DNA from: Escherichia coli | GTDB lineage: Bacteria > Pseudomonadota > Gammaproteobacteria > Enterobacterales > Enterobacteriaceae | Length of the DNA: 64,000 nt | Assembly: GCF_036507355.1 (NCBI RefSeq) | Contig: NZ_AP027877.1 | Direction: 5' to 3' (one strand) | Shown here: one piece after another, positions 1-64,000 of the stretch | Numbering within the stretch: the stretch's first letter is position 1 | How the letters are laid out: each line of letters opens with the position of its first letter | Position numbers and translations under genes: made by a program | Notes under the pieces: generated by a model | Told to the model about the DNA's origin: nothing | What the model saw: only the letters and a program-made list of their open reading frames with translations | Databases searched by the model: none

Positions 1-878
1 AGCCAGCCGTTACCGGCGTATTGTACCGGCATACTGTGCAAGCCACCTTCTGGCACCAGATGCGCACCATACTCCAGTGATTCCGTGTTTTTGATAAGCG
101 GGCGAACTGCCGGATGCGCTTTAAAGCGAGCCAGCAGCTCGCTTGCCGGAACACGCCTTTGCGTAAGGGAAGAGAGTGGGCAAACAATCCCTAACGAGAG
201 CGTTTGTTGATTAGTATAAAGAAATGCGCCGCCGGGTAAGTCATCACAGATCCCGCCGCTGAACAGCAACGCTGCGCCTTCGTTATTCTCCAGATGAAAA
301 CGTTCTTCAATAGCGGATGTTTCCAGCGACAGCACTTCTTTGATCCCCAACGCCATCGCTTCGCCAGCAGGACGAGTCACTAACCCGTGACGTTCAGCCA
401 GGACGCTGTTGGCACCTTCTGCCAGCACCACATAACGGGCGCGGAGAATATCGTCACCACAAATGACACCACACACCCTGCCGTTTTCTTCATACAGTGC
501 ATCCACCGTCGCACCAGGGATGCATTCGACACCTTCTTTTTCGGCTTCGGCAACCAGCCACGGATCGAACCGTGCACGTAATACACTCCAGGATTCACCG
601 CCGGGCTGTAAGCTGGAAAACGTCGTTGCACCATCCGGCGTTAACAGGGAAAGGCTTTCGTGAGTGATGCGTCGTTCAAGAGGCGCGGTCAGATGAAATT
701 GCGGGAGGAGTTCCGCGAGTGCATGGGTATATAACCGCCCGCCGGAAAGATTTTTGCTGCCGGGGATTTCAGCGCGTTCCAGTAACAAAACGGATAAACC
801 CGCTCGCGCGCAGCGTAACGCGCAAGCGGTGCCTGCAATACCGGCACCAATAATAATAATGTCGCAGTCGTCTTCCAT
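1..878 (-). CDS. ygcN: FAD-dependent oxidoreductase, FixC/YgcN-like (5' part only; gene continues beyond window start)
   Basis: Minus-strand frame open from ATG at 878 to the window edge; N-terminus reads MEDDCDIIIIGAGIAGTACALRCARAGL (GxGxxG FAD-binding motif); lies divergent from queD as in enterobacterial synteny. Confidence 0.75.
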   Translation of the reverse strand, partial: MEDDCDIIIIGAGIAGTACALRCARAGLSVLLLERAEIPGSKNLSGGRLYTHALAELLPQFHLTAPLERRITHESLSLLTPDGATTFSSLQPGGESWSVLRARFDPWLVAEAEKEGVECIPGATVDALYEENGRVCGVICGDDILRARYVVLAEGANSVLAERHGLVTRPAGEAMALGIKEVLSLETSAIEERFHLENNEGAALLFSGGICDDLPGGAFLYTNQQTLSLGIVCPLSSLTQRRVPASELLARFKAHPAVRPLIKNTESLEYGAHLVPEGGLHSMPVQYAGNGW

Positions 879-955
879 GTCATGCCCCAGATATCCAGAA
901 CACAACACCCTAACATAGCGTTACTTAAGGGAAATTGACCGCCGACACACTCTTA

Positions 956-1321
956 TCATTCGCCGCGATAGATACAACCAGCGGTGCAGGTTTCTTTTAC
1001 CATCACCGCACTTAACAGCGGCACAACGGGTTTAACCTGATCCCAAATCCATTTTGCTAAAACTTCGCTGGTCGGGTTTTCCAGGCCTGGAATATCATTG
1101 AGATAATGGTGATCGAGGCGCTCATAAGTTGGCTTAAACGCTGCTTTCAGTTCAGCGAAATCGATAATCCAGCCCGTATGCGGATCGACTTCCCCGGTAA
1201 TTTCCAGTCGCACCATAAAGGAATGCCCGTGCAGGCGACCACATTTATGCCCTTCCGGGACGTGTGGTAAGCGGTGAGCGGCTTCGAAGGTGAAATCTTT
1301 AAATAACGTGGTGGACATCAT
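956..1321 (-). CDS. queD: 6-carboxy-5,6,7,8-tetrahydropterin synthase (queuosine biosynthesis)
   Basis: ORF 956..1405 contains [35 protein letters not shown]; start placed at the internal MM (121 aa); Cx5HGH zinc motif. Confidence 0.9.
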
Positions 1322-1405
1322 AATTTCTCTACAGGACGATAAAACCGCCGTAGAGTACCGGAAAGGCTGTTTTTTCGCATTATCTAAAACGACTTTGTTG
1401 CGCAA

Positions 1406-1636
1406 AATCGCTGATTTATCTTAATGATTGGCTAAATTCATTTGTTTTTCATTAGGTTGGTTAATCTATTTTGTTGTTAAAGACTATTGCTAAAACAGGT
1501 TAGTCGATTTGGTTATTAGTTATCGCTATCCCGTCTTTAATCCACACCGTTCACCCCGTTAACCTTACCTTCTCTTCTGTTTTATGGGCGCTGACAGGGC
1601 GCAGAAACAGCTTTGCTTACTGGAACATAACGACGC
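1406..1636 (+). promoter_or_regulatory. AT-rich cysJIH upstream region (expected CysB-activated promoter)
   Basis: 230-bp AT-rich non-coding stretch directly upstream of cysJ; exact binding sites not resolved by eye. Confidence 0.4.
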
Positions 1637-3436
1637 ATGACGACACAGGTCCCACCTTCCGCGTTGCTTCCGTTGAACCCGGAGCAACTGGCACGCCTTC
1701 AGGCGGCCACGACCGATTTAACTCCCACCCAGCTTGCCTGGGTTTCTGGCTATTTCTGGGGCGTGCTCAATCAGCAGCCTGCTGCGCTTGCAGCGACGCC
1801 AGCGCCAGCCGCAGAAATGCCGGGTATAACTATTATCTCTGCTTCGCAAACCGGCAATGCGCGCCGGGTTGCTGAAGCATTACGCGATGATTTATTGACG
1901 GCAAAACTGAACGTTAAGCTGGTGAACGCGGGCGACTATAAATTCAAACAAATCGCCAGCGAAAAACTGCTTATCGTGGTGACGTCAACGCAAGGAGAAG
2001 GGGAACCGCCGGAAGAAGCCGTCGCGCTGCATAAGTTCCTGTTCTCCAAAAAAGCGCCGAAGCTGGAAAACACCGCGTTTGCCGTGTTTAGCCTCGGCGA
2101 TAGTTCTTATGAATTTTTCTGCCAGTCCGGGAAAGATTTTGACAGCAAGCTGGCGGAACTGGGCGGTGAACGCCTGCTCGACCGTGTCGATGCCGACGTT
2201 GAATACCAGACCGCTGCCAGCGAGTGGCGCGCCCGCGTGGTTGATGCGCTTAAATCGCGTGCGCCTGTCGCGGCACCTTCGCAATCCGTCGCTACTGGCG
2301 CGGTAAATGAAATCCACACCAGCCCGTACAGCAAAGACGCGCCGCTGGTGGCTAGCCTCTCTGTTAACCAGAAAATTACCGGGCGTAACTCTGAAAAAGA
2401 CGTTCGCCATATCGAAATTGACTTAGGTGACTCTGGCCTGCGCTATCTGCCGGGCGACGCGCTGGGCGTGTGGTATCAGAACGATCCGGCACTGGTGAAA
2501 GAACTTGTCGAACTGCTGTGGCTGAAAGGTGATGAAACTGTCACCGTTGACGGCAAAACGCTGACCCTGAGCGAAGCGCTACAGTGGCACTTCGAACTGA
2601 CGGTTAACACCACCAATATTGTTGAGAACTATGCCACGCTTACCCGCAGTGAAACGCTGCTGCCGCTGGTGGGCGATAAAGCGAAGTTGCAGCATTACGC
2701 CGCGACCACGCCGATTGTCGATATGGTGCGTTTCTCTCCGGCACAGCTTGATGCTGACGCGCTGATTAACCTGCTGCGCCCGCTGACGCCGCGCCTCTAT
2801 TCCATCGCCTCATCGCAGGCTGAAGTGGAAAGTGAAGTGCACGTCACCGTTGGTGTCGTTCGTTATGACATTGAAGGCCGCGCCCGTGCGGGTGGTGCCT
2901 CCAGCTTCCTCGCGGACCGCGTGGAAGAAGAGGGTGAAGTCCGCGTCTTTATCGAACATAACGACAACTTCCGCCTGCCCGCTAACCCGGAAACCCCGGT
3001 GATTATGATTGGCCCAGGCACCGGCATCGCGCCGTTCCGCGCCTTTATGCAGCAACGCGCCGCCGACGAAGCGCCGGGCAAAAACTGGCTGTTCTTTGGC
3101 AACCCGCACTTTACGGAAGATTTCCTCTACCAGGTGGAATGGCAGCGTTACGTCAAAGAGGGCGTGCTGACACGTATCGATCTCGCCTGGTCGCGCGATC
3201 AAAAAGAAAAAGTTTACGTACAAGACAAACTGCGCGAACAGGGCGCGGAGCTGTGGCGCTGGATCAATGACGGTGCCCACATTTATGTCTGCGGCGACGC
3301 TAATCGCATGGCGAAAGACGTTGAGCAGGCACTTCTGGAAGTGATTGCCGAATTTGGTGGCATGGACACCGAAGCGGCGGATGAATTTTTAAGTGAGCTG
3401 CGCGTAGAGCGCCGTTATCAGCGAGATGTCTACTAA
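1637..3436 (+). CDS. cysJ: sulfite reductase (NADPH) flavoprotein alpha subunit
   Basis: 599-aa ORF with flavodoxin-like and FAD/NADPH reductase regions; stop overlaps cysI start (TAATGA). Confidence 0.95.
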
Positions 3437-5148
3437 TGAGCGAAAAACATCCAGGGCCTTTAGTGGTCGAAGGAAAACTGACAGACGCCGAGCGCATGAA
3501 GCTTGAAAGCAACTACCTGCGCGGCACCATTGCGGAAGATTTAAACGACGGTCTGACCGGCGGCTTTAAGGGCGACAACTTCCTGCTGATCCGCTTCCAC
3601 GGCATGTATCAGCAGGATGACCGCGACATCCGCGCCGAACGTGCTGAACAGAAGCTGGAGCCGCGCCATGCGATGCTGTTGCGCTGCCGTCTGCCGGGTG
3701 GAGTTATCACCACCAAACAGTGGCAGGCGATCGATAAATTTGCCGGTGAAAACACCATCTATGGCAGCATTCGCCTGACCAACCGCCAGACATTCCAGTT
3801 CCACGGCATTCTGAAAAAGAACGTCAAACCGGTGCACCAGATGCTGCACTCGGTCGGTCTTGATGCGCTGGCGACCGCTAACGACATGAACCGTAACGTA
3901 CTCTGCACCTCGAACCCTTACGAGTCGCAGCTGCACGCAGAAGCGTACGAGTGGGCGAAGAAAATATCTGAACATCTGCTGCCTCGTACCCGCGCGTATG
4001 CGGAGATCTGGCTCGATCAGGAAAAAGTCGCCACCACTGATGAAGAACCGATCCTCGGCCAGACCTACCTGCCGCGTAAATTCAAAACCACGGTAGTGAT
4101 CCCGCCACAGAACGATATCGATCTGCACGCCAACGACATGAACTTCGTGGCAATCGCCGAAAACGGCAAGCTGGTGGGCTTTAACCTGCTGGTGGGCGGT
4201 GGGCTTTCCATCGAACACGGCAACAAGAAAACCTACGCCCGCACCGCGAGTGAGTTTGGCTATCTGCCGCTGGAGCATACGCTGGCAGTGGCGGAAGCCG
4301 TCGTGACAACTCAGCGTGACTGGGGTAACCGAACCGATCGTAAAAATGCCAAAACCAAATACACGCTGGAGCGCGTGGGGGTTGAGACGTTTAAAGCGGA
4401 AGTGGAGCGTCGCGCGGGGATCAAATTCGAGCCGATTCGCCCGTATGAGTTTACCGGACGCGGAGATCGTATTGGCTGGGTTAAGGGCATTGATGATAAC
4501 TGGCACCTGACGCTGTTTATCGAAAATGGTCGCATCCTTGATTATCCGGGGCGTCCGCTGAAAACCGGCCTGCTGGAGATCGCGAAGATCCACAAAGGTG
4601 ATTTCCGCATTACGGCGAACCAGAATCTGATCATCGCCGGTGTGCCGGAAAGCGAGAAAGCGAAGATCGAGAAGATCGCCAAAGAGAGCGGGTTAATGAA
4701 TGCCGTCACGCCGCAGCGTGAAAACTCAATGGCCTGCGTCTCGTTCCCGACTTGCCCGCTGGCGATGGCGGAAGCGGAGCGTTTCCTGCCGTCTTTTATC
4801 GACAACATCGATAATTTAATGGCGAAACATGGTGTCAGCGATGAGCATATCGTGATGCGTGTAACAGGCTGCCCGAACGGTTGTGGTCGCGCGATGCTGG
4901 CGGAAGTGGGCCTGGTGGGTAAAGCGCCGGATCGCTACAACCTGCATCTTGGCGGCAACCGCATTGGGACACGTATCCCACGGATGTATAAAGAAAACAT
5001 CACCGAGCCGGAAATCCTGGCGTCGCTTGATGAACTGATAGGGCGCTGGGCGAAAGAGCGCGAAGCGGGTGAAGGCTTCGGCGACTTTACGGTGCGTGCG
5101 GGCATCATTCGCCCGGTGCTCGATCCGGCGCGCGATTTGTGGGATTAA
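3436..5148 (+). CDS. cysI: sulfite reductase hemoprotein beta subunit
   Basis: 570-aa ORF with C-terminal siroheme/4Fe-4S cysteine cluster ([16 protein letters not shown] ... [10 protein letters not shown]). Confidence 0.95.
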
Positions 5149-5165
5149 CCATCAGCCCGGTCTTG

Positions 5166-5203
5166 TAGGCCTGATAAGACGTGTGAGCGTCGCATCAGGC
5201 AAG
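5166..5203. repeat. REP-like palindromic element in the cysI-cysH spacer
   Basis: Palindrome gcctgataagacgtgtgagcgtcgcatcaggc read directly from the sequence. Confidence 0.6.
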
Positions 5204-5221
5204 GCAAACAGTGAGGAATCT

Positions 5222-5956
5222 ATGTCCAAACTCGATCTAAACGCCCTGAACGAACTGCCGAAGGTAGATCGCATTCTGGCGCTGGCGGAAACTAACGCCC
5301 AACTGGAAAAATTGGACGCTGAAGGCCGCGTAGCCTGGGCGCTGGATAATCTGCCCGGTGAATATGTGCTTTCTTCCAGCTTCGGCATTCAGGCGGCGGT
5401 GAGCCTGCATCTGGTGAATCAGATTCGCCCGGATATTCCAGTGATCCTCACCGATACCGGTTACTTGTTCCCGGAAACCTACCGCTTTATTGACGAGTTA
5501 ACGGACAAACTCAAGCTCAACCTGAAAGTGTACCGTGCTACCGAAAGCGCAGCCTGGCAGGAAGCACGCTACGGCAAACTGTGGGAGCAGGGCGTTGAAG
5601 GCATTGAAAAGTACAATGACATCAACAAAGTCGAACCGATGAACCGGGCGCTGAGAGATCTGAATGCGCAAACGTGGTTTGCTGGCCTGCGCCGCGAACA
5701 ATCCGGCAGCCGCGCCAATTTACCGGTGCTGGCAATTCAGCGTGGCGTATTTAAAGTGCTGCCGATTATCGACTGGGATAACCGAACGATATATCAGTAT
5801 CTGCAAAAACATGGCCTGAAATATCACCCATTATGGGACGAAGGATATTTATCGGTGGGCGATACCCATACAACCCGTAAATGGGAACCCGGCATGGCGG
5901 AAGAAGAAACGCGTTTCTTTGGCTTAAAAAGGGAATGTGGGTTACACGAAGGGTAA
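5222..5956 (+). CDS. cysH: phosphoadenosine phosphosulfate (PAPS) reductase
   Basis: ORF 5069..5956; start at internal [14 protein letters not shown] (244 aa); C-terminal ECGLH motif. Confidence 0.93.
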
Positions 5957-5973
5957 ATATTGCCGGATAAATT

Positions 5974-6012
5974 AAACGCCTCTGTCAGAAATGATGGGGG
6001 CGTTTTTATTTT
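5974..6012 (+). terminator. rho-independent terminator downstream of cysH
   Basis: Stem aacgcc/ggcgtt (with G-rich 3' arm) followed by tttttatttt. Confidence 0.6.
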
Positions 6013-6128
6013 GCGAGCAGCATTCCTGATTTTAAACGTGAACGCCGCTGGAAGAATTATCAGGTATAGAATGGCGTCGGGTGCTTGAGGCTGTCTGGCG
6101 TTAAGCATTCGCGAGGTTCCAGATGGAC

Positions 6129-6181
6129 AAAAGCCCCAGGCGATATTTCTATCAACCTGAGGCTCGCGTTCGAACGTAGCA
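6129..6181 (-). ncRNA. candidate Sok-like antisense RNA of the hok locus
   Basis: Minus strand: -35 TTGCCT (6216..6211), 17-bp spacer, -10 TAACAT (6193..6188), then about 55 nt ending in an 8-bp hairpin (gcctcagg/cctggggc) plus UUUU; antisense to the hok leader. Confidence 0.4.
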
Positions 6182-6219
6182 ATTCGGATGTTAGTCTCTT
6201 CTTTGCAGGGAGGCAAGAC

Positions 6220-6372
6220 ATGCTAACAAAATATGCCCTTGTGGCAATCATAGTACTGTGTTGTACAGTACTGGGATTCACGCTCATGGTAGGCGACTCG
6301 TTATGTGAGTTGAATATCAGAGAGCGTGGTATGGAGTTTAAGGCAGTTCTCGCTTACGAATCGAAGAAGTAG
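6220..6372 (+). CDS. Hok/Gef-family type I toxin (small membrane peptide)
   Basis: 50-aa product [50 protein letters not shown], closely resembling chromosomal Hok peptides (HokE-like as I recall it); SD gcagggagg upstream; leader begins with the hok-type motif ggtgcttgaggctgtctggc. Confidence 0.8.
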
Positions 6373-6737
6373 CCACCACGTGGGGGTAAAACCCCGCGTA
6401 TTGAATTGTGATGGTTTGGTCTCCTGCACCCTTTTTTAAATTTATATTTTTTATGTGAATATATTGTCTCTATTTATTATTATGAATTTCAAATGAAAAT
6501 CATAAATTTATTCACAATATAAATGTTTTATTGGCTGATATATATCACAGATAATTTTTAAAATATGCGTAAATATCCTTTAAGTTTACTGAAGGATAAA
6601 AATATTGTGACTTTCTTTGATTTCTGGGGAAAAACCCGACGCGACGAGAAAGAAGGGGGTGACGACTATCACCTTCTTTGCTGGCATTCGCTGGATGTGG
6701 CCGCGATGGGCTATTTAATGGTTAAAAGAAATTGCTT

Positions 6738-6746
6738 CGGGCTGGC
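6738..6746. repeat. IS1 target-site duplication, left copy (CGGGCTGGC)
   Basis: Identical 9-mer immediately flanks both IS1 ends. Confidence 0.85.
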
Positions 6747-6761
6747 GGTAATGACTCCAAC

Positions 6762-7265
6762 TTATTGATAGTGTTTTATGTTCAGATAATGCCCGATGAC
6801 TTTGTCATGCAGCTCCACCGATTTTGAGAACGACAGCGACTTCCGTCCCAGCCGTGCCAGGTGCTGCCTCAGATTCAGGTTATGCCGCTCAATTCGCTGC
6901 GTATATCGCTTGCTGATTACGTGCAGCTTTCCCTTCAGGCGGGATTCATACAGCGGCCAGCCATCCGTCATCCATATCACCACGTCAAAGGGTGACAGCA
7001 GGCTCATAAGACGCCCCAGCGTCGCCATCGTGCGTTCACCGAATACGTGCGCAACAACCGTCTTCCGGAGCCTGTCATACGCGTAAAACAGCCAGCGCTG
7101 GCGCGATTTAGCCCCGACATAGCCCCACTGTTCGTCCATTTCCGCGCAGACGATGACGTCACTGCCCGGCTGTATGCGCGAGGTTACCGACTGCGGCCTG
7201 AGTTTTTTAAGTGACGTAAAATCGTGTTGAGGCCAACGCCCATAATGCGGGCTGTTGCCCGGCAT
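6762..7265 (-). CDS. insB: IS1 transposase InsB (InsAB' C-terminal part)
   Basis: 167-aa [30 protein letters not shown] ... NIKHYQ. Confidence 0.9.
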
Positions 7266-7459
7266 CCAACGCCATTCATGGCCATATCAATGATTTTCTG
7301 GTGCGTACCGGGTTGAGAAGCGGTGTAAGTGAACTGCAGTTGCCATGTTTTACGGCAGTGAGAGCAGAGATAGCGCTGATGTCCGGCGGTGCTTTTGCCG
7401 TTACGCACCACCCCGTCAGTAGCTGAACAGGAGGGACAGCTGATAGAAACAGAAGCCAC
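7184..7459 (-). CDS. insA: IS1 InsA (transposition repressor / InsAB' N-terminal part)
   Basis: 91-aa [43 protein letters not shown]. Confidence 0.9.
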
Positions 7460-7514
7460 TGGAGCACCTCAAAAACACCATCATACACTAAATCAGTAAG
7501 TTGGCAGCATCACC

Positions 7515-7523
7515 CGGGCTGGC
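7515..7523. repeat. IS1 target-site duplication, right copy (CGGGCTGGC)
   Basis: Identical to 6738..6746. Confidence 0.85.
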
Positions 7524-9451
7524 TGATTATTTTCGTCAATTAGGGATTTCTGACAAGGAACAGGCGGCTCAATTTTTCGCCTGGTTGTTGTGCTGGCACG
7601 ATATTGGAAAATTTGCCCGCTCATTTCAGCAACTTTACCTGCACCCACAACTCAAGGTTCCGGAAGGCGCAAGAAAGAATTACGAAAAGATCTCTCATTC
7701 AACGCTGGGCTACTGGTTGTGGCATCATTATTTAAGTGAATGCGAAGAATTGCTTCCTGCCTCTTCACTCTCTACTCGCAAACTTAAACGTGTAATAGCG
7801 ATGTGGATGCCCATGACTACCGGGCATCATGGTCGGCCCCCTGACCGTATTGATGAACTGGATAATTTTCTGCCTGAAGACAAAGTTGCCGCGCGAGATT
7901 TTCTCCTTGAAATCAAGGCACTGTGTCCGCTCATAGAGATTCCCACATTCTGGGATAATGACGAGGGAGTTGAACTTTTAAAACAACTTTCCTGGTATAT
8001 CTCTGCAACAGTCGTACTTGCAGACTGGACGGGTTCGTCAACGCGATTTTTTCCACGCGTCGCACACCCAATGGATATTAAAGATTACTGGCAGAAAACT
8101 TTAGTTCAGGCTCAAAACGCCTTAACCGTCTTTCCTCCAAAAGCAGAAACCGCACCTTTCACCGGAATTAATACGCTGTTTCCTTTTATTGAGCACCCGA
8201 CACCATTACAGCAAAAGGTGCTGGATCTGGATATCAGCCAGCCAGGGCCACAGTTATTTATTCTGGAAGACGTGACTGGCGCAGGTAAAACAGAAGCGGC
8301 GCTTATCCTGGCGCACAGGTTGATGGCTGCGAGGAAAGCACAGGGTTTGTTTTTTGGCCTGCCAACAATGGCAACGGCCAATGCCATGTACGATCGGCTG
8401 GTCAAAACCTGGCTTGCTTTCTATTCGCCAGAGTCCCGCCCCAGCCTGGTGCTGGCACACAGTGCCCGCACATTAATGGACCGCTTTAATGAATCACTCT
8501 GGTCCGGTGATTTAGTCGGGTCAGAAGAACCGGATGAACAAGCGTTCAGTCAAGGATGTGCAGCCTGGTTTGCCGACAGTAACAAGAAGGCTTTACTGGC
8601 TGAAATTGGCGTCGGCACGCTGGATCAGGCGATGATGGCGGTGATGCCGTTCAAACATAATAATCTGCGGCTTCTGGGGCTGAGTAACAAAATCCTGCTG
8701 GCTGATGAGATCCACGCCTGTGACGCTTACATGTCATGCATTCTTGAAGGGCTGATCGAGCGGCAGGCGCGTGGTGGAAACAGCGTCATTTTGCTTTCTG
8801 CTACGTTATCCCAACAGCAGCGCGACAAACTCGTCGCCGCCTTTGCGCGTGGCACAGAGGGCCAGCAAGAAGCTCCGTTCCTTGAAAAGGATGATTACCC
8901 CTGGCTGACGCATGTCACGAAATCCGATGTGAACTCACACCGGGTAGCGACGCGCAAAGACGTTGAGCGTAGCGTCAGCGTGGGTTGGCTTCATAGTGAA
9001 CAAGAGAGTATTGCGCGTATCGAATCGGCGGTAAGTCAGGGAAAATGCATCGCCTGGATCCGCAATTCTGTCGATGACGCTATTAAGGTTCATCGTCAGC
9101 TGCTTGCCCGCGGCGTCATTCCCGCTTCCAGCCTTTCACTCTTTCATAGCCGCTTTGCTTTTAGCGATCGCCAGCGAATCGAAACGGAAACGCTGGCACG
9201 CTTTGGTAAAAATTGTAATTTAAAAAGATCATCGCAAGTCATTGTTTGTACACAAGTAATTGAGCAAAGTGTGGATATTGACCTGGACGAAATGATCTCC
9301 GACCTTGCCCCCATTGATTTGCTGATCCAGCGAGCGGGGCGATTACAGCGACATATCCGCGATATTAATGGTCAGTTAAAGCGTGACGGAAAAGACGAGC
9401 GTTCCCCTCCTGAATTGCTGATTCTGGCCCCCGTCTGGGACGACGCTCCTG

Positions 9452-9781
9452 GTGACGAATGGTTCGGCAGTGCCATGCGTACGCGCCTTTACAGAGGCCG
9501 CGCTTAAAGTCTCACCAACCGGAAAACAAAACAGCTTTGCCAGCCGTGCCTACGCCTCCTGGGCGCTGGCGGAAAAAGGCACTGTTCAACCGCGTTCTCT
9601 GGCGGCGGCTTTCTATGAACCCATTAATGGTACCCGTCAGTTAGATGTGGCGGTGCAGCGTATTACAACGCTTCGCGAAAACATGAATACGGTCTACGAA
9701 CAGAAGACTGAATGCGCAAGTTTTGACGTGATGAACAAACAGGGAAGCATGAAGGACGTACTGGACTTTATCTGCGCGTAA
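9452..9781 (+). other. cas gene remnant: either the 3' end of a Cascade gene (likely cas7e/casC) or a frameshifted Cas3 C-terminal segment
   Basis: 109-codon ORF in the +1 frame relative to cas3, overlapping its end by 55 nt; its stop lies 10 nt before the casD-like start with an intervening SD (aagggg), an operon-internal spacing. Confidence 0.35.
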
Positions 9782-9791
9782 GGGGCGGCTT

Positions 9792-9870
9792 ATGAGCCAA
9801 TATCTGATTTTTCAGCTTCATGGGCCAATGGCATCCTGGGGCGTCGATGCCCCCGGCGAAGTGCGTCATA
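9792..9870 (+). pseudogene. casD: casD (cas5e) 5' remnant, about 25 codons, fused out of frame to cas1
   Basis: N-terminus MSQYLIFQLHGPMASWG matches the Cas5e N-terminus as I remember it from E. coli (MRSYLILRLAGPMQAWG); similarity is lost where the Cas1 frame begins. Confidence 0.6.
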
Positions 9871-10973
<1,103 letters not shown>

Positions 10974-11069
10974 GTTATGTGTTCTTTAAAAATAAGGAAA
11001 TGTTTGAATTTAGTTGGTAGATTGTTGATGTGGAATAAATTTGTTTAAAAACAGATATGTATGCTTAGT
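10974..11069 (+). promoter_or_regulatory. CRISPR leader (AT-rich)
   Basis: About 95 bp of AT-rich sequence between the cas2 stop and the first repeat. Confidence 0.7.
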
Positions 11070-11281
11070 GTGTTCCCGGCGCCAGCGGGGATAAACCGAC
11101 GAGGGGCTCGTTATTCGGGAAATTACAAAAGTGTTCCCCGCGCCAGCGGGGATAAACCGGCCCAGGGATTTGTTCAATCCAGCGTGCCGCTGTGTTCCCC
11201 GCATCAGCGGGGATAAACCGGGCGCACTGGATGCGATGATGGATATCACTTAGAATTCCCCGCCCCTGCGGTAGAACTCCC
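11070..11281 (+). CRISPR. type I-E CRISPR array: 3 spacers of 32 nt, three 29-bp repeats and a degenerate terminal repeat
   Basis: Repeats GTGTTCCCGGCGCCAGCGGGGATAAACCG (11070..11098), GTGTTCCCCGCGCCAGCGGGGATAAACCG (11131..11159), GTGTTCCCCGCATCAGCGGGGATAAACCG (11192..11220), degenerate gaattccccgcccctgcggtagaactccc (11253..11281); spacers at 11099..11130, 11160..11191, 11221..11252. Confidence 0.9.
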
Positions 11282-11301
11282 AGCTCCCATTTTCAAACCC
11301 A

Positions 11302-12339
11302 TCAAGACGCCTTCGCCAACTCTTTCACCAGAGGTAGCATTATCCGCATAACGTCACGGCAGCGACGTTCTATTCTTCCAGGAAGTGCCTTATCAATATG
11401 CTGTTGATTATCCAGTCTTACGTCATGCCAGCTATTTCCCGCAGGGAATGCGGCTGTTTTTGCGCGTTGCTGATAACCATCCTTATTCCCAAGATTCCAG
11501 TTAGTCGCTTCCACCGAAAGTACAGCAATGCCCGCTTTGTCGAATATTTCTGCGTCATTACAACACCCAGTGCCTTTCGGATAATTTTTATTCAAACCCG
11601 GATTGGTCGTTGCGGCAATTCCATGACTACGCGCAATTGCCAGCGCCCTGTCGCGCGTTAATTTCCTTACTGCTTCAGGTGTTTTTACGCCACTGTTGAA
11701 ATACAGCTTATCGCCAACGATCAGATTATCGAGATTAATCACCAATAAAGTATTTTTCTTTTCGGTATCACTCATGCGCTTGAGGAAATTCTCAGCGCCT
11801 AATTTCCCTTCTTCTTCGCCACTGGTTGCTACAAAACGAATGCCATATTCGGTTGGCGTATTTTTCAGGCGTTCTGCCAGCTCCAGCATGACACCTAAAC
11901 CTGCGGCATTATCATCCATTCCTTGTAACGTCAGCCCGCCGAGATTGGCATCTGCATCTGCGTCGCTCTGCGGGGCATAGGTATCCAGATGCGCCATAAT
12001 AATGATCTGCTGCGGCGCTTTGCCTTCATGAGCGGCAATCACCGTACTTCCCGTCACGTTGTGCCAGTTTTTGCGGTTATCGCGGGCGGTATAAATATAT
12101 CGGCTATTAAACGTACGAATATCACTGCGGTAACCCATTTGCTGAAACTGTTGCCGAATATAATCGGCAGATAACATTTCTGCAGGAGTTCCGGTCATGC
12201 GTCCCGGAAAGAAAGTGGCAATATGTCGCGCCTGTGTATTGGCAAAATCGCCAGGTTTAGGTGACGAGGCGTGTACGGGGAGAATAAAGCATACGCCGAG
12301 CGCCAGGGCAGCGGTACGGTGGCGCAATGCGGAAAACAT
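11302..12339 (-). CDS. iap: alkaline phosphatase isozyme conversion aminopeptidase
   Basis: 345-aa ORF with signal peptide and M28-type aminopeptidase region; adjacent to the CRISPR array as in E. coli. Confidence 0.9.
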   Translation of the reverse strand: MFSALRHRTAALALGVCFILPVHASSPKPGDFANTQARHIATFFPGRMTGTPAEMLSADYIRQQFQQMGYRSDIRTFNSRYIYTARDNRKNWHNVTGSTVIAAHEGKAPQQIIIMAHLDTYAPQSDADADANLGGLTLQGMDDNAAGLGVMLELAERLKNTPTEYGIRFVATSGEEEGKLGAENFLKRMSDTEKKNTLLVINLDNLIVGDKLYFNSGVKTPEAVRKLTRDRALAIARSHGIAATTNPGLNKNYPKGTGCCNDAEIFDKAGIAVLSVEATNWNLGNKDGYQQRAKTAAFPAGNSWHDVRLDNQQHIDKALPGRIERRCRDVMRIMLPLVKELAKAS

Positions 12340-12590
12340 AGTGAGTCCTTAAATACCATGCAAATTTTTTTACCGCCATAGTATGAAACTGCCGCTGCGC
12401 TAAAACAATTTCAAATCTTCCTAAACGCCCGAAATCCGGTGCCTTAAGCACTTTTTGATATTAGCTTTGCCAAATCGTTATTCCGTTAAGGAACTACTCA
12501 TTCTAATTGGTAATTTCATTCGTTCTCTTACGCTCCCTATAGTCGAAACATCTGATGGCAAGAAAATAGCGGTATTGCAAAGGAACGGTT

Positions 12591-13499
12591 ATGGATCAAA
12601 TACGACTTACTCACCTGCGGCAACTGGAGGCGGAAAGCATCCACATTATTCGCGAGGTGGCGGCAGAATTCTCAAATCCGGTGATGCTCTACTCTATCGG
12701 TAAAGATTCCAGCGTCATGCTGCATCTGGCGCGCAAGGCGTTTTATCCAGGTACGCTGCCTTTCCCGTTGCTGCATGTCGATACCGGCTGGAAATTCCGC
12801 GAGATGTATGAGTTCCGCGATCGTACGGCGAAAGCCTACGGCTGCGAGCTGCTGGTGCATAAAAACCCGGAAGGCGTGGCGATGGGGATTAATCCATTCG
12901 TGCACGGCAGCGCGAAACATACCGATATTATGAAGACCGAAGGCCTGAAGCAGGCGCTGAATAAATACGGTTTTGATGCCGCCTTCGGTGGTGCGCGCCG
13001 CGACGAAGAGAAATCCCGTGCTAAAGAGCGTATCTACTCTTTCCGTGATCGCTTCCATCGCTGGGACCCGAAAAATCAGCGCCCGGAGCTGTGGCACAAC
13101 TATAACGGGCAGATTAACAAAGGCGAAAGCATCCGCGTTTTCCCGCTCTCTAACTGGACCGAGCAGGATATCTGGCAATACATCTGGCTGGAAAATATCG
13201 ACATTGTTCCGTTGTATCTCGCTGCGGAACGTCCGGTTCTGGAACGCGACGGTATGTTGATGATGATTGATGACAACCGTATCGACCTGCAACCGGGCGA
13301 AGTGATTAAAAAACGGATGGTGCGTTTCCGTACGCTGGGCTGCTGGCCGCTGACCGGTGCGGTGGAGTCAAATGCACAAACGCTGCCGGAGATCATCGAA
13401 GAGATGCTGGTTTCCACCACCAGTGAACGTCAGGGGCGCGTGATTGACCGCGACCAGGCTGGTTCTATGGAGCTGAAAAAACGTCAGGGGTATTTTTAA
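12591..13499 (+). CDS. cysD: sulfate adenylyltransferase subunit 2
   Basis: 302-aa [30 protein letters not shown]; PAPS-reductase-like fold. Confidence 0.95.
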
Positions 13500-13500
13500 G

Positions 13501-14928
13501 ATGAACACCGCACTTGCACAACAAATCGCCAATGAAGGCGGCGTCGAAGCCTGGATGATTGCGCAACAACATAAAAGCCTGCTGCGTTTTCTGACCTGTG
13601 GTAGCGTCGATGACGGCAAAAGTACCCTGATTGGTCGTCTGCTGCACGATACCCGCCAAATCTATGAAGATCAGCTCTCATCGCTGCATAACGACAGCAA
13701 ACGACACGGTACCCAGGGCGAGAAACTGGATTTGGCGTTGCTGGTGGATGGCCTGCAAGCTGAACGCGAACAGGGTATTACTATCGACGTGGCTTACCGT
13801 TATTTCTCTACCGAGAAGCGTAAATTTATTATCGCCGACACCCCCGGGCACGAGCAGTATACCCGCAATATGGCGACCGGCGCCTCAACGTGTGAGCTGG
13901 CGATCTTATTGATCGACGCCCGTAAAGGCGTGCTCGATCAAACCCGTCGTCACAGTTTTATCTCCACGCTGCTGGGGATCAAACATCTGGTCGTAGCGAT
14001 CAACAAAATGGATCTGGTGGATTACAGTGAAGAGACATTCACCCGCATTCGTGAAGACTACCTGACTTTCGCCGAACAGTTACCTGGCAATCTGGATATT
14101 CGCTTTGTGCCGCTCTCTGCGCTGGAAGGCGACAACGTGGCTTCGCAAAGTGAAAGTATGCCGTGGTACAGCGGTCCGACACTGCTCGAAGTGCTGGAAA
14201 CCGTGGAGATCCAGCGAGTGGTGGATGTCCAGCCAATGCGCTTCCCGGTGCAGTACGTTAACCGCCCAAATCTCGATTTTCGTGGCTACGCCGGAACGCT
14301 GGCATCCGGTCGCGTGGAAGTCGGGCAACGTGTAAAAGTGCTGCCCTCTGGTGTGGAATCAAACGTCGCGCGGATCGTGACTTTTGATGGCGATCGCGAA
14401 GAAGCCTTTGCCGGAGAAGCGATCACCTTGGTGCTGACGGATGAGATCGATATCAGCCGTGGTGATCTGCTGCTGGCGGCAGACGAAGCGTTACCAGCTG
14501 TGCAGAGCGCGTCGGTGGATGTGGTATGGATGGCGGAACAGCCGCTTTCCCCGGGCCAGAGTTATGACATCAAAATTGCCGGTAAGAAGACGCGTGCTCG
14601 TGTTGATGGCATTCGTTATCAGGTTGATATTAATAACCTTACCCAACGCGAAGTTGAAAACCTGCCGCTGAACGGCATCGGCTTGGTGGATCTCACTTTT
14701 GACGAGCCACTGGTGTTAGATCGTTATCAGCAAAACCCGGTTACCGGTGGGCTGATTTTTATCGATCGCCTGAGCAATGTGACCGTAGGTGCCGGTATGG
14801 TGCATGAGCCAGTTAGCCAGGCAACTGCTGCGCCATCTGAATTTAGTGCATTCGAACTGGAATTGAATGCCCTGGTTCGCCGCCACTTTCCACACTGGGG
14901 CGCGCGCGATTTGCTGGGGGATAAATAA
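13501..14928 (+). CDS. cysN: sulfate adenylyltransferase subunit 1 (GTPase)
   Basis: 475-aa ORF with GTP-binding motifs GSVDDGKST and DTPGHEQY. Confidence 0.95.
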
Positions 14929-15533
14929 TGGCGCTGCATGACGAAAACGTCGTCTGGCATAGCCATCCGGTCACTGTGCAACAACGCGAGCTACACCACG
15001 GTCATCGTGGTGTAGTGCTGTGGTTTACCGGCCTCTCCGGGTCCGGTAAATCAACGGTCGCCGGGGCGCTGGAGGAGGCGTTACATAAACTCGGCGTCAG
15101 TACGTATCTGCTGGATGGCGATAATGTTCGCCACGGATTATGCAGCGATCTCGGTTTTAGCGATGCCGATCGTAAAGAGAATATCCGTCGCGTCGGTGAA
15201 GTGGCGAATTTGATGGTTGAAGCCGGACTGGTGGTGCTGACCGCATTTATCTCGCCACACCGCGCCGAACGCCAGATGGTTCGCGAACGCGTAGGAGAAG
15301 GGCGCTTTATCGAAGTGTTTGTCGATACGCCGCTGGCGATTTGCGAAGCCCGCGATCCAAAAGGCTTATATAAGAAAGCGCGTGCCGGTGAACTGCGCAA
15401 CTTTACGGGAATAGATTCCGTTTACGAAGCGCCTGAATCGGCAGAAATTCATCTCAATGGTGAACAATTAGTAACAAATTTGGTACAGCAATTATTAGAT
15501 CTGTTGAGACAGAACGATATTATCAGATCCTGA
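14928..15533 (+). CDS. cysC: adenylylsulfate (APS) kinase
   Basis: 201-aa ORF with P-loop GLSGSGKST; start overlaps cysN stop. Confidence 0.95.
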
Positions 15534-15582
15534 GACACCACCGGGTTTCCATGCCCGGTTCGTCAAAGTAACAGGATCAAAT

Positions 15583-15906
15583 ATGCGTAATAGCCATAAC
15601 ATTACACTAACAAATAACGACAGCCTTACTGAGGATGAAGAAACCACATGGTCACTGCCTGGTGCCGTGGTCGGTTTTATCTCCTGGTTATTTGCGCTGG
15701 CGATGCCGATGTTGATTTATGGCTCTAACACGCTGTTCTTCTTTATCTACACCTGGCCTTTCTTTCTTGCGCTGATGCCCGTCGCGGTAGTGGTGGGGAT
15801 TGCGCTGCATTCATTGATGGACGGAAAGCTACGCTACAGTATTGTTTTCACCCTGATGACAGTAGGCATTATGTTTGGCGCACTGTTTATGTGGCTACTG
15901 GGCTAA
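15583..15906 (+). CDS. ygbE: small inner-membrane protein YgbE (DUF3561)
   Basis: 107-aa hydrophobic ORF in conserved position between cysC and ftsB. Confidence 0.8.
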   Translation: MRNSHNITLTNNDSLTEDEETTWSLPGAVVGFISWLFALAMPMLIYGSNTLFFFIYTWPFFLALMPVAVVVGIALHSLMDGKLRYSIVFTLMTVGIMFGALFMWLLG

Positions 15907-16099
15907 TTTGTACTTTCCCGTCTCCTCTGTTCATAATTCAAACCGTAACTAATAATGAGATTATGTTCTGCACGCCCTGGGTATACGTAACAATGGACAA
16001 ATGTGGTACATTTGCCCGCGTTGTCGCGGTATCCCCAACAGAGGATGTAGAGTCGTCTTCGGATGCATGGGATGATGATGCCGTTTTTCAGGGGGCAGG

Positions 16100-16411
16100 A
16101 TGGGTAAACTAACGCTGCTGTTGCTGGCTATTCTGGTCTGGCTACAGTATTCGCTGTGGTTCGGTAAGAACGGTATACATGACTATACCCGCGTCAATGA
16201 TGATGTGGCGGCACAGCAAGCTACAAACGCGAAACTTAAAGCGCGAAACGATCAACTTTTTGCCGAAATTGACGATCTCAATGGCGGCCAGGAGGCGCTC
16301 GAAGAGCGTGCGCGTAATGAACTCAGCATGACCAGGCCGGGCGAAACGTTTTATCGTCTGGTGCCTGACGCGTCGAAGCGCGCACAGTCTGCGGGGCAAA
16401 ACAATCGATAA
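16100..16411 (+). CDS. ftsB: cell division protein FtsB
   Basis: 103-aa [28 protein letters not shown], coiled-coil divisome protein. Confidence 0.92.
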
Positions 16412-16429
16412 ATCAGCCCGGGAATTAAC

Positions 16430-17140
16430 ATGGCAACCACTCATTTGGATGTTTGCGCCGTGGTTCCGGCGGCCGGATTTGGCCGTCGAATGCAAACGGA
16501 ATGTCCTAAGCAATATCTCTCAATCGGTAATCAAACCATTCTTGAACACTCGGTGCATGCGCTGCTGGCGCATCCCCGGGTGAAACGTGTCGTCATTGCC
16601 ATAAGTCCTGGCGATAGCCGTTTTGCACAACTTCCTCTGGCGAATCATCCGCAAATCACCGTTGTAGATGGCGGTGATGAGCGTGCCGATTCCGTGCTGG
16701 CAGGTTTGAAAGCCGCTGGCGACGCGCAGTGGGTATTGGTGCATGACGCCGCTCGTCCTTGTCTGCATCAGGATGACCTCGCGCGATTGTTGGCGTTGAG
16801 CGAAACCAGCCGCACGGGAGGGATCCTAGCCGCACCAGTGCGCGATACTATGAAACGTGCCGAACCGGGCAAAAATGCCATTGCTCATACCGTTGATCGC
16901 AACGGCTTATGGCACGCGCTGACGCCGCAATTTTTCCCTCGTGAGCTGTTACATGACTGTCTGACGCGCGCTCTAAATGAAGGCGCGACTATTACCGACG
17001 AAGCCTCGGCGCTGGAATATTGCGGATTCCATCCTCAGTTGGTCGAAGGCCGTGCGGATAACATTAAAGTCACGCGCCCGGAGGATTTGGCACTGGCCGA
17101 GTTTTACCTCACCCGAACCATCCATCAGGAGAATACATAA
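16430..17140 (+). CDS. ispD: 2-C-methyl-D-erythritol 4-phosphate cytidylyltransferase
   Basis: 236-aa ORF; conserved ftsB-ispD-ispF order. Confidence 0.93.
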
Positions 17141-17619
17141 TGCGAATTGGACACGGTTTTGACGTACACGCCTTTGGCGGTGAAGGCCCAATTATCATTG
17201 GTGGCGTACGCATTCCTTACGAAAAAGGATTGCTGGCGCATTCTGATGGCGACGTGGCGCTCCATGCGTTGACCGATGCATTGCTTGGCGCGGCGGCGCT
17301 GGGGGATATCGGCAAGCTGTTCCCGGATACCGATCCGGCATTTAAAGGTGCCGATAGCCGCGAGCTGCTACGCGAAGCCTGGCGTCGTATTCAGGCGAAG
17401 GGTTATACCCTTGGCAACGTCGATGTCACTATCATCGCTCAGGCACCGAAGATGTTGCCGCACATTCCACAAATGCGCGTGTTTATTGCCGAAGATCTCG
17501 GCTGCCATATGGATGATGTTAACGTGAAAGCCACTACTACGGAAAAACTTGGATTTACCGGACGTGGGGAAGGGATTGCCTGTGAAGCGGTGGCGCTACT
17601 CATTAAGGCAACAAAATGA
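17140..17619 (+). CDS. ispF: 2-C-methyl-D-erythritol 2,4-cyclodiphosphate synthase
   Basis: 159-aa [42 protein letters not shown]. Confidence 0.95.
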
Positions 17620-18645
17620 TTGAGTTTGATAATCTCACTTACCTCCACGGTAAACCGCAAGGCACCGGGCTGCTGAAAGCCAATCCGGAAGACTTTGTGG
17701 TGGTGGAAGATTTGGGCTTTGAGCCTGATGGTGAAGGTGAGCATATTCTGGTTAGAATCCTCAAAAACGGCTGCAATACCCGTTTTGTGGCGGATGCACT
17801 GGCGAAATTCCTGAAAATTCATGCCCGTGAAGTCAGCTTTGCTGGGCAAAAAGACAAACATGCTGTTACAGAACAGTGGTTATGCGCTCGCGTGCCGGGC
17901 AAGGAAATGCCCGATCTGAGCGCCTTTCAACTGGAAGGCTGCCAGGTGCTGGAGTATGCGCGGCACAAGCGCAAGCTGCGTTTAGGGGCGCTGAAAGGTA
18001 ACGCCTTTACCCTGGTTCTGCGCGAAGTGAGCAATCGCGATGACGTTGAACAACGTCTGATCGATATTTGCGTAAAAGGTGTACCGAACTACTTCGGTGC
18101 CCAACGTTTTGGGATTGGCGGTAGCAACTTGCAGGGCGCGCTGCGCTGGGCGCAAACCAATACTCCGGTGCGCGATCGCAATAAACGGAGTTTTTGGTTG
18201 TCGGCAGCCCGCAGTGCGTTGTTTAATCAGATTGTTGCTGAGCGCCTCAAAAAAGCAGACGTTAATCAAGTTGTTGACGGCGATGCGCTACAATTAGCCG
18301 GACGTGGTAGCTGGTTTGTCGCAACCACCGAAGAACTGGCGGAATTACAGCGTCGCGTCAACGATAAAGAGCTGATGATAACCGCCGCATTGCCGGGCAG
18401 TGGCGAATGGGGAACTCAGCGTGAAGCGCTGGCATTCGAACAAGCAGCTGTCGCCGCAGAAACTGAATTACAAGCTTTACTGGTGCGCGAAAAAGTTGAA
18501 GCCGCGCGCAGAGCGATGCTGCTGTATCCGCAACAATTAAGCTGGAACTGGTGGGATGACGTCACCGTAGAGATCCGTTTCTGGCTTCCGGCGGGTAGTT
18601 TTGCAACCAGCGTTGTCAGGGAACTTATCAACACAACAGGTGATT

Positions 18646-18665
<20 letters not shown>
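17616..18665 (+). CDS. truD: tRNA pseudouridine(13) synthase
   Basis: 349-aa ORF overlapping ispF stop; conserved position. Confidence 0.92.
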
Positions 18666-20027
<1,362 letters not shown>

Positions 20028-20166
20028 AACGTGAGGAAATACCTGGATTTTTCCTGGTTATTTTGCCGCAGGTCAGCGTATCGTGAACATCTTTTCCAGT
20101 GTTCAGTATGGTGCCCTGCACGGTAATTATGTCACTGGTTATTAACCAATTTTTCCTGGGGGATAA

Positions 20167-21306
20167 ATGAGCGCGGGAAGCCCAAAATTCACCGTTCGCC
20201 GCATTGCGGCTTTGTCACTGGTTTCGCTATGGCTGGCAGGCTGTTCTGACACTTCAAATCCACCGGCACCGGTCAGTTCCGTCAATGGCAATGCGCCTGC
20301 AAATACCAATTCTGGTATGTTGATTACGCCGCCGCCGAAAATGGGGACGACGTCTACAGCGCAGCAACCGCAAATTCAGCCGGTACAGCAGCCACAAATT
20401 CAGGCTACTCAACAACCGCAAATCCAGCCAGTGCAGCCAGTAGCTCAGCAGCCGGTACAGATGGAAAACGGACGCATCGTCTATAACCGTCAGTATGGGA
20501 ACATTCCGAAAGGCAGTTATAGCGGCAGTACATACACCGTGAAAAAAGGCGACACACTTTTCTATATCGCCTGGATTACTGGCAACGATTTCCGTGACCT
20601 TGCTCAGCGCAACAATATTCAGGCACCATACGCGCTGAACGTTGGTCAGACCTTACAGGTGGGGAATGCTTCCGGTACGCCAATCACTGGCGGAAATGCC
20701 ATTACCCAGGCCGACGCAGCAGAGCAAGGAGTTGTGATCAAGCCTGCACAAAATTCCACCGTTGCTGTTGCGTCGCAACCGACAATTACGTATTCTGAGT
20801 CTTCGGGTGAACAGAGTGCTAACAAAATGTTGCCGAACAACAAGCCAACTGCGACCACGGTCACAGCGCCTGTAACGGTACCAACAGCAAGCACAACCGA
20901 GCCGACTGTCAGCAGTACATCAACCAGTACGCCTATCTCCACCTGGCGCTGGCCGACTGAGGGCAAAGTGATCGAAACCTTTGGCGCTTCTGAGGGGGGC
21001 AACAAGGGGATTGATATCGCAGGCAGCAAAGGACAGGCAATTATCGCGACCGCAGATGGCCGCGTTGTTTATGCTGGTAACGCGCTGCGCGGCTACGGTA
21101 ATCTGATTATCATCAAACATAATGATGATTACCTGAGTGCCTACGCCCATAACGACACAATGCTGGTCCGGGAACAACAAGAAGTGAAGGCGGGGCAAAA
21201 AATAGCAACCATGGGTAGCACCGGAACCAGTTCAACACGCTTGCATTTTGAAATTCGTTACAAGGGGAAATCCGTAAACCCGCTGCGTTATTTGCCGCAG
21301 CGATAA
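20167..21306 (+). CDS. nlpD: murein hydrolase activator lipoprotein NlpD (LysM + degenerate M23 domain)
   Basis: 379-aa ORF with lipoprotein signal (LAGCSD), Q/P-rich repeats, LysM and M23-like C-terminus; the rpoS promoter is expected inside this gene. Confidence 0.93.
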
Positions 21307-21368
21307 ATCGGCGGAACCAGGCTTTTGCTTGAATGTTCCGTCAAGGGATCACGGGTAGGAGCCACCTT

Positions 21369-22361
21369 ATGAGTCAGAATACGCTGAAAGTTCATGATTT
21401 AAATGAAGATGCGGAATTTGATGAGAACGGAGTTGAGGTTTTTGACGAAAAGGCCTTAGTAGAAGAGGAACCCAGTGATAACGATTTGGCCGAAGAGGAA
21501 CTGTTATCGCAGGGAGCCACACAGCGTGTGTTGGACGCGACTCAGCTTTACCTTGGTGAGATTGGTTATTCACCACTGTTAACGGCCGAAGAAGAAGTTT
21601 ATTTTGCGCGTCGCGCACTGCGTGGAGATGTCGCCTCTCGCCGCCGGATGATCGAGAGTAACTTGCGTCTGGTGGTAAAAATTGCCCGCCGTTATGGCAA
21701 TCGTGGTCTGGCGTTGCTGGACCTTATCGAAGAGGGCAACCTGGGGCTGATCCGCGCGGTAGAGAAGTTTGACCCGGAACGTGGTTTCCGCTTCTCAACA
21801 TACGCAACCTGGTGGATTCGCCAGACGATTGAACGGGCGATTATGAACCAAACCCGTACTATTCGTTTGCCGATTCACATCGTAAAGGAGCTGAACGTTT
21901 ACCTGCGAACCGCACGTGAGTTGTCCCATAAGCTGGACCATGAACCAAGTGCGGAAGAGATCGCAGAGCAACTGGATAAGCCAGTTGATGACGTCAGCCG
22001 TATGCTTCGTCTTAACGAGCGCATTACCTCGGTAGACACCCCGCTGGGTGGTGATTCCGAAAAAGCGTTGCTGGACATCCTGGCCGATGAAAAAGAGAAC
22101 GGTCCGGAAGATACCACGCAAGATGACGATATGAAGCAGAGCATCGTCAAATGGCTGTTCGAGCTGAACGCCAAACAGCGTGAAGTACTGGCACGTCGAT
22201 TCGGTTTGCTGGGGTACGAAGCGGCAACACTGGAAGATGTAGGTCGTGAAATTGGCCTCACCCGTGAACGTGTTCGCCAGATTCAGGTTGAAGGCCTGCG
22301 CCGTTTGCGCGAAATCCTGCAAACGCAGGGGCTGAATATCGAAGCGCTGTTCCGCGAATAA
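21369..22361 (+). CDS. rpoS: RNA polymerase sigma factor RpoS (sigma-38)
   Basis: ORF 21333..22361; start at internal [17 protein letters not shown] (330 aa); intact, no premature stop; residue 33 is Glu. Confidence 0.95.
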
Positions 22362-22377
22362 GTAAGCATCTGTCAGA

Positions 22378-22414
22378 AAGGCCAGTCTCAAGCGAGGCTG
22401 GCCTTTTTCTTTTG
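22378..22414 (+). terminator. rho-independent terminator of rpoS
   Basis: Hairpin ggccagtctcaagcgaggctggcc followed by tttttctttt. Confidence 0.8.
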
Positions 22415-22480
22415 TTTGGGAAGCTTGTGTTTTTGTCGCCTGGATAAGACACGTCAGCGTCCTACCCGGCAATTTGCATC

Positions 22481-22888
22481 CTATGTGTTCATCATCTTGC
22501 GCACCAGCTGCACAAACAGCTCCTGCTCTTCTGCACTCAAACGCCCCAAAAATTCCTCATCCACGCTGTCACCAATCGGTATCGCCGCAGCAAGTATCTT
22601 TTCTCCTTCGGCAGTCAGCCAGACAAAGCGACGCCGCTTGTCAGCGGCATCATGTTCACGTCTGACTAAGCCACGATTCTCCATTCTTGCCAACATTTCT
22701 GCCAACGTTGCTTTGGTGCTGACTGCTGCTTCTATCAGTGCCACCTGTTCGATACCAGGCTTATCAGCAATGGCGCGCATCACCGCATACTGTGGTTTGG
22801 TCAGGTCAGGTAACTCGTGCTGCCAGCGAGCCGTGTGCTGCTGAAAAAGCTGTCGTAACTGATGGAACGCTTTATTTCGTAACGCCAT
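22481..22888 (-). CDS. hosA: MarR/SlyA-family transcriptional regulator (HosA-like)
   Basis: 135-aa ORF with winged-helix region; divergent from the adjacent decarboxylase genes. Confidence 0.75.
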   Translation of the reverse strand: MALRNKAFHQLRQLFQQHTARWQHELPDLTKPQYAVMRAIADKPGIEQVALIEAAVSTKATLAEMLARMENRGLVRREHDAADKRRRFVWLTAEGEKILAAAIPIGDSVDEEFLGRLSAEEQELFVQLVRKMMNT

Positions 22889-23034
22889 GTAAACTCCGGG
22901 CTAATTCTCTGTCGCTATCATAGCGGTTTTTTAGTGACGAAGAAGATGTTGTTACTTTTCAATCCTTGCCGCTGTGGAAATGAAGGAGTATGTTAATAAT
23001 AACGTTCGTATACGAACAATTAAGAGAATAAGCA

Positions 23035-23628
23035 ATGAAACTGATCGTCGGGATGACAGGGGCTACCGGTGCGCCTCTTGGTGTGGCATTACTGCAAGCG
23101 CTGCGGGAGATGCCGAATGTCGAGACTCATCTGGTGATGTCGAAGTGGGCGAAAACCACCATTGAACTGGAAACGCCTTACAGCGCCCGCGATGTTGCTG
23201 CCCTCGCTGACTTCAGCCATAACCCGGCGGATCAGGCGGCGACCATCTCCTCAGGTTCCTTTCGTACCGACGGCATGATCGTTATTCCGTGCAGTATGAA
23301 AACGCTCGCCGGTATCCGCGCTGGTTACGCCGATGGCCTGGTAGGGCGCGCGGCGGACGTCGTGCTCAAAGAAGGCCGCAAACTGGTGCTGGTGCCGCGT
23401 GAAATGCCGCTTAGCACCATCCATCTCGAAAATATGCTCGCACTTTCACGCATGGGCGTGGCGATGGTGCCGCCGATGCCTGCCTTTTATAACCATCCCG
23501 AAACGGTAGATGACATTGTCCACCATGTAGTAGCCCGCGTGCTGGATCAATTTGGCCTCGAACATCCCCACGCCAGGCGCTGGCAAGGATTGCCGCAGGC
23601 CCGGAATTTTTCTCAGGAGAATGAATAA
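23035..23628 (+). CDS. ecdB: UbiX/Pad1-family flavin prenyltransferase (decarboxylase accessory subunit B)
   Basis: 197-aa ORF MKLIVGMTGATGAPLGVALLQALREMPNVETHLVMSKWA, typical UbiX N-terminus. Confidence 0.8.
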   Translation: MKLIVGMTGATGAPLGVALLQALREMPNVETHLVMSKWAKTTIELETPYSARDVAALADFSHNPADQAATISSGSFRTDGMIVIPCSMKTLAGIRAGYADGLVGRAADVVLKEGRKLVLVPREMPLSTIHLENMLALSRMGVAMVPPMPAFYNHPETVDDIVHHVVARVLDQFGLEHPHARRWQGLPQARNFSQENE

Positions 23629-25055
23629 TGGCATTTGATGATTTACGCAGCTTTTTACAGGCGCTTGATGACCACGGCCAGTTACTGAAAATCAGCGAAG
23701 AGGTGAACGCGGAACCGGATCTGGCAGCAGCAGCTAACGCCACCGGGCGTATCGGTGACGGCGCGCCCGCGCTGTGGTTTGATAATATTCGCGGCTTTAC
23801 CGATGCCCGCGTGGCAATGAACACCATCGGTTCCTGGCAGAACCACGCGATTTCCCTCGGCCTGTCGCCAAACACCCCGGTCAAAAAGCAGATTGATGAG
23901 TTTATCCGCCGCTGGGATAACTTCCCGATTGCCCCGGAGCGCCGCGCCAATCCAGCCTGGGCGCAGAACACCGTCGATGGCGACGAGATCAACCTGTTCG
24001 ATATCCTGCCGCTGTTTCGTTTAAACGATGGCGATGGCGGTTTCTATCTCGACAAAGCGTGCGTGGTTTCCCGCGATCCGCTCGACCCGGATAACTTCGG
24101 CAAGCAGAACGTCGGCATCTACCGCATGGAAGTGAAGGGCAAGCGTAAGCTCGGCCTGCAACCGGTGCCGATGCACGATATCGCCCTGCATCTGCATAAA
24201 GCGGAAGAGCGCGGTGAAGATCTGCCGATTGCGATCACGCTCGGTAACGATCCGATCATCACGCTGATGGGGGCCACGCCGCTGAAATACGAACAGTCTG
24301 AGTATGAAATGGCAGGTGCGCTGCGTGAAAGCCCGTACCCGATCGCCACCGCCCCGCTGACCGGTTTTGATGTGCCGTGGGGTTCAGAAGTGATCCTCGA
24401 AGGGGTCATCGAAAGCCGTAAACGCGAAATCGAAGGGCCGTTCGGTGAGTTTACCGGACACTACTCCGGCGGGCGTAACATGACCGTGGTGCGCATCGAT
24501 AAAGTCTCTTACCGCACCAGGCCGATTTTCGAATCGCTGTACCTCGGCATGCCGTGGACCGAAATCGACTACCTGATGGGGCCAGCCACCTGTGTGCCGC
24601 TGTATCAGCAACTTAAAGCCGAGTTCCCGGAAGTACAGGCGGTGAACGCCATGTACAACCACGGCCTGCTGGCGATTATCTCCACCAAAAAACGCTACGG
24701 CGGCTTTGCCCGCGCGGTGGGCCTGCGTGCGATGACCACGCCGCACGGTCTGGGCTACGTAAAGATGGTGATTATGGTCGATGAAGACGTTGACCCGTTC
24801 AACCTGCCGCAGGTGATGTGGGCGCTCTCCTCGAAAGTAAATCCGGCAGGGGATTTGGTGCAGTTGCCGAATATGTCCGTGCTGGAACTCGACCCTGGCT
24901 CAAGCCCGGCGGGGATCACCGACAAGCTGATTATCGACGCCACCACGCCTGTCGCCCCGGACAACCGTGGTCACTACAGCCAGCCGGTGGTGGATTTGCC
25001 GGAAACCAAAGCCTGGGCTGAAAAACTGACCGCTATGCTGGCCGCACGTAAATAA
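23628..25055 (+). CDS. ecdC: UbiD-family non-oxidative aromatic acid decarboxylase (subunit C)
   Basis: 475-aa ORF overlapping ecdB stop; UbiD-like N-terminus MAFDDLRSFLQALDDHGQLLKISEEV. Confidence 0.8.
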   Translation: MAFDDLRSFLQALDDHGQLLKISEEVNAEPDLAAAANATGRIGDGAPALWFDNIRGFTDARVAMNTIGSWQNHAISLGLSPNTPVKKQIDEFIRRWDNFPIAPERRANPAWAQNTVDGDEINLFDILPLFRLNDGDGGFYLDKACVVSRDPLDPDNFGKQNVGIYRMEVKGKRKLGLQPVPMHDIALHLHKAEERGEDLPIAITLGNDPIITLMGATPLKYEQSEYEMAGALRESPYPIATAPLTGFDVPWGSEVILEGVIESRKREIEGPFGEFTGHYSGGRNMTVVRIDKVSYRTRPIFESLYLGMPWTEIDYLMGPATCVPLYQQLKAEFPEVQAVNAMYNHGLLAIISTKKRYGGFARAVGLRAMTTPHGLGYVKMVIMVDEDVDPFNLPQVMWALSSKVNPAGDLVQLPNMSVLELDPGSSPAGITDKLIIDATTPVAPDNRGHYSQPVVDLPETKAWAEKLTAMLAARK

Positions 25056-25065
25056 GGAGAACAAG

Positions 25066-25302
25066 ATGATTTGTCCACGTTGTGCCGATGAACAGATTGA
25101 AGTGATGGCGAAATCGCCGGTGAAAGATGTCTGGACGGTATATCAGTGCCAGCATTGCCTTTATACCTGGCGCGATACCGAACCGCTACGTCGCATCAGC
25201 CGCGAACATTATCCCGAAGCGTTCCGCATGACGCAGAAAGATATTGATGACGCGCCAATGGTGCCGAGCATTCCGCCGCTGCTGGCGGCAGATAAGCGCT
25301 AA
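25066..25302 (+). CDS. ecdD: small decarboxylase subunit D (zinc-ribbon-like, CxxC ... CxxC)
   Basis: 78-aa ORF MICPRCADEQIEVMAKSPVKDVWTVYQCQHCLYTWRD. Confidence 0.7.
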   Translation: MICPRCADEQIEVMAKSPVKDVWTVYQCQHCLYTWRDTEPLRRISREHYPEAFRMTQKDIDDAPMVPSIPPLLAADKR

Positions 25303-25303
25303 T

Positions 25304-25338
25304 AAAAAGTGCCGGGTAGTGGCTTTGCTTTACCCGGC
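25304..25338. terminator. bidirectional terminator between ecdD and pphB
   Basis: Hairpin gccgggta ... tacccggc with a T-run on the plus side and an A-run on the other. Confidence 0.6.
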
Positions 25339-25342
25339 CTCA

Positions 25343-25999
25343 TTACTTTATTTTATAAAATGACAGCCGCCCGCTTTTCGGCGATCCGGTATCAATATAA
25401 ATCTGGTTAGCGAACGTCTGAATGTTATCAAGCATCATATGTCCAAATATAAAATAATCAGCGCCGTTTATTTGTTGTAACTCGCCATTAAGAGATTTCT
25501 GCACACGATCAACAGGCCAAAGTAATTCGCTCTCCGCTATTTGTTTGCCAAAGAGATATTCATTGCCCGGATAATCCGCATGTGCGATGACATATTTTAT
25601 AATGTCGTTGGTAATTTCAATAATATGTGGAAGTTGATGAAATTTCAGCAATAGACCTATAGCTTCTTTTTGTTCCATATCATTTAACTCAAAGAACCAG
25701 TCACCACCGCTGGCAAGCCACATATTGCCATCGCCGGTCGCGAACGCATCCAGCGCCATTGCTTCGTGGTTGCCTTTAACGGAGATAAACCAGGGCTGGT
25801 TTAGCAGGCGCAGGACGTCAAGACTCTCCGGCCCACGATCAATATTATCGCCGACAGAAATAAGTAAGTCGGTTTCGGGGAAAAAAGAGAGTTGATGTAA
25901 GCGGGATTGTAATAACTGATATTCACCATGAATATCACCAACGACCCATATATGGCGATAGTGATGGGCATTGATTTTTTGATAGCGTGTAGATGGCAT
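25343..25999 (-). CDS. pphB: serine/threonine protein phosphatase 2
   Basis: 218-aa ORF with metallophosphatase motifs GDIHGE and GDNIDRG. Confidence 0.9.
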   Translation of the reverse strand: MPSTRYQKINAHHYRHIWVVGDIHGEYQLLQSRLHQLSFFPETDLLISVGDNIDRGPESLDVLRLLNQPWFISVKGNHEAMALDAFATGDGNMWLASGGDWFFELNDMEQKEAIGLLLKFHQLPHIIEITNDIIKYVIAHADYPGNEYLFGKQIAESELLWPVDRVQKSLNGELQQINGADYFIFGHMMLDNIQTFANQIYIDTGSPKSGRLSFYKIK

Positions 26000-26104
26000 G
26001 GTTTTACCCTGTAAAATAAGCTTTCCTATTATACAGGGTATTTTTATTTGATTCGTCAGCTGTAGATAATATTCCCGATAGTATTTTTCTACCGGGAATT
26101 ATAA

Positions 26105-28666
26105 TTACACCAGACTCTTCAAGCGATAAATCCACTCCAGCGCCTGACGCGGGGTGAGTGAATCCGGATCGAGGTTTTCCAGTGCCTCGACCGCAGGCGA
26201 GGTTTCTTCTGGCACTGACAGCAAAGACATTTGCGTACCATCCACTTGCGTAGCGGCGGCGTTCGGCGAAATGCTTTCCAGCTCACGCAGTTTTTGCCGT
26301 GCGCGCTTAATAACCTCTTTTGGCACGCCGGCCAGAGCTGCAACCGCCAGGCCGTAGCTTTTGCTCGCCGCGCCATCCTGCACGCTATGCATAAAGGCAA
26401 TGGTGTCGCCGTGCTCCAGTGCATCGAGATGCACGTTGGCGACGCCTTCCATTTTCTCCGGTAACTGGGTCAGCTCGAAATAGTGGGTAGCAAACAGCGT
26501 CAATGCCTTAATCTTATTCGCCAGATTTTCCGCGCACGCCCATGCCAGTGACAGACCATCGTAAGTGGACGTTCCACGCCCGATCTCATCCATTAACACC
26601 AGACTGTATTCGGTGGCGTTATGTAAAATATTGGCGGTTTCAGTCATCTCCACCATAAAGGTTGAGCGCCCGGAAGCCAGGTCATCTGCCGCGCCTACGC
26701 GGGTAAAGATGCGATCGATAGGTCCAATCTCGACTTTTTGTGCCGGTACATAGCTGCCGATGTAGGCCATCAGCGCAATCAGTGCGGTCTGGCGCATATA
26801 GGTACTTTTACCGCCCATGTTCGGGCCGGTAATAATCAACATCCGGCGCTGCGGTGACAGATTCAGCGGGTTGGCGATAAATGGCTCGTTCAGCACCTGT
26901 TCAACCACCGGATGGCGGCCTTCGGTAATGCGAATGCCCGGTTTATCAATAAAGGTCGGGCAGGTGTAGTTCAGGGTATAGGCCCGTTCCGCCAGGTTCA
27001 CCAGCACGTCGAGTTCCGCCAGCGCGCTCGCGCTCTGTTGCAACGCTTCCAGATGCGGCAACAGCAGGTCGAACAGCTCTTCATAAAGCTGTTTTTCCAG
27101 AGCCAGTGCTTTGCCTTTTGAAGTGAGGACTTTATCTTCGTACTCTTTTAGCTCTGGAATGATGTAGCGCTCGGCGTTTTTCAGCGTCTGGCGACGCATA
27201 TAGTTGATAGGTGCCAGATGGCTTTGCCCACGGCTGATTTGAATGTAGTAGCCGTGCACCGCATTAAAGCCAACTTTTAGCGTGTCCAGGCCGGTACGTT
27301 CACGCTCGCGGACTTCCAGACGCTCCAGATAATCGGTCGCGCCGTCAGCCAGCGCGCGCCACTCATCCAGCTCTTCGTTATAGCCCGATGCGATAACACC
27401 ACCGTCGCGTACCAGCACCGGCGGTGTGTCGATGATTGCTCGCTCCAGCAGATCGCGCAGCTCGGCAAACTCGCCCATCTTCTCACGCAGCGCCTGTACC
27501 GGTGCACTATCGACAGTTTCTAACTGCGCACGCAGCTCCGGCAGTTGCTGGAAAGCGTGGCGCATACGGGCCAGATCGCGTGGGCGAGCGGTACGCAACG
27601 CCAGACGCGCCAGAATACGTTCCAGGTCGCCGACCTGACGCAGTACCGGCTGTAGCTCGGCGGTGAAATCCTGCAATGCGCCAATAGTTTGCTGGCGCTC
27701 AAGCAACACGCGGGTATCGCGCACTGGCATATGCAGCCAGCGTTTCAGCATACGGCTGCCCATCGGCGTGACGGTGCAGTCGAGCACAGAAGCCAGCGTA
27801 TTTTCCGCACCACCCGCCAGGTTCTGGGTGATTTCCAGATTACGACGCGTCGCGGCATCCATAATGATGCTGTCCTGCTCACGTTCCATGGTGATGGAAC
27901 GAATATGCGGCAGAGTCGTACGTTGGGTATCTTTCGCATACTGCAACAGACAACCGGCAGCACAAAGTCCGCGCGGCGCGTTCTCGACGCCAAAACCGAC
28001 CAGATCGCGAGTGCCAAATTGCAGATTCAACTGCTGGCGCGCGGTGTCGATTTCAAACTCCCACAGCGGGCGACGGCGCAGGCCGCGACGGCCTTCAATT
28101 AACGACATTTCAGCAAAATCTTCTGCATACAGCAATTCCGCAGGATTAGTGCGTTGCAGTTCTGCCGCCATCGTTTCCCGGTCAGCCGGTTCGCTCAGGC
28201 GAAAACGCCCGGAGCTGATATCCAGCGTCGCGTAGCCGAAACCTTTGCTGTCCTGCCAGATAGCCGCCAGCAGGTTGTCCTGACGCTCCTGCAACAGGGC
28301 TTCATCGCTGATGGTGCCTGGCGTAACGATACGCACAACTTTGCGCTCAACCGGACCTTTGCTGGTCGCCGGATCGCCAATTTGTTCGCAGATGGCAACG
28401 GACTCGCCCTGATTCACCAGTTTGGCGAGGTAGTTTTCCACCGCATGGTAGGGAATCCCCGCCATCGGGATCGGCTCTCCCGCCGAAGCACCGCGTTTGG
28501 TCAGTGAAATATCCAGCAGTTGCGACGCGCGTTTTGCGTCGTCATAAAACAGTTCATAAAAATCACCCATCCGGTAAAACAGCAGGATCTCGGGATGCTG
28601 GGCTTTCAGCTTGAGATACTGCTGCATCATGGGCGTATGGGCGTCGAAATTTTCTATTGCACTCAT
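26105..28666 (-). CDS. mutS: DNA mismatch repair protein MutS
   Basis: 853-aa [43 protein letters not shown] with Walker [10 protein letters not shown]. Confidence 0.97.
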
Positions 28667-28912
28667 GGGGTTATGTCCGGTTCCCTGATATTAAATGGGG
28701 TGTGATGGTTTTTATTTTCGTTGTAATCACATAAGGCGCACATGATACCGGAGTTAATCATTTCAGGGGAAGAAGCGAACGGCGAGTTCTTGATGCTGGT
28801 TCCGGGAAAGATGCTGTTTTGCAGCTTTTGCGTGATGCTTATGAAGCAAGTACGCAAAATTGCGTCGGTTGAATAAACCTCCTCCTTCAGAGCCATAGTC
28901 CCCTTTCAAATT

Positions 28913-28935
28913 AAGTTGTAGTATAAATACACCTT
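28913..28935 (+). promoter_or_regulatory. candidate NsrR operator in the ygbA promoter
   Basis: AAGTTGTAGTATAAATACACCTT resembles the NsrR inverted-repeat consensus; about 20 bp upstream of ygbA. Confidence 0.45.
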
Positions 28936-28952
28936 AAGAGTATGGAGGCAGC

Positions 28953-29297
28953 ATGTCCGGCAAGCGTATCTCTCGTGAAAAACTGACGATTAAAAAAATG
29001 ATCGATCTTTATCAAGCGAAATGCCCGCAGGCGTCAGCGGAGCCGGAGCATTACGAGGCGTTGTTTGTTTACGCGCAAAAGCGGCTGGATAAATGTGTGT
29101 TCGGCGAAGAGAAGCCAGCCTGTAAGCAGTGTCCGGTGCACTGTTACCAGCCTGCAAAGCGTGAGGAGATGAAACAGATTATGCGTTGGGCCGGGCCGAG
29201 AATGCTGTGGCGTCATCCGATCTTAACCGTGCGTCATCTCATCGATGACAAGCGTCCGGTGCCAGAGTTGCCAGAAAAATATCGTCCAAAGAAATAA
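28953..29297 (+). CDS. ygbA: cysteine-rich small protein YgbA
   Basis: 114-aa ORF with CxxC pairs; between mutS and fhlA. Confidence 0.8.
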   Translation: MSGKRISREKLTIKKMIDLYQAKCPQASAEPEHYEALFVYAQKRLDKCVFGEEKPACKQCPVHCYQPAKREEMKQIMRWAGPRMLWRHPILTVRHLIDDKRPVPELPEKYRPKK

Positions 29298-29335
29298 ATC
29301 TGCCGGAGAGCCATACTCTCCGGCAAATAAGGCGC

Positions 29336-29764
29336 TTACGTTTTGGTAGCAATCAGGATTGCTGATGCTTTGATCAACGCAATAACGCGTGAGCCAGTGG
29401 TAAGTTTCATTTCATCCTGACTTTCATTTGTTACCACTGCCACAATTTCAAAACCCGCATCCGTTTTGATATGGACAGTGGCGTTCACTGCGCCTTCGGT
29501 GATTGTCGACACGCTGCCAGCAAACTGGTTGCGAGCAGAGAATTTCAGTCCACAGTCTTCCGTGGCCAGCGTTACCCACGGGGCTTTAATCAGGGCAATC
29601 GCTTCTTTCCCTTTTGCCAGCCCCAGAGCCTGTTGGCTGCTGTGTGTAACAATCGCCACCAGTTTTGCACCACCTGCCAGCGTCAGTTCTACTTCGTCAT
29701 TCACCGCGCCCATTGCTACTGCGCTAACTGTTCCGGTTAATTGATTTCTTGCTGAAACTGCCAT
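29336..29764 (-). CDS. molybdate/tungstate-binding protein with tandem TOBE (Mop) domains
   Basis: ORF 29336..29803; start at internal MAVSARNQLTGTV preceded by an AGGAGG SD; two repeats of about 70 aa, each with SARNQ ... G-V ... V-hydrophobic-K pattern. Confidence 0.7.
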   Translation of the reverse strand: MAVSARNQLTGTVSAVAMGAVNDEVELTLAGGAKLVAIVTHSSQQALGLAKGKEAIALIKAPWVTLATEDCGLKFSARNQFAGSVSTITEGAVNATVHIKTDAGFEIVAVVTNESQDEMKLTTGSRVIALIKASAILIATKT

Positions 29765-29808
29765 ACTGCCTCCTTTCATTGAATGTTGATCGAGTATAAC
29801 CACATCTG

Positions 29809-31887
29809 TTAAATCAATGCCGATTTATCAATTCCCAGTCGCTTCATCCGTGACAGCAGGGTCGTGCGTTTCAGCCCCAGACGTTGCGCAGCGCCTTTAG
29901 GCCCGGCAACCACGCCGTTAGTTTCTTTCAGCACGCGAACAATCAACTGATATTCATCTTCGCCCTCCTGAGCGACAACCGTTGCGGCAGGCGGCGTTTC
30001 AGGCTCCGGTAAAGCAATATCTGGCAATGACAGCTGCAGCACGTTGCCGCGTGTTAGCAATACCGCGCGCTCAATGACGTTTTCCAGTTCGCGTACGTTA
30101 CCCGGCCACTCCATATTGCTCAAGGTGCGCAACGTCTCGGCAGGAATGCTGTCGATATTGCGCCCCAGACGACGGGCAATTTTGAAGGTAAAGGCTTTCG
30201 CCAGCAGCGGAATATCTTCCGGACGCTCGCGTAGTGGCGGAAGGTGAATCGGGAATACGTTCAGGCGGTAATAGAGATCGCTACGGAACTCACGGTCGGC
30301 GACCATTTTTTTCAGATCGCGGTTAGTCGCGGCGATTAGACGCACGTCCGTCTGAATGATTTTGTTGCTGCCGAGGCGTTCAAACTCCTGTTCCTGCAAT
30401 ACACGCAGCAACTTCGGCTGTAACTCCAGTGGCATATCGCCCACTTCGTCGAGGAACAGGGAGCTTTTATCCGCCAGTTCAAAACGACCGATACGCTGGG
30501 CGCTGGCACCGGTAAAAGCCCCACGCTCATGACCAAACAGATCGCTCTCCAGCAATCCGGCAGGCATCGCCGCGCAGTTCATTTTGACCATGCGGCGATT
30601 ATTACGCCCACTGAGATTATGGATAGCACGGGCAATCAGCTCTTTACCCGTGCCAGTTTCACCGAGGATCAGCACGGTACTGTCACTTTGCGCCACCATT
30701 TCAACTTGTTTAAGCACGCTGTACATGGCTTCGCTGCGGCCAATAATCTCGCCAAATTCACTATCAACATTGTTGAGCTGCTCGGTCAGGGCGAGGTTTT
30801 CATCAACCAGCCGTTCTTTCAGACGATGGATTTCCTGATAGGCGAGGGCGTTATCGACAGCGATTGCCACACGTTCGGCAATCTGGCGCAGTAAATTCAG
30901 ATTGGTAGTGGTAAACACTTTCTCTTCACATTGCGCCAGTTTCAGCACGCCCAGCATGGTGTCGCCAGACATCAGCGGTAACAGGCACAAGGTTTGAATC
31001 TGGTTGCCCCAGGTGTCGAACAACATGCGTTCATAGGGGGCTAAATCATCCCGCTCGTGGAGATTAATCAGCAGCATCTCTTTACTTTTGAACACGCGTT
31101 CGGTGAGGGTTCCGGCTTCATCGACTTCGCTCTGTTCGTGGGCGGGATGCTGTTTATCAAGATAGTGAGTGGAGTAGATGTTGAGTTTGTTTTTACGGTG
31201 GCTGCGTAAGACGATACTGATATCGTCAATATCGAAATAGTAATGGATTTCTTTGGCGACTTCGCTGACCAGTTCGTCCATATCCAGGCGGGAAAGCACC
31301 GCGTTGGTGATGGCGACCAGGATGCGGAAGTTATCGCGTTCCCGGCATAACAACTCATAGTCGACATTGTTAACGACGCGACTCTGGATTTGTTCGGTGA
31401 CGACAGAAACGATCTGCGTAAATGTTTGCAGACGATTGAACTCTTTTTCGCTCCAGGGGCGATCGTCATAACGAATAAATTCACAGCCACCAAAAATATG
31501 CCCTTCCGCCGCCAGTGGCATCAGGCAATAGTGAGCAAATTTTGGGTATAGCCCACCTGCGGCCAGCTGCGGCCAGGTTTCACAAAATTCTTCGTAACTG
31601 CAATGCAGCGTATCAGGGCGCGACAAAATGCTGCGTACCGGACCGTGTGCCAGAACAGTTTCGTCTTCATATTTAATGGGGGTGTCTTTTTCACGCGATG
31701 CGTAATAAGACGCACGTTGAGTCTGCGCTTGCCACAACACAATAGCCGCGTTGTCGGCGAGCGCAGAACGCTTTACCAGTTGCGAAAGAGCCTCACACAG
31801 CGAGGCCAGATCGGGCTGCTGCAATAGTGTCCGAGTGATGTCGAACAACCCTTGCTGTCCGAGATCACTCATCGGTGTATATGACAT
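29809..31887 (-). CDS. fhlA: formate hydrogenlyase transcriptional activator (sigma-54 dependent)
   Basis: ORF 29809..31923; start at internal MSYTPMSDLGQQGLFDITR (692 aa); AAA+ motifs GETGTGKE and GAFTGA; C-terminal HTH. Confidence 0.95.
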   Translation of the reverse strand: MSYTPMSDLGQQGLFDITRTLLQQPDLASLCEALSQLVKRSALADNAAIVLWQAQTQRASYYASREKDTPIKYEDETVLAHGPVRSILSRPDTLHCSYEEFCETWPQLAAGGLYPKFAHYCLMPLAAEGHIFGGCEFIRYDDRPWSEKEFNRLQTFTQIVSVVTEQIQSRVVNNVDYELLCRERDNFRILVAITNAVLSRLDMDELVSEVAKEIHYYFDIDDISIVLRSHRKNKLNIYSTHYLDKQHPAHEQSEVDEAGTLTERVFKSKEMLLINLHERDDLAPYERMLFDTWGNQIQTLCLLPLMSGDTMLGVLKLAQCEEKVFTTTNLNLLRQIAERVAIAVDNALAYQEIHRLKERLVDENLALTEQLNNVDSEFGEIIGRSEAMYSVLKQVEMVAQSDSTVLILGETGTGKELIARAIHNLSGRNNRRMVKMNCAAMPAGLLESDLFGHERGAFTGASAQRIGRFELADKSSLFLDEVGDMPLELQPKLLRVLQEQEFERLGSNKIIQTDVRLIAATNRDLKKMVADREFRSDLYYRLNVFPIHLPPLRERPEDIPLLAKAFTFKIARRLGRNIDSIPAETLRTLSNMEWPGNVRELENVIERAVLLTRGNVLQLSLPDIALPEPETPPAATVVAQEGEDEYQLIVRVLKETNGVVAGPKGAAQRLGLKRTTLLSRMKRLGIDKSALI

Positions 31888-31960
31888 TTTGTTCTTCCAG
31901 GAAAGCACCGCAAAGCGGTGCAAAAGGTCATTGACTAACTATAGGAGATTTAGAATTTTA

Positions 31961-32971
31961 TTAGCATATACGCGGAAGCGGTTCGGCGTGTGGTAAATCG
32001 AGGGTTCGTTTCACGCCATACAGACCGGCAAGACGAACACCTTTACGTTCCACCACTTCACCAATCAGCGCCGCGTCTTTCCCCAGTGGATGGGAATGTA
32101 ACGCTGCCAGCACTTGCTCTGCCGCGTTGCGTTCAACGGCGATCACCAGTTTGCCTTCGTTGGCAAAGTTCAGGGCGTCCAGTCCCAGCAGTTCGCAAAC
32201 GCCGCGCACGGCAGGTTTAACCGGCAGTGCCGCTTCTGAAATTTCAATACCACAACCGCAGGCTGCCGCGAACTCATGTACCACCGCGTTTACACCACCA
32301 CGGGTGGCATCACGCAGCGCTTTCACGCCGGGAATGTCATGCAGCGTCTGAATAAGCGGCGTTAGTACCGCGCAGTCGCTGACCAGTTCGCCATCCAGCC
32401 CCAGCTGCTCACGCAGGTTAAGGATAGTCGCCCCGTGGTCGCCGAGTGTACCGCTAACCAGCAATACATCGCCTGCGGTTAGCGTCTGTGCGCCCCAGTG
32501 AATATTCGCCGGAATTGCGCCCATGCCCGCGGTGTTGATAAACAGTTTATCTGCCGCGCCGCGCTGCACCACTTTAGTATCGCCAGTAACGATGGCAATG
32601 CCTGCCGTGCGGGCGGTTTCTGCCATGCTGGTCACTACGGCTTTCAGTGTCTCCATCGGCAATCCTTCTTCGAGGATAAAGCCACAGGAGAGATAGCGCG
32701 GAATAGCGCCACTGACCGCAACGTCATTGGCGGTGCCGCAAATCGCCAGCTTGCCGATATTACCGCCAGGGAAGAACAGCGGGTCAATAACGTAACTGTC
32801 GGTGGAGAACGCCAGACGGTCGCCTTCCGCTACCAGTTGCGCCAGATCAAGACGTGCCTGATCTTCCTGCTCTGCCAGCCACGGGTTGGCAAAGGCTTCC
32901 ATAAACAGGCTGTTGATTAATTGCTGCATCGCCTGGCCGCCGCTGCCGTGGGCGAGTTGGATATTATTCAC
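31961..32971 (-). CDS. hypE: hydrogenase maturation carbamoyl dehydratase
   Basis: 336-aa ORF MNNIQLAHGSGGQAMQQLI; ends in the PRIC motif. Confidence 0.93.
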   Translation of the reverse strand: MNNIQLAHGSGGQAMQQLINSLFMEAFANPWLAEQEDQARLDLAQLVAEGDRLAFSTDSYVIDPLFFPGGNIGKLAICGTANDVAVSGAIPRYLSCGFILEEGLPMETLKAVVTSMAETARTAGIAIVTGDTKVVQRGAADKLFINTAGMGAIPANIHWGAQTLTAGDVLLVSGTLGDHGATILNLREQLGLDGELVSDCAVLTPLIQTLHDIPGVKALRDATRGGVNAVVHEFAAACGCGIEISEAALPVKPAVRGVCELLGLDALNFANEGKLVIAVERNAAEQVLAALHSHPLGKDAALIGEVVERKGVRLAGLYGVKRTLDLPHAEPLPRIC

Positions 32972-34089
32972 GCTTCACTCTCCTGCTGACGATACTGATA
33001 CCACGCGGCGCACGCTCCTTCGGAGGAAACCATCAGCGCACCAAACGCGGTTTGAGGATTACAGGTGTTACCAAACAGCGGGCATTGATGCGGCTTACAT
33101 TTGCCCGTTAATACTTCACCACAACGCGCACGCGGGTCATCGCAGACCTGCTGCGGTGCCGGGCGGAAATGTGCTTCGGCATCGAATCGTTGATAATCCG
33201 GCGTCAGGTGCACGCCAGAAGATTCAATCACGCCTAAGCCGCGCCATTCGCTGTCGCCGTTGACACAGAACACATCGGCAATCGCCTGTTGCGCCAGCAG
33301 GTTACCGGCATCCGGTACCACCCGACGATACTGATTCTCAACCTTGCTGTGGGCCGCTATTTTCTGCTCCACCAGCATCACCACGCCTTGCAGTAGATCA
33401 AGGGGTTCGAAACCAGCGACCACCAGCGGACGATGAAAATCGCTGGCGATAAAATTATAGGCATCAGTGCCGATAACCATACTAACGTGGCCCGGCGCGA
33501 GGAACGCGTCGATACCGTTATCCGGCTGTTCCAGCAAACTGCGAAGCGTCGGGATAAGCGTAATGTGCTGGCAGAAGAAGTAAAAATTCTGCACATCACG
33601 CGCTTTCGCCTGTTGCAGAGTGATAGCGGTGGTCGGCATGGTGGTTTCAAAACCTAAGCCGAAGAACACCACTTTGCGGGTTGGATTCTCCTGCGCCAGT
33701 TTCAACGCATCCATCGGCGAGTAAACGATGCGCACATCGGCACCGCGTGCTTTTGCCTGCAACAGCGATCCCTGTTTCCCCGGCACGCGCATGGCGTCGC
33801 CAAAGGTACAGAAGATGACTTCCGGATGGCTGGCAATCTCCACGCAGGTGTCGATTCTGTCCATCGGCAGTACGCACACCGGGCAACCCGGACCGTGGAT
33901 AAACTCAACGTTTTCAGGCAGTAACTGGTCGAGGCCGAATTTAAAAATGGCGTGGGTATGACCACCGCACACTTCCATAATCCGCAGAGGGCGTTCGGCT
34001 GTGTAAGAGAGATGTGAAGCACGTTCGCGCAGATGCTCAATTAACTGCATCACCTGTTCCGGCGCGCGATATTCATCAACAAAACGCAT
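32968..34089 (-). CDS. hypD: hydrogenase maturation factor HypD
   Basis: 373-aa ORF with CGxH and GPGCPVC motifs. Confidence 0.93.
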   Translation of the reverse strand: MRFVDEYRAPEQVMQLIEHLRERASHLSYTAERPLRIMEVCGGHTHAIFKFGLDQLLPENVEFIHGPGCPVCVLPMDRIDTCVEIASHPEVIFCTFGDAMRVPGKQGSLLQAKARGADVRIVYSPMDALKLAQENPTRKVVFFGLGFETTMPTTAITLQQAKARDVQNFYFFCQHITLIPTLRSLLEQPDNGIDAFLAPGHVSMVIGTDAYNFIASDFHRPLVVAGFEPLDLLQGVVMLVEQKIAAHSKVENQYRRVVPDAGNLLAQQAIADVFCVNGDSEWRGLGVIESSGVHLTPDYQRFDAEAHFRPAPQQVCDDPRARCGEVLTGKCKPHQCPLFGNTCNPQTAFGALMVSSEGACAAWYQYRQQESEA

Positions 34090-34361
34090 TATTTTTCCTC
34101 GCCATACAACAGCGCGCCGACATCCGGCTCAACGTCAAACATGTTTTGTAAGGCGTCGAGAGTGTCGCGTGCTTCGGCTTCATTAATTACGCTCATGGCA
34201 AAGCCAACGTGAACCAGTACCCACTGGCCCACGCGCGGCTGACCGTTTTCATCGCAGCTGCCGACTAACGTTAAATCGACATCGCGCTGAATGCCGCAGA
34301 CGTCGACTTTCGCCTGGTTGCCGTCAATGGTGCGGATCTGGCCGGGAACGCCTATGCACAT
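34089..34361 (-). CDS. hypC: hydrogenase maturation chaperone HypC
   Basis: ORF 34089..34388; start at internal MCIGVPGQ (90 aa). Confidence 0.9.
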
Positions 34362-35224
34362 CGCTGTGTCTCCAGCCAGTTCAGCCACTGATCCATCCCT
34401 TCGCCGCTAGTGGCGGAAATAAGGATGATTTCAATTTCTGGATTGACTTCGCGGGCGCAGGCGATGCACTTCTCAACGTCAAAGTTGAGATACGGCAACA
34501 GGTCAACTTTGTTGAGCAGCATCAGCGAGGCGGCGGCAAACATATGCGGATATTTCAGCGGTTTGTCTTCACCTTCGGTAACGGAAAGCACCGCCACTTT
34601 GTGTTTTTCACCGAGATCGAAGCTGGCCGGGCATACGAGGTTGCCAACGTTTTCGATAAACAGAATACCGTTATCGTCCAGTGGCAGGCGCGGTGCGGCG
34701 TCAGCAATCATCTGTGCGTCAAGATGGCAGCCTTTACCGGTATTCACCTGAATCGCTGGTGTGCCGGTAGCGCGAATGCGTGCGGCATCGTTCACGGTTT
34801 GCTGGTCACCTTCAATAACCGCGCACGGAACACTGTCTTTCAGGCGCATTAAGGTTTCCGTCAGCAGGGTGGTTTTACCGGAACCAGGGCTGGAAACCAG
34901 GTTGAGCACCAGTTGCTTGCGGGCAGCAAAGCGCGCGCGGTTGCGTTCAGCCAGACGGTTGTTTTTGTCCAGCACGTCAATTTCGACTTCCAGCATCCGG
35001 CGCTGGCTCATGCCCGGTGCGTGAGTGCCCGCTTCGCCATGACCGTAATGCAGGTCGCCTTCTTCAGTCTGGCTGGGGGTAAATTCAGGCGCTTTAATGC
35101 CGGTGATTTTCATCTTCGGGCGTGCCGCCGGGGCAAATGGCGCGCTACGAAACGCGGAATGAGGGTTATGTTCATCACCCTCGATATACAGGTTGCCTTC
35201 ACCGCAACCGCATGTTGTACACAT
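34352..35224 (-). CDS. hypB: hydrogenase nickel incorporation GTPase HypB
   Basis: 290-aa ORF with N-terminal metal-binding [10 protein letters not shown] and P-loop GSPGSGKTT. Confidence 0.95.
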
Positions 35225-35227
35225 CGC

Positions 35228-35578
35228 TCACTCCTGGTCTATTTCTATCCGCCGAATCTGTAAACCGTCGTCTGCCACAATCTGTAGCATGTCACCATGA
35301 CACTGTGGACAGCGGCGGACGCGCTGGGTCAGTAGCGTCACATACTGTTGGCATGTTTCACACCAGCATTCGGCCTCTTGTTCTTCGAGGTGCAGTTTAC
35401 AACCTTCCGCCACGCTGCCGCGGCAAACCAGATCAAAACAAAAGGCAAGAGAGCTGGTTTCGACACAAGAAAATGCGCCAATTTTGAGCCAGACCCCAGT
35501 TACGCGTTTTGCGCCGTGTTTTGCGGCCTGCTGTTCGATCAATTCCAGTGCCCGTTGGCAGAGGGTTATTTCGTGCAT
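35228..35578 (-). CDS. hypA: hydrogenase nickel insertion protein HypA
   Basis: ORF 35228..35590; start at internal MHEITLCQRA (116 aa); zinc CxxC pairs. Confidence 0.93.
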   Translation of the reverse strand: MHEITLCQRALELIEQQAAKHGAKRVTGVWLKIGAFSCVETSSLAFCFDLVCRGSVAEGCKLHLEEQEAECWCETCQQYVTLLTQRVRRCPQCHGDMLQIVADDGLQIRRIEIDQE

Positions 35579-35609
35579 ATCGCCTCCCATTAACTATTGC
35601 CAGCTACAA

Positions 35610-35625
35610 GCAATAATTGTGCCAG
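35610..35625 (-). promoter_or_regulatory. sigma-54 (-24/-12) promoter for the hyp operon
   Basis: Minus strand reads CTGGCAC-AATTA-TTGC, about 30 nt upstream of hypA. Confidence 0.6.
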
Positions 35626-35737
35626 TGTTGATTATCCCTGCAGTGAATAATGTCGATGATGTCGAAATGACACGTCGACACGGCGACGAAATTCACCAAA
35701 ATCTTAAAAATCGCTTTAATAACAATAAATTGAAAGT

Positions 35738-35752
35738 TGGCACAAAAAATGC
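35738..35752 (+). promoter_or_regulatory. sigma-54 (-24/-12) promoter for the hyc operon
   Basis: TGGCAC-N5-aTGC (GG-N10-GC) about 40 nt upstream of hycA. Confidence 0.6.
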
Positions 35753-35789
35753 TTAAAGCTGGCATCTCTGTTAAACGGGTAACCTGACA

Positions 35790-36251
35790 ATGACTATTTG
35801 GGAAATAAGCGAGAAAGCCGATTACATCGCACAGCGGCATCGTCGCCTACAGGACCAGTGGCACATCTACTGCAATTCGCTGGTTCAGGGGATCACGTTA
35901 TCGAAAGCGCGCCTGCATCACGCCATGAGCTGCGCGCCGGACAAAGAACTCTGTTTCGTCCTTTTTGAACATTTTCGTATTTACGTCACCCTTGCGGATG
36001 GCTTTAACAGCCACACCATCGAGTATTACGTCGAAACAAAAGAGGGCGAAGACAAACAGCGGATTGCGCAGGCGCAACTGAGCATTGACGGCATGATTGA
36101 TGGCAAGGTCAACATCCGCGATCGCGAACAGGTTCTGGAACACTATCTCGAAAAAATCGCTGGTGTTTACGACAGCTTATACACCGCCATTGAAAACAAT
36201 GTGCCGGTGAATTTAAGCCAACTGGTAAAGGGACAAAGCCCGGCAGCATGA
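35790..36251 (+). CDS. hycA: formate hydrogenlyase regulatory protein HycA
   Basis: 153-aa ORF at the head of the hyc operon. Confidence 0.9.
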   Translation: MTIWEISEKADYIAQRHRRLQDQWHIYCNSLVQGITLSKARLHHAMSCAPDKELCFVLFEHFRIYVTLADGFNSHTIEYYVETKEGEDKQRIAQAQLSIDGMIDGKVNIRDREQVLEHYLEKIAGVYDSLYTAIENNVPVNLSQLVKGQSPAA

Positions 36252-36375
36252 GCTGAGGCTTTGCCCGTTTTGCAGGCGTTACGCCTGTTTGGGGATGGGC
36301 GTGTCGATGAGTGTCGAAAATGACATTTCATCTGCATGTTTTCGTCAAAAATGACAATCACCTGAGGAATGCCTG

Positions 36376-36987
36376 GTGAATCGTTTTGTAATTGCTGACT
36401 CCACGCTCTGTATCGGCTGCCACACTTGTGAGGCCGCCTGTTCAGAGACGCATCGCCAGCACGGCCTGCAATCAATGCCGCGCCTGAGAGTGATGCTAAA
36501 TGAAAAAGAATCTGCACCGCAGCTCTGTCACCACTGTGAAGATGCACCCTGCGCGGTGGTCTGCCCGGTTAACGCCATCACCCGCGTTGATGGGGCCGTG
36601 CAGTTGAATGAAAGCCTGTGCGTAAGCTGCAAGCTGTGCGGCATCGCCTGCCCGTTTGGCGCAATTGAATTTTCCGGCAGCCGTCCGCTGGATATTCCTG
36701 CAAATGCCAATACCCCGAAAGCGCCACCGGCACCGCCTGCTCCGGCGCGTATCAGTACGCTGCTTGACTGGGTGCCGGGTATTCGCGCGATCGCCGTCAA
36801 ATGTGACCTTTGCAGTTTTGATGAACAAGGTCCGGCCTGCGTGCGGATGTGCCCGACTAAAGCCCTGCATCTGGTGGATAACACCGATATCGCCCGCGTC
36901 AGCAAACGTAAGCGTGAGCTGACCTTTAACACGGACTTTGGCGATCTCACCTTGTTTCAGCAGGCTCAAAGTGGAGAGGCTAAATGA
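36376..36987 (+). CDS. hycB: formate hydrogenlyase subunit 2 (4Fe-4S ferredoxin-type)
   Basis: 203-aa ORF with multiple CxxCxxCxxxCP motifs. Confidence 0.93.
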   Translation: MNRFVIADSTLCIGCHTCEAACSETHRQHGLQSMPRLRVMLNEKESAPQLCHHCEDAPCAVVCPVNAITRVDGAVQLNESLCVSCKLCGIACPFGAIEFSGSRPLDIPANANTPKAPPAPPAPARISTLLDWVPGIRAIAVKCDLCSFDEQGPACVRMCPTKALHLVDNTDIARVSKRKRELTFNTDFGDLTLFQQAQSGEAK

Positions 36988-38810
36988 GCGCAATTTCCCT
37001 GATCAATAGCGGCGTGGCGTGGTTTGTCGCCGCCGCTGTTCTGGCATTTCTCTTTTCTTTTCAAAAGGCGCTAAGCGGCTGGATAGCCGGAATTGGCGGC
37101 GCGGTTGGTAGTCTGTATACGGCAGCCGCGGGCTTCACTGTACTGACTGGCGCGGTTGGCGTGAGCGGTGCGCTGTCGCTGGTAAGCTACGATGTGCAAA
37201 TCTCTCCGCTTAACGCGATTTGGCTGATTACGCTCGGTCTGTGCGGTCTGTTTGTCAGCCTCTACAACATTGACTGGCATCGCCACGCGCAGGTGAAGTG
37301 CAACGGCTTGCAGATCAATATGTTGATGGCTGCCGCCGTCTGCGCCGTCATCGCCAGCAACCTCGGCATGTTCGTGGTAATGGCCGAAGTCATGGCCTTG
37401 TGCGCGGTGTTCCTCACCAGCAACAGCAAAGAGGGCAAGCTGTGGTTTGCGCTGGGGCGTTTTGGCACTCTGCTGCTGGTGATTGCTTGCTGGCTGCTGT
37501 GGCAGCGTTATGGCACGCTGGATCTGCGCCTGCTGGATATGCGTATGCAACAGCTGCCGCTCGGTTCCGATATCTGGCTGCTCGGTGTGATTGGCTTTGG
37601 CCTGCTGGCCGGGATTATTCCGCTACATGGCTGGGTGCCGCAGGCACATGCTAACGCCTCTGCGCCAGCTGCCGCGTTGTTTTCTACGGTAGTCATGAAA
37701 ATTGGCCTGCTGGGCATTTTAACCCTGTCACTGCTGGGCGGTAATGCACCGCTGTGGTGGGGGATCGCGCTGCTGGTGCTCGGTATGATCACCGCGTTTG
37801 TCGGCGGTCTGTATGCGTTGATGGAACATAATATCCAGCGTCTACTGGCTTACCACACCCTGGAAAATATCGGCATTATCCTGCTGGGGCTGGGCGCTGG
37901 CGTAACGGGTATCGCGCTCGAACAACCGGCGCTGATTGCTCTTGGCCTGGTCGGTGGTCTGTACCATCTGCTTAACCACAGCCTGTTCAAAAGCGTACTG
38001 TTCCTCGGGGCGGGGAGCGTCTGGTTCCGTACCGGTCATCGCGATATCGAAAAACTCGGTGGTATTGGCAAGAAAATGCCGGTTATCTCCATCGCCATGT
38101 TAGTCGGGTTGATGGCAATGGCTGCGCTGCCGCCGCTGAACGGGTTTGCCGGGGAATGGGTTATCTATCAATCCTTTTTCAAACTGAGCAATAGTGGCGC
38201 GTTTGTTGCCCGTCTGCTGGGGCCGCTGCTCGCTGTGGGGCTGGCAATTACCGGTGCGCTGGCGGTGATGTGTATGGCGAAAGTCTATGGCGTCACGTTC
38301 CTCGGCGCGCCGCGTACCAAAGAAGCCGAAAACGCTACCTGTGCACCGCTCCTGATGAGCGTAAGCGTAGTGGCACTGGCGATTTGCTGCGTAATTGGCG
38401 GTGTTGCTGCGCCGTGGCTACTGCCGATGCTCTCTGCTGCTGTACCTCTGCCGCTGGAGCCTGCTAACACCACCGTTTCTCAACCGATGATCACGTTGCT
38501 GCTGATTGCCTGCCCGCTGCTGCCATTCATCATTATGGCGATTTGCAAAGGCGATCGTTTGCCATCGCGTTCCCGCGGTGCGGCCTGGGTGTGCGGTTAC
38601 GACCACGAAAAATCAATGGTGATTACCGCTCACGGTTTTGCCATGCCGGTGAAACAGGCGTTTGCGCCGGTGCTGAAACTGCGCAAATGGCTGAATCCGG
38701 TGTCGCTGGTGCCGGGCTGGCAGTGCGAGGGGAGTGCGTTGCTGTTCCGCCGGATGGCGCTGGTTGAACTGGCGGTACTGGTGGTGATTATTGTTTCACG
38801 AGGAGCCTGA
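36984..38810 (+). CDS. hycC: formate hydrogenlyase subunit 3 (membrane antiporter-like)
   Basis: 608-aa polytopic membrane ORF. Confidence 0.93.
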   Translation: MSAISLINSGVAWFVAAAVLAFLFSFQKALSGWIAGIGGAVGSLYTAAAGFTVLTGAVGVSGALSLVSYDVQISPLNAIWLITLGLCGLFVSLYNIDWHRHAQVKCNGLQINMLMAAAVCAVIASNLGMFVVMAEVMALCAVFLTSNSKEGKLWFALGRFGTLLLVIACWLLWQRYGTLDLRLLDMRMQQLPLGSDIWLLGVIGFGLLAGIIPLHGWVPQAHANASAPAAALFSTVVMKIGLLGILTLSLLGGNAPLWWGIALLVLGMITAFVGGLYALMEHNIQRLLAYHTLENIGIILLGLGAGVTGIALEQPALIALGLVGGLYHLLNHSLFKSVLFLGAGSVWFRTGHRDIEKLGGIGKKMPVISIAMLVGLMAMAALPPLNGFAGEWVIYQSFFKLSNSGAFVARLLGPLLAVGLAITGALAVMCMAKVYGVTFLGAPRTKEAENATCAPLLMSVSVVALAICCVIGGVAAPWLLPMLSAAVPLPLEPANTTVSQPMITLLLIACPLLPFIIMAICKGDRLPSRSRGAAWVCGYDHEKSMVITAHGFAMPVKQAFAPVLKLRKWLNPVSLVPGWQCEGSALLFRRMALVELAVLVVIIVSRGA

Positions 38811-38812
38811 GA

Positions 38813-39736
38813 ATGAGTGTTTTATATCCGTTAATTCAGGCGCTGGTGTTATTTGCCGTTGCGCCGCTGCTCTCCGGTATAACCCGCGTGGCGCGCGCCC
38901 GCTTGCATAACCGTCGCGGGCCGGGCGTGTTGCAGGAGTATCGCGACATTATCAAACTGCTGGGGCGTCAGAGCGTTGGCCCGGATGCCTCCGGCTGGGT
39001 GTTCCGCCTGACGCCGTATGTGATGGTGGGCGTCATGCTGACTATCGCTACTGCGCTGCCGGTGGTGACCGTTGGTTCTCCGCTGCCGCAACTGGGCGAT
39101 TTGATCACCTTACTGTATCTCTTTGCCATCGCGCGTTTCTTCTTTGCCATTTCCGGTCTGGATACCGGTAGCCCGTTTACTGCTATCGGCGCGAGCCGTG
39201 AAGCGATGCTTGGCGTGCTGGTCGAACCGATGCTGCTGCTTGGTCTGTGGGTTGCCGCACAGGTTGCCGGTTCCACCAACATCAGCAACATCACCGACAC
39301 CGTTTATCACTGGCCGCTGAGCCAGAGCATCCCGCTGGTACTGGCGCTTTGTGCCTGTGCGTTCGCCACCTTTATCGAAATGGGCAAACTGCCGTTCGAC
39401 CTGGCGGAAGCCGAGCAGGAGCTGCAGGAAGGTCCGCTCTCTGAGTACAGCGGCAGCGGCTTTGGCGTCATGAAATGGGGTATCAGCCTGAAACAGCTGG
39501 TGGTGCTGCAGATGTTCGTCGGCGTATTTATCCCGTGGGGACAGATGGAAACCTTCACCGCCGGTGGGCTGCTGCTGGCGCTGGTGATTGCCATCGTCAA
39601 ACTGGTGGTCGGCGTCCTGGTTATCGCGCTGTTCGAAAACAGCATGGCCCGTCTGCGTCTTGATATTACTCCGCGCATTACCTGGGCTGGGTTTGGCTTT
39701 GCATTTTTAGCGTTCGTCTCCTTGCTGGCGGCGTGA
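38813..39736 (+). CDS. hycD: formate hydrogenlyase subunit 4 (membrane)
   Basis: 307-aa polytopic membrane ORF. Confidence 0.93.
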   Translation: MSVLYPLIQALVLFAVAPLLSGITRVARARLHNRRGPGVLQEYRDIIKLLGRQSVGPDASGWVFRLTPYVMVGVMLTIATALPVVTVGSPLPQLGDLITLLYLFAIARFFFAISGLDTGSPFTAIGASREAMLGVLVEPMLLLGLWVAAQVAGSTNISNITDTVYHWPLSQSIPLVLALCACAFATFIEMGKLPFDLAEAEQELQEGPLSEYSGSGFGVMKWGISLKQLVVLQMFVGVFIPWGQMETFTAGGLLLALVIAIVKLVVGVLVIALFENSMARLRLDITPRITWAGFGFAFLAFVSLLAA

Positions 39737-39753
39737 TTAAAGAGAGTTTGAGC

Positions 39754-41463
39754 ATGTCTGAAGAAAAATTAGGTCAACATTATCTCGCCGCGCTGAATGA
39801 GGCATTTCCGGGCGTCGTGCTGGACCACGCCTGGCAGACCAAAGATCAGCTGACTGTCACCGTAAAGGTGAACTACCTGCCGGAAGTGGTGGAGTTTCTT
39901 TACTACAAACAGGGTGGCTGGCTGTCGGTGCTGTTTGGTAACGACGAACGCAAACTGAATGGTCATTACGCCGTTTACTACGTGCTGTCGATGGAGAAGG
40001 GTACTAAGTGCTGGGTAACGGTGCGCGTCGAAGTTGACGCCAACAAACCGGAATATCCGTCCGTGACACCGCGCGTTCCGGCGGCGGTATGGGGCGAGCG
40101 TGAAGTGCGCGATATGTACGGTTTGATTCCGGTAGGGCTGCCGGATGAACGCCGTCTGGTGCTGCCGGATGACTGGCCGGATGAACTTTATCCGCTGCGT
40201 AAAGACAGCATGGATTATCGTCAACGTCCGGCACCGACCACCGATGCTGAAACCTACGAGTTCATCAACGAACTGGGCGACAAGAAAAACAATGTCGTGC
40301 CGATTGGTCCGCTGCACGTCACTTCTGACGAACCGGGTCACTTCCGTCTGTTCGTCGATGGCGAAAACATTATCGACGCCGACTACCGTCTGTTCTATGT
40401 CCATCGCGGTATGGAAAAACTGGCAGAAACCCGCATGGGTTACAACGAAGTGACCTTCCTCTCTGACCGTGTGTGCGGGATCTGCGGCTTTGCCCACAGC
40501 ACCGCCTACACCACGTCGGTGGAAAACGCGATGGGTATCCAGGTACCAGAACGCGCGCAGATGATCCGCGCCATTCTGCTGGAGGTAGAACGCCTGCACT
40601 CGCATCTGCTCAACCTCGGCCTCGCCTGCCACTTTACCGGCTTCGACTCCGGCTTTATGCAGTTCTTCCGCGTGCGTGAAACCTCCATGAAAATGGCAGA
40701 GATCCTTACCGGTGCGCGTAAAACCTACGGCCTGAACCTGATCGGCGGGATTCGTCGCGATCTGCTGAAAGATGACATGATCCAGACCCGTCAACTGGCG
40801 CAACAGATGCGTCGTGAAGTGCAGGAGCTGGTGGATGTGCTGCTGAGTACGCCGAACATGGAACAGCGCACTGTCGGCATTGGTCGTCTGGACCCGGAAA
40901 TCGCTCGCGACTTCAGTAACGTTGGCCCGATGGTCCGCGCCAGCGGTCACGCCCGCGATACCCGCGCCGATCACCCATTTGTCGGCTATGGCCTGCTGCC
41001 AATGGAAGTCCACAGCGAGCAGGGCTGCGACGTTATTTCCCGTCTGAAAGTACGTATCAACGAAGTCTATACCGCGCTGAACATGATCGACTACGGTCTG
41101 GATAACCTGCCGGGTGGCCCACTGATGGTGGAAGGCTTTACCTACATTCCGCACCGCTTTGCGCTGGGCTTTGCCGAAGCGCCGCGCGGCGATGATATCC
41201 ACTGGAGCATGACCGGCGACAACCAGAAGCTGTACCGCTGGCGCTGCCGTGCCGCGACCTACGCGAACTGGCCGACCCTGCGCTACATGCTGCGCGGCAA
41301 CACCGTTTCCGATGCGCCGCTGATTATCGGTAGCCTGGACCCTTGCTACTCCTGTACCGACCGCATGACCGTAGTCGATGTGCGTAAGAAGAAGAGCAAA
41401 GTGGTGCCGTACAAAGAACTCGAGCGCTACAGCATTGAGCGTAAAAACTCGCCGCTGAAATAA
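39754..41463 (+). CDS. hycE: hydrogenase 3 large subunit
   Basis: ORF 39733..41463; start at internal MSEEKLGQHY (569 aa); NiFe-binding RVCGICGFAHS and C-terminal DPCYSC. Confidence 0.95.
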   Translation: MSEEKLGQHYLAALNEAFPGVVLDHAWQTKDQLTVTVKVNYLPEVVEFLYYKQGGWLSVLFGNDERKLNGHYAVYYVLSMEKGTKCWVTVRVEVDANKPEYPSVTPRVPAAVWGEREVRDMYGLIPVGLPDERRLVLPDDWPDELYPLRKDSMDYRQRPAPTTDAETYEFINELGDKKNNVVPIGPLHVTSDEPGHFRLFVDGENIIDADYRLFYVHRGMEKLAETRMGYNEVTFLSDRVCGICGFAHSTAYTTSVENAMGIQVPERAQMIRAILLEVERLHSHLLNLGLACHFTGFDSGFMQFFRVRETSMKMAEILTGARKTYGLNLIGGIRRDLLKDDMIQTRQLAQQMRREVQELVDVLLSTPNMEQRTVGIGRLDPEIARDFSNVGPMVRASGHARDTRADHPFVGYGLLPMEVHSEQGCDVISRLKVRINEVYTALNMIDYGLDNLPGGPLMVEGFTYIPHRFALGFAEAPRGDDIHWSMTGDNQKLYRWRCRAATYANWPTLRYMLRGNTVSDAPLIIGSLDPCYSCTDRMTVVDVRKKKSKVVPYKELERYSIERKNSPLK

Positions 41464-41472
41464 GGAATCGCC

Positions 41473-42015
41473 ATGTTTACCTTTATCAAAAAAGTCATCA
41501 AAACCGGCACGGCGACCTCGTCTTATCCGCTGGAGCCGATTGCGGTTGATAAAAACTTCCGTGGTAAGCCAGAGCAGAACCCGCAGCAGTGCATCGGCTG
41601 CGCGGCCTGCGTCAATGCCTGCCCGTCAAACGCCTTAACGGTTGAAACTGACCTCGCCACAGGAGAGCTTGCGTGGGAGTTTAATCTCGGGCGTTGCATC
41701 TTCTGTGGACGCTGCGAAGAAGTTTGCCCGACGGCGGCGATCAAACTGTCGCAAGAGTACGAACTGGCGGTGTGGAAGAAAGAAGACTTCCTGCAACAGT
41801 CCCGCTTCGCGCTGTGTAACTGCCGCGTCTGCAATCGTCCTTTCGCCGTTCAGAAAGAGATCGACTACGCCATTGCGCTGCTTAAGCACAACGGCGACAG
41901 CCGCGCGGAAAACCACCGCGAAAGCTTTGAGACTTGCCCGGAATGTAAGCGCCAGAAATGCCTGGTGCCGTCCGACCGTATTGAACTGACTCGCCATATG
42001 AAAGAGGCCATCTGA
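41473..42015 (+). CDS. hycF: formate hydrogenlyase subunit 6 (ferredoxin-type)
   Basis: 180-aa ORF with two 4Fe-4S motifs. Confidence 0.93.
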
Positions 42016-42782
42016 TGAGCAATTTATTAGGCCCCCGTGACGCCAACGGCATTCCGGTCCCGATGACGGTGGATGAATCCATCGCCAGTATGAAGGCGTC
42101 GTTACTGAAAAAAATCAAACGCTCTGCCTACGTTTACCGCGTGGACTGCGGCGGCTGCAACGGCTGCGAAATCGAAATTTTCGCCACGCTTTCGCCGCTG
42201 TTTGATGCAGAACGCTTCGGCATTAAAGTCGTTCCTTCACCGCGTCATGCGGATATTTTACTGTTTACCGGCGCGGTCACCCGTGCAATGCGATCCCCTG
42301 CGCTGCGAGCGTGGCAGTCCGCGCCGGACCCGAAAATTTGTATCTCCTACGGTGCCTGCGGTAACAGCGGCGGGATCTTCCACGATCTCTACTGCGTGTG
42401 GGGCGGTACGGATAAAATCGTCCCGGTGGATGTTTATATCCCTGGCTGCCCGCCAACGCCTGCCGCCACGCTGTACGGCTTTGCAATGGCGCTCGGCCTG
42501 CTGGAGCAGAAAATTCACGCCCGTGGGCCGGGTGAGCAGGATGAACAACCGGCGGAGATCCTGCATGGCGATATGGTGCAGCCGCTGCGTGTGAAAGTGG
42601 ATCGCGAAGCACGTCGACTGGCGGGTTATCGTTACGGTCGTCAGATTGCCGATGATTACCTTACACAGTTAGGGCAGGGCGAAGAACAGGTTGCACGCTG
42701 GCTGGAAGCGGAAAACGATCCGCGTCTGAACGAGATTGTCAGCCATCTGAATCATGTTGTTGAAGAGGCGCGTATCCGATGA
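42015..42782 (+). CDS. hycG: hydrogenase 3 small subunit
   Basis: 255-aa ORF with CGGCNGCE and GCPP motifs. Confidence 0.93.
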
Positions 42783-43189
42783 GTGAAAAGGTGGTGTTCA
42801 GTCAACTGAGCCGTAAATTTATTGATGAGAACGATGCCACGCCCGCCGAGGCGCAGCAGGTGGTCTATTACAGCCTGGCGATTGGTCACCACCTTGGGGT
42901 TATCGATTGCCTGGAAGCGGCGCTCACCTGCCCGTGGGATGAATATCTGGCATGGATTGCCACTCTGGAGGCGGGCAGCGAAGCCCGCCGCAAAATGGAA
43001 GGTGTGCCGAAATATGGTGAGATCGTCATCGACATTAACCATGTGCCGATGCTGGCCAATGCATTCGATAAAGCCCGGGCAGCGCAAACTTCGCAGCAGC
43101 AGGAATGGAGTACAATGCTGTTAAGTATGCTGCATGATATTCATCAGGAAAACGCCATCTATTTGATGGTGAGGAGACTGCGTGACTGA
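42779..43189 (+). CDS. hycH: formate hydrogenlyase maturation protein HycH
   Basis: 136-aa ORF in conserved position. Confidence 0.9.
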
Positions 43190-43652
43190 CGTTTTACTCT
43201 GTGTTGGCAATAGCATGATGGGCGATGATGGCGCAGGTCCGCTGCTGGCGGAAAAGTGCGCCGCCGCGCCGAAAGGTAACTGGGTGGTGATTGACGGCGG
43301 TAGCGCACCGGAAAACGACATCGTCGCTATCCGTGAACTGCGCCCTACACGACTGCTGATTGTCGACGCCACGGATATGGGGCTAAACCCCGGCGAGATC
43401 CGCATCATCGACCCGGATGACATCGCCGAGATGTTTATGATGACTACCCATAACATGCCGTTGAACTACCTTATCGACCAGTTAAAAGAAGACATTGGCG
43501 AAGTGATTTTCCTCGGCATCCAGCCGGATATCGTCGGCTTTTACTACCCGATGACCCAGCCGATTAAAGATGCGGTAGAAACGGTTTATCAACGACTGGA
43601 AGGCTGGGAAGGGAATGGCGGCTTCGCGCAGTTAGCGGTAGAAGAAGAATAA
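43182..43652 (+). CDS. hycI: hydrogenase 3 maturation endopeptidase
   Basis: 156-aa [27 protein letters not shown]. Confidence 0.93.
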   Translation: MTDVLLCVGNSMMGDDGAGPLLAEKCAAAPKGNWVVIDGGSAPENDIVAIRELRPTRLLIVDATDMGLNPGEIRIIDPDDIAEMFMMTTHNMPLNYLIDQLKEDIGEVIFLGIQPDIVGFYYPMTQPIKDAVETVYQRLEGWEGNGGFAQLAVEEE

Positions 43653-43676
43653 TTCTTCATCAGGGAATTCAGGGAA

Positions 43677-44450
43677 TTGAACATCAGAACAGGGATGTGC
43701 GCTTTTTTATTGAGCTTAGTGCAGTCTGCACAGGCCACCAGCTTTACCGAATATCTGCCAATGAGTGGCAGCGAATATGCGCAAAAGCGGGCGCTGAAAC
43801 CTCTCCTGACCATGCCTTATTATACCGAGCAAACTTGGCATTTTAGAAAAATCGGCGTTGCTGGCGTGACGCTTGAGAAGATGCCAAATGAAGAGGATTA
43901 CTGGCAATTAACCGCTAAAGACCGCGCGGGTAAATCCTGGACGGTGCCAGTGGGGTTGCTGGCAAATATGGCGGGCAAAGGGCAGCTCTATCGCGCCGAT
44001 CTGGATCGTAACGGCATTCAGGATCTGGTTATCTGGTTGCCAAGTGCCGGTAATGGTCTGGCGCCCTATGCACATTTAATCCTCATGACGTTCACGCACG
44101 AAGGCCGTCCCTGTGTCTTTGAACCCTGGGGATTCTACACTGCAAGCAAAACTGGCGTAGATGATTTGCTGGATTTACAAGGCAATGGTCACACGCAATT
44201 GCTGGATATGCAGTTTAATTCTGGTTACTGGATAACCAGTCTGTATCAGGTAAAAGACGCCAAATGGCAGCGTGTTCACGGCTGGTTTGGCAAGTTAAGC
44301 TATCCCGCGCTCACGCGTTTTACTTATACCCCCAACCGTAAACTCGTCCTCAAACCCATCGCCGGGCGCGACACACAAACGGAAGATCTGTCGCTGACGC
44401 AGCGTTGCTTGATAAAGGGGGATATGCTTGATGGGGTGAATCAGAACTGA
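43677..44450 (+). CDS. secreted protein of unknown function with two FG-GAP-like D-x-D-x-N-G-x-x-D loops
   Basis: 257-aa ORF starting 24 nt after the hycI stop; N-terminal signal peptide (CAFLLSLVQSAQA|TS); motifs ADLDRNGIQDLVIW and DLLDLQGNGHTQLLD. Confidence 0.6.
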   Translation: MNIRTGMCAFLLSLVQSAQATSFTEYLPMSGSEYAQKRALKPLLTMPYYTEQTWHFRKIGVAGVTLEKMPNEEDYWQLTAKDRAGKSWTVPVGLLANMAGKGQLYRADLDRNGIQDLVIWLPSAGNGLAPYAHLILMTFTHEGRPCVFEPWGFYTASKTGVDDLLDLQGNGHTQLLDMQFNSGYWITSLYQVKDAKWQRVHGWFGKLSYPALTRFTYTPNRKLVLKPIAGRDTQTEDLSLTQRCLIKGDMLDGVNQN

Positions 44451-44611
44451 CTTTTTGCAGAGTGGTTATGAGGATTTTGGGGGTAATTATATCACGCGCA
44501 AGTGTTTACATATTGTGAACTTGGATTTGATGAGCTATAGTTTCCGAACACATGAGGATAGAACTCGCAGATGTGGCTGTTTACTTACTATAAGGAAGTT
44601 AAAACTTAAAA

Positions 44612-44923
44612 ATGCACATCATTTCTAAAGCGCCATTTGAAGAGTCTGCGCGTAAATATCCTAACGACGCTCTGGCTCTTCAGGCATTGTATCGGGTTAT
44701 TAAGGAAACGGATTTTTCTACGCCAGAAGAAATGCGAACGGCTTTTCCCAACCTCGACAATTTTAAATATCGCAACAAATGGTACGTTCTGGATGTCGGC
44801 GGGAACAATCTTAGGGTTATTGCCTACATAAACTTTGTTAATAAGCGGTTCTTTGTGAAGCACATAACGAATCACGCAGAGTATGACAAACTGACACGTT
44901 ACTACAGAGAGAACAAAGAATGA
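44612..44923 (+). CDS. HigB-like type II toxin (RelE/ParE superfamily)
   Basis: 103-aa ORF MHIISKAPFEESARKYPND ... FPNLDNFKYRNKWYVLDVGGNNLRVIAYINF, collinear with E. coli HigB as recalled; toxin gene precedes and overlaps the antitoxin gene (ATGA), the inverted order typical of higBA. Confidence 0.75.
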   Translation: MHIISKAPFEESARKYPNDALALQALYRVIKETDFSTPEEMRTAFPNLDNFKYRNKWYVLDVGGNNLRVIAYINFVNKRFFVKHITNHAEYDKLTRYYRENKE

Positions 44924-45339
44924 CTGCTAATGCTGCACGCGCTGTTAAAGCAACAAGAGAACTGGTCAATGCAGTCCCCTTTCTGGGAGGCAGTGACTCA
45001 GAAGATGATTATCGTGAAGCACTGGAACTGGTCGAATATTTGATTGAAGAAGATGACACCAATCCACTTATCGACTTTCTGGCGAGCCGCATTGCAGAGT
45101 ATGAAAACAACAACGAAAAGTTTGCAGAGTTCGACAAAGCCGTTGCGGCAATGCCGGTTGGCGTGGCGTTACTTCGCACGTTGATTGATCAACATAATCT
45201 GACCTATGCGGATTTGAAGAACGAAATCGGCTCTAAATCCCTGGTCAGTCAGATTTTGTCTGGACAACGATCCCTGACAATATCCCACATTAAGGCACTT
45301 TCAGCCCGATTTGGCGTTAAGCCGGAATGGTTTCTTTGA
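44920..45339 (+). CDS. HigA-like antitoxin (C-terminal XRE-type HTH)
   Basis: 139-aa ORF with C-terminal HTH region GSKSLVSQILSGQRSLTISHIKALSARFGV. Confidence 0.75.
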   Translation: MTANAARAVKATRELVNAVPFLGGSDSEDDYREALELVEYLIEEDDTNPLIDFLASRIAEYENNNEKFAEFDKAVAAMPVGVALLRTLIDQHNLTYADLKNEIGSKSLVSQILSGQRSLTISHIKALSARFGVKPEWFL

Positions 45340-45365
45340 TTTTGACTGATGCCAAACTCCAGATT

Positions 45366-45444
45366 GCCCGATGCGCAGTGCTTATCGGGCCTGCATAGTT
45401 CGTGCGACATGTAGGCCGGATAAGGCGTTCACGCCGCATCCGGC
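45366..45444. repeat. BIME-like pair of REP palindromes
   Basis: gcccgatgcgcagtgcttatcgggc and ggccggataaggcgttcacgccgcatccggc. Confidence 0.65.
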
Positions 45445-45452
45445 ACGGTTGC

Positions 45453-48343
<2,891 letters not shown>

Positions 48344-48602
48344 CGGATTTTATCCTGTTATCAGTAGGGTAGATGTAGTTGTTATCAGTCGACGTGACGG
48401 AAAAATGCCGATGCTGAAACGGAATTAGGAAACCGGTTTCATAAAATCATGAACAGTTGTCACTAAATAAGCAAGAGAGTGAATTGTTCATTTTTTATAT
48501 TTGTGAAACCGGTCACCTGAATATTTTTCCCGCCGATTGCGCAAGGACAATCGGTAAACGGTGCAGTACACTGCGTTGATTGCGTGTAAAGGGATGAAAA
48601 TG

Positions 48603-49613
48603 ATGACGACGATGCTGGAAGTGGCGAAGCGCGCCGGGGTTTCAAAAGCGACCGTTTCCCGCGTGCTTTCAGGTAATGGCTACGTCAGCCAGGAGACTAA
48701 AGATCGCGTGTTTCAGGCGGTAGAAGAGAGCGGTTACCGCCCAAACTTGCTGGCGCGCAATCTGTCGGCGAAGAGTACTCAGACGCTGGGGCTGGTAGTG
48801 ACCAACACGCTTTACCACGGCATTTATTTTAGTGAATTACTCTTTCATGCCGCGCGAATGGCGGAAGAGAAAGGGCGGCAGTTGCTATTGGCAGATGGTA
48901 AACACAGCGCCGAAGAAGAGCGCCAGGCGATTCAGTATCTGCTGGATTTGCGCTGCGACGCCATTATGATTTACCCGCGTTTTTTAAGCGTGGATGAGAT
49001 CGATGACATCATTGACGCGCACAGTCAGCCGATAATGGTGCTTAATCGCCGCCTGCGCAAAAACAGCAGCCATAGCGTCTGGTGCGATCATAAACAGACC
49101 AGTTTTAACGCCGTGGCAGAGTTGATAAACGCCGGGCATCAGGAGATTGCTTTCCTTACCGGCTCGATGGATTCCCCCACCAGCATTGAACGTCTTGCCG
49201 GGTATAAAGACGCGCTGGCGCAGCATGGTATTGCGCTCAATGAAAAACTTATCGCTAACGGTAAATGGACGCCCGCCAGCGGGGCCGAAGGGGTAGAAAC
49301 GTTGCTCGAACGTGGGGCTAAATTTAGCGCGTTAGTTGCCAGTAACGACGATATGGCGATAGGTGCGATGAAAGCGTTACACGAGCGCGGCGTAGCGGTG
49401 CCAGAGCAGGTGTCAGTTATCGGATTCGATGATATCGCAATTGCCCCCTATATCGTTCCAGCGCTCTCCAGCGTAAAAATTCCGGTGACTGAGATGATTC
49501 AGGAAATTATTGGACGGCTGATTTTTATGCTCGATGGCGGGGATTTCTCACCGCCGAAAACCTTCAGCGGAAAACTGATCTGCCGCGACTCACTCATTGC
49601 TCTTTCGCGATAA
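48603..49613 (+). CDS. ascG: LacI-family repressor of the asc operon
   Basis: ORF 48561..49613; start at internal MTTMLEVAKRAGVSKATVSRVL (336 aa). Confidence 0.92.
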   Translation: MTTMLEVAKRAGVSKATVSRVLSGNGYVSQETKDRVFQAVEESGYRPNLLARNLSAKSTQTLGLVVTNTLYHGIYFSELLFHAARMAEEKGRQLLLADGKHSAEEERQAIQYLLDLRCDAIMIYPRFLSVDEIDDIIDAHSQPIMVLNRRLRKNSSHSVWCDHKQTSFNAVAELINAGHQEIAFLTGSMDSPTSIERLAGYKDALAQHGIALNEKLIANGKWTPASGAEGVETLLERGAKFSALVASNDDMAIGAMKALHERGVAVPEQVSVIGFDDIAIAPYIVPALSSVKIPVTEMIQEIIGRLIFMLDGGDFSPPKTFSGKLICRDSLIALSR

Positions 49614-49761
49614 ACATTGTCATCACATGTCATCGTCACTAGTGTCGATGACATCTTTTTTCCTGCATTACAGAAATTAATTTCCTTAAATAACAGTGAA
49701 TTAAAAACTGGCATGATTTGTGAGTGTATCGGCGCATTAACTGTCATTGCTGGAGAATTTG

Positions 49762-50289
49762 ATGAACCGTTTCATCATTGCTGACGCGAGTAAATGTATT
49801 GGTTGCCGTACCTGTGAAGTGGCGTGCGTGGTTTCTCATCAGGAAAATCAGGACTGTGCATCGCTGACCCCGGAAACATTTTTACCGCGTATCCATGTCA
49901 TTAAAGGTGTGAACATTTCCACGGCGACAGTTTGCCGTCAGTGTGAAGATGCACCGTGCGCTAACGTCTGCCCGAATGGTGCTATCAGCCGTGATAAAGG
50001 GTTTGTTCATGTGATGCAGGAACGTTGCATTGGTTGCAAAACCTGCGTTGTGGCTTGCCCGTATGGCGCGATGGAAGTGGTGGTACGTCCGGTGATTCGC
50101 AACAGCGGCGCAGGGCTGAATGTACGGGCTGACAAAGCCGAAGCCAATAAATGCGACCTGTGCAACCATCGTGAAGACGGTCCGGCGTGTATGGCGGCTT
50201 GCCCGACTCATGCGCTGATTTGTGTCGATCGTAATAAACTTGAACAACTGAGCGCAGAAAAACGCCGCCGTACGGCGCTGATGTTCTAA
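49762..50289 (+). CDS. hydN: 4Fe-4S ferredoxin-type electron transport protein HydN
   Basis: ORF 49747..50289; start at internal [22 protein letters not shown] (175 aa). Confidence 0.92.
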
Positions 50290-50441
50290 AAATCTTACAG
50301 AACTGTTCTGGCATCAAAGGAATTCCCGGAAATATTCGTAGAATACGGAGCGGGCGGTATCGCCGACCTGAGACTGCCGGATACGACGCTGTCGTGTCCG
50401 GCAGGGCGGGTTACGCAATTCATGATGGCGGGAATAACTCA

Positions 50442-52694
50442 ATGGCAAAAAACACATCTTGCGGTGTCCAACTGCGTATTCGTGGCAAAGTGCAGGGCGT
50501 CGGTTTTCGTCCGTTTGTCTGGCAACTGGCACAGCAATTAAATCTTCACGGCGATGTCTGTAATGACGGCGATGGCGTAGAAGTCCGGCTGCTGGAAGAC
50601 CCGGAAACGTTTCTTGTTCAATTGCATCAGCACTGTCCGCCACTGGCGCGTATTGATAGCGTCGAGCGTGAGCCGTTTATCTGGTCACAACTGCCCACCG
50701 AGTTCACTATCCGCCAGAGCGCGGGAGGTGCCATGAATACGCAAATTGTCCCGGATGCCGCTACTTGCCCTGCTTGCCTTGCCGAAATGAATACCCCAGG
50801 CGAACGGCGTTATCGTTATCCGTTTATCAACTGTACCCACTGCGGCCCGCGTTTCACCATTATTCGCGCCATGCCTTACGACCGCCCGTTTACCGTAATG
50901 GCGGCGTTTCCGCTGTGTCCAGCCTGTGATAAAGAGTACCGCGACCCGCTCGATCGTCGCTTCCACGCCCAGCCGGTGGCCTGCCCGGAGTGTGGCCCAC
51001 ATCTTGAATGGGTAAGTCATGGTGAACATGCGGAACAAGAGGCGGCATTACAGGCGGCTATCGCACAGTTAAAAATGGGCAACATTGTCGCCATCAAAGG
51101 GATTGGCGGATTTCATCTTGCCTGCGATGCACGTAACAGTAACGCGGTGGCGACACTTCGGGCGCGCAAACATCGCCCGGCGAAACCGCTGGCGGTCATG
51201 TTGCCAGTGGCTGACGGTTTACCAGACGCTGCGCGCCAGTTGCTTACCACGCCCGCCGCGCCGATTGTGCTGGTGGATAAAAAATACGTTCCTGAGCTTT
51301 GTGATGATATCGCCCCTGGCCTTAACGAAGTCGGGGTAATGTTGCCTGCGAACCCGCTCCAGCATTTGCTGTTACAGGAACTGCAATGCCCGCTGGTGAT
51401 GACCTCTGGCAACCTGAGCGGTAAACCACCGGCTATCAGCAACGAACAGGCGCTGGCGGATTTGCAGGGCATTGCCGACGGATTCTTGCTACATAACCGC
51501 GACATCGTGCAGCGGATGGATGATTCAGTGGTGCGCGAAAGCGGCGAAATGCTGCGCCGTTCGCGAGGGTATGTACCGGACGCGCTGTCTTTGCCTCCGG
51601 GCTTTAAAAATGTTCCGCCTGTGCTGTGTCTCGGCGCGGATCTGAAAAATACCTTCTGCCTGGTGCGCGGTGAACAAGCGGTGTTGAGCCAGCATCTGGG
51701 CGATTTAAGTGACGATGGCATCCAGATGCAGTGGCGCGAAGCGTTACGCCTGATGCAAAACATCTACGATTTCACCCCGCAATACGTTGTGCATGACGCA
51801 CATCCTGGCTATGTCTCCAGCCAGTGGGCGCGCGAAATGAATCTGCCGACGCAAACGGTACTGCATCATCATGCCCATGCAGCGGCGTGTCTGGCAGAGC
51901 ATCAGTGGCCGCTGGATGGCGGTGATGTCATTGCTTTGACGCTCGACGGTATCGGTATGGGGGAGAACGGCGCTTTGTGGGGCGGCGAGTGCCTGCGGGT
52001 GAACTATCGCGAATGTGAGCACCTGGGCGGCTTGCCTGCAGTGGCGCTTCCGGGTGGCGATTTGGCGGCGAAGCAGCCGTGGCGTAACCTGCTGGCGCAG
52101 TGCCTGCGCTTTGTGCCGGAGTGGCAGAATTACCCTGAAACGGCAAGTGTGCAACAGCAAAACTGGAGCGTACTGGCGCGGGCCATTGAGCGTGGAATTA
52201 ACGCGCCGCTGGCGTCATCGTGTGGGCGGGTGTTCGATGCAGTGGCGGCGGCACTGGGCTGTGCGCCAGCCACGTTAAGTTATGAAGGTGAAGCGGCTTG
52301 TGCTCTGGAGGCGCTCGCAGCCTCATGCCACGGAGTGACGCATCCGGTGACAATGCCGCTGGTGGACAATCAACTGGATCTCGCCACTTTCTGGCAGCAG
52401 TGGCTGAACTGGCAGGCACCGGTTAATCAACGCGCGTGGGCGTTTCATGATGCGCTGGCGCAGGGTTTTGCCGCGTTGATGCGTGAGCAGGCCACGATGC
52501 GTGGTATCACTACGCTGGTATTTAGCGGCGGGGTTATTCATAACCGTTTGCTGCGTGCACGTCTGGCGCATTATCTCGCTGATTTCACATTGCTCTTTCC
52601 ACAGAGTTTACCGGCGGGTGATGGCGGTTTGTCTCTGGGGCAGGGGGGTATTGCTGCGGCGCGTTGGTTAGCGGGTGAAGTCCAGAACGGATAA
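50442..52694 (+). CDS. hypF: carbamoyltransferase HypF (hydrogenase maturation)
   Basis: ORF 50394..52694; start at internal [25 protein letters not shown] (750 aa); acylphosphatase, two zinc-finger and YrdC/Kae1-like regions. Confidence 0.95.
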
Positions 52695-52718
52695 AGCGTG
52701 TTGCATTTGGACACCATT

Positions 52719-52799
52719 GCCGGATGCGGCGTAAATGCCTTATCCGGCTTACATATGCGCTCCGCGTAGATCGGATAAGACGCGCCAGCGTCGCATCCG
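52719..52799. repeat. BIME-like pair of REP palindromes between hypF and norW
   Basis: gccggatgcggcgtaaatgccttatccggc and cggataagacgcgccagcgtcgcatccg. Confidence 0.65.
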
Positions 52800-52822
52800 A
52801 CATTTTAGGCACAGTAGCCCAC

Positions 52823-53956
52823 CTACATCGGCAATGTTTTCAACAATCCAAATGCCTCTTTCATCCGATCCTCACTGACCACAAAGGCGCGAAGCTGGTC
52901 AGCATCGTCAACGCCGCGCGCCACCATTCCCTGGCGTTCGGTATTAATTTGCCAGCGTAAATCCTGACGCTGGGTTTCGCCTGCCAGATGCAGCGGTAAT
53001 TCCGGCGTTTTGATTTTCACCAGCATCGCCGGTAGTTTCAGTGGCGTGTTATTGCCGAGAAGATTTTTTGCCAGCACCATCGCGCTAAGTTGAATCGGCT
53101 GCAGGAACGGCAGTACCTGACCGTTAATTTCCGCGCAATCGCCCAGCGCGTAAATATCGGCATTACTGGTTTGCAGATAACTATCGGCGCAAACGCCGCG
53201 ATTAATCGTCAGCCCGGCGCGTCGTGCCAGGGCGGTTTCCGGGCGCAGTCCGGTGGCGGCAATTACCGCATCCACTTCGATACTGCGCTGGCGGTCCAGC
53301 GTTGCCAGAATGCCAGAATCCGTTTTTTCTAGCCCCTGCAACTGAGATTTCAACAGCAGATGAACGCCCATCTCCGTCAACCGATGCTGCAAGCGGCTGC
53401 TTACTTCCGGTGGCATTAACGACGCCAGAATACTGGCAGCGTTGTCGATTAGCGTAACCATTTTGCCTGCACGACAAAAATCCATCGCCAGTTCGCTACC
53501 AATCAAACCACCGCCAACAATCAACACGCGTCGGGCATCCCGCAGTTGCGTTTCACAGGCGCGATACTCTTGCTGACTATTTAACGTCAGCATTAACTCA
53601 CGCCCAGGCACAGGCGGGACAAAGGCACTGGCACCGGTTGCCAGTACTAGCTTGTCGTATTGCCACTGATTATTCTGGCTTTTCACCACACGGGCTTCGG
53701 CATCGATATCCGTCACCCAGGTTTGTGGAAACAGGCGCAGATTAAACTGCTCGGCAAATTCACCCGCCGTCTGGCGGGTAAGGTCATCGGCACGTTGCCC
53801 CTGACTGATAACATGGCTGAGATCAGGTTTGTTGTACTCATCCATGCTGTCGGCGGCAATCAGGGTTAATGGAATAGTTGCGTCCTGTTTGCGAATATTT
53901 TTCACCAGTTGGCGGGCGGCGAAGCCCGAACCAATGATCACAATGCCGTTACTCAT
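52823..53956 (-). CDS. norW: NADH:flavorubredoxin reductase
   Basis: 377-aa [28 protein letters not shown], pyridine nucleotide-disulfide oxidoreductase fold. Confidence 0.95.
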
Positions 53957-55392
53957 TTTGCCTCCGATGCCAGTTCTTCAAAGACGTCTTTGCCGAGGGA
54001 GCATTCCGGGCAGAGGAAGTTATCCGGGACTTCACTCCACGGCGTTCTTGGCGCAACGTCCTGCATTGGCTCGCCTTTTGCCGGATCGTAAATCCACTGG
54101 CAGACGCTGCACTGCATCCGTGGGCCGAGGTCAGCCGTCGTGGTGGCAGAGGTTTCTTCTTTAACTACCGCATTCACCGTGCTCTGCGGCAGCGGCGCGA
54201 GCGCCCACTGACGGGCGATTTCGCGACCGTGTTCACGGCATAACTCCAGAGCGTCCTGGTCTGGTCGCCATTTCGCTTTCAGGCTAAGCGACATTTCGAA
54301 ACCCGCATCCTGCAGGCGCGTGGAAAGACGATCCACCGCACCGCCGCTCCAGCCGTGAGATCCGAAAGCACTGGCGCGTTTGTTACGGAAGCGTAATCCG
54401 GTCATCTCCTCCACCAGCCCGGCGATTTTCGGCATCATCACATTATTCATCGTAGAAGTGCCGACCAGCACGCCTTTTGAGCGGAAGACATTGGTCAGGA
54501 TTTCGTTTTTATCGCTTCGGGCGACGTTGAAAATTTTCACCGCCACGCGTGGGTCGGTTTCCGCAATCCCCTGGGCGATAGCGTCAGCCATCATGCGGGT
54601 GTTATTCGACATGGTGTCGTAGAAAATGGTGATTCTGTCTTCCTGATAATCAGCCGCCCATTTCAGGTACAGCTCGACGATTTGCGTCGGGTTATCGCGC
54701 CATACCACGCCGTGAGAGGTCGCTATCATATCGACTGGTAAGTTAAAGCCCAGGATCTCGGTAATTTTCGGCGTTACCAGGCGGCTGAACGGCGTAAGGA
54801 TATTGGCGTAGTAACGCTGGCACTGCTCAAAAAGCTCCGTCTGATCCACTTCATCGTTGAACAGATGCTCGTCGCAGTAGTGCTGACCGAAAGCATCGTT
54901 ACTGAACAGCACCGCGTCGCCTGTCAGGTAAGTCATCATGCTGTCCGGCCAGTGCAGCATTGGTGTTTCGACAAAAATGAGCTGTTTGCCGTTGCCGATA
55001 TCCAGCGTGTCGCCAGTTTTCACCACATTAAAATTCCACTCCGGATGATGGTGATGACCATTTATCGAGTCGATAGCGTTGGCTGTACAGTAGATCGGCG
55101 TATCGGGAATTTGCGCCATCAGTTCGGTCAGCGCCCCGGCGTGGTCCTCTTCAGCATGGTTAATCACGATGTAATCGATATCCGCCAGATCGATTTCATT
55201 ACGCAGGTTCTGCACAAATTCGCGGCTGAATTTATGGTCGACGGTGTCGATCAGCACGTTTTTTTCTTCGCGGATGAGGTAGCTGTTGTAGCTGCTGCCG
55301 CGCAGCGTTTTATATTCCGTGCCGTGAAAATCACGCACTTCCCAGTCACGTTGACCCACCCAATGAATGTTATTTTTCACCACAATAGACAT
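53953..55392 (-). CDS. norV: anaerobic nitric oxide reductase flavorubredoxin
   Basis: 479-aa ORF with metallo-beta-lactamase-like, flavodoxin and C-terminal rubredoxin (CSVCQWIYD ... CPECS) regions. Confidence 0.95.
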
Positions 55393-55440
55393 AGCAACCT
55401 CAATTTATTCAGCGTGTTCTAAAAAGATGTCTTGCTAATT

Positions 55441-55456
55441 GCAGATTGCGTGCCAG
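55441..55456 (-). promoter_or_regulatory. sigma-54 (-24/-12) promoter of norVW
   Basis: Minus strand reads CTGGCAC-GCAAT-CTGC, about 50 nt upstream of norV. Confidence 0.65.
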
Positions 55457-55510
55457 TTTTTTATCTGATTGTTTTTACTCTATAAATAAAATTATGCTCA
55501 TTAATGAGTA

Positions 55511-55566
55511 GTCAAAATGACTATCAATCAAATGGTCGATATGACAATATCTATAGTCAAATTGAC
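55511..55566. promoter_or_regulatory. three NorR enhancer boxes (GT-N7-AC)
   Basis: gtcaaaatgac (55511..55521), gtcgatatgac (55535..55545), gtcaaattgac (55556..55566) in the norR-norV spacer. Confidence 0.7.
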
Positions 55567-55578
55567 AGTGAGGCAAAG

Positions 55579-57093
55579 ATGAGTTTTTCCGTTGATGTGC
55601 TGGCGAATATCGCCATCGAATTGCAGCGTGGGATTGGTCATCAGGATCGTTTTCAGCGCCTGATCACCACGCTGCGTCAGGTGCTGGAGTGCGATGCGTC
55701 TGCGTTGCTACGTTACGACTCGCGGCAGTTTATTCCGCTTGCCATCGACGGGCTGGCGAAGGATGTACTCGGTAGACGCTTTGCGCTGGAAGGTCATCCA
55801 CGGCTGGAAGCGATTGCCCGCGCGGGTGATGTGGTGCGCTTTCCCGCAGACAGCGAATTGCCCGATCCCTATGACGGTTTGATTCCAGGGCAGGAGAGTC
55901 TGAAGGTTCACGCCTGCGTTGGTCTGCCGCTGTTTGCCGGGCAAAACCTGATCGGCGCATTGACGCTCGACGGAATGCAGCCCGATCAGTTCGATGTTTT
56001 CAGCGATGAAGAGTTACGCCTGATTGCCGCGCTGGCGGCGGGAGCGTTAAGCAATGCGTTGCTGATTGAGCAACTGGAAAGCCAGAATATTCTGCCGGGC
56101 GATGCCGCTCCATTTGAAGCGGTGAAACAGACGCAGATGATCGGTCTGTCGCCAGGCATGACGCAACTGAAAAAAGAGATTGAGATTGTGGCGGCGTCCG
56201 ATCTCAACGTCCTGATCAGCGGTGAGACGGGAACCGGTAAGGAGCTGGTGGCGAAAGCGATTCATGAGGCCTCGCCACGGGCGGTGAATCCGCTGGTCTA
56301 TCTCAACTGTGCCGCACTGCCGGAAAGTGTGGCGGAAAGTGAGTTGTTCGGGCATGTGAAAGGAGCGTTTACTGGCGCTATCAGTAACCGCAGTGGGAAG
56401 TTTGAAATGGCGGATAACGGCACGCTGTTTCTCGATGAGATCGGCGAGTTGTCGTTGGCATTGCAGGCCAAGCTGCTGCGGGTGTTGCAGTATGGCGATA
56501 TTCAGCGCGTTGGCGATGACCGCAGTTTGCGGGTCGATGTGCGCGTGCTGGCGGCGACTAACCGCGACTTACGCGAAGAGGTGCTGGCAGGGCGATTTCG
56601 CGCTGACTTGTTCCACCGCCTGAGCGTGTTTCCACTTTCGGTGCCGCCGCTGCGTGAGCGGGGCGATGATGTCATTCTGCTGGCGGGGTATTTCTGCGAG
56701 CAGTGTCGTTTGCGGCTGGGGCTCTCCCGCGTGGTATTAAGTGCCGGAGCGCGAAATTTACTGCAACACTATCGTTTTCCGGGGAACGTGCGCGAACTGG
56801 AACATGCTATTCATCGGGCGGTAGTGCTGGCGAGAGCCACCCGCAACGGCGATGAAGTGATTCTTGAGGCGCAACATTTTGCTTTTCCTGAGGTGACGTT
56901 ACCGCCGCCAGAAGCGGCGGCGGTGCCCGTTGTTAAGCAAAACCTGCGTGAAGCGACAGAAGCGTTCCAGCGTGAAACTATTCGTCAGGCACTGGCACAA
57001 AATCATCACAACTGGGCAGCCTGCGCGCGAATGCTGGAAACCGACGTCGCCAACCTGCATCGGCTGGCGAAACGTCTGGGATTGAAGGATTAA
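55579..57093 (+). CDS. norR: sigma-54-dependent nitric oxide-responsive activator NorR
   Basis: ORF 55504..57093; start at internal [18 protein letters not shown] (504 aa); GAF, AAA+ ([14 protein letters not shown]) and HTH regions. Confidence 0.95.
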
Positions 57094-58055
57094 ATAATCC
57101 CGGCCTGATAGAAATCCTGCAGGTTAATTGCGCCGACGAGTTTGCCGTTTTCATCTACCACCGGTGCGGCAGTGATTTTGCGCTTCATCAGGATCTCTTT
57201 GGCGTCGATGGCGCGGCTTTGTGCCTGTAATGTGGTACCGCCTGTCGTCATCGCTTCATTAACTGGCGTGGTGAGTGCGCCGCCGCCAACCAGCCAGCGA
57301 CGTAAATCGCCGTCGGTAAAGACGCCTTGTGCCTGTTGTTGAGCGTCACATACCGCCACCAGCCCCAGACCGGTGCGGCTGAGTTCCAGCATCGCATCCA
57401 TCACGCTGGCGGTTAACGCTACCTGTGGGATAGCGTCATCACGACGCATCAGATGATGCACTTTATTCAGCAAGCGAGCGCCCAGTGCCCCGGCTGGGTG
57501 GGAGCGGGCAAAATCTTCTTCATTAAATCCGCGCGCCTGCATGACCGCCATCGCCAGCGCGTCACCCATCATCAGGGTATTGACGGTGCTGGAGGTCGGC
57601 GCAAGGTGCATCGGACAGGCTTCGCGTTCTACCGAAATATCCAGCACCGCTTTCGCCGCCAGGCCCAGCGGTGACGTCGGTTTGCCGGTCATCGCCAGCA
57701 GCGCGATAGATTTATCTTCCAGACGCGGAATAATCAGATCCAGTTCCTTCGCGCCACCGGAGTAAGAGATAAACAGCATCACATCGCGGCTTTCAATCAT
57801 CCCCAGATCGCCGTGCAGTGCTTCTGCCGGATGGACAAAAAAAGCCGGTGTGCCGGTACTGGCAAGCGTTGCGGCGATTTTCTTACCAATGTGGCCCGAT
57901 TTGCCAATTCCCGAAACCACCACTTTGCCTTCGCAGTGCAGGATGATATTGGCGGCGCGAACAAAATCATCGCCCAGACGTTCCGGTAAACGGCTTGCTT
58001 CCTGCAATTCCAGCATTAACGTCTGACGTCCCGCGTTCAGTAGTGCTTCACTCAT
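57090..58055 (-). CDS. gutQ: D-arabinose 5-phosphate isomerase
   Basis: 321-aa ORF with SIS and tandem CBS regions. Confidence 0.93.
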
Positions 58056-58821
58056 TGCTCTCTCCGGTTATGATCACATCGATCCCTTTCTCTTCCAGCG
58101 CCTGACGAAACGCCGGATCGATACCTGCGTCGGTAATCAGCTTATCGACGCTTTCAAGACTGCAAACTACATTGGGGCTTTTACGGCCAAACTTTGATGA
58201 GTCAGCCATCAAAATCACTTCGCGCGCGGCATTACACATCGCCTTACTGACGGTATAGACCTCGTTGAAGGTGGTTACGCCCGCATTGAGATCGATGCCG
58301 TCAGTACCCATAAACAATTTATCGAAGGTGAAATGCTCGAAGGCATTCTCTGCCAGCTGCCCGTGAAATGAGGCCGATTTTTTACGAAACGTTCCGCCTG
58401 GCATCAGGATAGTTTGTTCGTTATCCAGTTCAGATAGCGCATTGACGATATGCAGACTGTTGGTCATCACCGTGATGTTATTAAAGTGCGAGAGCAGAGG
58501 CACCATCTGCAAAACGGTGCTGCCAGCATCAAGAATGATCGAATCGCCATCATGGATAAAACTAACGGCAGCTTCTGCAATCAGCTCTTTCTTGTGGGTG
58601 TTGATGAGTGTTTTATGATCGATAGGCGGATCGGATTCCTCTTTATTCAACACCACTCCGCCATAAGTACGAATGACGGTTCCGGCATGTTCCAGAATGA
58701 CCAGATCTTTGCGAATGGTTGTGCCTGTGGTGTCAAAATATTGCGCCAATTCTTCAACCGAGCATTTTCCCTGCTTTTGCAGATACTCCAGAATGGCGGC
58801 TTGACGCTGACGAGGTTTCAT
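58048..58821 (-). CDS. srlR: DeoR-family glucitol operon repressor
   Basis: 257-aa [32 protein letters not shown]. Confidence 0.93.
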
Positions 58822-58887
58822 GGGCGTGATTACCTGATTTAGGTTTCAAAATGATAACTTCGCAAGCAAGTAACATTCACAACGAAA

Positions 58888-59247
58888 TTATCCACGTTTC
58901 AGTTTAAGCGCCAATGATAGAGCATTCTGTGATAGTGGATCATGGGGAAAGATCACATCGGGCTGTAAATCACCCGCATGCATACCGGTAATTGCGGGAA
59001 TTTTTTGCGGTCGGGCGAAGACGGTCAGTCCTTTCATAAACAAGGTGTCGACGATGCGCTGCTGATCGTCCAGGGCGATGGCGACCACGACCCGCGGTTT
59101 AAAGCGCCCGCTGGAACGGCCCACGCCAACCCGCCCTTGCTGGCATAGTGTGTCGAAGGCACGGTTAAAACGAGAAATTTGCCAGCCGCCTAAGGCCAGT
59201 TGCGCACACCAGGCGATAACGGCGACAGTGATGAGTGCGGATACCAT
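58888..59247 (-). CDS. gutM: glucitol operon activator
   Basis: 119-aa ORF in conserved position. Confidence 0.9.
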   Translation of the reverse strand: MVSALITVAVIAWCAQLALGGWQISRFNRAFDTLCQQGRVGVGRSSGRFKPRVVVAIALDDQQRIVDTLFMKGLTVFARPQKIPAITGMHAGDLQPDVIFPHDPLSQNALSLALKLKRG

Positions 59248-59281
59248 AACTTTTCCTTAATGTAGTGGCGGAAGTCCTGTA

Positions 59282-59308
59282 TGCCTGATGAGCGTAGCGC
59301 ATCAGGCA
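59282..59308. repeat. REP-like palindrome between gutM and srlD
   Basis: tgcctgatgagcgtagcgcatcaggca. Confidence 0.55.
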
Positions 59309-59352
59309 TTCTATTAGTCTCACGGAGATCCTTAACGGATCTCCGCTGTTGA

Positions 59353-60507
<1,155 letters not shown>

Positions 60508-60517
60508 GTTTCAGCCT

Positions 60518-62055
<1,538 letters not shown>

Positions 62056-62292
62056 TTATTGTTTTATTACCAAACGGCAACCTAATCTAATCAGATTGAA
62101 AGATTTAAAAGTGTTATTTTGATCGCAAAATGAAATATAAATATTTTAATTTGAAAGTTTGAGTAAAAGGATAGCGAGGAGAATGAGTTGAGTTATGTAA
62201 AGTCCGTATCGGGCAGTGACTACCGCTTCCTTGTGCGGGGCGTGATGCTTTACCATACTTGCCCCTGGTTGAATCTGTTAAATGGACCCCTC

Positions 62293-63378
62293 ATGTTCAA
62301 GCGTCGTTATGTAACATTGCTTCCCCTTTTTGTGTTGCTTGCCGCCTGTAGCAGCAAGCCAAAACCTACTGAGACTGAAACGACCACCGGAACGCCGTCT
62401 GGCGGCTTCCTGCTTGAGCCGCAGCACAATGTGATGCAGATGGGCGGCGATTTCGCTAATAACCCGAATGCCCAGCAGTTCATCGACAGAATGGTGAACA
62501 AACACGGTTTCGATCGTCAGCAGTTGCAGGAAATTCTCTCCCAGGCGAAGCGTCTGGATTCGGTACTGCGGCTGATGGATAACCAGGCACCAACCACATC
62601 GGTGAAATCGCCATCAGGTCCGAACGGCGCATGGCTGCGTTATCGCAAAAAATTTATTACGCCGGACAACGTGCAGAACGGTGTGGTTTTCTGGAATCAG
62701 TATGAAGATGCGTTGAATCGCGCGTGGCAGGTGTATGGCGTACCGCCGGAAATTATCGTCGGGATTATCGGCGTTGAAACCCGCTGGGGGCGCGTGATGG
62801 GGAAAACTCGCATCCTCGATGCGCTGGCAACGCTGTCATTTAACTACCCACGCCGCGCGGAGTATTTCTCTGGCGAGCTGGAAACCTTCCTGTTGATGGC
62901 GCGCGACGAGCAGGACGATCCGCTCAATCTGAAAGGTTCCTTTGCCGGGGCGATGGGCTACGGACAGTTTATGCCGTCGTCTTACAAACAATATGCAGTG
63001 GATTTCAGCGGCGATGGGCATATCAACCTGTGGGATCCGGTTGATGCGATCGGTAGCGTGGCGAACTATTTCAAAGCGCACGGCTGGGTGAAAGGCGATC
63101 AGGTCGCGGTAATGGCAAACGGTCAGGCTCCAGGCTTGCCAAATGGCTTCAAAACCAGGTACAGCATTTCGCAGCTTGCCGCGGCAGGTTTAACGCCACA
63201 GCAGCCGCTGGGCAACCATCAACAAGCCAGCCTGCTGCGTCTGGATGTCGGTACCGGTTACCAGTACTGGTACGGTCTGCCGAACTTCTACACCATTACC
63301 CGTTATAACCACAGCACCCATTACGCAATGGCGGTCTGGCAGTTAGGACAAGCCGTGGCGCTGGCGCGCGTGCAGTAA
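62293..63378 (+). CDS. mltB: membrane-bound lytic murein transglycosylase B
   Basis: ORF 62188..63378; start at internal MFKRRYVTLLPLFVLLAACSS (lipoprotein signal, 361 aa). Confidence 0.93.
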   Translation: MFKRRYVTLLPLFVLLAACSSKPKPTETETTTGTPSGGFLLEPQHNVMQMGGDFANNPNAQQFIDRMVNKHGFDRQQLQEILSQAKRLDSVLRLMDNQAPTTSVKSPSGPNGAWLRYRKKFITPDNVQNGVVFWNQYEDALNRAWQVYGVPPEIIVGIIGVETRWGRVMGKTRILDALATLSFNYPRRAEYFSGELETFLLMARDEQDDPLNLKGSFAGAMGYGQFMPSSYKQYAVDFSGDGHINLWDPVDAIGSVANYFKAHGWVKGDQVAVMANGQAPGLPNGFKTRYSISQLAAAGLTPQQPLGNHQQASLLRLDVGTGYQYWYGLPNFYTITRYNHSTHYAMAVWQLGQAVALARVQ

Positions 63379-63522
63379 CTATTTGCAAGAGGGGGGCGTG
63401 AGCTTCCCTCTGGCTAATCAGCTTTTTTCTGAATCCTCCTCGTAAAATTGCAACGCCAACACCATCTTCCTGACGAAAGTGCTATCTTGTCCGGCATAAA
63501 TTTTTGACTGACAGAGGTTGTG

Positions 63523-64000
63523 ATGACTGACAGTGAACTGATGCAGTTAAGCGAACAGGTTGGGCAGGCGCTGAAAGCCCGTGGCGCAACCGTAACAACT
63601 GCTGAGTCTTGTACCGGCGGTTGGGTAGCGAAAGTGATTACCGATATTGCCGGTAGCTCCGCCTGGTTTGAACGCGGATTTGTCACCTACAGTAACGAAG
63701 CCAAAGCGCAGATGATCGGCGTACGTGAAGAGACGCTGGCGCAGCATGGCGCGGTGAGTGAACCCGTCGTGGTGGAAATGGCGATAGGTGCACTGAAAGC
63801 GGCTCGTGCTGATTATGCCGTGTCTATTAGTGGTATCGCCGGGCCGGATGGCGGCAGTGAAGAGAAGCCTGTCGGCACCGTCTGGTTTGCTTTTGCCACT
63901 GCCCGCGGTGAAGGCATTACCCGGCGGGAATGCTTCAGCGGCGACCGTGATGCGGTGCGTCGTCAGGCTACTGCGTATGCATTGCAGACCTTGTGGCAAC
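63523..64000 (+). CDS. pncC: NMN amidohydrolase PncC (CinA-like C-terminal domain); 3' end beyond window
   Basis: Open frame from ATG 63523 to the window edge: MTDSELMQLSEQVGQALKARGATVTTAESCTGGWVAKVITDIAGSS. Confidence 0.85.
   Translation, partial: MTDSELMQLSEQVGQALKARGATVTTAESCTGGWVAKVITDIAGSSAWFERGFVTYSNEAKAQMIGVREETLAQHGAVSEPVVVEMAIGALKAARADYAVSISGIAGPDGGSEEKPVGTVWFAFATARGEGITRRECFSGDRDAVRRQATAYALQTLWQ

Follow-up and report, generated by a model that had tools for sequence, protein, structure and literature searches.

Between the gene of the formate hydrogenlyase activator, fhlA, and ygbA, the E. coli DNA analysed here contains a short additional gene whose product is made up of two TOBE/Mop repeats. 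We call the whole stretch of 64,000 nucleotides that was analysed the window. Formate dehydrogenase H of the formate hydrogenlyase (FHL) system requires molybdenum, and the initial annotation of the locus had proposed that the product of the gene could act as a molybdate store or as a sensor linked to FHL expression. Which of the two is the better description of this protein, and how closely is the gene tied to FHL? No publications on the gene in E. coli or other enterobacteria were found in a literature search.

The gene and its protein

The open reading frame starts with the ATG at position 29764 and has 143 codons including the stop codon. The protein is therefore 142 amino acids long and not 141 as counted initially. 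The position of the gene between fhlA and ygbA was confirmed by the window coordinates and by annotated genomes (Table 1), and the ribosome-binding site of its own that had been assigned to the gene is present as AGGAGG, with GGAGG or GGAG at the equivalent spot in the enterobacterial orthologues. A longer open reading frame of 155 amino acids, beginning with a GTG at 29803, was rejected because all 48 orthologues begin with M-x-x-SARN behind the same Shine–Dalgarno sequence. The length of 142 amino acids is found in 47 of these 48 orthologues. In RefSeq the protein is labelled TOBE domain-containing protein (WP_000301062.1) and elsewhere in E. coli also molybdopterin-binding protein; the copy in the window differs from WP_000301062.1 by a single residue, a T instead of an A at position 142.

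Table 1. Positions of the gene, its neighbours and the sequence elements around it in the window, with the loci of other genomes in which the gene has outlived its neighbours
Feature	Position	Strand	Remarks
TOBE/Mop gene, coding sequence	29336..29764	minus	142-aa di-Mop molbindin, ModG type; stop codon 29336–29338
Shine–Dalgarno sequence AGGAGG	29769..29774	minus	4 nt 5' of the ATG; read from the sequence
Motif GG(T/C)TATACT	29793..29801	minus	lies in the 44-nt spacer that separates the gene from fhlA; first base of TATACT at -34 relative to the ATG
fhlA	29809..31887	minus	upstream of the TOBE/Mop gene, same strand, 44-nt gap
Terminator-like hairpin with U-rich tail	29298..29328	minus	14 pairs; 8 nt past the stop codon; terminator scan
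ygbA	28953..29297	plus	downstream, convergent with the gene; product of 114 aa here and of 117 aa in K-12-type strains
Difference between gene-bearing and K-12-type allele	29295..29808		514 bp versus 48 nt, net 466 bp; junction sequences
Loci with fhlA or the whole cluster deleted and the TOBE gene intact	L015, L031, L036, L041, L048

The protein consists of exactly two tandem Mop/TOBE domains, and Pfam and NCBIfam gave no other domains. The search with TOBE-domain profiles yielded a clear result: there are two matches to Pfam TOBE (PF03459; E = 8.8e-35, 119 bits at a cut-off of 22.3) and two matches to the NCBIfam family TIGR00638, Mop (E = 4e-42). Aligned at an offset of 72, the two repeats are identical at 30 of 70 residues. 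Among proteins of known structure ModG of Azotobacter vinelandii is the closest (1H9J, match over residues 1–139, that is over the full length, E = 5.8e-33), with the E. coli ModE di-Mop domain in second place (E = 1e-15) and single-domain Mop and Tub proteins after it. For an AlphaFold model of the monomer, 79 stand-alone di-Mop proteins were aligned as input; the model is of very high confidence (pLDDT 97.1, pTM 0.88). The best structural match of the model is again ModG (TM 0.95, rmsd 1.4 Å, 48% identity over the full length), the second the di-Mop domain of E. coli ModE (TM 0.88–0.90), and the matches also include MopII and the ModE di-Mop domain in complex with tungstate. Both the profile matches and the closest structure bear out the earlier description as a stand-alone tandem TOBE/Mop protein.

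Two types of oxyanion site have been described for Mop, Tub and ModG (PMC11980592, a 2025 paper on Tub). On the threefold axis, the backbone of A20-V21-N22 forms the type-1 site; S4, R6, K60 and A61, together with S40 of the neighbouring subunit, form the type-2 site, and ModG is a trimer with eight bound molybdates (PMC11980592). This list of contact residues could be mapped onto the protein via the alignments without any shift. The corresponding residues are S4, R6, A20-V21-N22, T40, K60 and A61 in repeat 1 and S76, R78, A92-V93-N94, T112, K132 and A133 in repeat 2. Across 49 orthologues the contact residues of either site type vary hardly or not at all in both repeats, and in an alignment of 79 diverse stand-alone di-Mop proteins the type-2 contacts and V93 likewise show next to no variation.

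ModG (1H9J, 1H9K, 1H9M) likewise comprises two Mop domains and nothing else, 145 amino acids compared to 142, and the residues of both site types are kept between the two proteins. According to work cited in PMC11980592, modG of A. vinelandii lies in the mod region, is controlled by ModE and supplies nitrogenase and nitrate reductase. The E. coli gene, in contrast, follows fhlA in an organism that is not a diazotroph, and no mod genes adjoin it; its regulation presumably differs as well, and no ModE box was found at the gene.

The C-terminal di-Mop domain of E. coli ModE (1H9R, 1H9S, 1O7L, 1B9M) has the same tandem Mop fold, is 34–36% identical and shares the type-2 ligand motif (SARN ... T ... 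KA). Unlike ModE, the protein has no N-terminal helix-turn-helix domain and begins directly with the first Mop domain. The ModE family NF007957 was matched at profile positions 124–261 only, with 88 bits at a cut-off of 369. Since the helix-turn-helix domain is missing, the protein is not ModE and cannot bind DNA as a regulator alone.

Each half of the protein also aligns with the single-domain proteins of about 70 amino acids, MopII of C. pasteurianum (1GUG), Mop of S. ovata (1FR3) and Tub of E. limosum (9BEB), with identical numbering of the ligand residues. The same quaternary logic is expected, with six Mop domains giving eight sites. In contrast to Mop and Tub two domains are fused in each chain, so that three chains instead of six would form the particle. 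The same OB-like TOBE fold occurs in the ATPases of ABC transporters (ModC, WtpC, MalK), and the C-terminal 60–70 residues of ModC and WtpC are weakly matched. We rejected ModC or WtpC as the identity of the protein: it has no ATPase domain, and it reached 47–49 bits at cut-offs of 285–440 with the C-terminal TOBE part only.

An exhaustive family search returned 2231 representative clusters at E <= 1e-3, of which many are stand-alone proteins of 138–146 amino acids and others have the length of ModE, about 265–275 amino acids. The stand-alone di-Mop family is large and already known, as are its fold and its mode of binding. Judged by domain content, full-length homology, predicted fold and ligand residues, the 142-aa protein belongs to the ModG-type molbindins. 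The gene is an uncharacterised, ordinary member of this known family, with an already generic annotation in RefSeq, and not a new kind of system.

Distribution and history of the locus

The gene was found in 1892 of 5426 complete E. coli genomes, always on the chromosome and always in a single copy. It is present, for example, in UTI89, E2348/69 and an ST131 strain, and missing, for example, from C600, an O16:H48 strain and the O104:H4 strain 2011C-3493. The initial annotation had suspected that K-12 has no gene at this position, and this proved right. In K-12-type genomes the locus is devoid of the gene, ygbA and fhlA are 36 nt apart, and a single shared junction of this type is present in 3508 of the 5426 genomes with 98–100% identity. 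The comparison of synteny across E. coli hence showed a gene that is not universal and is absent from about 65% of the genomes.

The gene-bearing segment is replaced in the K-12-type allele by a junction of 48 nt which looks unrelated and has a hairpin of its own; ygbA is three codons longer in this allele. A clean deletion by microhomology in K-12 was considered and discarded, as the 48 nt of the junction do not simply correspond to parts of the 514-bp segment. A hairpin follows ygbA in either allele (29298–29328 in the window, 3924–3946 in the K-12-type locus L002). The stems differ by paired changes, GCCGGAGAG...CTCTCCGGC in the window and GCCGGACAG...CTGTCCGGC in the K-12-type allele, and the loops differ, too. 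Because stems and loops differ between the alleles, the 48-nt junction is not a simple product of deletion.

Around the segment the sequence is a recombination mosaic. Taken per 500 bp against four E. coli comparators, the identity of mutS in the window varies from 94% to 100%, and the ygbA segment 28748–29247 has about 95.5% identity with each of them. The fhlA gene of the window, on the other side, is 99.6–100% identical to that of a strain without the TOBE gene, and the first 431 bp of fhlA are 100% identical. This mosaic of 25343–29300 (mutS to ygbA) versus 29809–33850 (fhlA to hyp) suggests that recombination breakpoints flank the indel. The mutS region is a known hot spot of recombination. 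Presence and absence of the gene need not track clonal descent.

The order hypE–fhlA–gene–ygbA is also found in E. albertii, in a genome of an Escherichia cryptic clade, in E. fergusonii and in several Citrobacter, and furthermore in Klebsiella, Raoultella, Kluyvera, Pluralibacter, Enterobacter, Lelliottia, Yokenella and Kosakonia. Since the order recurs across these genera, the gene is ancestral at this locus in the Enterobacteriaceae and the K-12-type allele is a loss. A single event of replacement or deletion would have taken the gene out of the E. coli lineage that includes K-12.

The gene is also retained where its neighbours are gone. In three loci, two from Phytobacter and one from Kosakonia, fhlA alone is deleted, leaving hypE, a remnant of the 3' end of fhlA and an intact TOBE gene. 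The hyc–hyp–fhlA cluster is missing altogether from Raoultella sp. BIGb0138 and Enterobacter sp. BIGb0383, where the intact TOBE gene lies beside asc genes. The orthologues of Salmonella enterica (87–89% identical; loci L054, L055, L058 and L059) are not situated next to fhlA. They are part of accessory islands with IS21 or IS66 fragments and with genes for a fimbrial usher and chaperone, and one type of island also contains a YedY-like molybdoenzyme pair. The gene appears to have moved horizontally in Salmonella. The orthologues of Serratia and Edwardsiella have unrelated neighbours, and no molybdenum-, hydrogenase- or formate-related genes were found among these.

Where present, the gene is live and under purifying selection. 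The dN/dS values relative to the orthologues range from 0.02 to 0.11 (Nei–Gojobori), and the copy of E2348/69 differs from that of the window by 17 synonymous and one non-synonymous changes. The protein WP_000301062.1 is identical among strains whose DNA differs by 3–4%. At least 80% of the gene is covered in 1889 of the 1892 carrier genomes, and the length, the context of the start codon and the Shine–Dalgarno sequence are kept across genera.

Transcription and possible roles of the protein

The hairpin downstream of the gene has a minimum free energy of -23.8 kcal/mol (z = -3.76), and none of 200 shuffled sequences was as stable. It could serve both the gene and the convergent ygbA. Between fhlA and the gene the terminator scan found no terminator-like site. 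Since there is no terminator in between and a strong one after the gene, transcription is likely to read through from fhlA into the gene, and we infer from the arrangement of the sequence that hypA–E, fhlA and the TOBE/Mop gene probably make up one transcription unit.

The spacer upstream of the gene was also inspected for promoters. A hexamer of the form TATA[AC][AT] is present at exactly -34 in 14 loci of Escherichia, Citrobacter, Pseudocitrobacter, Pluralibacter and relatives; seven Kluyvera loci have it at -46. In shuffled sequence a mean of 1.7 loci had such a hexamer anywhere from -45 to -25, and among the genera sharing the hexamer at -34 the synonymous sites are saturated. TATACT may be read as a candidate -10 element of a weak promoter belonging to the gene. 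No acceptable -35 element was found for it, and a consensus scan of 28600–30400 called no sigma-70 promoter. A sigma-54 promoter was discarded, as no GG-N10-GC element could be seen by eye in the spacer. A ModE operator was rejected as well: the spacer contains a good look-alike of the left half-site, GGTTATAC, but the full pattern searched for (GTTATAT-N8-ACATAAC with up to three mismatches) is absent near 29765–29900. In the whole window this pattern gave six matches compared to 2.9 expected.

We considered four explanations for the role of the protein. The first, which we regard as probable, is that it is a ModG-type molbindin serving as a cytoplasmic buffer or store of molybdate, that it is made together with the hyp and fhlA products, and that its gene is ancestral and was lost in the K-12 lineage. 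The following account of oligomeric state, ligand binding, co-transcription and physiological role is in all its parts what we infer for the protein. By analogy with ModG of A. vinelandii three chains of 142 amino acids would form a trimer equivalent to a Mop hexamer, with a predicted capacity of up to eight oxyanions, molybdate or tungstate. Two of them would be held on the threefold axis at the type-1 sites by the backbone of A20-V21-N22 and A92-V93-N94, and six at the buried type-2 sites of the interfaces, lined by S4, R6, T40, K60 and A61 and by S76, R78, T112, K132 and A133. The bound oxyanion would then constitute an intracellular buffer or store for the synthesis of molybdenum cofactor. 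The gene would be expressed as the last one of the hyp–fhlA string, 44 nt after fhlA, possibly with some contribution of a weak promoter of its own. Because it is the last gene of the string and the terminator comes only after it, the protein is probably made together with the formate hydrogenlyase machinery. The molybdate store of the initial annotation is the best reading of the protein, predicted from the homology to ModG and the conserved ligand residues.

The second explanation takes up the sensor that had been proposed next to the store. As a regulatory partner the di-Mop protein would sense molybdate and modulate a regulator, either in mixed oligomers with ModE or by acting on FhlA, and would in this way adjust how expression of hyc, fdhF, mod or moa depends on molybdate in the carriers. 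The position of the gene is in favour of this proposal: it lies directly downstream of the gene of the FHL activator, on the same strand and with no terminator in between, and this adjacency is conserved across genera. Furthermore, in both structure and sequence the second-best match of the protein is the E. coli ModE di-Mop domain, which senses molybdate. An interaction of Mop from Rhodobacter capsulatus with MopB, a ModE-like regulator, has been reported, as has a dependence of hyc transcription on ModE-molybdate in K-12. On the other hand, a DNA-binding or other effector domain is absent from the protein, the gene persists without fhlA or without hyc–hyp, its orthologues have unrelated surroundings in Salmonella, Serratia and Edwardsiella, and it is missing from about two thirds of the E. 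coli genomes. K-12, which lacks the gene, has a working FHL system and regulates it by molybdate. From the proposed link to FHL the conserved position remains, and the tie suggested by it is weak; we consider a regulatory partner unlikely.

The third explanation concerns the ligand. The protein could mainly sequester tungstate, either to keep it away from the synthesis of molybdenum cofactor or as a supply, and strains with and without the gene would then differ in their sensitivity to tungstate. The preference for molybdate or tungstate is not distinguishable by sequence, and the related Tub binds both, its TOBE/Mop sites taking up tungstate about as well as molybdate (PMC11980592). Architectures of the ModG type are common in predicted users of tungsten (PMC11980592), and the tungstate complexes among the structural matches of the model fit in with this. 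However, no tup or wtp genes are found nearby, and the sequence of the protein gives no sign of selectivity. Enterobacteriaceae are not known for routine use of tungsten enzymes. Tungstate handling as the main task appears quite improbable, and it shares with the regulatory partner that it found little support.

Finally, the absence of the gene from the 3508 K-12-type genomes and its location in a recombination mosaic beside mutS would be compatible with a decaying leftover that is functionless now in E. coli, but we regard such a dispensable relic as very improbable since it is contradicted by the strong purifying selection (the low dN/dS values), by the identical protein in strains with diverged DNA, by the intact gene in nearly all carriers and by the length, ribosome-binding site and ligand residues kept across genera.

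If the protein is a buffer or store of molybdate or tungstate, about a third of the E. coli genomes and many other Enterobacteriaceae would possess a layer of molybdenum handling that is absent from K-12, the strain in which enterobacterial molybdenum homeostasis has been worked out almost entirely. Such a layer could affect the enzymes of formate metabolism and anaerobic respiration, which matter for gut colonisation, as well as the response to tungstate. We put forward only tentatively, as a possibility more doubtful than the function itself, that a strain-variable cytoplasmic molybdenum or tungsten buffer, co-expressed with fhlA, alters the ability of E. coli lineages to deal with scarce molybdenum or with tungstate. 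If this were true, carriers would keep formate dehydrogenase H and other molybdoenzymes active at lower molybdate than K-12-type strains or would differ from them in their tungstate response, and K-12 would be an incomplete model for enterobacterial molybdenum homeostasis. In a bolder version the protein would pass a molybdate signal into the FhlA- or ModE-dependent control of FHL. The presence/absence polymorphism of the gene provides natural comparisons of a nearly isogenic kind.

Further observations on the neighbourhood

In the closest complete genome the order of genes is rpoS, a MarR-family gene, the genes of hydroxyarylic acid decarboxylase BCD, pphB, mutS, an open reading frame of 44 amino acids, ygbA, the TOBE/Mop gene, fhlA, hypEDCBA and hycA onwards. 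The 44-aa open reading frame is located at 28742–28876 (plus strand) between mutS and ygbA. RefSeq lists its product as hypothetical (WP_000611932.1 or WP_000611926.1), and it occurs in gene-bearing as well as in K-12-type strains.

The interval between rpoS and mutS (about 22480–25300) contains a MarR-family regulator, the subunits B, C and D of hydroxyarylic acid decarboxylase and then pphB. Strain 14EC033 carries ygbI beside pphB instead, so this interval varies between strains, too. In every E. coli record examined, PGAP names the gene of the formate hydrogenlyase activator flhA and its product FlhA instead of fhlA, a slip that clashes with the flagellar gene flhA.

What the first reader, a model, noticed from the sequence alone, without database searches (positions are those of the whole stretch)
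35590..35790. Divergent sigma-54 promoters of the hyp and hyc operons
Both strands carry recognisable -24/-12 elements: CTGGCAC-N5-TTGC toward hypA and TGGCAC-N5-aTGC toward hycA. They flank a 110-bp region that should hold the FhlA enhancer sites. This is the expected formate regulon architecture and was read directly here.
Basis: partly seen in the sequence, partly recalled or inferred. Interest (0 to 1): 0.2.

Follow-up and report, generated by a model that had tools for sequence, protein, structure and literature searches.

The report
Known divergent hyc/hyp sigma-54 promoters

Summary
Confirmed and already known. The window is Escherichia coli. The 211-bp hypA-hycA intergenic region (35579-35789) carries CTGGCACAATTATTGCT (35625->35609, minus strand, toward hypA) and TTGGCACAAAAAATGCT (35737-35753, plus strand, toward hycA). 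These are exactly the 17-mers that sigma-54 occupies in K-12 by ChIP-seq (Bonocora 2015, sites OS28 and OS27, both 'experimentally confirmed' in EcoCyc). A sigma-54 matrix built from 38 other sites ranks them 1st and 3rd of 128,000 positions in the window. Both elements are present in all 88 orthologous divergent hycA-hypA loci I recovered across Enterobacterales. Between them lie a conserved FhlA-type enhancer block (core TGTCGAAATGACA, 35660-35672) and an IHF-like site (35720-35732).

The 113-bp spacer holds only one of two enhancer clusters. A second, near-invariant cluster lies between hycA and hycB (36301-36356). Comparative spacing shows the central enhancer keeps fixed distances to the hyc promoter in steps of about 11 bp (43, 54-57 or 64-67 nt). 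The hyp promoter lies anywhere from 35 to 632 nt from it. Interest is low. The spacing pattern and the consistently non-consensus -12 element of hyc are minor new details.

The parts
35609..35625 (-). hyp (hypABCDE-fhlA) sigma-54 promoter, CTGGCACAATTATTGCT. -24 GG at 35623/35622 and -12 GC at 35611/35610.
   Evidence: PWM rank 1 of 128,000 positions. Identical to K-12 ChIP-seq site OS28, FAT 201. TGGCAY-N5-TTGC is present in 88 of 88 orthologous loci, and position 13 is T in 89 of 89 distinct sequences.
35598..35598 (-). Predicted hyp transcription start, 19 bp downstream of the motif centre, giving a 20-nt leader to hypA ATG at 35578.
   Evidence: Inference from the rule used in PMC4591121 Table 1, where the distance listed for hypA is 20. 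Not mapped here.
35737..35753 (+). hyc (hycABCDEFGHI) sigma-54 promoter, TTGGCACAAAAAATGCT. -24 GG at 35739/35740 and -12 GC at 35751/35752. It has ATGC rather than the consensus TTGC.
   Evidence: PWM rank 3. Identical to K-12 ChIP-seq site OS27, FAT 91. Present in 88 of 88 orthologous loci, 34-37 nt from hycA ATG in the closer relatives (HycA identity 50% or more).
35764..35764 (+). Predicted hyc transcription start, giving a 26-nt leader to hycA ATG at 35790.
   Evidence: Same rule; PMC4591121 Table 1 lists distance 26 for hycA. Not mapped here.
35643..35696 (.). UAS-1, a FhlA-type enhancer block: repeated TGTCG/TGACA/CGACA pentamers, core TGTCGAAATGACA at 35660-35672. It contains an exact published half-site CGAAATG at 35663-35669 and a one-mismatch copy at 35687-35693. 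Outer inverted repeat GTGAATAATGTCG / CGACGAAATTCAC.
   Evidence: It is one of only three pentamer clusters in the window (0.45 expected). The core is invariant across the 56 aligned compact (216 bp or shorter) intergenic regions. The same word family occurs upstream of hydN and of K-12 fdhF. It sits at fixed, roughly 11-bp-stepped distances from the hyc -24 element.
35720..35732 (+). IHF-like core TAACAATAAATTG (WATCAANNNNTTR with one mismatch), preceded by an A/T-rich tract and ending 5 nt before the hyc TGGCA.
   Evidence: 23 of 89 orthologs match perfectly and 25 of 89 have one mismatch, nearly all at the same 5-6 nt offset, against 0.5% and 8.9% in shuffled sequence. The hydN promoter has the same arrangement. 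IHF binding itself was not tested here; its role at hyc is recalled from Hopper et al. 1994 (not held).
36301..36356 (.). UAS-2, a second FhlA-type cluster in the hycA-hycB spacer: GTGTCGATGAGTGTCGAAAATGACA...TTTTCGTCAAAAATGACA. It lies about 730 bp upstream of the hyp start and about 565 bp downstream of the hyc start.
   Evidence: TTTCGTCAAAAATGAC (36340-36355) is invariant or nearly invariant in an alignment of 67 sequences, from Escherichia to Serratia. Its assignment as the hyp enhancer is my recollection of Schlensog et al. 1994 and Hopper et al. 1994, not verified here.
35790..36251 (+). hycA, first gene of the hyc operon, encoding the FhlA antagonist (negative feedback).
   Evidence: NCBIfam NF007567 equivalog, 300.6 bits against a cut-off of 180; annotation.
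35228..35578 (-). hypA, first gene of the hyp operon.
   Evidence: NCBIfam NF002979 at 241.8 bits and TIGR00100 at 147.9 bits; annotation.
29809..31887 (-). fhlA, the cognate sigma-54 enhancer-binding protein, last gene downstream of hypE (positive feedback).
   Evidence: NCBIfam NF011958 equivalog, 1546.5 bits against a cut-off of 830, covering profile positions 1-692 of 692; gene order.

Best explanation
This is the control region of the E. coli formate regulon. RNA polymerase carrying sigma-54 sits as a closed complex on two back-to-back -24/-12 promoters, with predicted starts 166 bp apart. One faces hypABCDE-fhlA (start about 35598, minus strand) and the other faces hycABCDEFGHI (start about 35764, plus strand). 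Neither can fire alone. The formate-sensing AAA+ activator FhlA is encoded at the end of the hyp operon in this same window. It binds clusters of TGTCG/TGACA-type repeats, and ATP hydrolysis then opens the promoters by DNA looping.

UAS-1 (35643-35696) lies about 98 bp upstream of the hyc start. An IHF-like bending site lies immediately upstream of the hyc -24 element. This is the same layout as the hydN and fdhF promoters, so UAS-1 is primarily the hyc enhancer. The hyp promoter is a near-perfect sigma-54 site with no distance-locked enhancer of its own. It is activated by looping from UAS-1 and/or from UAS-2 (36301-36356, between hycA and hycB).

fhlA sits in the hyp operon and hycA (the anti-FhlA protein) in the hyc operon, giving coupled positive and negative feedback.

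Shown here: the sequences, their statistics, gene identities, conservation and spacing. Taken from papers: sigma-54 occupancy, sigma-54 dependence and FhlA/formate dependence. Inferred: start sites, IHF binding and which enhancer serves which promoter.
For: Both -24/-12 elements are present and correctly oriented 30 and 36 nt upstream of the start codons. They rank 1st and 3rd with a PWM built without them, with exact tail probabilities of 6e-9 and 6e-7 per position. The region is identical to K-12 at both promoters and at the UAS core.

K-12 sigma-54 ChIP-seq gives the same 17-mers, with FAT 201 and 91, and EcoCyc lists both as 'confirmed' (PMC4591121). Salmonella has homologous ChIP-chip sites 113 bp apart, with 26-fold (hyc) and 5.6-fold (hyp) sigma-54-dependent up-regulation (PMC3844500). 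RNAP-sigma-54 bound the spacer in vitro in genomic SELEX (PMC8743547). No sigma-70 ChIP peak was seen at hyc under anaerobic growth (PMC3688515). hyc, hyp, hydN-hypF and fdhF are listed as FhlA/formate-dependent (PMC4987338; PMC11841067).

All 88 loci with divergent hycA-hypA, out of the 120 loci fetched across Enterobacterales, keep both elements. GG and GC never change while the spacer bases vary. FhlA, HycA and HypA are intact.

An unbiased pentamer-cluster scan finds only three clusters in 64 kb. All three are at formate-regulon sites: UAS-1, UAS-2 and the region upstream of hydN. fdhF in K-12 has the same words.

The distance from the UAS-1 core to the hyc -24 element is 43, 54-57 or 64-67 nt in 70 of 70 loci. 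It stays at 66-67 nt when the spacer grows to 239-801 bp. An IHF-like core sits at a fixed offset far more often than in shuffled sequence.
Against: No transcription start was mapped in this strain, and I could not read the primary mapping and footprinting papers (Lutz 1990; Schlensog 1994; Hopper 1994; Leonhartsberger 2000 are not held). The published 16-bp FhlA consensus CATTTCGTACGAAATG has no match with 5 or fewer mismatches inside the spacer; only half-sites match, so calling the block 'FhlA sites' rests on conservation and on similarity to other FhlA-dependent upstream regions. The ChIP-seq data show binding under aerobic M9 growth, not transcription. On PWM score alone the hyc site is only borderline window-wide under a dinucleotide-aware null. 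The division of labour between UAS-1 and UAS-2 is inferred from spacing and from memory of the literature.
Confidence: 0.95

Rival explanations
1. The two -24/-12 look-alikes are chance matches in an A/T-rich spacer, and the operons are driven by ordinary sigma-70 promoters.
For: A sigma-70 consensus scan finds two weak 9-of-12 matches in 35300-36000. Under a first-order Markov null a score like that of hyc (17.3) is not rare in 64 kb. An FNR ChIP peak is reported nearby.
Against: The two sigma-70-like hits are no more than about one standard deviation above expectation (2 found, 0.8 +/- 0.9 expected). No sigma-70 ChIP peak was seen at hyc anaerobically. Sigma-54 ChIP-seq peaks lie on exactly these 17-mers. 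GG and GC are invariant in 88 of 88 orthologous loci at a fixed distance from the start codons.
Confidence: 0.01
2. One reading: the 113-bp spacer contains the whole enhancer apparatus: one shared central UAS serves both promoters symmetrically, and nothing outside the spacer is needed.
For: UAS-1 lies between the promoters, at about -98 from hyc and about -68 from hyp, both within looping range. In the compact loci the hyp-to-UAS distance is also stepped, at 41-43 or 53-57 nt. The outer arms of UAS-1 form an inverted repeat.
Against: A second cluster of the same motif, more strongly conserved than UAS-1, lies between hycA and hycB. In Buttiauxella, Cedecea and Shimwellia, REP-like insertions push the hyp promoter 130-630 nt from UAS-1, while the UAS-1 to hyc distance stays at 66-67 nt. 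The IHF-like site lies on the hyc side only. My recollection of Schlensog 1994 and Hopper 1994 is that the hyp UAS maps between hycA and hycB.
Confidence: 0.2
3. The conserved hycA-hycB block (UAS-2) is not a DNA enhancer but an RNA-level element of the hyc transcript, for example one controlling hycB translation or mRNA processing. In that case UAS-1 would be the only enhancer.
For: The block lies inside the hyc transcription unit. Its invariant part ends about 10-20 nt before the hycB ribosome-binding site in every locus.
Against: It is built from the same TGTCG-AAA-TGACA words as UAS-1, hydN and fdhF, which lie upstream of promoters. No Rfam family matches there. My recollection of the literature is that FhlA binds there.
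Confidence: 0.07
4. A third sigma-54 promoter inside hycA (GTGGCACATCTACTGCA, 35858-35874, plus strand) gives a transcript that skips most of hycA and expresses hycB-I without the anti-activator.
For: PWM score 16.1, rank 4 in the window, in the sense orientation. Intragenic sigma-54 sites are common and some are functional (PMC4591121).
Against: The motif is spelled by the conserved codons Trp-His-Ile-Tyr-Cys-Asn. The Cys codon is TGT in many orthologs, which destroys the -12 GC, and the motif is lost entirely in distant HycA sequences. It is absent from the ChIP-seq tables and the held supplements, although it might be masked by the strong neighbouring peaks.
Confidence: 0.05

Closest known systems
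E. coli K-12 hycAp and hypAp (Lutz et al. 1990, Mol Microbiol 4:13; EcoCyc 'confirmed'; Bonocora et al. 2015 sites OS27 and OS28)
   Same: Same locus. Both 17-mers, the UAS-1 core, the leader lengths (26 and 20 nt) and the 211-bp spacer length are identical.
   Different: Eight substitutions relative to MG1655, at 35642, 35696, 35698-35700, 35702, 35713 and 35732. Most lie in the stretch between UAS-1 and the IHF-like core; 35696 is the last base of the UAS-1 outer arm, and 35732 is the last base of the IHF-like core (G instead of A, still R).
Salmonella Typhimurium LT2 hycA/hypA sigma-54 promoters (Samuels et al. 2013, PMC3844500)
   Same: Divergent pair, the same 113-bp separation between TGGCA hexamers, and bound by sigma-54.
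   Different: TGGCAT rather than TGGCAC, and different spacer bases (TGGCATGGAAAATGCTTA and TGGCATAAATATTGCTTT).
hydN-hypF and fdhF promoters of the same FhlA/formate regulon
   Same: Sigma-54 -24/-12 element with a cluster of TGWCR/YGWCA repeats centred about 100 bp upstream. hydN also has the same A/T-rich IHF-like block abutting its -24 element.
   Different: They are single promoters, not a divergent pair. hydN has a poor -12 element (GTGAG).
zraP / zraSR divergent sigma-54 promoters of E. coli (ZraR enhancer between them; Leonhartsberger et al. 2001; OS38 and OS39 in PMC4591121)
   Same: Two back-to-back sigma-54 promoters about 150 bp apart, with the activator gene in one of the two operons (for the sites; the regulation is from established knowledge).
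   Different: Different activator, signal and enhancer sequence. I know of no second remote enhancer there.

Membership tests
Sigma-54 (RpoN) -24/-12 promoter | GG and GC doublets one helical turn apart, in the context TGGCAC-N5-TTGCW | tested here: met
   hyp: TGGCACAATTATTGCT, a full consensus match. hyc: TGGCACAAAAAATGCT, with one departure (A for the first T of TTGC)..
Sigma-54 (RpoN) -24/-12 promoter | Placed upstream of a gene and oriented toward it, with a short leader | tested here: met
   The 17-mers end 30 nt (hypA) and 36 nt (hycA) before the start codons. The same offsets, 27-34 and 34-37 nt, recur in the closer orthologs.
Sigma-54 (RpoN) -24/-12 promoter | Occupied by sigma-54 holoenzyme in vivo or in vitro | not testable with these tools
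   Reported for the identical K-12 sequence: ChIP-seq FAT 91 and 201 (PMC4591121) and genomic SELEX (PMC8743547). Also ChIP-chip in Salmonella.
Sigma-54 (RpoN) -24/-12 promoter | Transcription start about 12 nt downstream of the GC doublet, with rpoN-dependent expression | not testable with these tools
   Starts are predicted at 35764 and 35598. The mapping in Lutz et al. 1990 is not held. EcoCyc status 'confirmed' is quoted, and sigma-54-dependent up-regulation in Salmonella.
Sigma-54 (RpoN) -24/-12 promoter | Conserved in orthologous regulatory regions | tested here: met
   88 of 88 loci with divergent hycA-hypA keep both elements. Loci were anchored on the hypA N-terminus, not on the promoters.
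FhlA-dependent enhancer (formate regulon UAS) | Match to the published FhlA consensus CATTTCGTACGAAATG (Leonhartsberger et al. 2000, quoted in PMC4987338) | tested here: inconclusive
   No 16-mer with 5 or fewer mismatches lies in the spacer. The half-site CGAAATG is exact at 35663-35669 and has one mismatch at 35687-35693. UAS-2 has a 5-mismatch match at 36338-36353.
FhlA-dependent enhancer (formate regulon UAS) | Shares its repeat motif with other FhlA-dependent upstream regions, at about -70 to -140 | tested here: met
   TGWCR/YGWCA clusters (at least 4 in 45 bp) occur only at UAS-1, UAS-2 and upstream of hydN in 64 kb (0.45 expected). K-12 fdhF has six in about 60 bp. UAS-1 lies at -83 to -113 from hyc, the hydN cluster at -85 to -123, and the fdhF cluster at about -77 to -137.
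FhlA-dependent enhancer (formate regulon UAS) | Cognate activator gene present and intact | tested here: met
   fhlA at 29809-31887 (minus strand), NF011958 equivalog, 1546.5 bits, full length.
FhlA-dependent enhancer (formate regulon UAS) | Bound by FhlA and required for formate induction | not testable with these tools
   Known from Schlensog et al. 1994 and Leonhartsberger et al. 2000 (my recollection; the papers are not held).
IHF-assisted sigma-54 promoter | IHF core WATCAANNNNTTR with an upstream A/T tract, between enhancer and promoter | tested here: inconclusive
   The window has a one-mismatch core at 35720-35732. Orthologs carry perfect or one-mismatch cores at the same offset in 48 of 89, against about 9% in shuffled sequence. 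Binding was not tested.

The most novel reading that the evidence does not exclude
Comparative spacing suggests an asymmetric design that I have not seen described for this locus. The central enhancer is locked to the hyc promoter at distances that change only in steps of about 11 bp (43, 54-57 or 64-67 nt), which implies strict face-of-the-helix geometry with the IHF bend. The hyp promoter floats 35 to 632 nt away and must be fired by distance-independent looping from either enhancer. In parallel, the hyc -12 element is never allowed to reach consensus (position 13 is A, C or G in 89 of 89 sequences and never T), whereas hyp is always consensus. That hints at selection for a deliberately weaker or more activator-dependent hyc promoter next to a very strong sigma-54 binding site.
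Probability: 0.4. Interest if true: 0.3.

Novelty: already known. Interest (0 to 1): 0.1.

Why it matters
It matters little as a discovery, because this is one of the classic sigma-54 control regions, described in 1990 and re-confirmed by genome-wide ChIP. Its value here is as a positive control. Reading the raw sequence identified two real promoters correctly, and a simple PWM plus a repeat-cluster scan recovered four of the five K-12 sigma-54 ChIP sites that lie in the window (the weak hydN site needed a direct pattern search) and all three FhlA-type enhancer clusters found there. The comparative data add small mechanistic details (enhancer tethered to hyc, floating hyp promoter, helical-turn indels, sub-consensus hyc -12 element). 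These could guide promoter engineering for biohydrogen strains.

Tried and rejected
1. Scanning for the published 16-bp FhlA consensus. The best hits in the window (4 mismatches) are at unrelated places and none lies in the spacer, so the full palindrome is not a usable search model; half-sites and pentamer clusters work instead.
2. Retrieving the primary papers or reviews for start-site and footprint coordinates (PMC176951, PMC11575713, PMC135417, PMC2737912). None is held, and full-text searches for the hycA-hycB UAS found nothing.
3. A sigma-70 promoter and terminator scan gave only weak matches at about chance level.
4. The 27-nt mirror similarity of the two promoters, which extends downstream of -12 (I1), was considered as evidence of an inverted duplication or a shared initiation-region signal. 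It was rejected as general because the extension is confined to Escherichia.
5. The intragenic hycA motif as a third promoter was rejected as most likely a coding by-product.
6. The Rayleigh test for 11-bp periodicity of promoter spacing gives a very small nominal P. I do not trust that number because lineages share ancestry. Only about 6-7 independent indel events underlie it.
7. An Rfam scan found no RNA family in or near the region.
Full report
**What is there.** Window 35579-35789 is a 211-bp spacer between two divergent genes. On the left, on the minus strand, is hypA (35228-35578). On the right, on the plus strand, is hycA (35790-36251). Both score above the curated NCBIfam cut-offs: HypA NF002979 at 241.8 bits and HycA NF007567 at 300.6 bits. 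The sigma-54 activator FhlA is intact downstream of hypE at 29809-31887 on the minus strand (NF011958, 1546.5 bits, full length). The DNA is Escherichia coli: a 1.1-kb query matches 5425 of 5426 complete genomes, with a best identity of 99.6%, and RefSeq annotates the same genes. Against K-12 MG1655 the spacer has the same length and 8 substitutions, most in the stretch between the enhancer block and the IHF-like core; 35696 is the last base of the UAS-1 outer arm and 35732 the last base of the IHF-like core. Both promoter elements and the enhancer core are identical to K-12.

**Checking the observation.** The minus strand reads CTGGCACAATTATTGCT at 35625->35609. The plus strand reads TTGGCACAAAAAATGCT at 35737-35753. 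The TGGCAC hexamers are 113 bp apart. TGGCACNNNNNWTGC occurs twice in the 64-kb window, both times here (0.51 expected). I built a log-odds matrix from 38 E. coli sigma-54 ChIP-seq sites, leaving out the four intergenic sites that lie in this window. It ranks the hyp site first (21.2 bits), the known norV promoter second (18.2) and the hyc site third (17.3) among 128,000 positions. Exact tail probabilities are 6e-9 and 6e-7 per position. That gives about 1e-6 and 1e-4 expected hits on the correct strand of the spacer. A first-order Markov simulation is several-fold less generous. The hyc site alone would therefore be unremarkable window-wide. Its placement, orientation and pairing are what make it significant.

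**Independent experimental evidence from papers.** Bonocora et al. 2015 (PMC4591121, Table 1) list OS27 TTGGCACAAAAAATGCT (hycA, FAT 91, distance 26) and OS28 CTGGCACAATTATTGCT (hypA, FAT 201, distance 20). FAT 201 is the highest occupancy in the table. Both are marked 'C', meaning experimentally confirmed in EcoCyc. Their rule places the start 19 bp downstream of the motif centre. Applied here, it puts the starts at 35764 (+) and 35598 (-), with leaders of 26 and 20 nt, matching their table.

Samuels et al. 2013 (PMC3844500) found the homologous pair in Salmonella by ChIP-chip, again 113 bp apart. They also measured sigma-54-dependent up-regulation of hyc (26-fold) and hyp (5.6-fold). Genomic SELEX with reconstituted RNAP-sigma-54 picks the same spacer (PMC8743547). 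Myers et al. 2013 saw no sigma-70 peak at hyc under anaerobic growth and noted the sigma-N site (PMC3688515). The original description is Lutz et al. 1990, 'Characterization of divergent NtrA-dependent promoters...'. I saw the reference but the paper is not held.

**Comparative test.** I anchored a genome-contig scan on the degenerate coding sequence of the HypA N-terminus (MHEITLCQ), not on the promoters. Of 120 loci fetched, 88 have a divergent hycA homologue (HycA identity 31-100%). These come from Escherichia, Citrobacter, Enterobacter, Kluyvera, Kosakonia, Buttiauxella, Cedecea, Serratia, Rahnella, Hafnia and others. Every one has TGGCAY-N5-TTGC toward hypA and TGGCAY-N5-VTGC toward hycA. 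In the closer relatives (HycA identity 50% or more) these sit at nearly constant distances from the start codons, 27-34 nt and 34-37 nt; in the more distant genera the offsets widen to 61 nt (hyp) and 99 nt (hyc). In an alignment of 56 distinct compact spacers, the invariant or near-invariant blocks are:
- the hypA Shine-Dalgarno sequence;
- the two -24/-12 elements;
- a central block TG(A/T)CG-AAA-TGACA-YGTC;
- an A/T-rich block AATCAAT...TTAAAAA abutting the hyc -24 element.

**The enhancer sites.** The published FhlA consensus CATTTCGTACGAAATG (Leonhartsberger et al. 2000, quoted in PMC4987338) has no good full-length match in the spacer. Only half-sites match: CGAAATG is exact at 35663-35669, and CGAAATT lies at 35687-35693. 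The central conserved block is made of TGTCG/TGACA/CGACA pentamers.

I scanned the whole window for 45-bp stretches with at least four such pentamers. Exactly three clusters came back, against 0.45 expected:
- 35636-35695, in the spacer (UAS-1);
- 36312-36356, in the hycA-hycB spacer (UAS-2);
- 49603-49672, just upstream of the hydN sigma-54 promoter at 49708-49724.

The K-12 fdhF upstream region carries six of the same pentamers in about 60 bp. Every FhlA-dependent promoter I could examine therefore has this signature about 100 bp upstream. UAS-2 begins with almost the same sequence as UAS-1 (TGTCGATGAGTGTCGAAAATGACA against TGTCGATGATGTCGAAATGACA). Its 3' part, TTTCGTCAAAAATGAC, is invariant or nearly invariant in an alignment of 67 sequences, from Escherichia to Serratia. 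My recollection of Schlensog et al. 1994 and Hopper et al. 1994 is that FhlA binds both places and that the hycA-hycB site is the hyp UAS. I could not verify this because the papers are not held.

**Which enhancer serves which promoter (inference).** The distance from the UAS-1 core to the hyc TGGCA takes only the values 43, 54-57 or 64-67 nt in 70 of 70 loci where the core is recognisable. It stays at 66-67 nt in Buttiauxella, Cedecea and Shimwellia, where REP-like insertions enlarge the spacer to 239-801 bp. All of that extra DNA lies between the hyp promoter and UAS-1, so the hyp-to-UAS-1 distance ranges from 35 to 632 nt.

An IHF-like core (WATCAANNNNTTR; the window has TAACAATAAATTG at 35720-35732) ends 5-6 nt before the hyc TGGCA. 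It is a perfect match in 23 of 89 orthologs and has one mismatch in 25 of 89, against 0.5% and 8.9% in shuffled sequence. The hydN promoter has the same block.

UAS-1 therefore behaves as the hyc enhancer, with IHF-assisted, phase-dependent geometry. The hyp promoter has no distance-locked enhancer and must rely on looping from UAS-1 and/or UAS-2.

**Mechanism.** E-sigma-54 forms closed complexes on both promoters; ChIP shows occupancy even without induction. Formate-bound FhlA at the enhancers hydrolyses ATP and opens the promoters by looping, with IHF bending the DNA at hyc. fhlA lies in the hyp operon (positive loop) and hycA, the FhlA antagonist, is the first hyc gene (negative loop). The feedback logic and the formate response are established knowledge (PMC11841067 and PMC11291172), not tested here.

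**Rivals.** Chance matches or sigma-70 control are excluded by the ChIP data, the conservation and the weak sigma-70 scan. A single symmetric shared enhancer remains possible for the compact loci, but it fits the expanded loci and the existence of UAS-2 poorly. An RNA-level role for UAS-2 cannot be excluded, although the block is built from the same DNA words as the promoter-upstream enhancers. A fourth high-scoring sigma-54 motif inside hycA (35858-35874, 16.1 bits) follows the codons W-H-I-Y-C-N and loses its GC wherever Cys is TGT. It is not in the ChIP tables, so it is most likely a coding by-product.

**Minor new observations.**
- Spacing between the two promoters clusters at 89, 99-100, 111-113 and 122-124 bp (best period about 11.5 bp). 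The nominal P is inflated by shared ancestry.
- Position 13 of the 17-mer, the first T of TTGC, is T in 89 of 89 hyp promoters. In hyc promoters it is A, C or G and never T, in 89 of 89. It is T in 28 of 38 other E. coli sites.

**Verdict.** The feature is already known and its interest is low.

Noticed in passing
window 36301-36356: A second FhlA-type repeat cluster lies in the hycA-hycB spacer, starting with almost the same sequence as the central enhancer. TTTCGTCAAAAATGAC (36340-36355) is invariant or nearly invariant in an alignment of 67 sequences, from Escherichia to Serratia, and always sits just upstream of the hycB ribosome-binding site.
   Followed up: yes
window 35858-35874 (+), inside hycA: GTGGCACATCTACTGCA is the fourth-best sigma-54 PWM hit in the window (16.1 bits), in the sense orientation. 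It is encoded by the conserved codons Trp-His-Ile-Tyr-Cys-Asn. The -12 GC is lost wherever Cys is TGT, and the site is not listed in the K-12 ChIP-seq tables.
   Followed up: yes
window 35749 (hyc) vs 35613 (hyp); loci L003-L122: The first T of the -12 TTGC is T in 89 of 89 distinct hyp promoters. In hyc promoters it is A (40), G (35) or C (14) and never T, although 28 of 38 other E. coli sigma-54 sites have T there. This may reflect selection for a sub-consensus hyc promoter.
   Followed up: partly
loci L003-L122 (orthologous hycA-hypA spacers): Indels in the spacer come in steps of about 11 bp. The enhancer core lies 43, 54-57 or 64-67 nt from the hyc -24 element, and the inter-promoter gap is 89, 99-100, 111-113 or 122-124 bp. 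This is consistent with a face-of-the-helix constraint, but only about 6-7 independent events underlie it.
   Followed up: partly
L074, L093, L066, L035, L086, L025, L050, L103 (Buttiauxella, Cedecea, Shimwellia): G+C-rich, REP-like palindromic repeats (for example ...ccctctccc...gggagaggg...gggtgaggg...) are inserted between the hyp promoter and the enhancer. They enlarge the spacer to 239-801 bp without disturbing the enhancer-to-hyc distance.
   Followed up: partly
window 49603-49724 (+): The hydN-hypF control region has a pentamer cluster at 49603-49672, an IHF-like block AATAACAGTGAATTAAAAA and the sigma-54 element CTGGCATGATTTGTGAG at 49708-49724. That element has one mismatch to the K-12 ChIP site OS26 (...GTGAA). 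The architecture is the same as at hyc.
   Followed up: partly
window 55440-55456 (-) and 38194-38210 (+): Two further K-12 sigma-54 ChIP-seq sites are present with identical sequence: the norV promoter CTGGCACGCAATCTGCA (OS25) and the intragenic hycC site GTGGCGCGTTTGTTGCC (IS31).
   Followed up: no
window 35598-35624 and 35738-35764: The two promoters are mirror images over 27 nt (81% complementary). The similarity extends past -12 into GCTT.NAGCTGGCA around the predicted starts. The extension is seen only in Escherichia, not in other genera.
   Followed up: partly
about window 35559, inside hypA: Myers et al. 2013 report an FNR ChIP-seq summit at U00096.2 position 2,848,688, which maps about 19 bp inside hypA. 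They assign it to hyc as direct repression. I saw no obvious TTGAT-N4-ATCAA match there by eye.
   Followed up: no
window 43000-49000: The segment between hycI and ascB/ascG is variable. Only 1909 of 5426 complete E. coli genomes cover at least 80% of it. It carries HTH/HigA-like genes and a short repeat found about 32 times per genome. The window is about 1 kb longer here than strain 14EC033.
   Followed up: no
window 6079-6235 (+): The only Rfam gathering-threshold hit in the window is a sok antitoxin RNA of a hok/sok-type locus (RF01794, 105 bits).
   Followed up: no
whole window; L057: No complete E. coli genome is closer than 99.1-99.6% in the two stretches tested. A 6.6-kb MAG contig labelled Citrobacter (DXKH01000118.1) encodes HycA and HypA 100% identical to the window, so that contig is probably a mis-binned E. 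coli contig.
   Followed up: no

Follow-up and report, generated by a model that had tools for sequence, protein, structure and literature searches.

We propose that the open reading frame (ORF) that follows hycI in a 64,000-nt stretch of Escherichia coli DNA (hereafter, the window) is a functional gene, ancestral and dispensable, whose product would be an exported, all-beta, Ca2+-stabilized binding module made from the hyc transcript. As a whole, we favor this reading with modest confidence. The gene is real, belongs to a protein family with shared motifs, keeps its position behind hycI, occurs as distinct allele classes, and has left a deletion scar in K-12; from its features, we infer the binding function. 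The relevant features of the window are as follows:

43182..43652, plus strand: hycI, encoding the hydrogenase-3 maturation protease (ORF list and RefSeq annotation of a 99.6% identical record)
43653..43676, plus strand: 24-nt spacer between hycI and the ORF (sequence, consensus scan, and comparison of upstream regions)
43677..44450, plus strand: the post-hycI gene, with a TTG start and 257 codons (ORF list, homologues, and RefSeq annotation)
43677..43736, plus strand: predicted Sec signal peptide, residues 1-20, MNIRTGMCAFLLSLVQSAQA (read from the sequence, with predicted cleavage after AQA)
43872..44156, plus strand: hypervariable central segment, codons 66-160 (two E. coli allele classes and mosaics)
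43998..44024, plus strand: calcium loop 1, D108-L-D-R-N-G-I-Q-D116, an exact DxDxNGxxD in the A-B loop of blade 1
44112..44114, plus strand: codon of Cys146, forming an enteric-only cysteine pair with Cys244 (44406-44408)
44172..44198, plus strand: calcium loop 2, D166-L-Q-G-N-G-H-T-Q174, degenerate (D-x-Q-x-N-G-x-x-Q; column counts)
44612..45339, plus strand: HigB-family toxin (103 aa, 44612-44923) and helix-turn-helix antitoxin (139 aa, 44920-45339) (RefSeq annotation)

The gene extends from 43677 to 44450, and hycI ends at 43652, which agrees with the 257-aa ORF placed 24 nt after hycI by the initial annotation. A chance ORF is excluded by the conserved homologues and by dN/dS values of 0.16-0.32, and all antisense ORFs inside the gene are ≤74 aa according to the ORF list. 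Its product is called "hypothetical protein" in RefSeq, where the start is usually placed at the internal ATG at 43695 to give 251 aa (WP_001360181.1), and "Periplasmic or exported protein" in UniProt. We favor the TTG start because a different start codon occupies this position in other genomes (ATG in E. coli 20-16 and Escherichia sp. MOD1-EC7003, GTG in Klebsiella spallanzanii), and because the residues between the TTG and the internal ATG are conserved in frame across the compared sequences. The internal ATG is disfavored since it would give a signal peptide without a charged n-region. Within the 24-nt spacer, AGGGA(A) Shine-Dalgarno-like motifs are present upstream of the TTG, and the AGGGA motifs are supplied by a perfect 18-nt tandem duplication, TCAGGGAAT-TCAGGGAAT (43660-43677), whose last base is the first base of the start codon. 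Alleles other than that of the window have TAAGGAAT-TCAGGGAA in place of this duplication. Literature searches for STM2844, for hycI with ascB, and for hycI with FG-GAP/VCBS revealed no published work treating the post-hycI gene.

The predicted cleavable signal peptide described in the initial annotation is borne out by features visible by eye, i.e., a positive n-region (MNIR), a hydrophobic core (TGMCAFLLSLV), and an AxA site (QSAQA, followed by TS), and by equivalent leaders elsewhere in the family. Indeed, 100 of the 105 family members carry a hydrophobic leader ahead of the conserved YLP motif, and the n-region of this leader contains K or R in 96 of the 105. Judged from these sequence features, the product would be exported to the periplasm or secreted. 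In addition, Cys146 and Cys244 co-occur in all 11 enteric sequences of the 112-sequence alignment (A2) and in none of the others. The pair may form a clade-specific disulfide, which would probably tie the short tail to blade 1, and its presence fits an oxidizing compartment.

Concerning the extent of the family, a word-indexed search returned proteins from Escherichia, Escherichia albertii, Salmonella (269 aa), and Klebsiella spallanzanii (250 aa), together with a few metagenomic proteins of 314-348 aa. A profile search against 1.84 billion cluster representatives revealed 485 clusters at E ≤ 1e-3, including 87 at E ≤ 1e-30, so that the family comprises at least 485 clusters at 50% identity; no curated model covers it. 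Most clusters have lengths of 330-360 aa, and a typical member has ~340 aa. Acidobacteria account for most of the named sources (Bryobacterales, Blastocatellia, Pyrinomonadaceae, and Acidobacteriales), and the others include Thiolinea disciformis, Zoogloeaceae, Obscuribacterales, and Ozemobacteraceae, to which UniProt adds Pseudomonas nitroreducens and Leminorella richardii. From the N terminus, the shared architecture consists of a leader peptide, YLP[LM], an N-terminal beta subdomain with an invariant Trp, and ADLDxNGxxDL; then GNGLAP, GRP, DLLDLxxDGxAEL, GYWxTxLY, RW, and YPLxTRFT; and finally PN, GRxP, DLSN, and a domain of ~100 aa ending in PELLWA. This last domain is missing from the Escherichia/Salmonella/Klebsiella branch, which has a short tail instead.

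Genomic loci were collected with 22 family sequences as queries, and 76 metagenomic loci were fetched in addition to genome loci and contigs. One Bryobacterales metagenome-assembled genome carries two tandem head-to-tail paralogues of 333 and 336 aa (2004-3005 and 3014-4024 of locus L012). The closest non-enteric relative (48% identity), on metagenomic contig L004, lies downstream of an isochorismate-synthase-like gene and is followed by an unannotated 184-aa ORF (2287-2841) with no Pfam or PADLOC match.

The initial annotation had attributed to the protein two D-x-D-x-N-G-x-x-D loops like those of calcium-binding FG-GAP propellers. Loop 1 is indeed exact, and its columns are nearly invariant among 112 relatives (D108 in 110, D110 in 108, N or D at position 112 in 110, G113 in 105, and D116 in 111), whereas loop 2 matches only approximately. 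The family consensus of loop 2 is D-x-D/N-x-D-G-x-x-E (D-x-D/N-x-D-G-x-A-E), and it is the enteric clade that is degenerate; the acidic ligands are lacking from loop 2 of the window protein, a point that we report against the view of the protein as a Ca2+ module. An hhalign comparison of residues 99-158 with residues 159-218 matched 18 columns, corresponding to the loop and strand B (E = 4.5e-5, probability 69%), and on the strength of this match we regard the two blades as a homologous internal repeat; the N-terminal subdomain showed no repeat similarity to either of them.

Searches with the window protein gave zero matches in Pfam, even at E ≤ 10, and zero in NCBIfam and PADLOC. Among the 112 relatives, FG-GAP_3 (PF13517) was detected in 7 at E ≤ 1e-3, a number that rises to 44 at E ≤ 0.1; the corresponding numbers for FG-GAP (PF01839) are 1 and 12, and precomputed PF13517 matches exist for several further relatives. 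Since the relatives are matched and the window protein is not, the Pfam link to FG-GAP is valid at the family level only. When run against all PDB sequences, the family profile gave only sub-significant matches (E = 0.045-0.7), and each of these paired aDLDrNGiqDli with the integrin alpha-V calcium loops (best E = 0.045). DxDxDG-type motifs in the A-B loop define the integrin/PVL/VCBS supercluster (PMC8023676). For the blades and motifs, the FG-GAP-like character suggested in the initial annotation is thus supported by the conserved loop motif, the internal repeat, the FG-GAP_3 matches in relatives, and the weak integrin alpha-V alignments, and on the basis of sequence the loops may bind Ca2+. 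The likeness to FG-GAP/VCBS propellers (PF01839 and PF13517; integrin alpha and PVL lectin) consists of this motif in the A-B loop of a blade. In contrast to the seven blades of integrins and PVL, the window protein has only two motif-bearing blades in a core of ~190 residues, and it also differs in having its own N-terminal beta subdomain, which carries the YLP motif; most relatives possess a separate C-terminal domain as well.

AlphaFold predictions reached a pLDDT of 56 with a 14-sequence alignment and a pLDDT of 92.3 (pTM = 0.88) with the 112-sequence alignment; the latter model is all-beta, with ~16 strands over residues 41-214. A Foldseek search against the PDB revealed no match at E ≤ 1e-3, and collectively the sequence and fold searches gave zero significant matches to solved structures. 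Comparisons of the model with individual folds are listed below as structure entry, score, and accompanying count:

eIF3b propeller: 6ybt, 7.0, 120
PliI-Ah, periplasmic lysozyme inhibitor: 3od9, 6.9, 96
UmbA4: 9oee, 6.7, 111
PVL lectin: 2bwm, 6.5, 99
X-Tfi XAC2610: 4qtq, 6.2, 139
CarG: 4o7j, 5.2, 103
Integrins: 3v4p and 4wjk, 4.5, 110 and 113

Against AFDB50, Foldseek returned only the family itself, under automatic names. Proteins of E. coli 55989 (B7LED0), Salmonella, Pseudomonas nitroreducens, and Leminorella richardii belong to it (E = 6.5e-39 to 4.7e-21), and TM-scores of the UniProt family members, normalized to the query, range from 0.92 to 0.79. The P. nitroreducens protein is named "VCBS repeat-containing protein" and that of L. 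richardii "FG-GAP repeat"; unlike the window protein, the UniProt members from outside Escherichia and Salmonella have 331-351 aa and keep the C-terminal domain. None of the UniProt members has been characterized. In the predicted model, the fold is propeller-blade-like and has no characterized close relative. The initial annotation had assigned no function, and its view of the protein persists after the Pfam, NCBIfam, PADLOC, and structure searches, none of which gave a confident match to a characterized family.

Among the alternatives to a non-enzymatic binding module, the one that survives best is a carbohydrate-binding lectin or glycan-processing protein of the VCBS, PVL, or tachylectin type, acting on an envelope or environmental polysaccharide. 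We consider it rather improbable given that the motif is present in two blades only, that the fold scores are as weak as those of the other candidates, that no glycan-utilization genes recur beside the gene, and that no catalytic signature was identified for glycan processing.

We analyzed the occurrence of the gene in 5,426 complete E. coli genomes. It is full length (≥80% coverage) in 1,462 of them and partial in ~840 more, so that it is absent, scarred, or truncated in ~73%; the E. coli copies are always chromosomal and usually single-copy. In a common remnant, the gene breaks off after its first 182 nt, which are annotated as encoding a 61-aa protein, and the antitoxin gene follows immediately. 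In K-12, hycI and ascB are adjacent, as stated in the initial annotation, and the spacer between them measures 158 nt (MG1655, NC_000913.3, 2842415-2842572; 4416-4573 of locus L025). This spacer contains the start region of the ORF (..ACAGGGATGT) fused to its last 26 nt (GGGATGTTCTTGATGGGGTGAACCAG), followed by a REP by ascB; the junction lies at a short GGGAT repeat, and the higBA pair is missing too. Because the spacer keeps both ends of the ORF, K-12 descends from a carrier and underwent an internal deletion between short GGGAT repeats. The gene is ancestral to the Escherichia-Salmonella-Klebsiella group and dispensable, and it has been lost through many deletions, among them that of K-12, whose scar testifies to repeated loss of an ancestral gene. 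The earlier description of an accessory gene holds in that the gene is missing or incomplete in most of the 5,426 genomes; rather than a gained element, it is an ancestral one, anchored to hycI and repeatedly deleted. Its absence from K-12 accounts for its having gone unstudied so far, and its frequent loss implies that it is unimportant under many conditions.

A mobile-element origin was rejected on the basis of the native GC content of the gene (0.51, versus 0.41-0.46 for the downstream toxin-antitoxin pair) and of the lack of copies on E. coli plasmids. Two entries of the plasmid collection that carry the gene (NZ_OL790696.1 and NZ_LN868944.1; 4.8 Mb and 728 kb) are probably mislabeled chromosomes, and two unannotated 2-4 kb matches in the phage collection (OR845509.1 and OR850966.1) are probably host DNA. 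A 343-aa Salmonella protein, A0A633HV03, annotated as "Hydrogenase 3 maturation protease", matches the protein across 188 columns; it looks as though HycI and the post-hycI gene product had been merged into one call.

Over codons 66-160, the E. coli alleles form two classes that share just 73-77% nucleotide identity (dS ~1.0-1.2), with the window, strain 12867, and Escherichia sp. MOD1-EC7003 in one class and AR_0017 and JNE082640 in the other; mosaic alleles also exist, e.g., in strain 20-16. According to the secondary structure of the model, the differences fall mostly between strands (residues 70-79, 94-103, 122-126, 131-134, 141-143, and 149-152). The flanking hycI is 93-98% identical between strains, and hycG, hycH, and hycI display dS values of 0.04-0.37 and dN/dS values of 0-0.13. 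For the post-hycI gene overall, dS between alleles is 0.13-0.55 and dN/dS is 0.16-0.32, i.e., the gene is under purifying selection; in deep comparisons, dN/dS is 0.13-0.22. The variation in the central segment is old, and it has been maintained or imported as opposed to arising by decay; the two classes may be due to balancing selection or to introgression.

A decaying relic, in which the enteric version has lost its C-terminal domain and is functionless and eroding, would account for that loss, for the missing, scarred, or truncated state of the gene in roughly three-quarters of the complete genomes, for the frameshift near codon 82 in the copy of the E. albertii type strain (NBRC 107761; 8001-8770 of locus L011), for the truncated forms common in Salmonella, and for selection that is relaxed relative to hyc (dN/dS of 0.16-0.32 versus 0-0.13). 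We nevertheless consider it unlikely, since dN/dS stays well below 1 across deep divergences (dS ~1), the ORF is intact in three genera at 61-70% amino acid identity, the calcium loop and the core motifs show no variation, and a new cysteine pair has become fixed in the enteric clade.

With regard to genomic position, hycI, the last known gene of the hyc operon, is the fixed upstream neighbor: it directly precedes the gene at each enteric locus whose upstream sequence could be read (~36, from genome and metagenome scans and RefSeq records), while the downstream genes vary among hydN, higBA-hydN, higA-ascB, higBA-ascB, and ascB. The simplest ancestral order, seen in Salmonella, E. albertii, and Escherichia sp., is hycI-X-hydN-hypF (X being the post-hycI gene), with all four genes on one strand. 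The gap to hycI is 24 nt in the window and 26 nt in Salmonella, and a consensus scan of the 24-nt spacer predicted neither a terminator nor a promoter; this fixed short spacing and the lack of predicted signals suggest that the gene is the last cistron of the hyc transcript, and co-transcription with hyc by read-through is plausible. In contrast, the Klebsiella spallanzanii gene is cut off from hycI by an antisense symE, which indicates that the gene can also be expressed on its own.

Between hycI and hydN, the locus looks like an insertion hotspot. In the window, the toxin and antitoxin genes, which overlap by 4 nt, form a low-GC insert between the post-hycI gene and ascB; across E. coli, both genes, the antitoxin alone, or neither may be present, and in Klebsiella spallanzanii the hycI-hydN interval carries parDE and two symE genes. 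Rfam gave a single match, a sub-threshold REP-derived naRNA4 near ascB (41.9 bits against a gathering score of 59.5), corresponding to a REP-type element at 45414-45458, in the gap separating the antitoxin gene from the end of ascB. Owing to this REP element, a 1.9-kb query matched a median of 32 places per genome.

The lasting attachment to hycI would be explained if the product were a hydrogenase-linked periplasmic factor for formate hydrogenlyase or [NiFe]-hydrogenase biogenesis, e.g., by handling metal through its DxDxDG loops, and the constancy of hycI upstream at every readable enteric locus and the single-strand ancestral order are in keeping with such a role. So is the 326-aa homologue of Thiolinea disciformis DSM 14473, an unrelated gammaproteobacterium, which follows a [NiFe] large-subunit gene and hypF-hypC-hypD-hypE (1626-8909 of locus L018), 95 nt after hypE, and constitutes a second, independent hydrogenase adjacency; moreover, DxDxDG-type loops may bind metal cations other than Ca2+ (PMC8023676). 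We searched 59 non-enteric loci and one E. coli locus (L065), 554 kb in total, by tblastn with HypC, HypD, HypE, HypF, the [NiFe] large subunit, HycF, HycG, HycH, and HycI. Among the non-enteric loci, many of which are short, only that of Thiolinea matched, and no hyp or hyc genes were found near the homologue in the other 58. Hydrogenase association as a family-wide property was thus rejected, and it is better described as a property of the enteric lineage, i.e., one evolutionary event, plus one possibly coincidental case.

The non-enteric contexts that were readable are mutually unrelated (menF; an efflux pump with a TetR regulator; argG; acyl-CoA dehydrogenase with amidase; FTHFS with MsrB), and the closest non-enteric relatives adjoin unrelated genes. 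Clustering the flanking ORFs of 56 non-enteric loci revealed no recurrent partner gene, only generic response-regulator and ABC-transporter domains that are inconsistently adjacent.

Hydrogenase 3 and its maturation are cytoplasmic, and K-12 and most E. coli have an active hydrogenase 3 without the post-hycI gene. The gene shares its strand with hycH and hycI and, like them, is found at the 3' end of the hyc cluster, 24 nt after hycI. HycH and HycI, however, are maturation factors that act in the cytoplasm and occur in all E. coli, whereas the product of the post-hycI gene carries a predicted export signal, is variably present, and is not needed for hydrogenase 3 in K-12. We consider a hydrogenase-linked role very unlikely; the connection looks positional, not functional.

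We accordingly return to the exported binding module. The product would be exported by the Sec pathway to the periplasm or beyond, with a core of two FG-GAP/VCBS-type blades bearing DxDxDG-type A-B loops; the enteric branch has lost the C-terminal domain of ~100 aa and gained Cys146 and Cys244. As the putative last cistron of the FhlA/formate-dependent hyc transcript, the gene would be expressed in fermentative growth. The Ca2+-stabilized, non-enzymatic module may then contact an extracytoplasmic partner through the hypervariable loops of blade 1. On the other hand, the family-invariant YLP, GRP, GYWxTxLY, and TRFT motifs could suggest that the protein is an enzyme or has a highly specific ligand.

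Of the possible target classes, the one that we rank first, tentatively and with low confidence, is an incoming cell-wall hydrolase that the protein would inhibit protectively, in the manner of PliI or X-Tfi. PliI, X-Tfi, and Tsi1 have been described as periplasmic inhibitors of propeller-like form, an exposed loop of which is inserted into a peptidoglycan hydrolase (PMC10933484). The similarity to PliI-Ah (3od9), X-Tfi XAC2610 (4qtq), Tsi1, and CarG (4o7j) is below the level of homology or shared function, and a PliI Pfam match in one relative is non-significant (E = 0.027). Unlike PliI, X-Tfi, and Tsi1, the window protein shows no identified inhibitory motif and has no adjacent cognate effector gene. 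In enteric genomes, the neighbors are hycI upstream and then higBA, asc, or hydN, with no cognate effector beside the gene, and a classical effector-immunity pair is disfavored since the 59 non-enteric loci have no conserved neighbor such as a cognate effector.

A more specific and speculative version, unlikely in its full form, is that the family consists of periplasmic guard proteins and that the enteric member is an orphan inhibitor of a cell-wall-degrading effector or lysozyme, co-expressed with formate hydrogenlyase in the anaerobic gut, where balancing selection from competitors would hold the blade-1 classes. Still less likely than such guard proteins would be a partner that handles metal in the periplasm for [NiFe]-hydrogenase maturation, a role at which the independent, hypE-adjacent Thiolinea copy hints. 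The deep dimorphism of the central loops resembles the pattern of conflict genes.

Nothing established is overturned by the post-hycI gene. Its position places it within one of the best-known enteric operon regions, with which it is probably expressed, and the K-12 hycI-ascB spacer now proves to be a deletion scar. More broadly, our analysis defines a sizeable family of exported proteins for which there is no curated model and provides it with a confident structural model.

Follow-up and report, generated by a model that had tools for sequence, protein, structure and literature searches.

The region between hycI and ascB in this Escherichia coli DNA carried an intact toxin-antitoxin (TA) operon of the HigBA/SehAB family that is probably functional and autoregulated. 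The window, that is, the whole stretch of DNA that was analyzed, comprised 64,000 nucleotides (64 kb), and positions are counted from its first letter. The features of the cassette and its immediate surroundings were as follows.

43677..44450, plus strand: upstream ORF of 257 amino acids (RefSeq start at 43695).
44451..45339: cassette studied, beginning directly after the stop codon of that ORF and ending with the final base of the antitoxin stop codon.
44504..44520, no strand assigned: operator Op1, GTTTACAtatTGTGAAC, an imperfect palindrome (GTTTACA-TAT-TGTGAAC) and predicted antitoxin-dimer site.
44513..44541, plus strand: predicted sigma-70-like promoter from a consensus scan, with a -35 box TTGTGA (44513-44518), a 17-nt spacer, and a -10 box TATAGT (44536-44541).
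44592..44598, plus strand: Shine-Dalgarno-like AAGGAAG, 13 nt before the toxin ATG.
44612..44923, plus strand: toxin gene, 103 amino acids, ATG start; HigB family (PF09907), SehA-like clade.
44920..45339, plus strand: antitoxin gene, 139 amino acids, ATG start; HigA/SehB-like.
44920..44923, plus strand: ATGA overlap of the antitoxin start codon with the toxin stop codon.

The region corresponded to the 3' end of the hyc operon (hycG, hycH, and hycI) facing the convergent ascB and ascF genes, and three plus-strand ORFs of 257, 103, and 139 amino acids lay between hycI and ascB. The flanking genes were annotated in the same way by RefSeq in a 99.6% identical genome, which confirmed the hycI-ascB placement proposed in an earlier, sequence-only reading of this DNA; the limits which that reading gave for the pair, 44451-45339, agreed with the ORF boundaries. 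Its description of a toxin-first gene order with a 4-nt ATGA overlap was likewise borne out by the ORFs at 44612..44923 and 44920..45339. The 4-nt overlap was common to 22 of the 25 homologous loci compared, including K-12 higBA and Salmonella sehAB, and probably couples translation of the antitoxin to that of the toxin. The coding GC content was, as that reading had also stated, below that of the hyc and asc neighbors (42-46% versus 52-57%). The values were 0.417 for the toxin gene, 0.464 for the antitoxin gene, and 0.366 for the 161-nt upstream spacer, compared with 0.53-0.57 for hycG/H/I, 0.524 for ascB, 0.564 for ascF, and 0.532 for the 64-kb window; at third codon positions, the GC content was 0.47 in the toxin gene and 0.44 in the antitoxin gene versus 0.61-0.66 in the flanking genes. 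The 257-amino-acid ORF had no match in Pfam, NCBIfam, PHROGs, or PADLOC, and because it was not found next to the TA genes in other genera, it was regarded as a neighbor outside the TA system. There was neither a second copy of the toxin or antitoxin gene elsewhere in the 64-kb window nor an ORF after the antitoxin gene, where REP-like repeats (45340-45452) were followed by the convergent ascB. The sole matches in an Rfam search were sub-threshold hits to the REP-like naRNA4 downstream of the antitoxin gene. An adjacent SecB-like chaperone gene, as in TAC systems, was absent, and the operon consisted of two genes.

Both proteins were assigned to known families by matches that lay far beyond chance. 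The toxin matched the Pfam family HigB_toxin (PF09907) with an E value of 1.8e-23 over residues 22-93 (model positions 4-73 of 74), and in a phmmer search it matched K-12 HigB (5IFG_A) with an E value of 1.9e-22 over residues 1-100. The alignment with K-12 HigB was gap-free with 40 of 99 residues identical (40%), and the collinearity with E. coli HigB that the sequence-only reading had stated was therefore real. The AF2 model of the toxin (pLDDT 91.3) contained three helices and three strands with a C-terminal helix at residues 88-101, and comparison of this model with 5IFG_A by Foldseek gave TM scores of 0.92/0.94 and an rmsd of 1.1 A; ribosome-bound Cami1 (70S), YoeB, and RelE appeared as distant fold matches. 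By these comparisons, the predicted structure of the toxin had a RelE/BECR-type fold like that of the solved HigB. The antitoxin matched K-12 HigA (5IFG_B) over residues 9-138 (E = 2.5e-35) and Pfam HTH_3 over residues 85-138 (7.9e-9; nt 45172-45333), in agreement with the C-terminal XRE-type helix-turn-helix (HTH) noted previously, and its N-terminal domain is probably responsible for toxin binding and dimerization by analogy with K-12 HigA. Alignment to HigB/HigA thus gave a family match for both proteins, and the assignment as a HigB/HigA-like type II TA pair was supported by PF09907, the 5IFG matches, and the RefSeq names of identical proteins. The toxin was identical to WP_000547563.1, "type II toxin-antitoxin system HigB family toxin", and was elsewhere named "mRNA interferase HigB"; the identical antitoxin was named "helix-turn-helix domain-containing protein" and elsewhere "HigA family antitoxin" or "Antitoxin HigA". 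Since RefSeq already annotates identical proteins, the TA pair as such was already known, and the exact toxin and antitoxin sequences each occurred on at least 1000 public contigs. An NCBIfam search gave no significant family for either protein, and the searchable literature yielded neither a study of this particular locus nor a defined catalytic residue set for PF09907 toxins or the K-12 HigB active site. Across the toxin family, Y53, R68, H88, and Y91 were invariant or nearly so. Assignment to the HigB type of Rts1 and Proteus vulgaris (PF05015; H54, D90, Y91, and H92) was rejected, as Pfam gave PF09907 only, and the P. vulgaris HigB structures were absent from both the PDB sequence matches and the listed fold matches of the toxin. 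Since P. vulgaris HigB is a member of another Pfam family (PF05015), its catalytic residues were set aside as a standard for comparison.

A promoter or operator palindrome had been sought for the segment 44451..44611, and a palindrome was indeed found there at 44504-44520, over the predicted -35 box, which sat inside the right arm of Op1. The pattern GTTYACANNNTGTRAAC occurred once in the 64-kb window, at Op1, compared with an expected 0.08 occurrences. Alignment of the 170 nt that precede the toxin gene in 25 related loci revealed a conserved motif GTTYACA-N3-TGTRAAC, with one copy over the -35 box and the other directly after the -10 box; in 22 related loci the motif was confined to the DNA immediately ahead of the toxin gene, mostly as a pair spaced 38 bp apart. 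The arrangement of a -35 box within the operator and a TATAGT or TATCAT -10 box was also seen in homologous loci of other genera. In K-12 higBA the site was GTTGCCA-N3-TGGCAAC with a second similar site, and in sehAB GTTTTCA-N3-TGAAAAC was present twice. From these promoters, the family appears to have one operator architecture with differing central bases, and this difference argues for separate autoregulation of each paralogue. The relatives, K-12 higBA, and sehAB each had two operator sites, whereas one was intact here, and the leader was longer than those of the relatives. No second operator was detected in the window at one mismatch or fewer, and by eye 44546-44564 was at best a degenerate remnant of one. 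With only one intact copy, repression may be weaker or altered; similarly, the distance of 13 nt between the Shine-Dalgarno sequence and the ATG may make translation of the toxin poor. A second E. coli allele (MEI003; L027) had unrelated upstream DNA and the same operator, with a Shine-Dalgarno sequence 5 nt before the ATG.

We infer toxicity, neutralization, repression, and the molecular target from the K-12 HigBA structures and the SehAB experiments, and the operon would work as follows. Transcription from the promoter at 44513-44541 would produce a bicistronic mRNA, from which the 103-amino-acid toxin would be translated first and the 139-amino-acid antitoxin by coupling through the ATGA. 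The N-terminal domain of the antitoxin would clamp and neutralize the toxin, as in the K-12 HigBA crystal structures, and an antitoxin HTH dimer would bind GTTTACAtatTGTGAAC over the -35 box and repress the operon. On depletion of the antitoxin, free toxin would shut down translation and arrest growth.

Judged by sequence, the closest studied relative of the toxin is SehA of Salmonella enterica rather than K-12 HigB. SehA was not among the first list of homologues, and a metagenome scan with the published sehA primer gave nothing. Fragments of SehA and SehB were rebuilt from published primers (PMC7160566), and a query carrying the primer-derived SehA peptides recovered the representative of the SehA cluster (P0306), whose locus (L026) adjoined fdhE and a second TA pair. 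This locus reproduced the published identities of approximately 40% to K-12 HigB and 46% to K-12 HigA, which confirmed it as SehAB. Three Salmonella proteins with 67-69% identity (P0032, P0027, and P0029) were considered as SehA and rejected, as their loci were prophage-like with a 139-amino-acid antitoxin. SehA (STM4031) also has 103 amino acids, and the toxin was 56% identical and 75% similar to it in a gap-free alignment. Alanine substitution at Y53, D61, H88, Y91, K93, T95, Y97, or Y98 abolishes SehA toxicity (PMC12817084), and all eight residues were identical, at the same positions, in the toxin studied here; the AF2 model placed H88-Y98 on the C-terminal helix (residues 88-101), which agrees with the description of SehA. 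Among the SehB residues targeted by mutagenic primers (Y32, L42, L52, I60, S107, L121, L129, F133, and F140), 9 of 9 were kept in the antitoxin.

SehA has been reported to inhibit RNase III and not to cleave mRNA, not itself being an RNase (PMC12817084). It binds RNase III's dsRNA-binding domain, its toxicity depends on rnc, and 5'-end sequencing located the induced ends in rRNA leaders rather than in coding regions (PMC12817084). K-12 HigB, on the other hand, has been described as a ribosome-dependent mRNA interferase cleaving translated mRNAs (PMC11980606), and the present toxin could instead be a canonical interferase of this type that moves into the A site of the ribosome and cuts mRNAs undergoing translation, with no part for RNase III. 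PF09907 is common to the toxin and K-12 HigB, the folds were nearly identical (TM 0.92, rmsd 1.1 A), the distant fold matches Cami1 (70S), YoeB, and RelE are ribosome-dependent RNases, and Y53, R68, H88, and Y91 appear to resemble the Arg/His/Tyr sets of RelE-type RNases. The in-vitro RNase assay of SehA, moreover, used total RNA without ribosomes, so that it leaves room for ribosome-dependent cleavage and weakens the transfer of the RNase III route to this toxin. The canonical interferase is accordingly a serious candidate, to which we nevertheless assign less than an even chance, for the toxin was closer to SehA (56%) than to K-12 HigB (40%), D61, K93, Y97, and Y98, which are needed by SehA and missing in K-12 HigB, were present, and SehA toxicity is rnc-dependent with the induced 5' ends in rRNA leaders. 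Action by the RNase III route, as in SehA, is put tentatively at only a little short of even; it was slightly favored because the toxin was nearer to SehA and kept all eight SehA-critical residues.

The distribution of the cassette was examined in 5426 complete E. coli genomes, with the toxin gene scored by its first 273 nt. This part of the toxin gene was present in 1091 genomes and the full-length antitoxin gene in 2508. Both genes were found in 1091 genomes, the antitoxin gene only in 1417, the toxin gene only in 0, and neither gene in 2918. Every copy was single and chromosomal, and it was located at the hycI-ascB site in all loci examined. The alleles at this site included the full islet (747 genomes), the TA genes without the 257-amino-acid ORF, the 257-amino-acid ORF with an orphan antitoxin (deletion of approximately 44486-44884), a 55-amino-acid ORF remnant with an orphan antitoxin (deletion of 43847-44890) in genomes such as that of strain 536 and others like it, ST131 included, and a K-12-type "empty" site. 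At least two different deletions took away the promoter together with toxin codons 1 to about 91-93 but left the antitoxin in place. When the empty site (L030) was compared with the window by short-word BLAST, the following junctions were identified.

44447..44450, no strand assigned: left CTGA microhomology of the probable deletion by which K-12-type "empty" alleles lost the whole cassette.
45346..45349, no strand assigned: right CTGA microhomology, where the empty allele joins.

The TA cassette thus behaved as an 899-bp indel (44451..45349). The empty site kept collinear remnants of the 257-amino-acid ORF, from its start (43683-43698) and its end (44427-44440), before the CTGA join to 45346. 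In view of these remnants, the "empty" site is most simply explained as a doubly deleted derivative, a reading that is well supported, not proven, by remnants as short as 16 and 14 nt. The cassette occupied this single site in 46% of the complete genomes, and with deletion scars in the K-12-type empty site it was recognized as an old, decaying resident of the hycI-ascB site. The horizontal acquisition proposed in the sequence-only reading stood in part: a foreign origin would agree with the low GC content, but E. coli has had the cassette for a long time. Its suggestion that the pair might stabilize the islet was contradicted, as most E. coli genomes had the islet in eroded form or not at all.

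Selection on both genes was purifying. Within E. coli, dN/dS was 0.17 for the toxin gene and 0.04 for the antitoxin gene, on few sites; between genera, dS was saturated and dN was 0.12-0.27. The orphan antitoxin gene of strain 536 differed by seven synonymous changes and one non-synonymous change. A functional toxin would be expected to give the pattern seen here, in which the toxin was repeatedly lost and the antitoxin spared but the opposite never occurred, although the 1417-to-0 counts overstate the statistical weight because few independent deletion events, inherited clonally thereafter, lie behind them. The decay itself raises the alternative of a silent relic, in which the genes are intact, the toxin is barely expressed or weakly toxic, and the pair is kept by drift. 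Consistent with this, more than half of the carrier genomes were already without the toxin, 54% of genomes had lost everything at the site, one of two ancestral operators was left, and the Shine-Dalgarno spacing was long; SehA was described as only mildly toxic in rich medium, in a paper that has been retracted and must be taken with caution. We consider a relic improbable, since the antitoxin was kept in all 1091 toxin-bearing genomes with the toxin alone in 0, the toxin was annotated as intact in every copy shown among the sampled genomes, dN/dS was well below 1, and all experimentally critical SehA residues were kept.

The closest relatives of the pair (65-81% identity) were found in Leclercia, Mangrovibacter, Pantoea, Kluyvera, Citrobacter, and Photorhabdus. 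Homologues occurred on 1047 plasmid records, 653 of them from Klebsiella, and in Cronobacter phage JK004, and others adjoined genes for Cro-like and HTH regulators in Salmonella prophage-like regions. Such mobility is typical of TA cassettes. Toxins on plasmids and prophages of Enterobacteriaceae were 70-80% identical to the E. coli toxin, and it is conceivable, though rather unlikely, that the toxin acts as SehA does, binding RNase III and so blocking the maturation of rRNA instead of cutting mRNA, with the full-length orphan antitoxin retained as an "anti-addiction" or immunity factor. If this is true, a mechanism reported only recently would be present in about 20% of E. coli strains, and the orphan antitoxin in a further 26% (including 536 and ST131) would counter plasmid and prophage toxins.

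A role in phage defense had also been suggested for the pair, which was therefore considered as a possible abortive-infection module devoted to phage defense, with kinship to PD-Lambda-2 or other TA-based defense systems. The two proteins matched the PADLOC profiles PD-Lambda-2_A (6.8e-16) and PD-Lambda-2_B (2.4e-14), and close homologues lay beside Cro-like and HTH regulators in Salmonella prophage-like regions, where defense cargo is typically located. PD-Lambda-2, however, consists of three genes, including one for an HTH-peptidase fusion of approximately 400 amino acids and a P4-antitoxin-like third gene required for defense, and its second protein is the toxic one (PMC9519451). The antitoxin studied here had 139 amino acids and covered positions 9-115 of the 402 in the PD-Lambda-2_B profile only; there was no third gene, with REP-like repeats and ascB downstream, and the neighbors were the hyc and asc metabolic operons rather than a defense island. 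The suggestion was not upheld, as PD-Lambda-2 was the only match in the defense library and the pair did not belong to it, and a dedicated defense module is very improbable at this locus. For the clade's mobile copies, defense or plasmid/prophage maintenance is plausible, but nothing supported either for the chromosomal copy.

The analysis confirmed the automated annotation and added the link to SehAB, the operator at 44504-44520, the recognition of an old decaying cassette, and the 1417-to-0 asymmetry. The locus gains in SehAB a better reference than the K-12 HigBA label, and the practical value of this is small. The pair offers a convenient E. coli system for asking whether RNase III inhibition is general in the SehA-like branch of PF09907, for which natural controls exist in strains with the full cassette, the antitoxin only, or neither, and the strict imbalance of antitoxin-only against toxin-only genomes illustrates cleanly, at the population level, how TA modules decay.

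In sehAB the toxin gene also came first with an ATGA overlap, and palindromes of the form GTTnnCA-N3-TGnnAAC likewise lay over the -35 and -10 boxes; the half-site was GTTTACA here and GTTTTCA in sehAB, and one intact operator was present here. The sehAB genes adjoin fdhE and sehCD, whereas the present pair was located between hycI and ascB, and the antitoxin was three residues shorter than SehB (STM4030.S) and 45% identical to it. The pair was ruled out as an orthologue of SehAB by its different locus, the identities of 56% and 45%, and its different operator bases. The antitoxin was equidistant from K-12 HigA (46%) and SehB (45%), and because it was no nearer to SehB than to K-12 HigA, the pair represents a third clade that is nearer to SehAB on the toxin side. 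K-12 HigB and HigA (YgjN and YgjM; 5IFG and 6KML, and 5YCL from Shigella) belong to the same Pfam families as the two proteins, and K-12 higBA has the same gene order, 4-nt overlap, operator architecture, and fold (TM 0.92). It differed in its locus, in its operator sequence (GTTGCCA-N3-TGGCAAC), in the identities of 40% for the toxin and 46% for the antitoxin, and in that K-12 HigB retains four of the eight SehA-critical residues, with N61, F93, V97, and H98 in place of D, K, Y, and Y. PD-Lambda-2 (Vassallo et al. 2022) resembles the present pair in having a HigB-like first gene and a second gene with a HigA-like N-terminal part, but its peptidase domain and third gene were both missing here. 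The mobile members of the clade (plasmids of Leclercia, Enterobacter, and Klebsiella, phage JK004, and Salmonella prophage-like regions) had toxins 67-81% and antitoxins 71-78% identical to those studied here, with the same lengths (103 and 139 amino acids) and the same operator motif, GTTYACA-N3-TGTRAAC; their promoters carried two operators and their leaders were short. They lay on mobile elements, in contrast to the E. coli copy, which was fixed at one chromosomal site.

The DNA of the antitoxin gene of the HigBA/SehAB-type pair (44920..45339) was 100% identical between the window and the E. coli strains of comparison loci L032, L033, and L034. In the same strains, the adjacent 257-aa open reading frame (dS 0.15–0.31) and hycI (dS about 0.17) had clearly diverged from their window counterparts. 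Because the antitoxin DNA was identical while these adjacent genes were diverged, the alignments suggest that the cassette, or the antitoxin remnant that some strains carry without an intact toxin, spread recently by recombination between E. coli lineages. The diverged reading frame was located as follows.

43677..44450, open reading frame of 257 aa (251 aa from the RefSeq start at 43695), between hycI and the toxin–antitoxin pair

Among the comparison loci, this frame was seen only in those of E. coli, and K-12-type genomes, which lack the cassette, keep remnants of it. Its alleles shared 84–99% amino acid identity, with dS up to 0.31 and dN of 0.085, and were unusually divergent compared with the adjoining hycI. 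The N-terminus, judged by eye, looks like a Sec signal peptide (…LVQSAQA/TSF), and the protein had no match in Pfam, NCBIfam, PHROGs, or PADLOC.

On the other side of the cassette, the following repeats were found.

about 45365..45458, REP-like repeats, between the antitoxin gene and ascB

These repeats accounted for the roughly 165,000 places returned by megablast, and sub-threshold matches to the Rfam family naRNA4 fell at 45402–45458. In some strains, IS621 (IS110 family) was inserted within the REP-like region between the antitoxin gene and ascB (L032, 2086–3066; L033, 2199–3179).

Two versions of the leader preceding the toxin gene, without recognisable similarity to each other, occurred in E. 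coli (44521..44611 in the window; 4917–5003 in L027, the locus of strain MEI003), and the palindromic operator and the AAGGAAG Shine-Dalgarno sequence were common to both. In the window leader, a TTAAAA-like duplication places the toxin ATG 8 bases farther from the Shine-Dalgarno sequence than in L027, a difference that could lower toxin translation.

In Leclercia adecarboxylata NCTC13032 (L004, about 4328) and Kluyvera YDC799 (L009, about 4365–4377), the antitoxin frame was broken in a homopolymer run of A or G, with the toxin gene intact; such breaks may be either sequencing errors or a real toxin-only state. Copies of the pair in Salmonella enterica contigs (L021–L025), with 67–69% identity to the window toxin, lay in prophage-like regions and were flanked by genes for P22 Cro/YdaS-type and HTH regulators. 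Toxin homologues were also very common on plasmids: a search of a plasmid collection gave 1047 records, including 653 from Klebsiella and 303 on conjugative plasmids, and on the Leclercia plasmid pLA-109 a gene of the H-NS family preceded the homologue by about 1 kb.

Follow-up and report, generated by a model that had tools for sequence, protein, structure and literature searches.

The norV-norR spacer of a non-K-12 Escherichia coli strain carries the known NorR enhancer and the norVW sigma-54 promoter

Introduction

The divergent genes norV and norR of Escherichia coli are separated by a short spacer, which raises the question whether this spacer holds the complete control region through which NorR activates norVW, and whether NorR also acts from there on its own gene. 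According to the literature, the iron centre of the NorR GAF domain senses NO and frees the AAA+ domain, which then remodels the sigma-54 holoenzyme, and NO-, NorR- and RpoN-dependent transcription from the norVW promoter has been reported. In a gSELEX study the norV-norR spacer was the single NorR target in the genome (Shimada et al.). The promoter, pNorV, already serves as an NO biosensor promoter in synthetic biology. The K-12 norR-norVW region with NorR sites 1-3, IHF and the sigma-54 promoter was reportedly described by Gardner and colleagues in 2003, by Tucker and colleagues in 2004 and by Justino and colleagues in 2005.

Here, we analysed this spacer in a stretch of 64,000 nucleotides of E. 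coli DNA, called the window throughout. A first-pass annotation, made from the letters of the window, had found in the spacer three GT-N7-AC boxes upstream of a minus-strand CTGGCAC-N5-CTGC element, with the third box about 12 bp before the norR start codon. It read this arrangement as the architecture of NorR-dependent norVW activation and predicted autoregulation of norR. A motif scan recovered all of these elements where they had been placed, correct to the base. A complete sigma-54 control region can thus be recovered from raw sequence at base-level accuracy.

The norV-norR spacer and its flanking genes

Positions 55393-55578 of the window are exactly the 186-bp norV-norR spacer of an E. 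coli chromosome, with a GC content of 32%. A 401-bp piece around the spacer has 100% matches in many E. coli genomes, and 5425 of 5426 complete genomes contain it; RefSeq labels the two genes on identical E. coli DNA norR and norV. The genes of the locus are:

50394-52694, plus strand: hypF (NCBIfam equivalog)
52823..53956, minus strand: norW, NADH:flavorubredoxin reductase, second gene of the regulated operon (NCBIfam equivalog NF003437, 682 bits, positions 1-377 of 378)
53953..55392, minus strand: norV, anaerobic NO reductase flavorubredoxin, 479 aa, start codon ATG at 55392 (NCBIfam equivalog NF003954, 1044 bits, positions 1-479 of 479; RefSeq)
55579..57093, plus strand: norR, NO-sensing sigma-54 enhancer-binding protein, 504 aa (NCBIfam equivalog NF003451, 825 bits with a cut-off of 476, positions 2-503)
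57090-58055, minus strand: gutQ (NCBIfam equivalog)

The gene adjacent and divergent to the promoter, norR, encodes an activator of the GAF-AAA+-HTH type, and norV and norW are the full-length NO-detoxification targets of the promoter. A residue check of NorR showed the GAFTGA motif at 262 and all residues of the iron centre (R75, D96, D99, C113 and D131). The norV gene is intact and free of the internal deletion that has been described in some EHEC O157 strains.

The mechanically called norR reading frame begins at an upstream in-frame ATG (55504) and is 529 instead of 504 amino acids long; read from there, it would run through all three NorR boxes. We rejected this start codon. The ATG is present in only 18 of the 79 species compared below, the GAGG before 55579 is conserved, and both the RefSeq and the NCBIfam alignments begin at 55579.

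The three boxes coincide with published NorR sites

The three boxes and the ribosome-binding site next to them are located as follows (the boxes carry no strand):

55511-55521: NorR enhancer site 1, GTCAAAATGAC; covered by the Site1 primer and the 21-bp NorR1 oligo; centre at -87 from the inferred norV start
55535-55545: NorR enhancer site 2, GTCGATATGAC; covered by the Site2 primer; centre at -111
55556-55566: NorR enhancer site 3, GTCAAATTGAC; covered by the Site3 primer; centre at -132 from the inferred norV start and -18 from the norR ATG
55570..55573, plus strand: norR Shine-Dalgarno GAGG, at least 95% conserved across 79 species

All three boxes fit the pattern GTC-N5-GAC, which is tighter than the loose GT-N7-AC. 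From the end of box 3 to the norR ATG at 55579 the distance is exactly 12 bp, as the first-pass annotation had estimated, and this gap, AGTGAGGCAAAG, holds the Shine-Dalgarno GAGG.

In the study of Tucker et al. (2010, PMC2831303), GT(N7)AC was changed to GG(N7)CC at each NorR site, and the primers were listed. Their Site1, Site2 and Site3 mutagenic primers map to 55502-55529, 55527-55552 and 55549-55578, respectively, and they depart from the window sequence nowhere but at the engineered bases, GT>GG and AC>CC. The 21-bp oligo named NorR1 in the same paper matches 55505-55525 exactly. Since the primers and the oligo map onto the boxes, these are, judged by their sequence, NorR sites 1, 2 and 3 as defined by experiment, in the same order. 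The published NorR methylation footprint extends from -137 to -84. If norV transcription starts at 55429, both limits coincide with G residues on the norV sense strand, one in box 1 (-84, position 55513) and one in box 3 (-137, position 55566); given this start, the published footprint fits the boxes.

The norVW sigma-54 promoter and the probable norV leader

Downstream of the enhancer with respect to norV, the following elements were assigned:

55457..55477, no strand: T-rich conserved block, TTTTTTATCTGATTGTTTTT, between promoter and enhancer, taken from the conservation map
55440..55456, minus strand: norVW sigma-54 promoter, CTGGCACGCAATCTGCA, an exact match to the ChIP-seq motif OS25, with GG at 55454/53 and GC at 55442/41
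55393..55429, minus strand: inferred norV 5' leader of 37 nt, with the start at 55429 and a Shine-Dalgarno GAGG at 55401-55398

The minus-strand sigma-54 element CTGGCACGCAATCTGC reads CTGGCAC-GCAAT-CTGC from 55456 down to 55441 and points toward norV. It is found letter for letter in the sigma-54 ChIP-seq site OS25, which lies 37 bp from norV (Bonocora et al. 2015) and is marked 'confirmed' in EcoCyc. The 17-mer of OS25 occurs once in the window, at 55440-55456 on the minus strand. We infer that norV transcription starts at 55429, because this position reconciles the footprint limits and puts GG at -25/-24 and GC at -13/-12. With this start the leader is 37 nt long, which equals the norV distance of 37 in Table 1 of Bonocora et al.

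IHF has been reported to bind between the norV start site and the NorR sites (PMC2831303). The best match to the IHF consensus is weak (7 of 9 positions) and lies at 55462-55474 on the minus strand, inside the T-rich block. This block (55457-55477) is likely the IHF bending region.

The pattern TGGCAC-N5-NTGC occurs in only four places of the 64-kb window; besides the norVW promoter these are the hycA promoter, the hypA promoter and a position inside hycA. The hypA and hycA sigma-54 promoters are located at 35609-35625 (minus strand) and 35737-35753 (plus strand), and their motifs are identical to the ChIP-seq sites OS28 and OS27, respectively. The element inside the hycA coding sequence is a TGGCAC-N5-CTGC element, TGGCACATCTACTGC, at 35859-35873 on the plus strand and in the same orientation; this string is absent from the main text of Bonocora et al. 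(2015).

Conservation across Enterobacterales

A scan with the NorR protein, taking one genome per species, yielded 80 Enterobacterales loci with NorR proteins that are 78-99% identical. A divergent norV could be read in 78 of the 80 loci, and the comparative set consists of 79 distinct spacers including the window, which is a larger comparison than that of the early papers. GT-N7-AC is kept at site 1 in 78, at site 2 in 79 and at site 3 in 78 of the 79 spacers. In the spacers with three boxes, the start-to-start spacing of sites 1 and 2 is always 24 bp (77/77), that of sites 2 and 3 is 21 bp with a single exception (76/77), and in 73 of 77 the norR ATG follows site 3 at a distance of 12 bp.

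Altogether, the conservation islands in the 79 species are the three boxes, the TGGCAC core (at least 95% conserved), the T-rich block at 55457-55477 and both ribosome-binding sites, while the rest of the spacer is divergent. Positions 55479-55508 are essentially unconserved, and the spacer is 179-192 bp long in the 78 loci. Tight length combined with an unconserved stretch suggests that selection acts on the distance or the phasing between enhancer and promoter rather than on the sequence.

The norV -12 element differs in many Enterobacterales other than Escherichia (loci L006-L080), which have CTTGA instead of CTGCA at the positions aligned to 55441-55445. The GC of the -12 element is thereby changed to GA: its G is at least 95% conserved and its C less than 60%, and the -24 TGGCAC is invariant. 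Since many genera have TTGA rather than TTGC or CTGC at the aligned -12 position, the norV promoter consensus is, as read from the alignment, looser outside Escherichia; the window is not affected by this.

A chance cluster and a fourth box as alternatives

GT-N7-AC is a short and degenerate motif, and the boxes could be a functionless chance cluster in AT-rich intergenic DNA. The loose motif alone is indeed weak evidence: the window holds 191 of them, with up to four per 186 bp outside the spacer, and three copies per 186 bp were reached in 0.3-1.5% of first-order Markov simulations. The tighter GTC-N5-GAC also shows no enrichment across the window (13 found, 11.6 expected). However, all three boxes fit this tighter pattern, and the only 186-bp segments with three such boxes are those over the norV-norR spacer. 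Three copies were obtained in none of 200,000 simulations, and the Poisson probability for three per 186 bp is approximately 1e-7 to 5e-6. The boxes are moreover retained at almost constant spacing in 78-79 of the 79 species, in contrast to the divergent sequence around them, and they coincide with sites that have been mutated and footprinted. The chance that the cluster is accidental is therefore negligible, and this explanation is already refuted by the conservation and the published mutagenesis.

The opposite question is whether the enhancer is larger than three sites. The norV coding sequence contains another perfect box, about +80 from the promoter:

55345-55355: fourth perfect box, GTCACGTTGAC, over norV codons G13-Q14-R15-D16

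This box might also bind NorR and help DNA wrapping or act as a roadblock. It fits GTCA-N3-TGAC, of which the 64 kb contain five copies, three of them within 222 bp here, and DNA flanking the sites stimulates the NorR ATPase (Tucker 2010). Several observations speak against a fourth site. No more than 26 of the 79 species retain the box; its loss occurs at the wobble base of Gly13, and the conserved G-Q-R-D codons of norV fix its other positions. The published 266-bp fragment, which is fully stimulatory, corresponds to 55349-55614 and cuts the box, and the protected region in the published footprint runs only from -137 to -84. On the basis of its low retention, the wobble-base loss and the cut in the 266-bp fragment we rejected the box as a member of the enhancer; a role in activation is highly improbable, and the box looks like a coincidence of coding sequence.

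Activation of norVW

The spacer is thus almost certainly the native E. coli norR-norVW control region, with a leftward sigma-54 promoter and a three-site NorR enhancer centred at about -87, -111 and -132. This assignment is built on the observed identity of the elements with published ones, on their conservation and on the identities of the genes. The architecture that the first-pass annotation had recognised is borne out, since its elements are NorR sites 1-3 and OS25, and its genes are equivalogs of NorR, NorV and NorW. The distances of the site centres are typical of enhancers that act by looping.

In the mechanism that these elements point to, NorR would bind each of the GT-N7-AC inverted repeats, as described in the literature, and the three sites would scaffold a higher-order NorR oligomer, which is probably a hexamer. 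IHF is expected to bend the AT-rich DNA between enhancer and promoter, so that the oligomer could reach the sigma-54 holoenzyme in the closed complex at 55456-55440. As long as NO is absent, the GAF domain of NorR would block the AAA+ domain; binding of NO to the non-haem iron of the GAF domain would release it, and ATP hydrolysis would open the promoter for transcription of norVW. Activation, ATPase activity and open-complex formation depend on all three sites, in vivo as well as in vitro (PMC2831303), because together the sites scaffold the ATPase-active oligomer. Among the sequence, conservation and literature comparisons made, no evidence against this activation model was found.

The spacer is a textbook NorR enhancer with the norVW sigma-54 promoter and as such already known. 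It is among the best-characterised bacterial enhancers, and its recovery carries little weight as a discovery. Other proteobacterial NorR regulons (norAB of Ralstonia eutropha, hmp of V. cholerae and P. aeruginosa, hcp under Vibrio NorR2) have the same tandem GT-N7-AC repeats and a sigma-54 promoter next to norR, and negative autoregulation has been shown or proposed for them. They differ in their targets, which are hmp, norB, hcp and nnrS, and Vibrio NorR2 in addition has an extended consensus, GATGT-N7-ACATC. With NifA-nifH, NtrC-glnAp2 and FhlA-hyc/hyp, the latter also encoded in this window, the locus shares upstream activator sites at about -80 to -140, a bend and a -24/-12 promoter, together with an AAA+ activator carrying GAFTGA and IHF-assisted looping. 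What sets NorR apart from these systems is a strict requirement for three sites in ATPase activity and oligomer assembly, and direct sensing of NO via the iron centre of its GAF domain.

Regulation of norR

The first-pass annotation had also predicted that norR is autoregulated. The geometry, with site 3 located 12 bp before the ATG, and the V. cholerae orthologue support this prediction. Because site 3 ends so close to the ATG, any norR promoter overlaps or precedes NorR-occupied DNA, and since only the ribosome-binding site lies between site 3 and the ATG, the polymerase has to initiate on or read through DNA occupied by NorR. NorR bound at site 3 would repress norR independently of NO. Based on our analysis, the most likely mode is a negative, NO-independent autoregulation of norR, and site 3 is the probable operator for it. 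NorR of V. cholerae represses its own promoter independently of NO, and the same negative autoregulation has been proposed for NorR2 (Rodionov et al.).

It could be argued that the enhancer is close to norR only as a by-product of the compact divergent layout and that it activates norVW, while NorR does not regulate norR at all. A consensus scan located no plus-strand sigma-70 promoter for norR, and a positional scan across 79 species gave no independent conserved candidate, since its recurrent hits are NorR half-sites. Furthermore, the direct autoregulation experiment was done in V. cholerae, whose locus differs. Yet the centre of site 3 is only 18 bp from the ATG with nothing but the ribosome-binding site between them, and a 12-bp gap that is kept in 73 of 77 species argues against a by-product. 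A negative autoregulation of norR of about threefold is reportedly known from E. coli itself, from work by Hutchings and colleagues in 2002. The gSELEX paper names norR as well as norVW as genes under the control of NorR in E. coli (Shimada et al.). Taken together, an enhancer without effect on norR is unlikely, and autorepression is the preferred reading. A further possibility is that the norR core promoter is itself built from NorR half-sites, the TGACA arm of site 2 providing a -35-like ATGACA and an arm of site 3 a -10-like GACAGT at a distance of 17 bp. In that case NorR would be in competition with the sigma-70 polymerase for these very bases, and the norR transcript would be nearly leaderless. 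ATGACA-17-GACAGT scores at least 5.0 in 59 of the 79 species, and in 30 species it ranks first. This recurrent candidate is made of NorR half-sites and its signal is therefore confounded by the conservation of the boxes; in addition, the conserved GAGG ribosome-binding site downstream of GACAGT speaks against it. We regard such a half-site promoter as very improbable.

The scan also gave a sigma-70-like sequence on the other strand, TTGTCA-16-GATAGT at 55547-55520 (minus strand), which is directed toward norV and overlaps with sites 2 and 1. It reaches consensus level only, and the single hit equals the expectation from shuffled sequences (1.0).

Variation within E. coli

The K-12 norR-norVW region is the same locus, with identical boxes, spacing, promoter motif and gene order. 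The window, from an E. coli strain other than K-12, carries a few SNPs that are synonymous or located in the spacer and shows no functional difference to K-12. Over the aligned span of 208 bp the two differ by one base, T55498C, which is outside all elements.

The 66-bp segment with the three sites is identical in 3608 E. coli records and 95-99% identical in 1815 others; rows sampled from the 95-99% band have one mismatch each. All E. coli variants that were inspected are located outside the boxes, as is A55530C, a variant of an O157 strain. One larger change was seen in E. coli AHM8C160RI (locus L083), which carries a 14-bp tandem duplication, TTGCAGATTGCGTG, between 55438 and 55439, on the start-site side of the -12 element. 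The duplication leaves one intact copy of the promoter on the enhancer side; the initial transcribed sequence is changed and the leader is longer.
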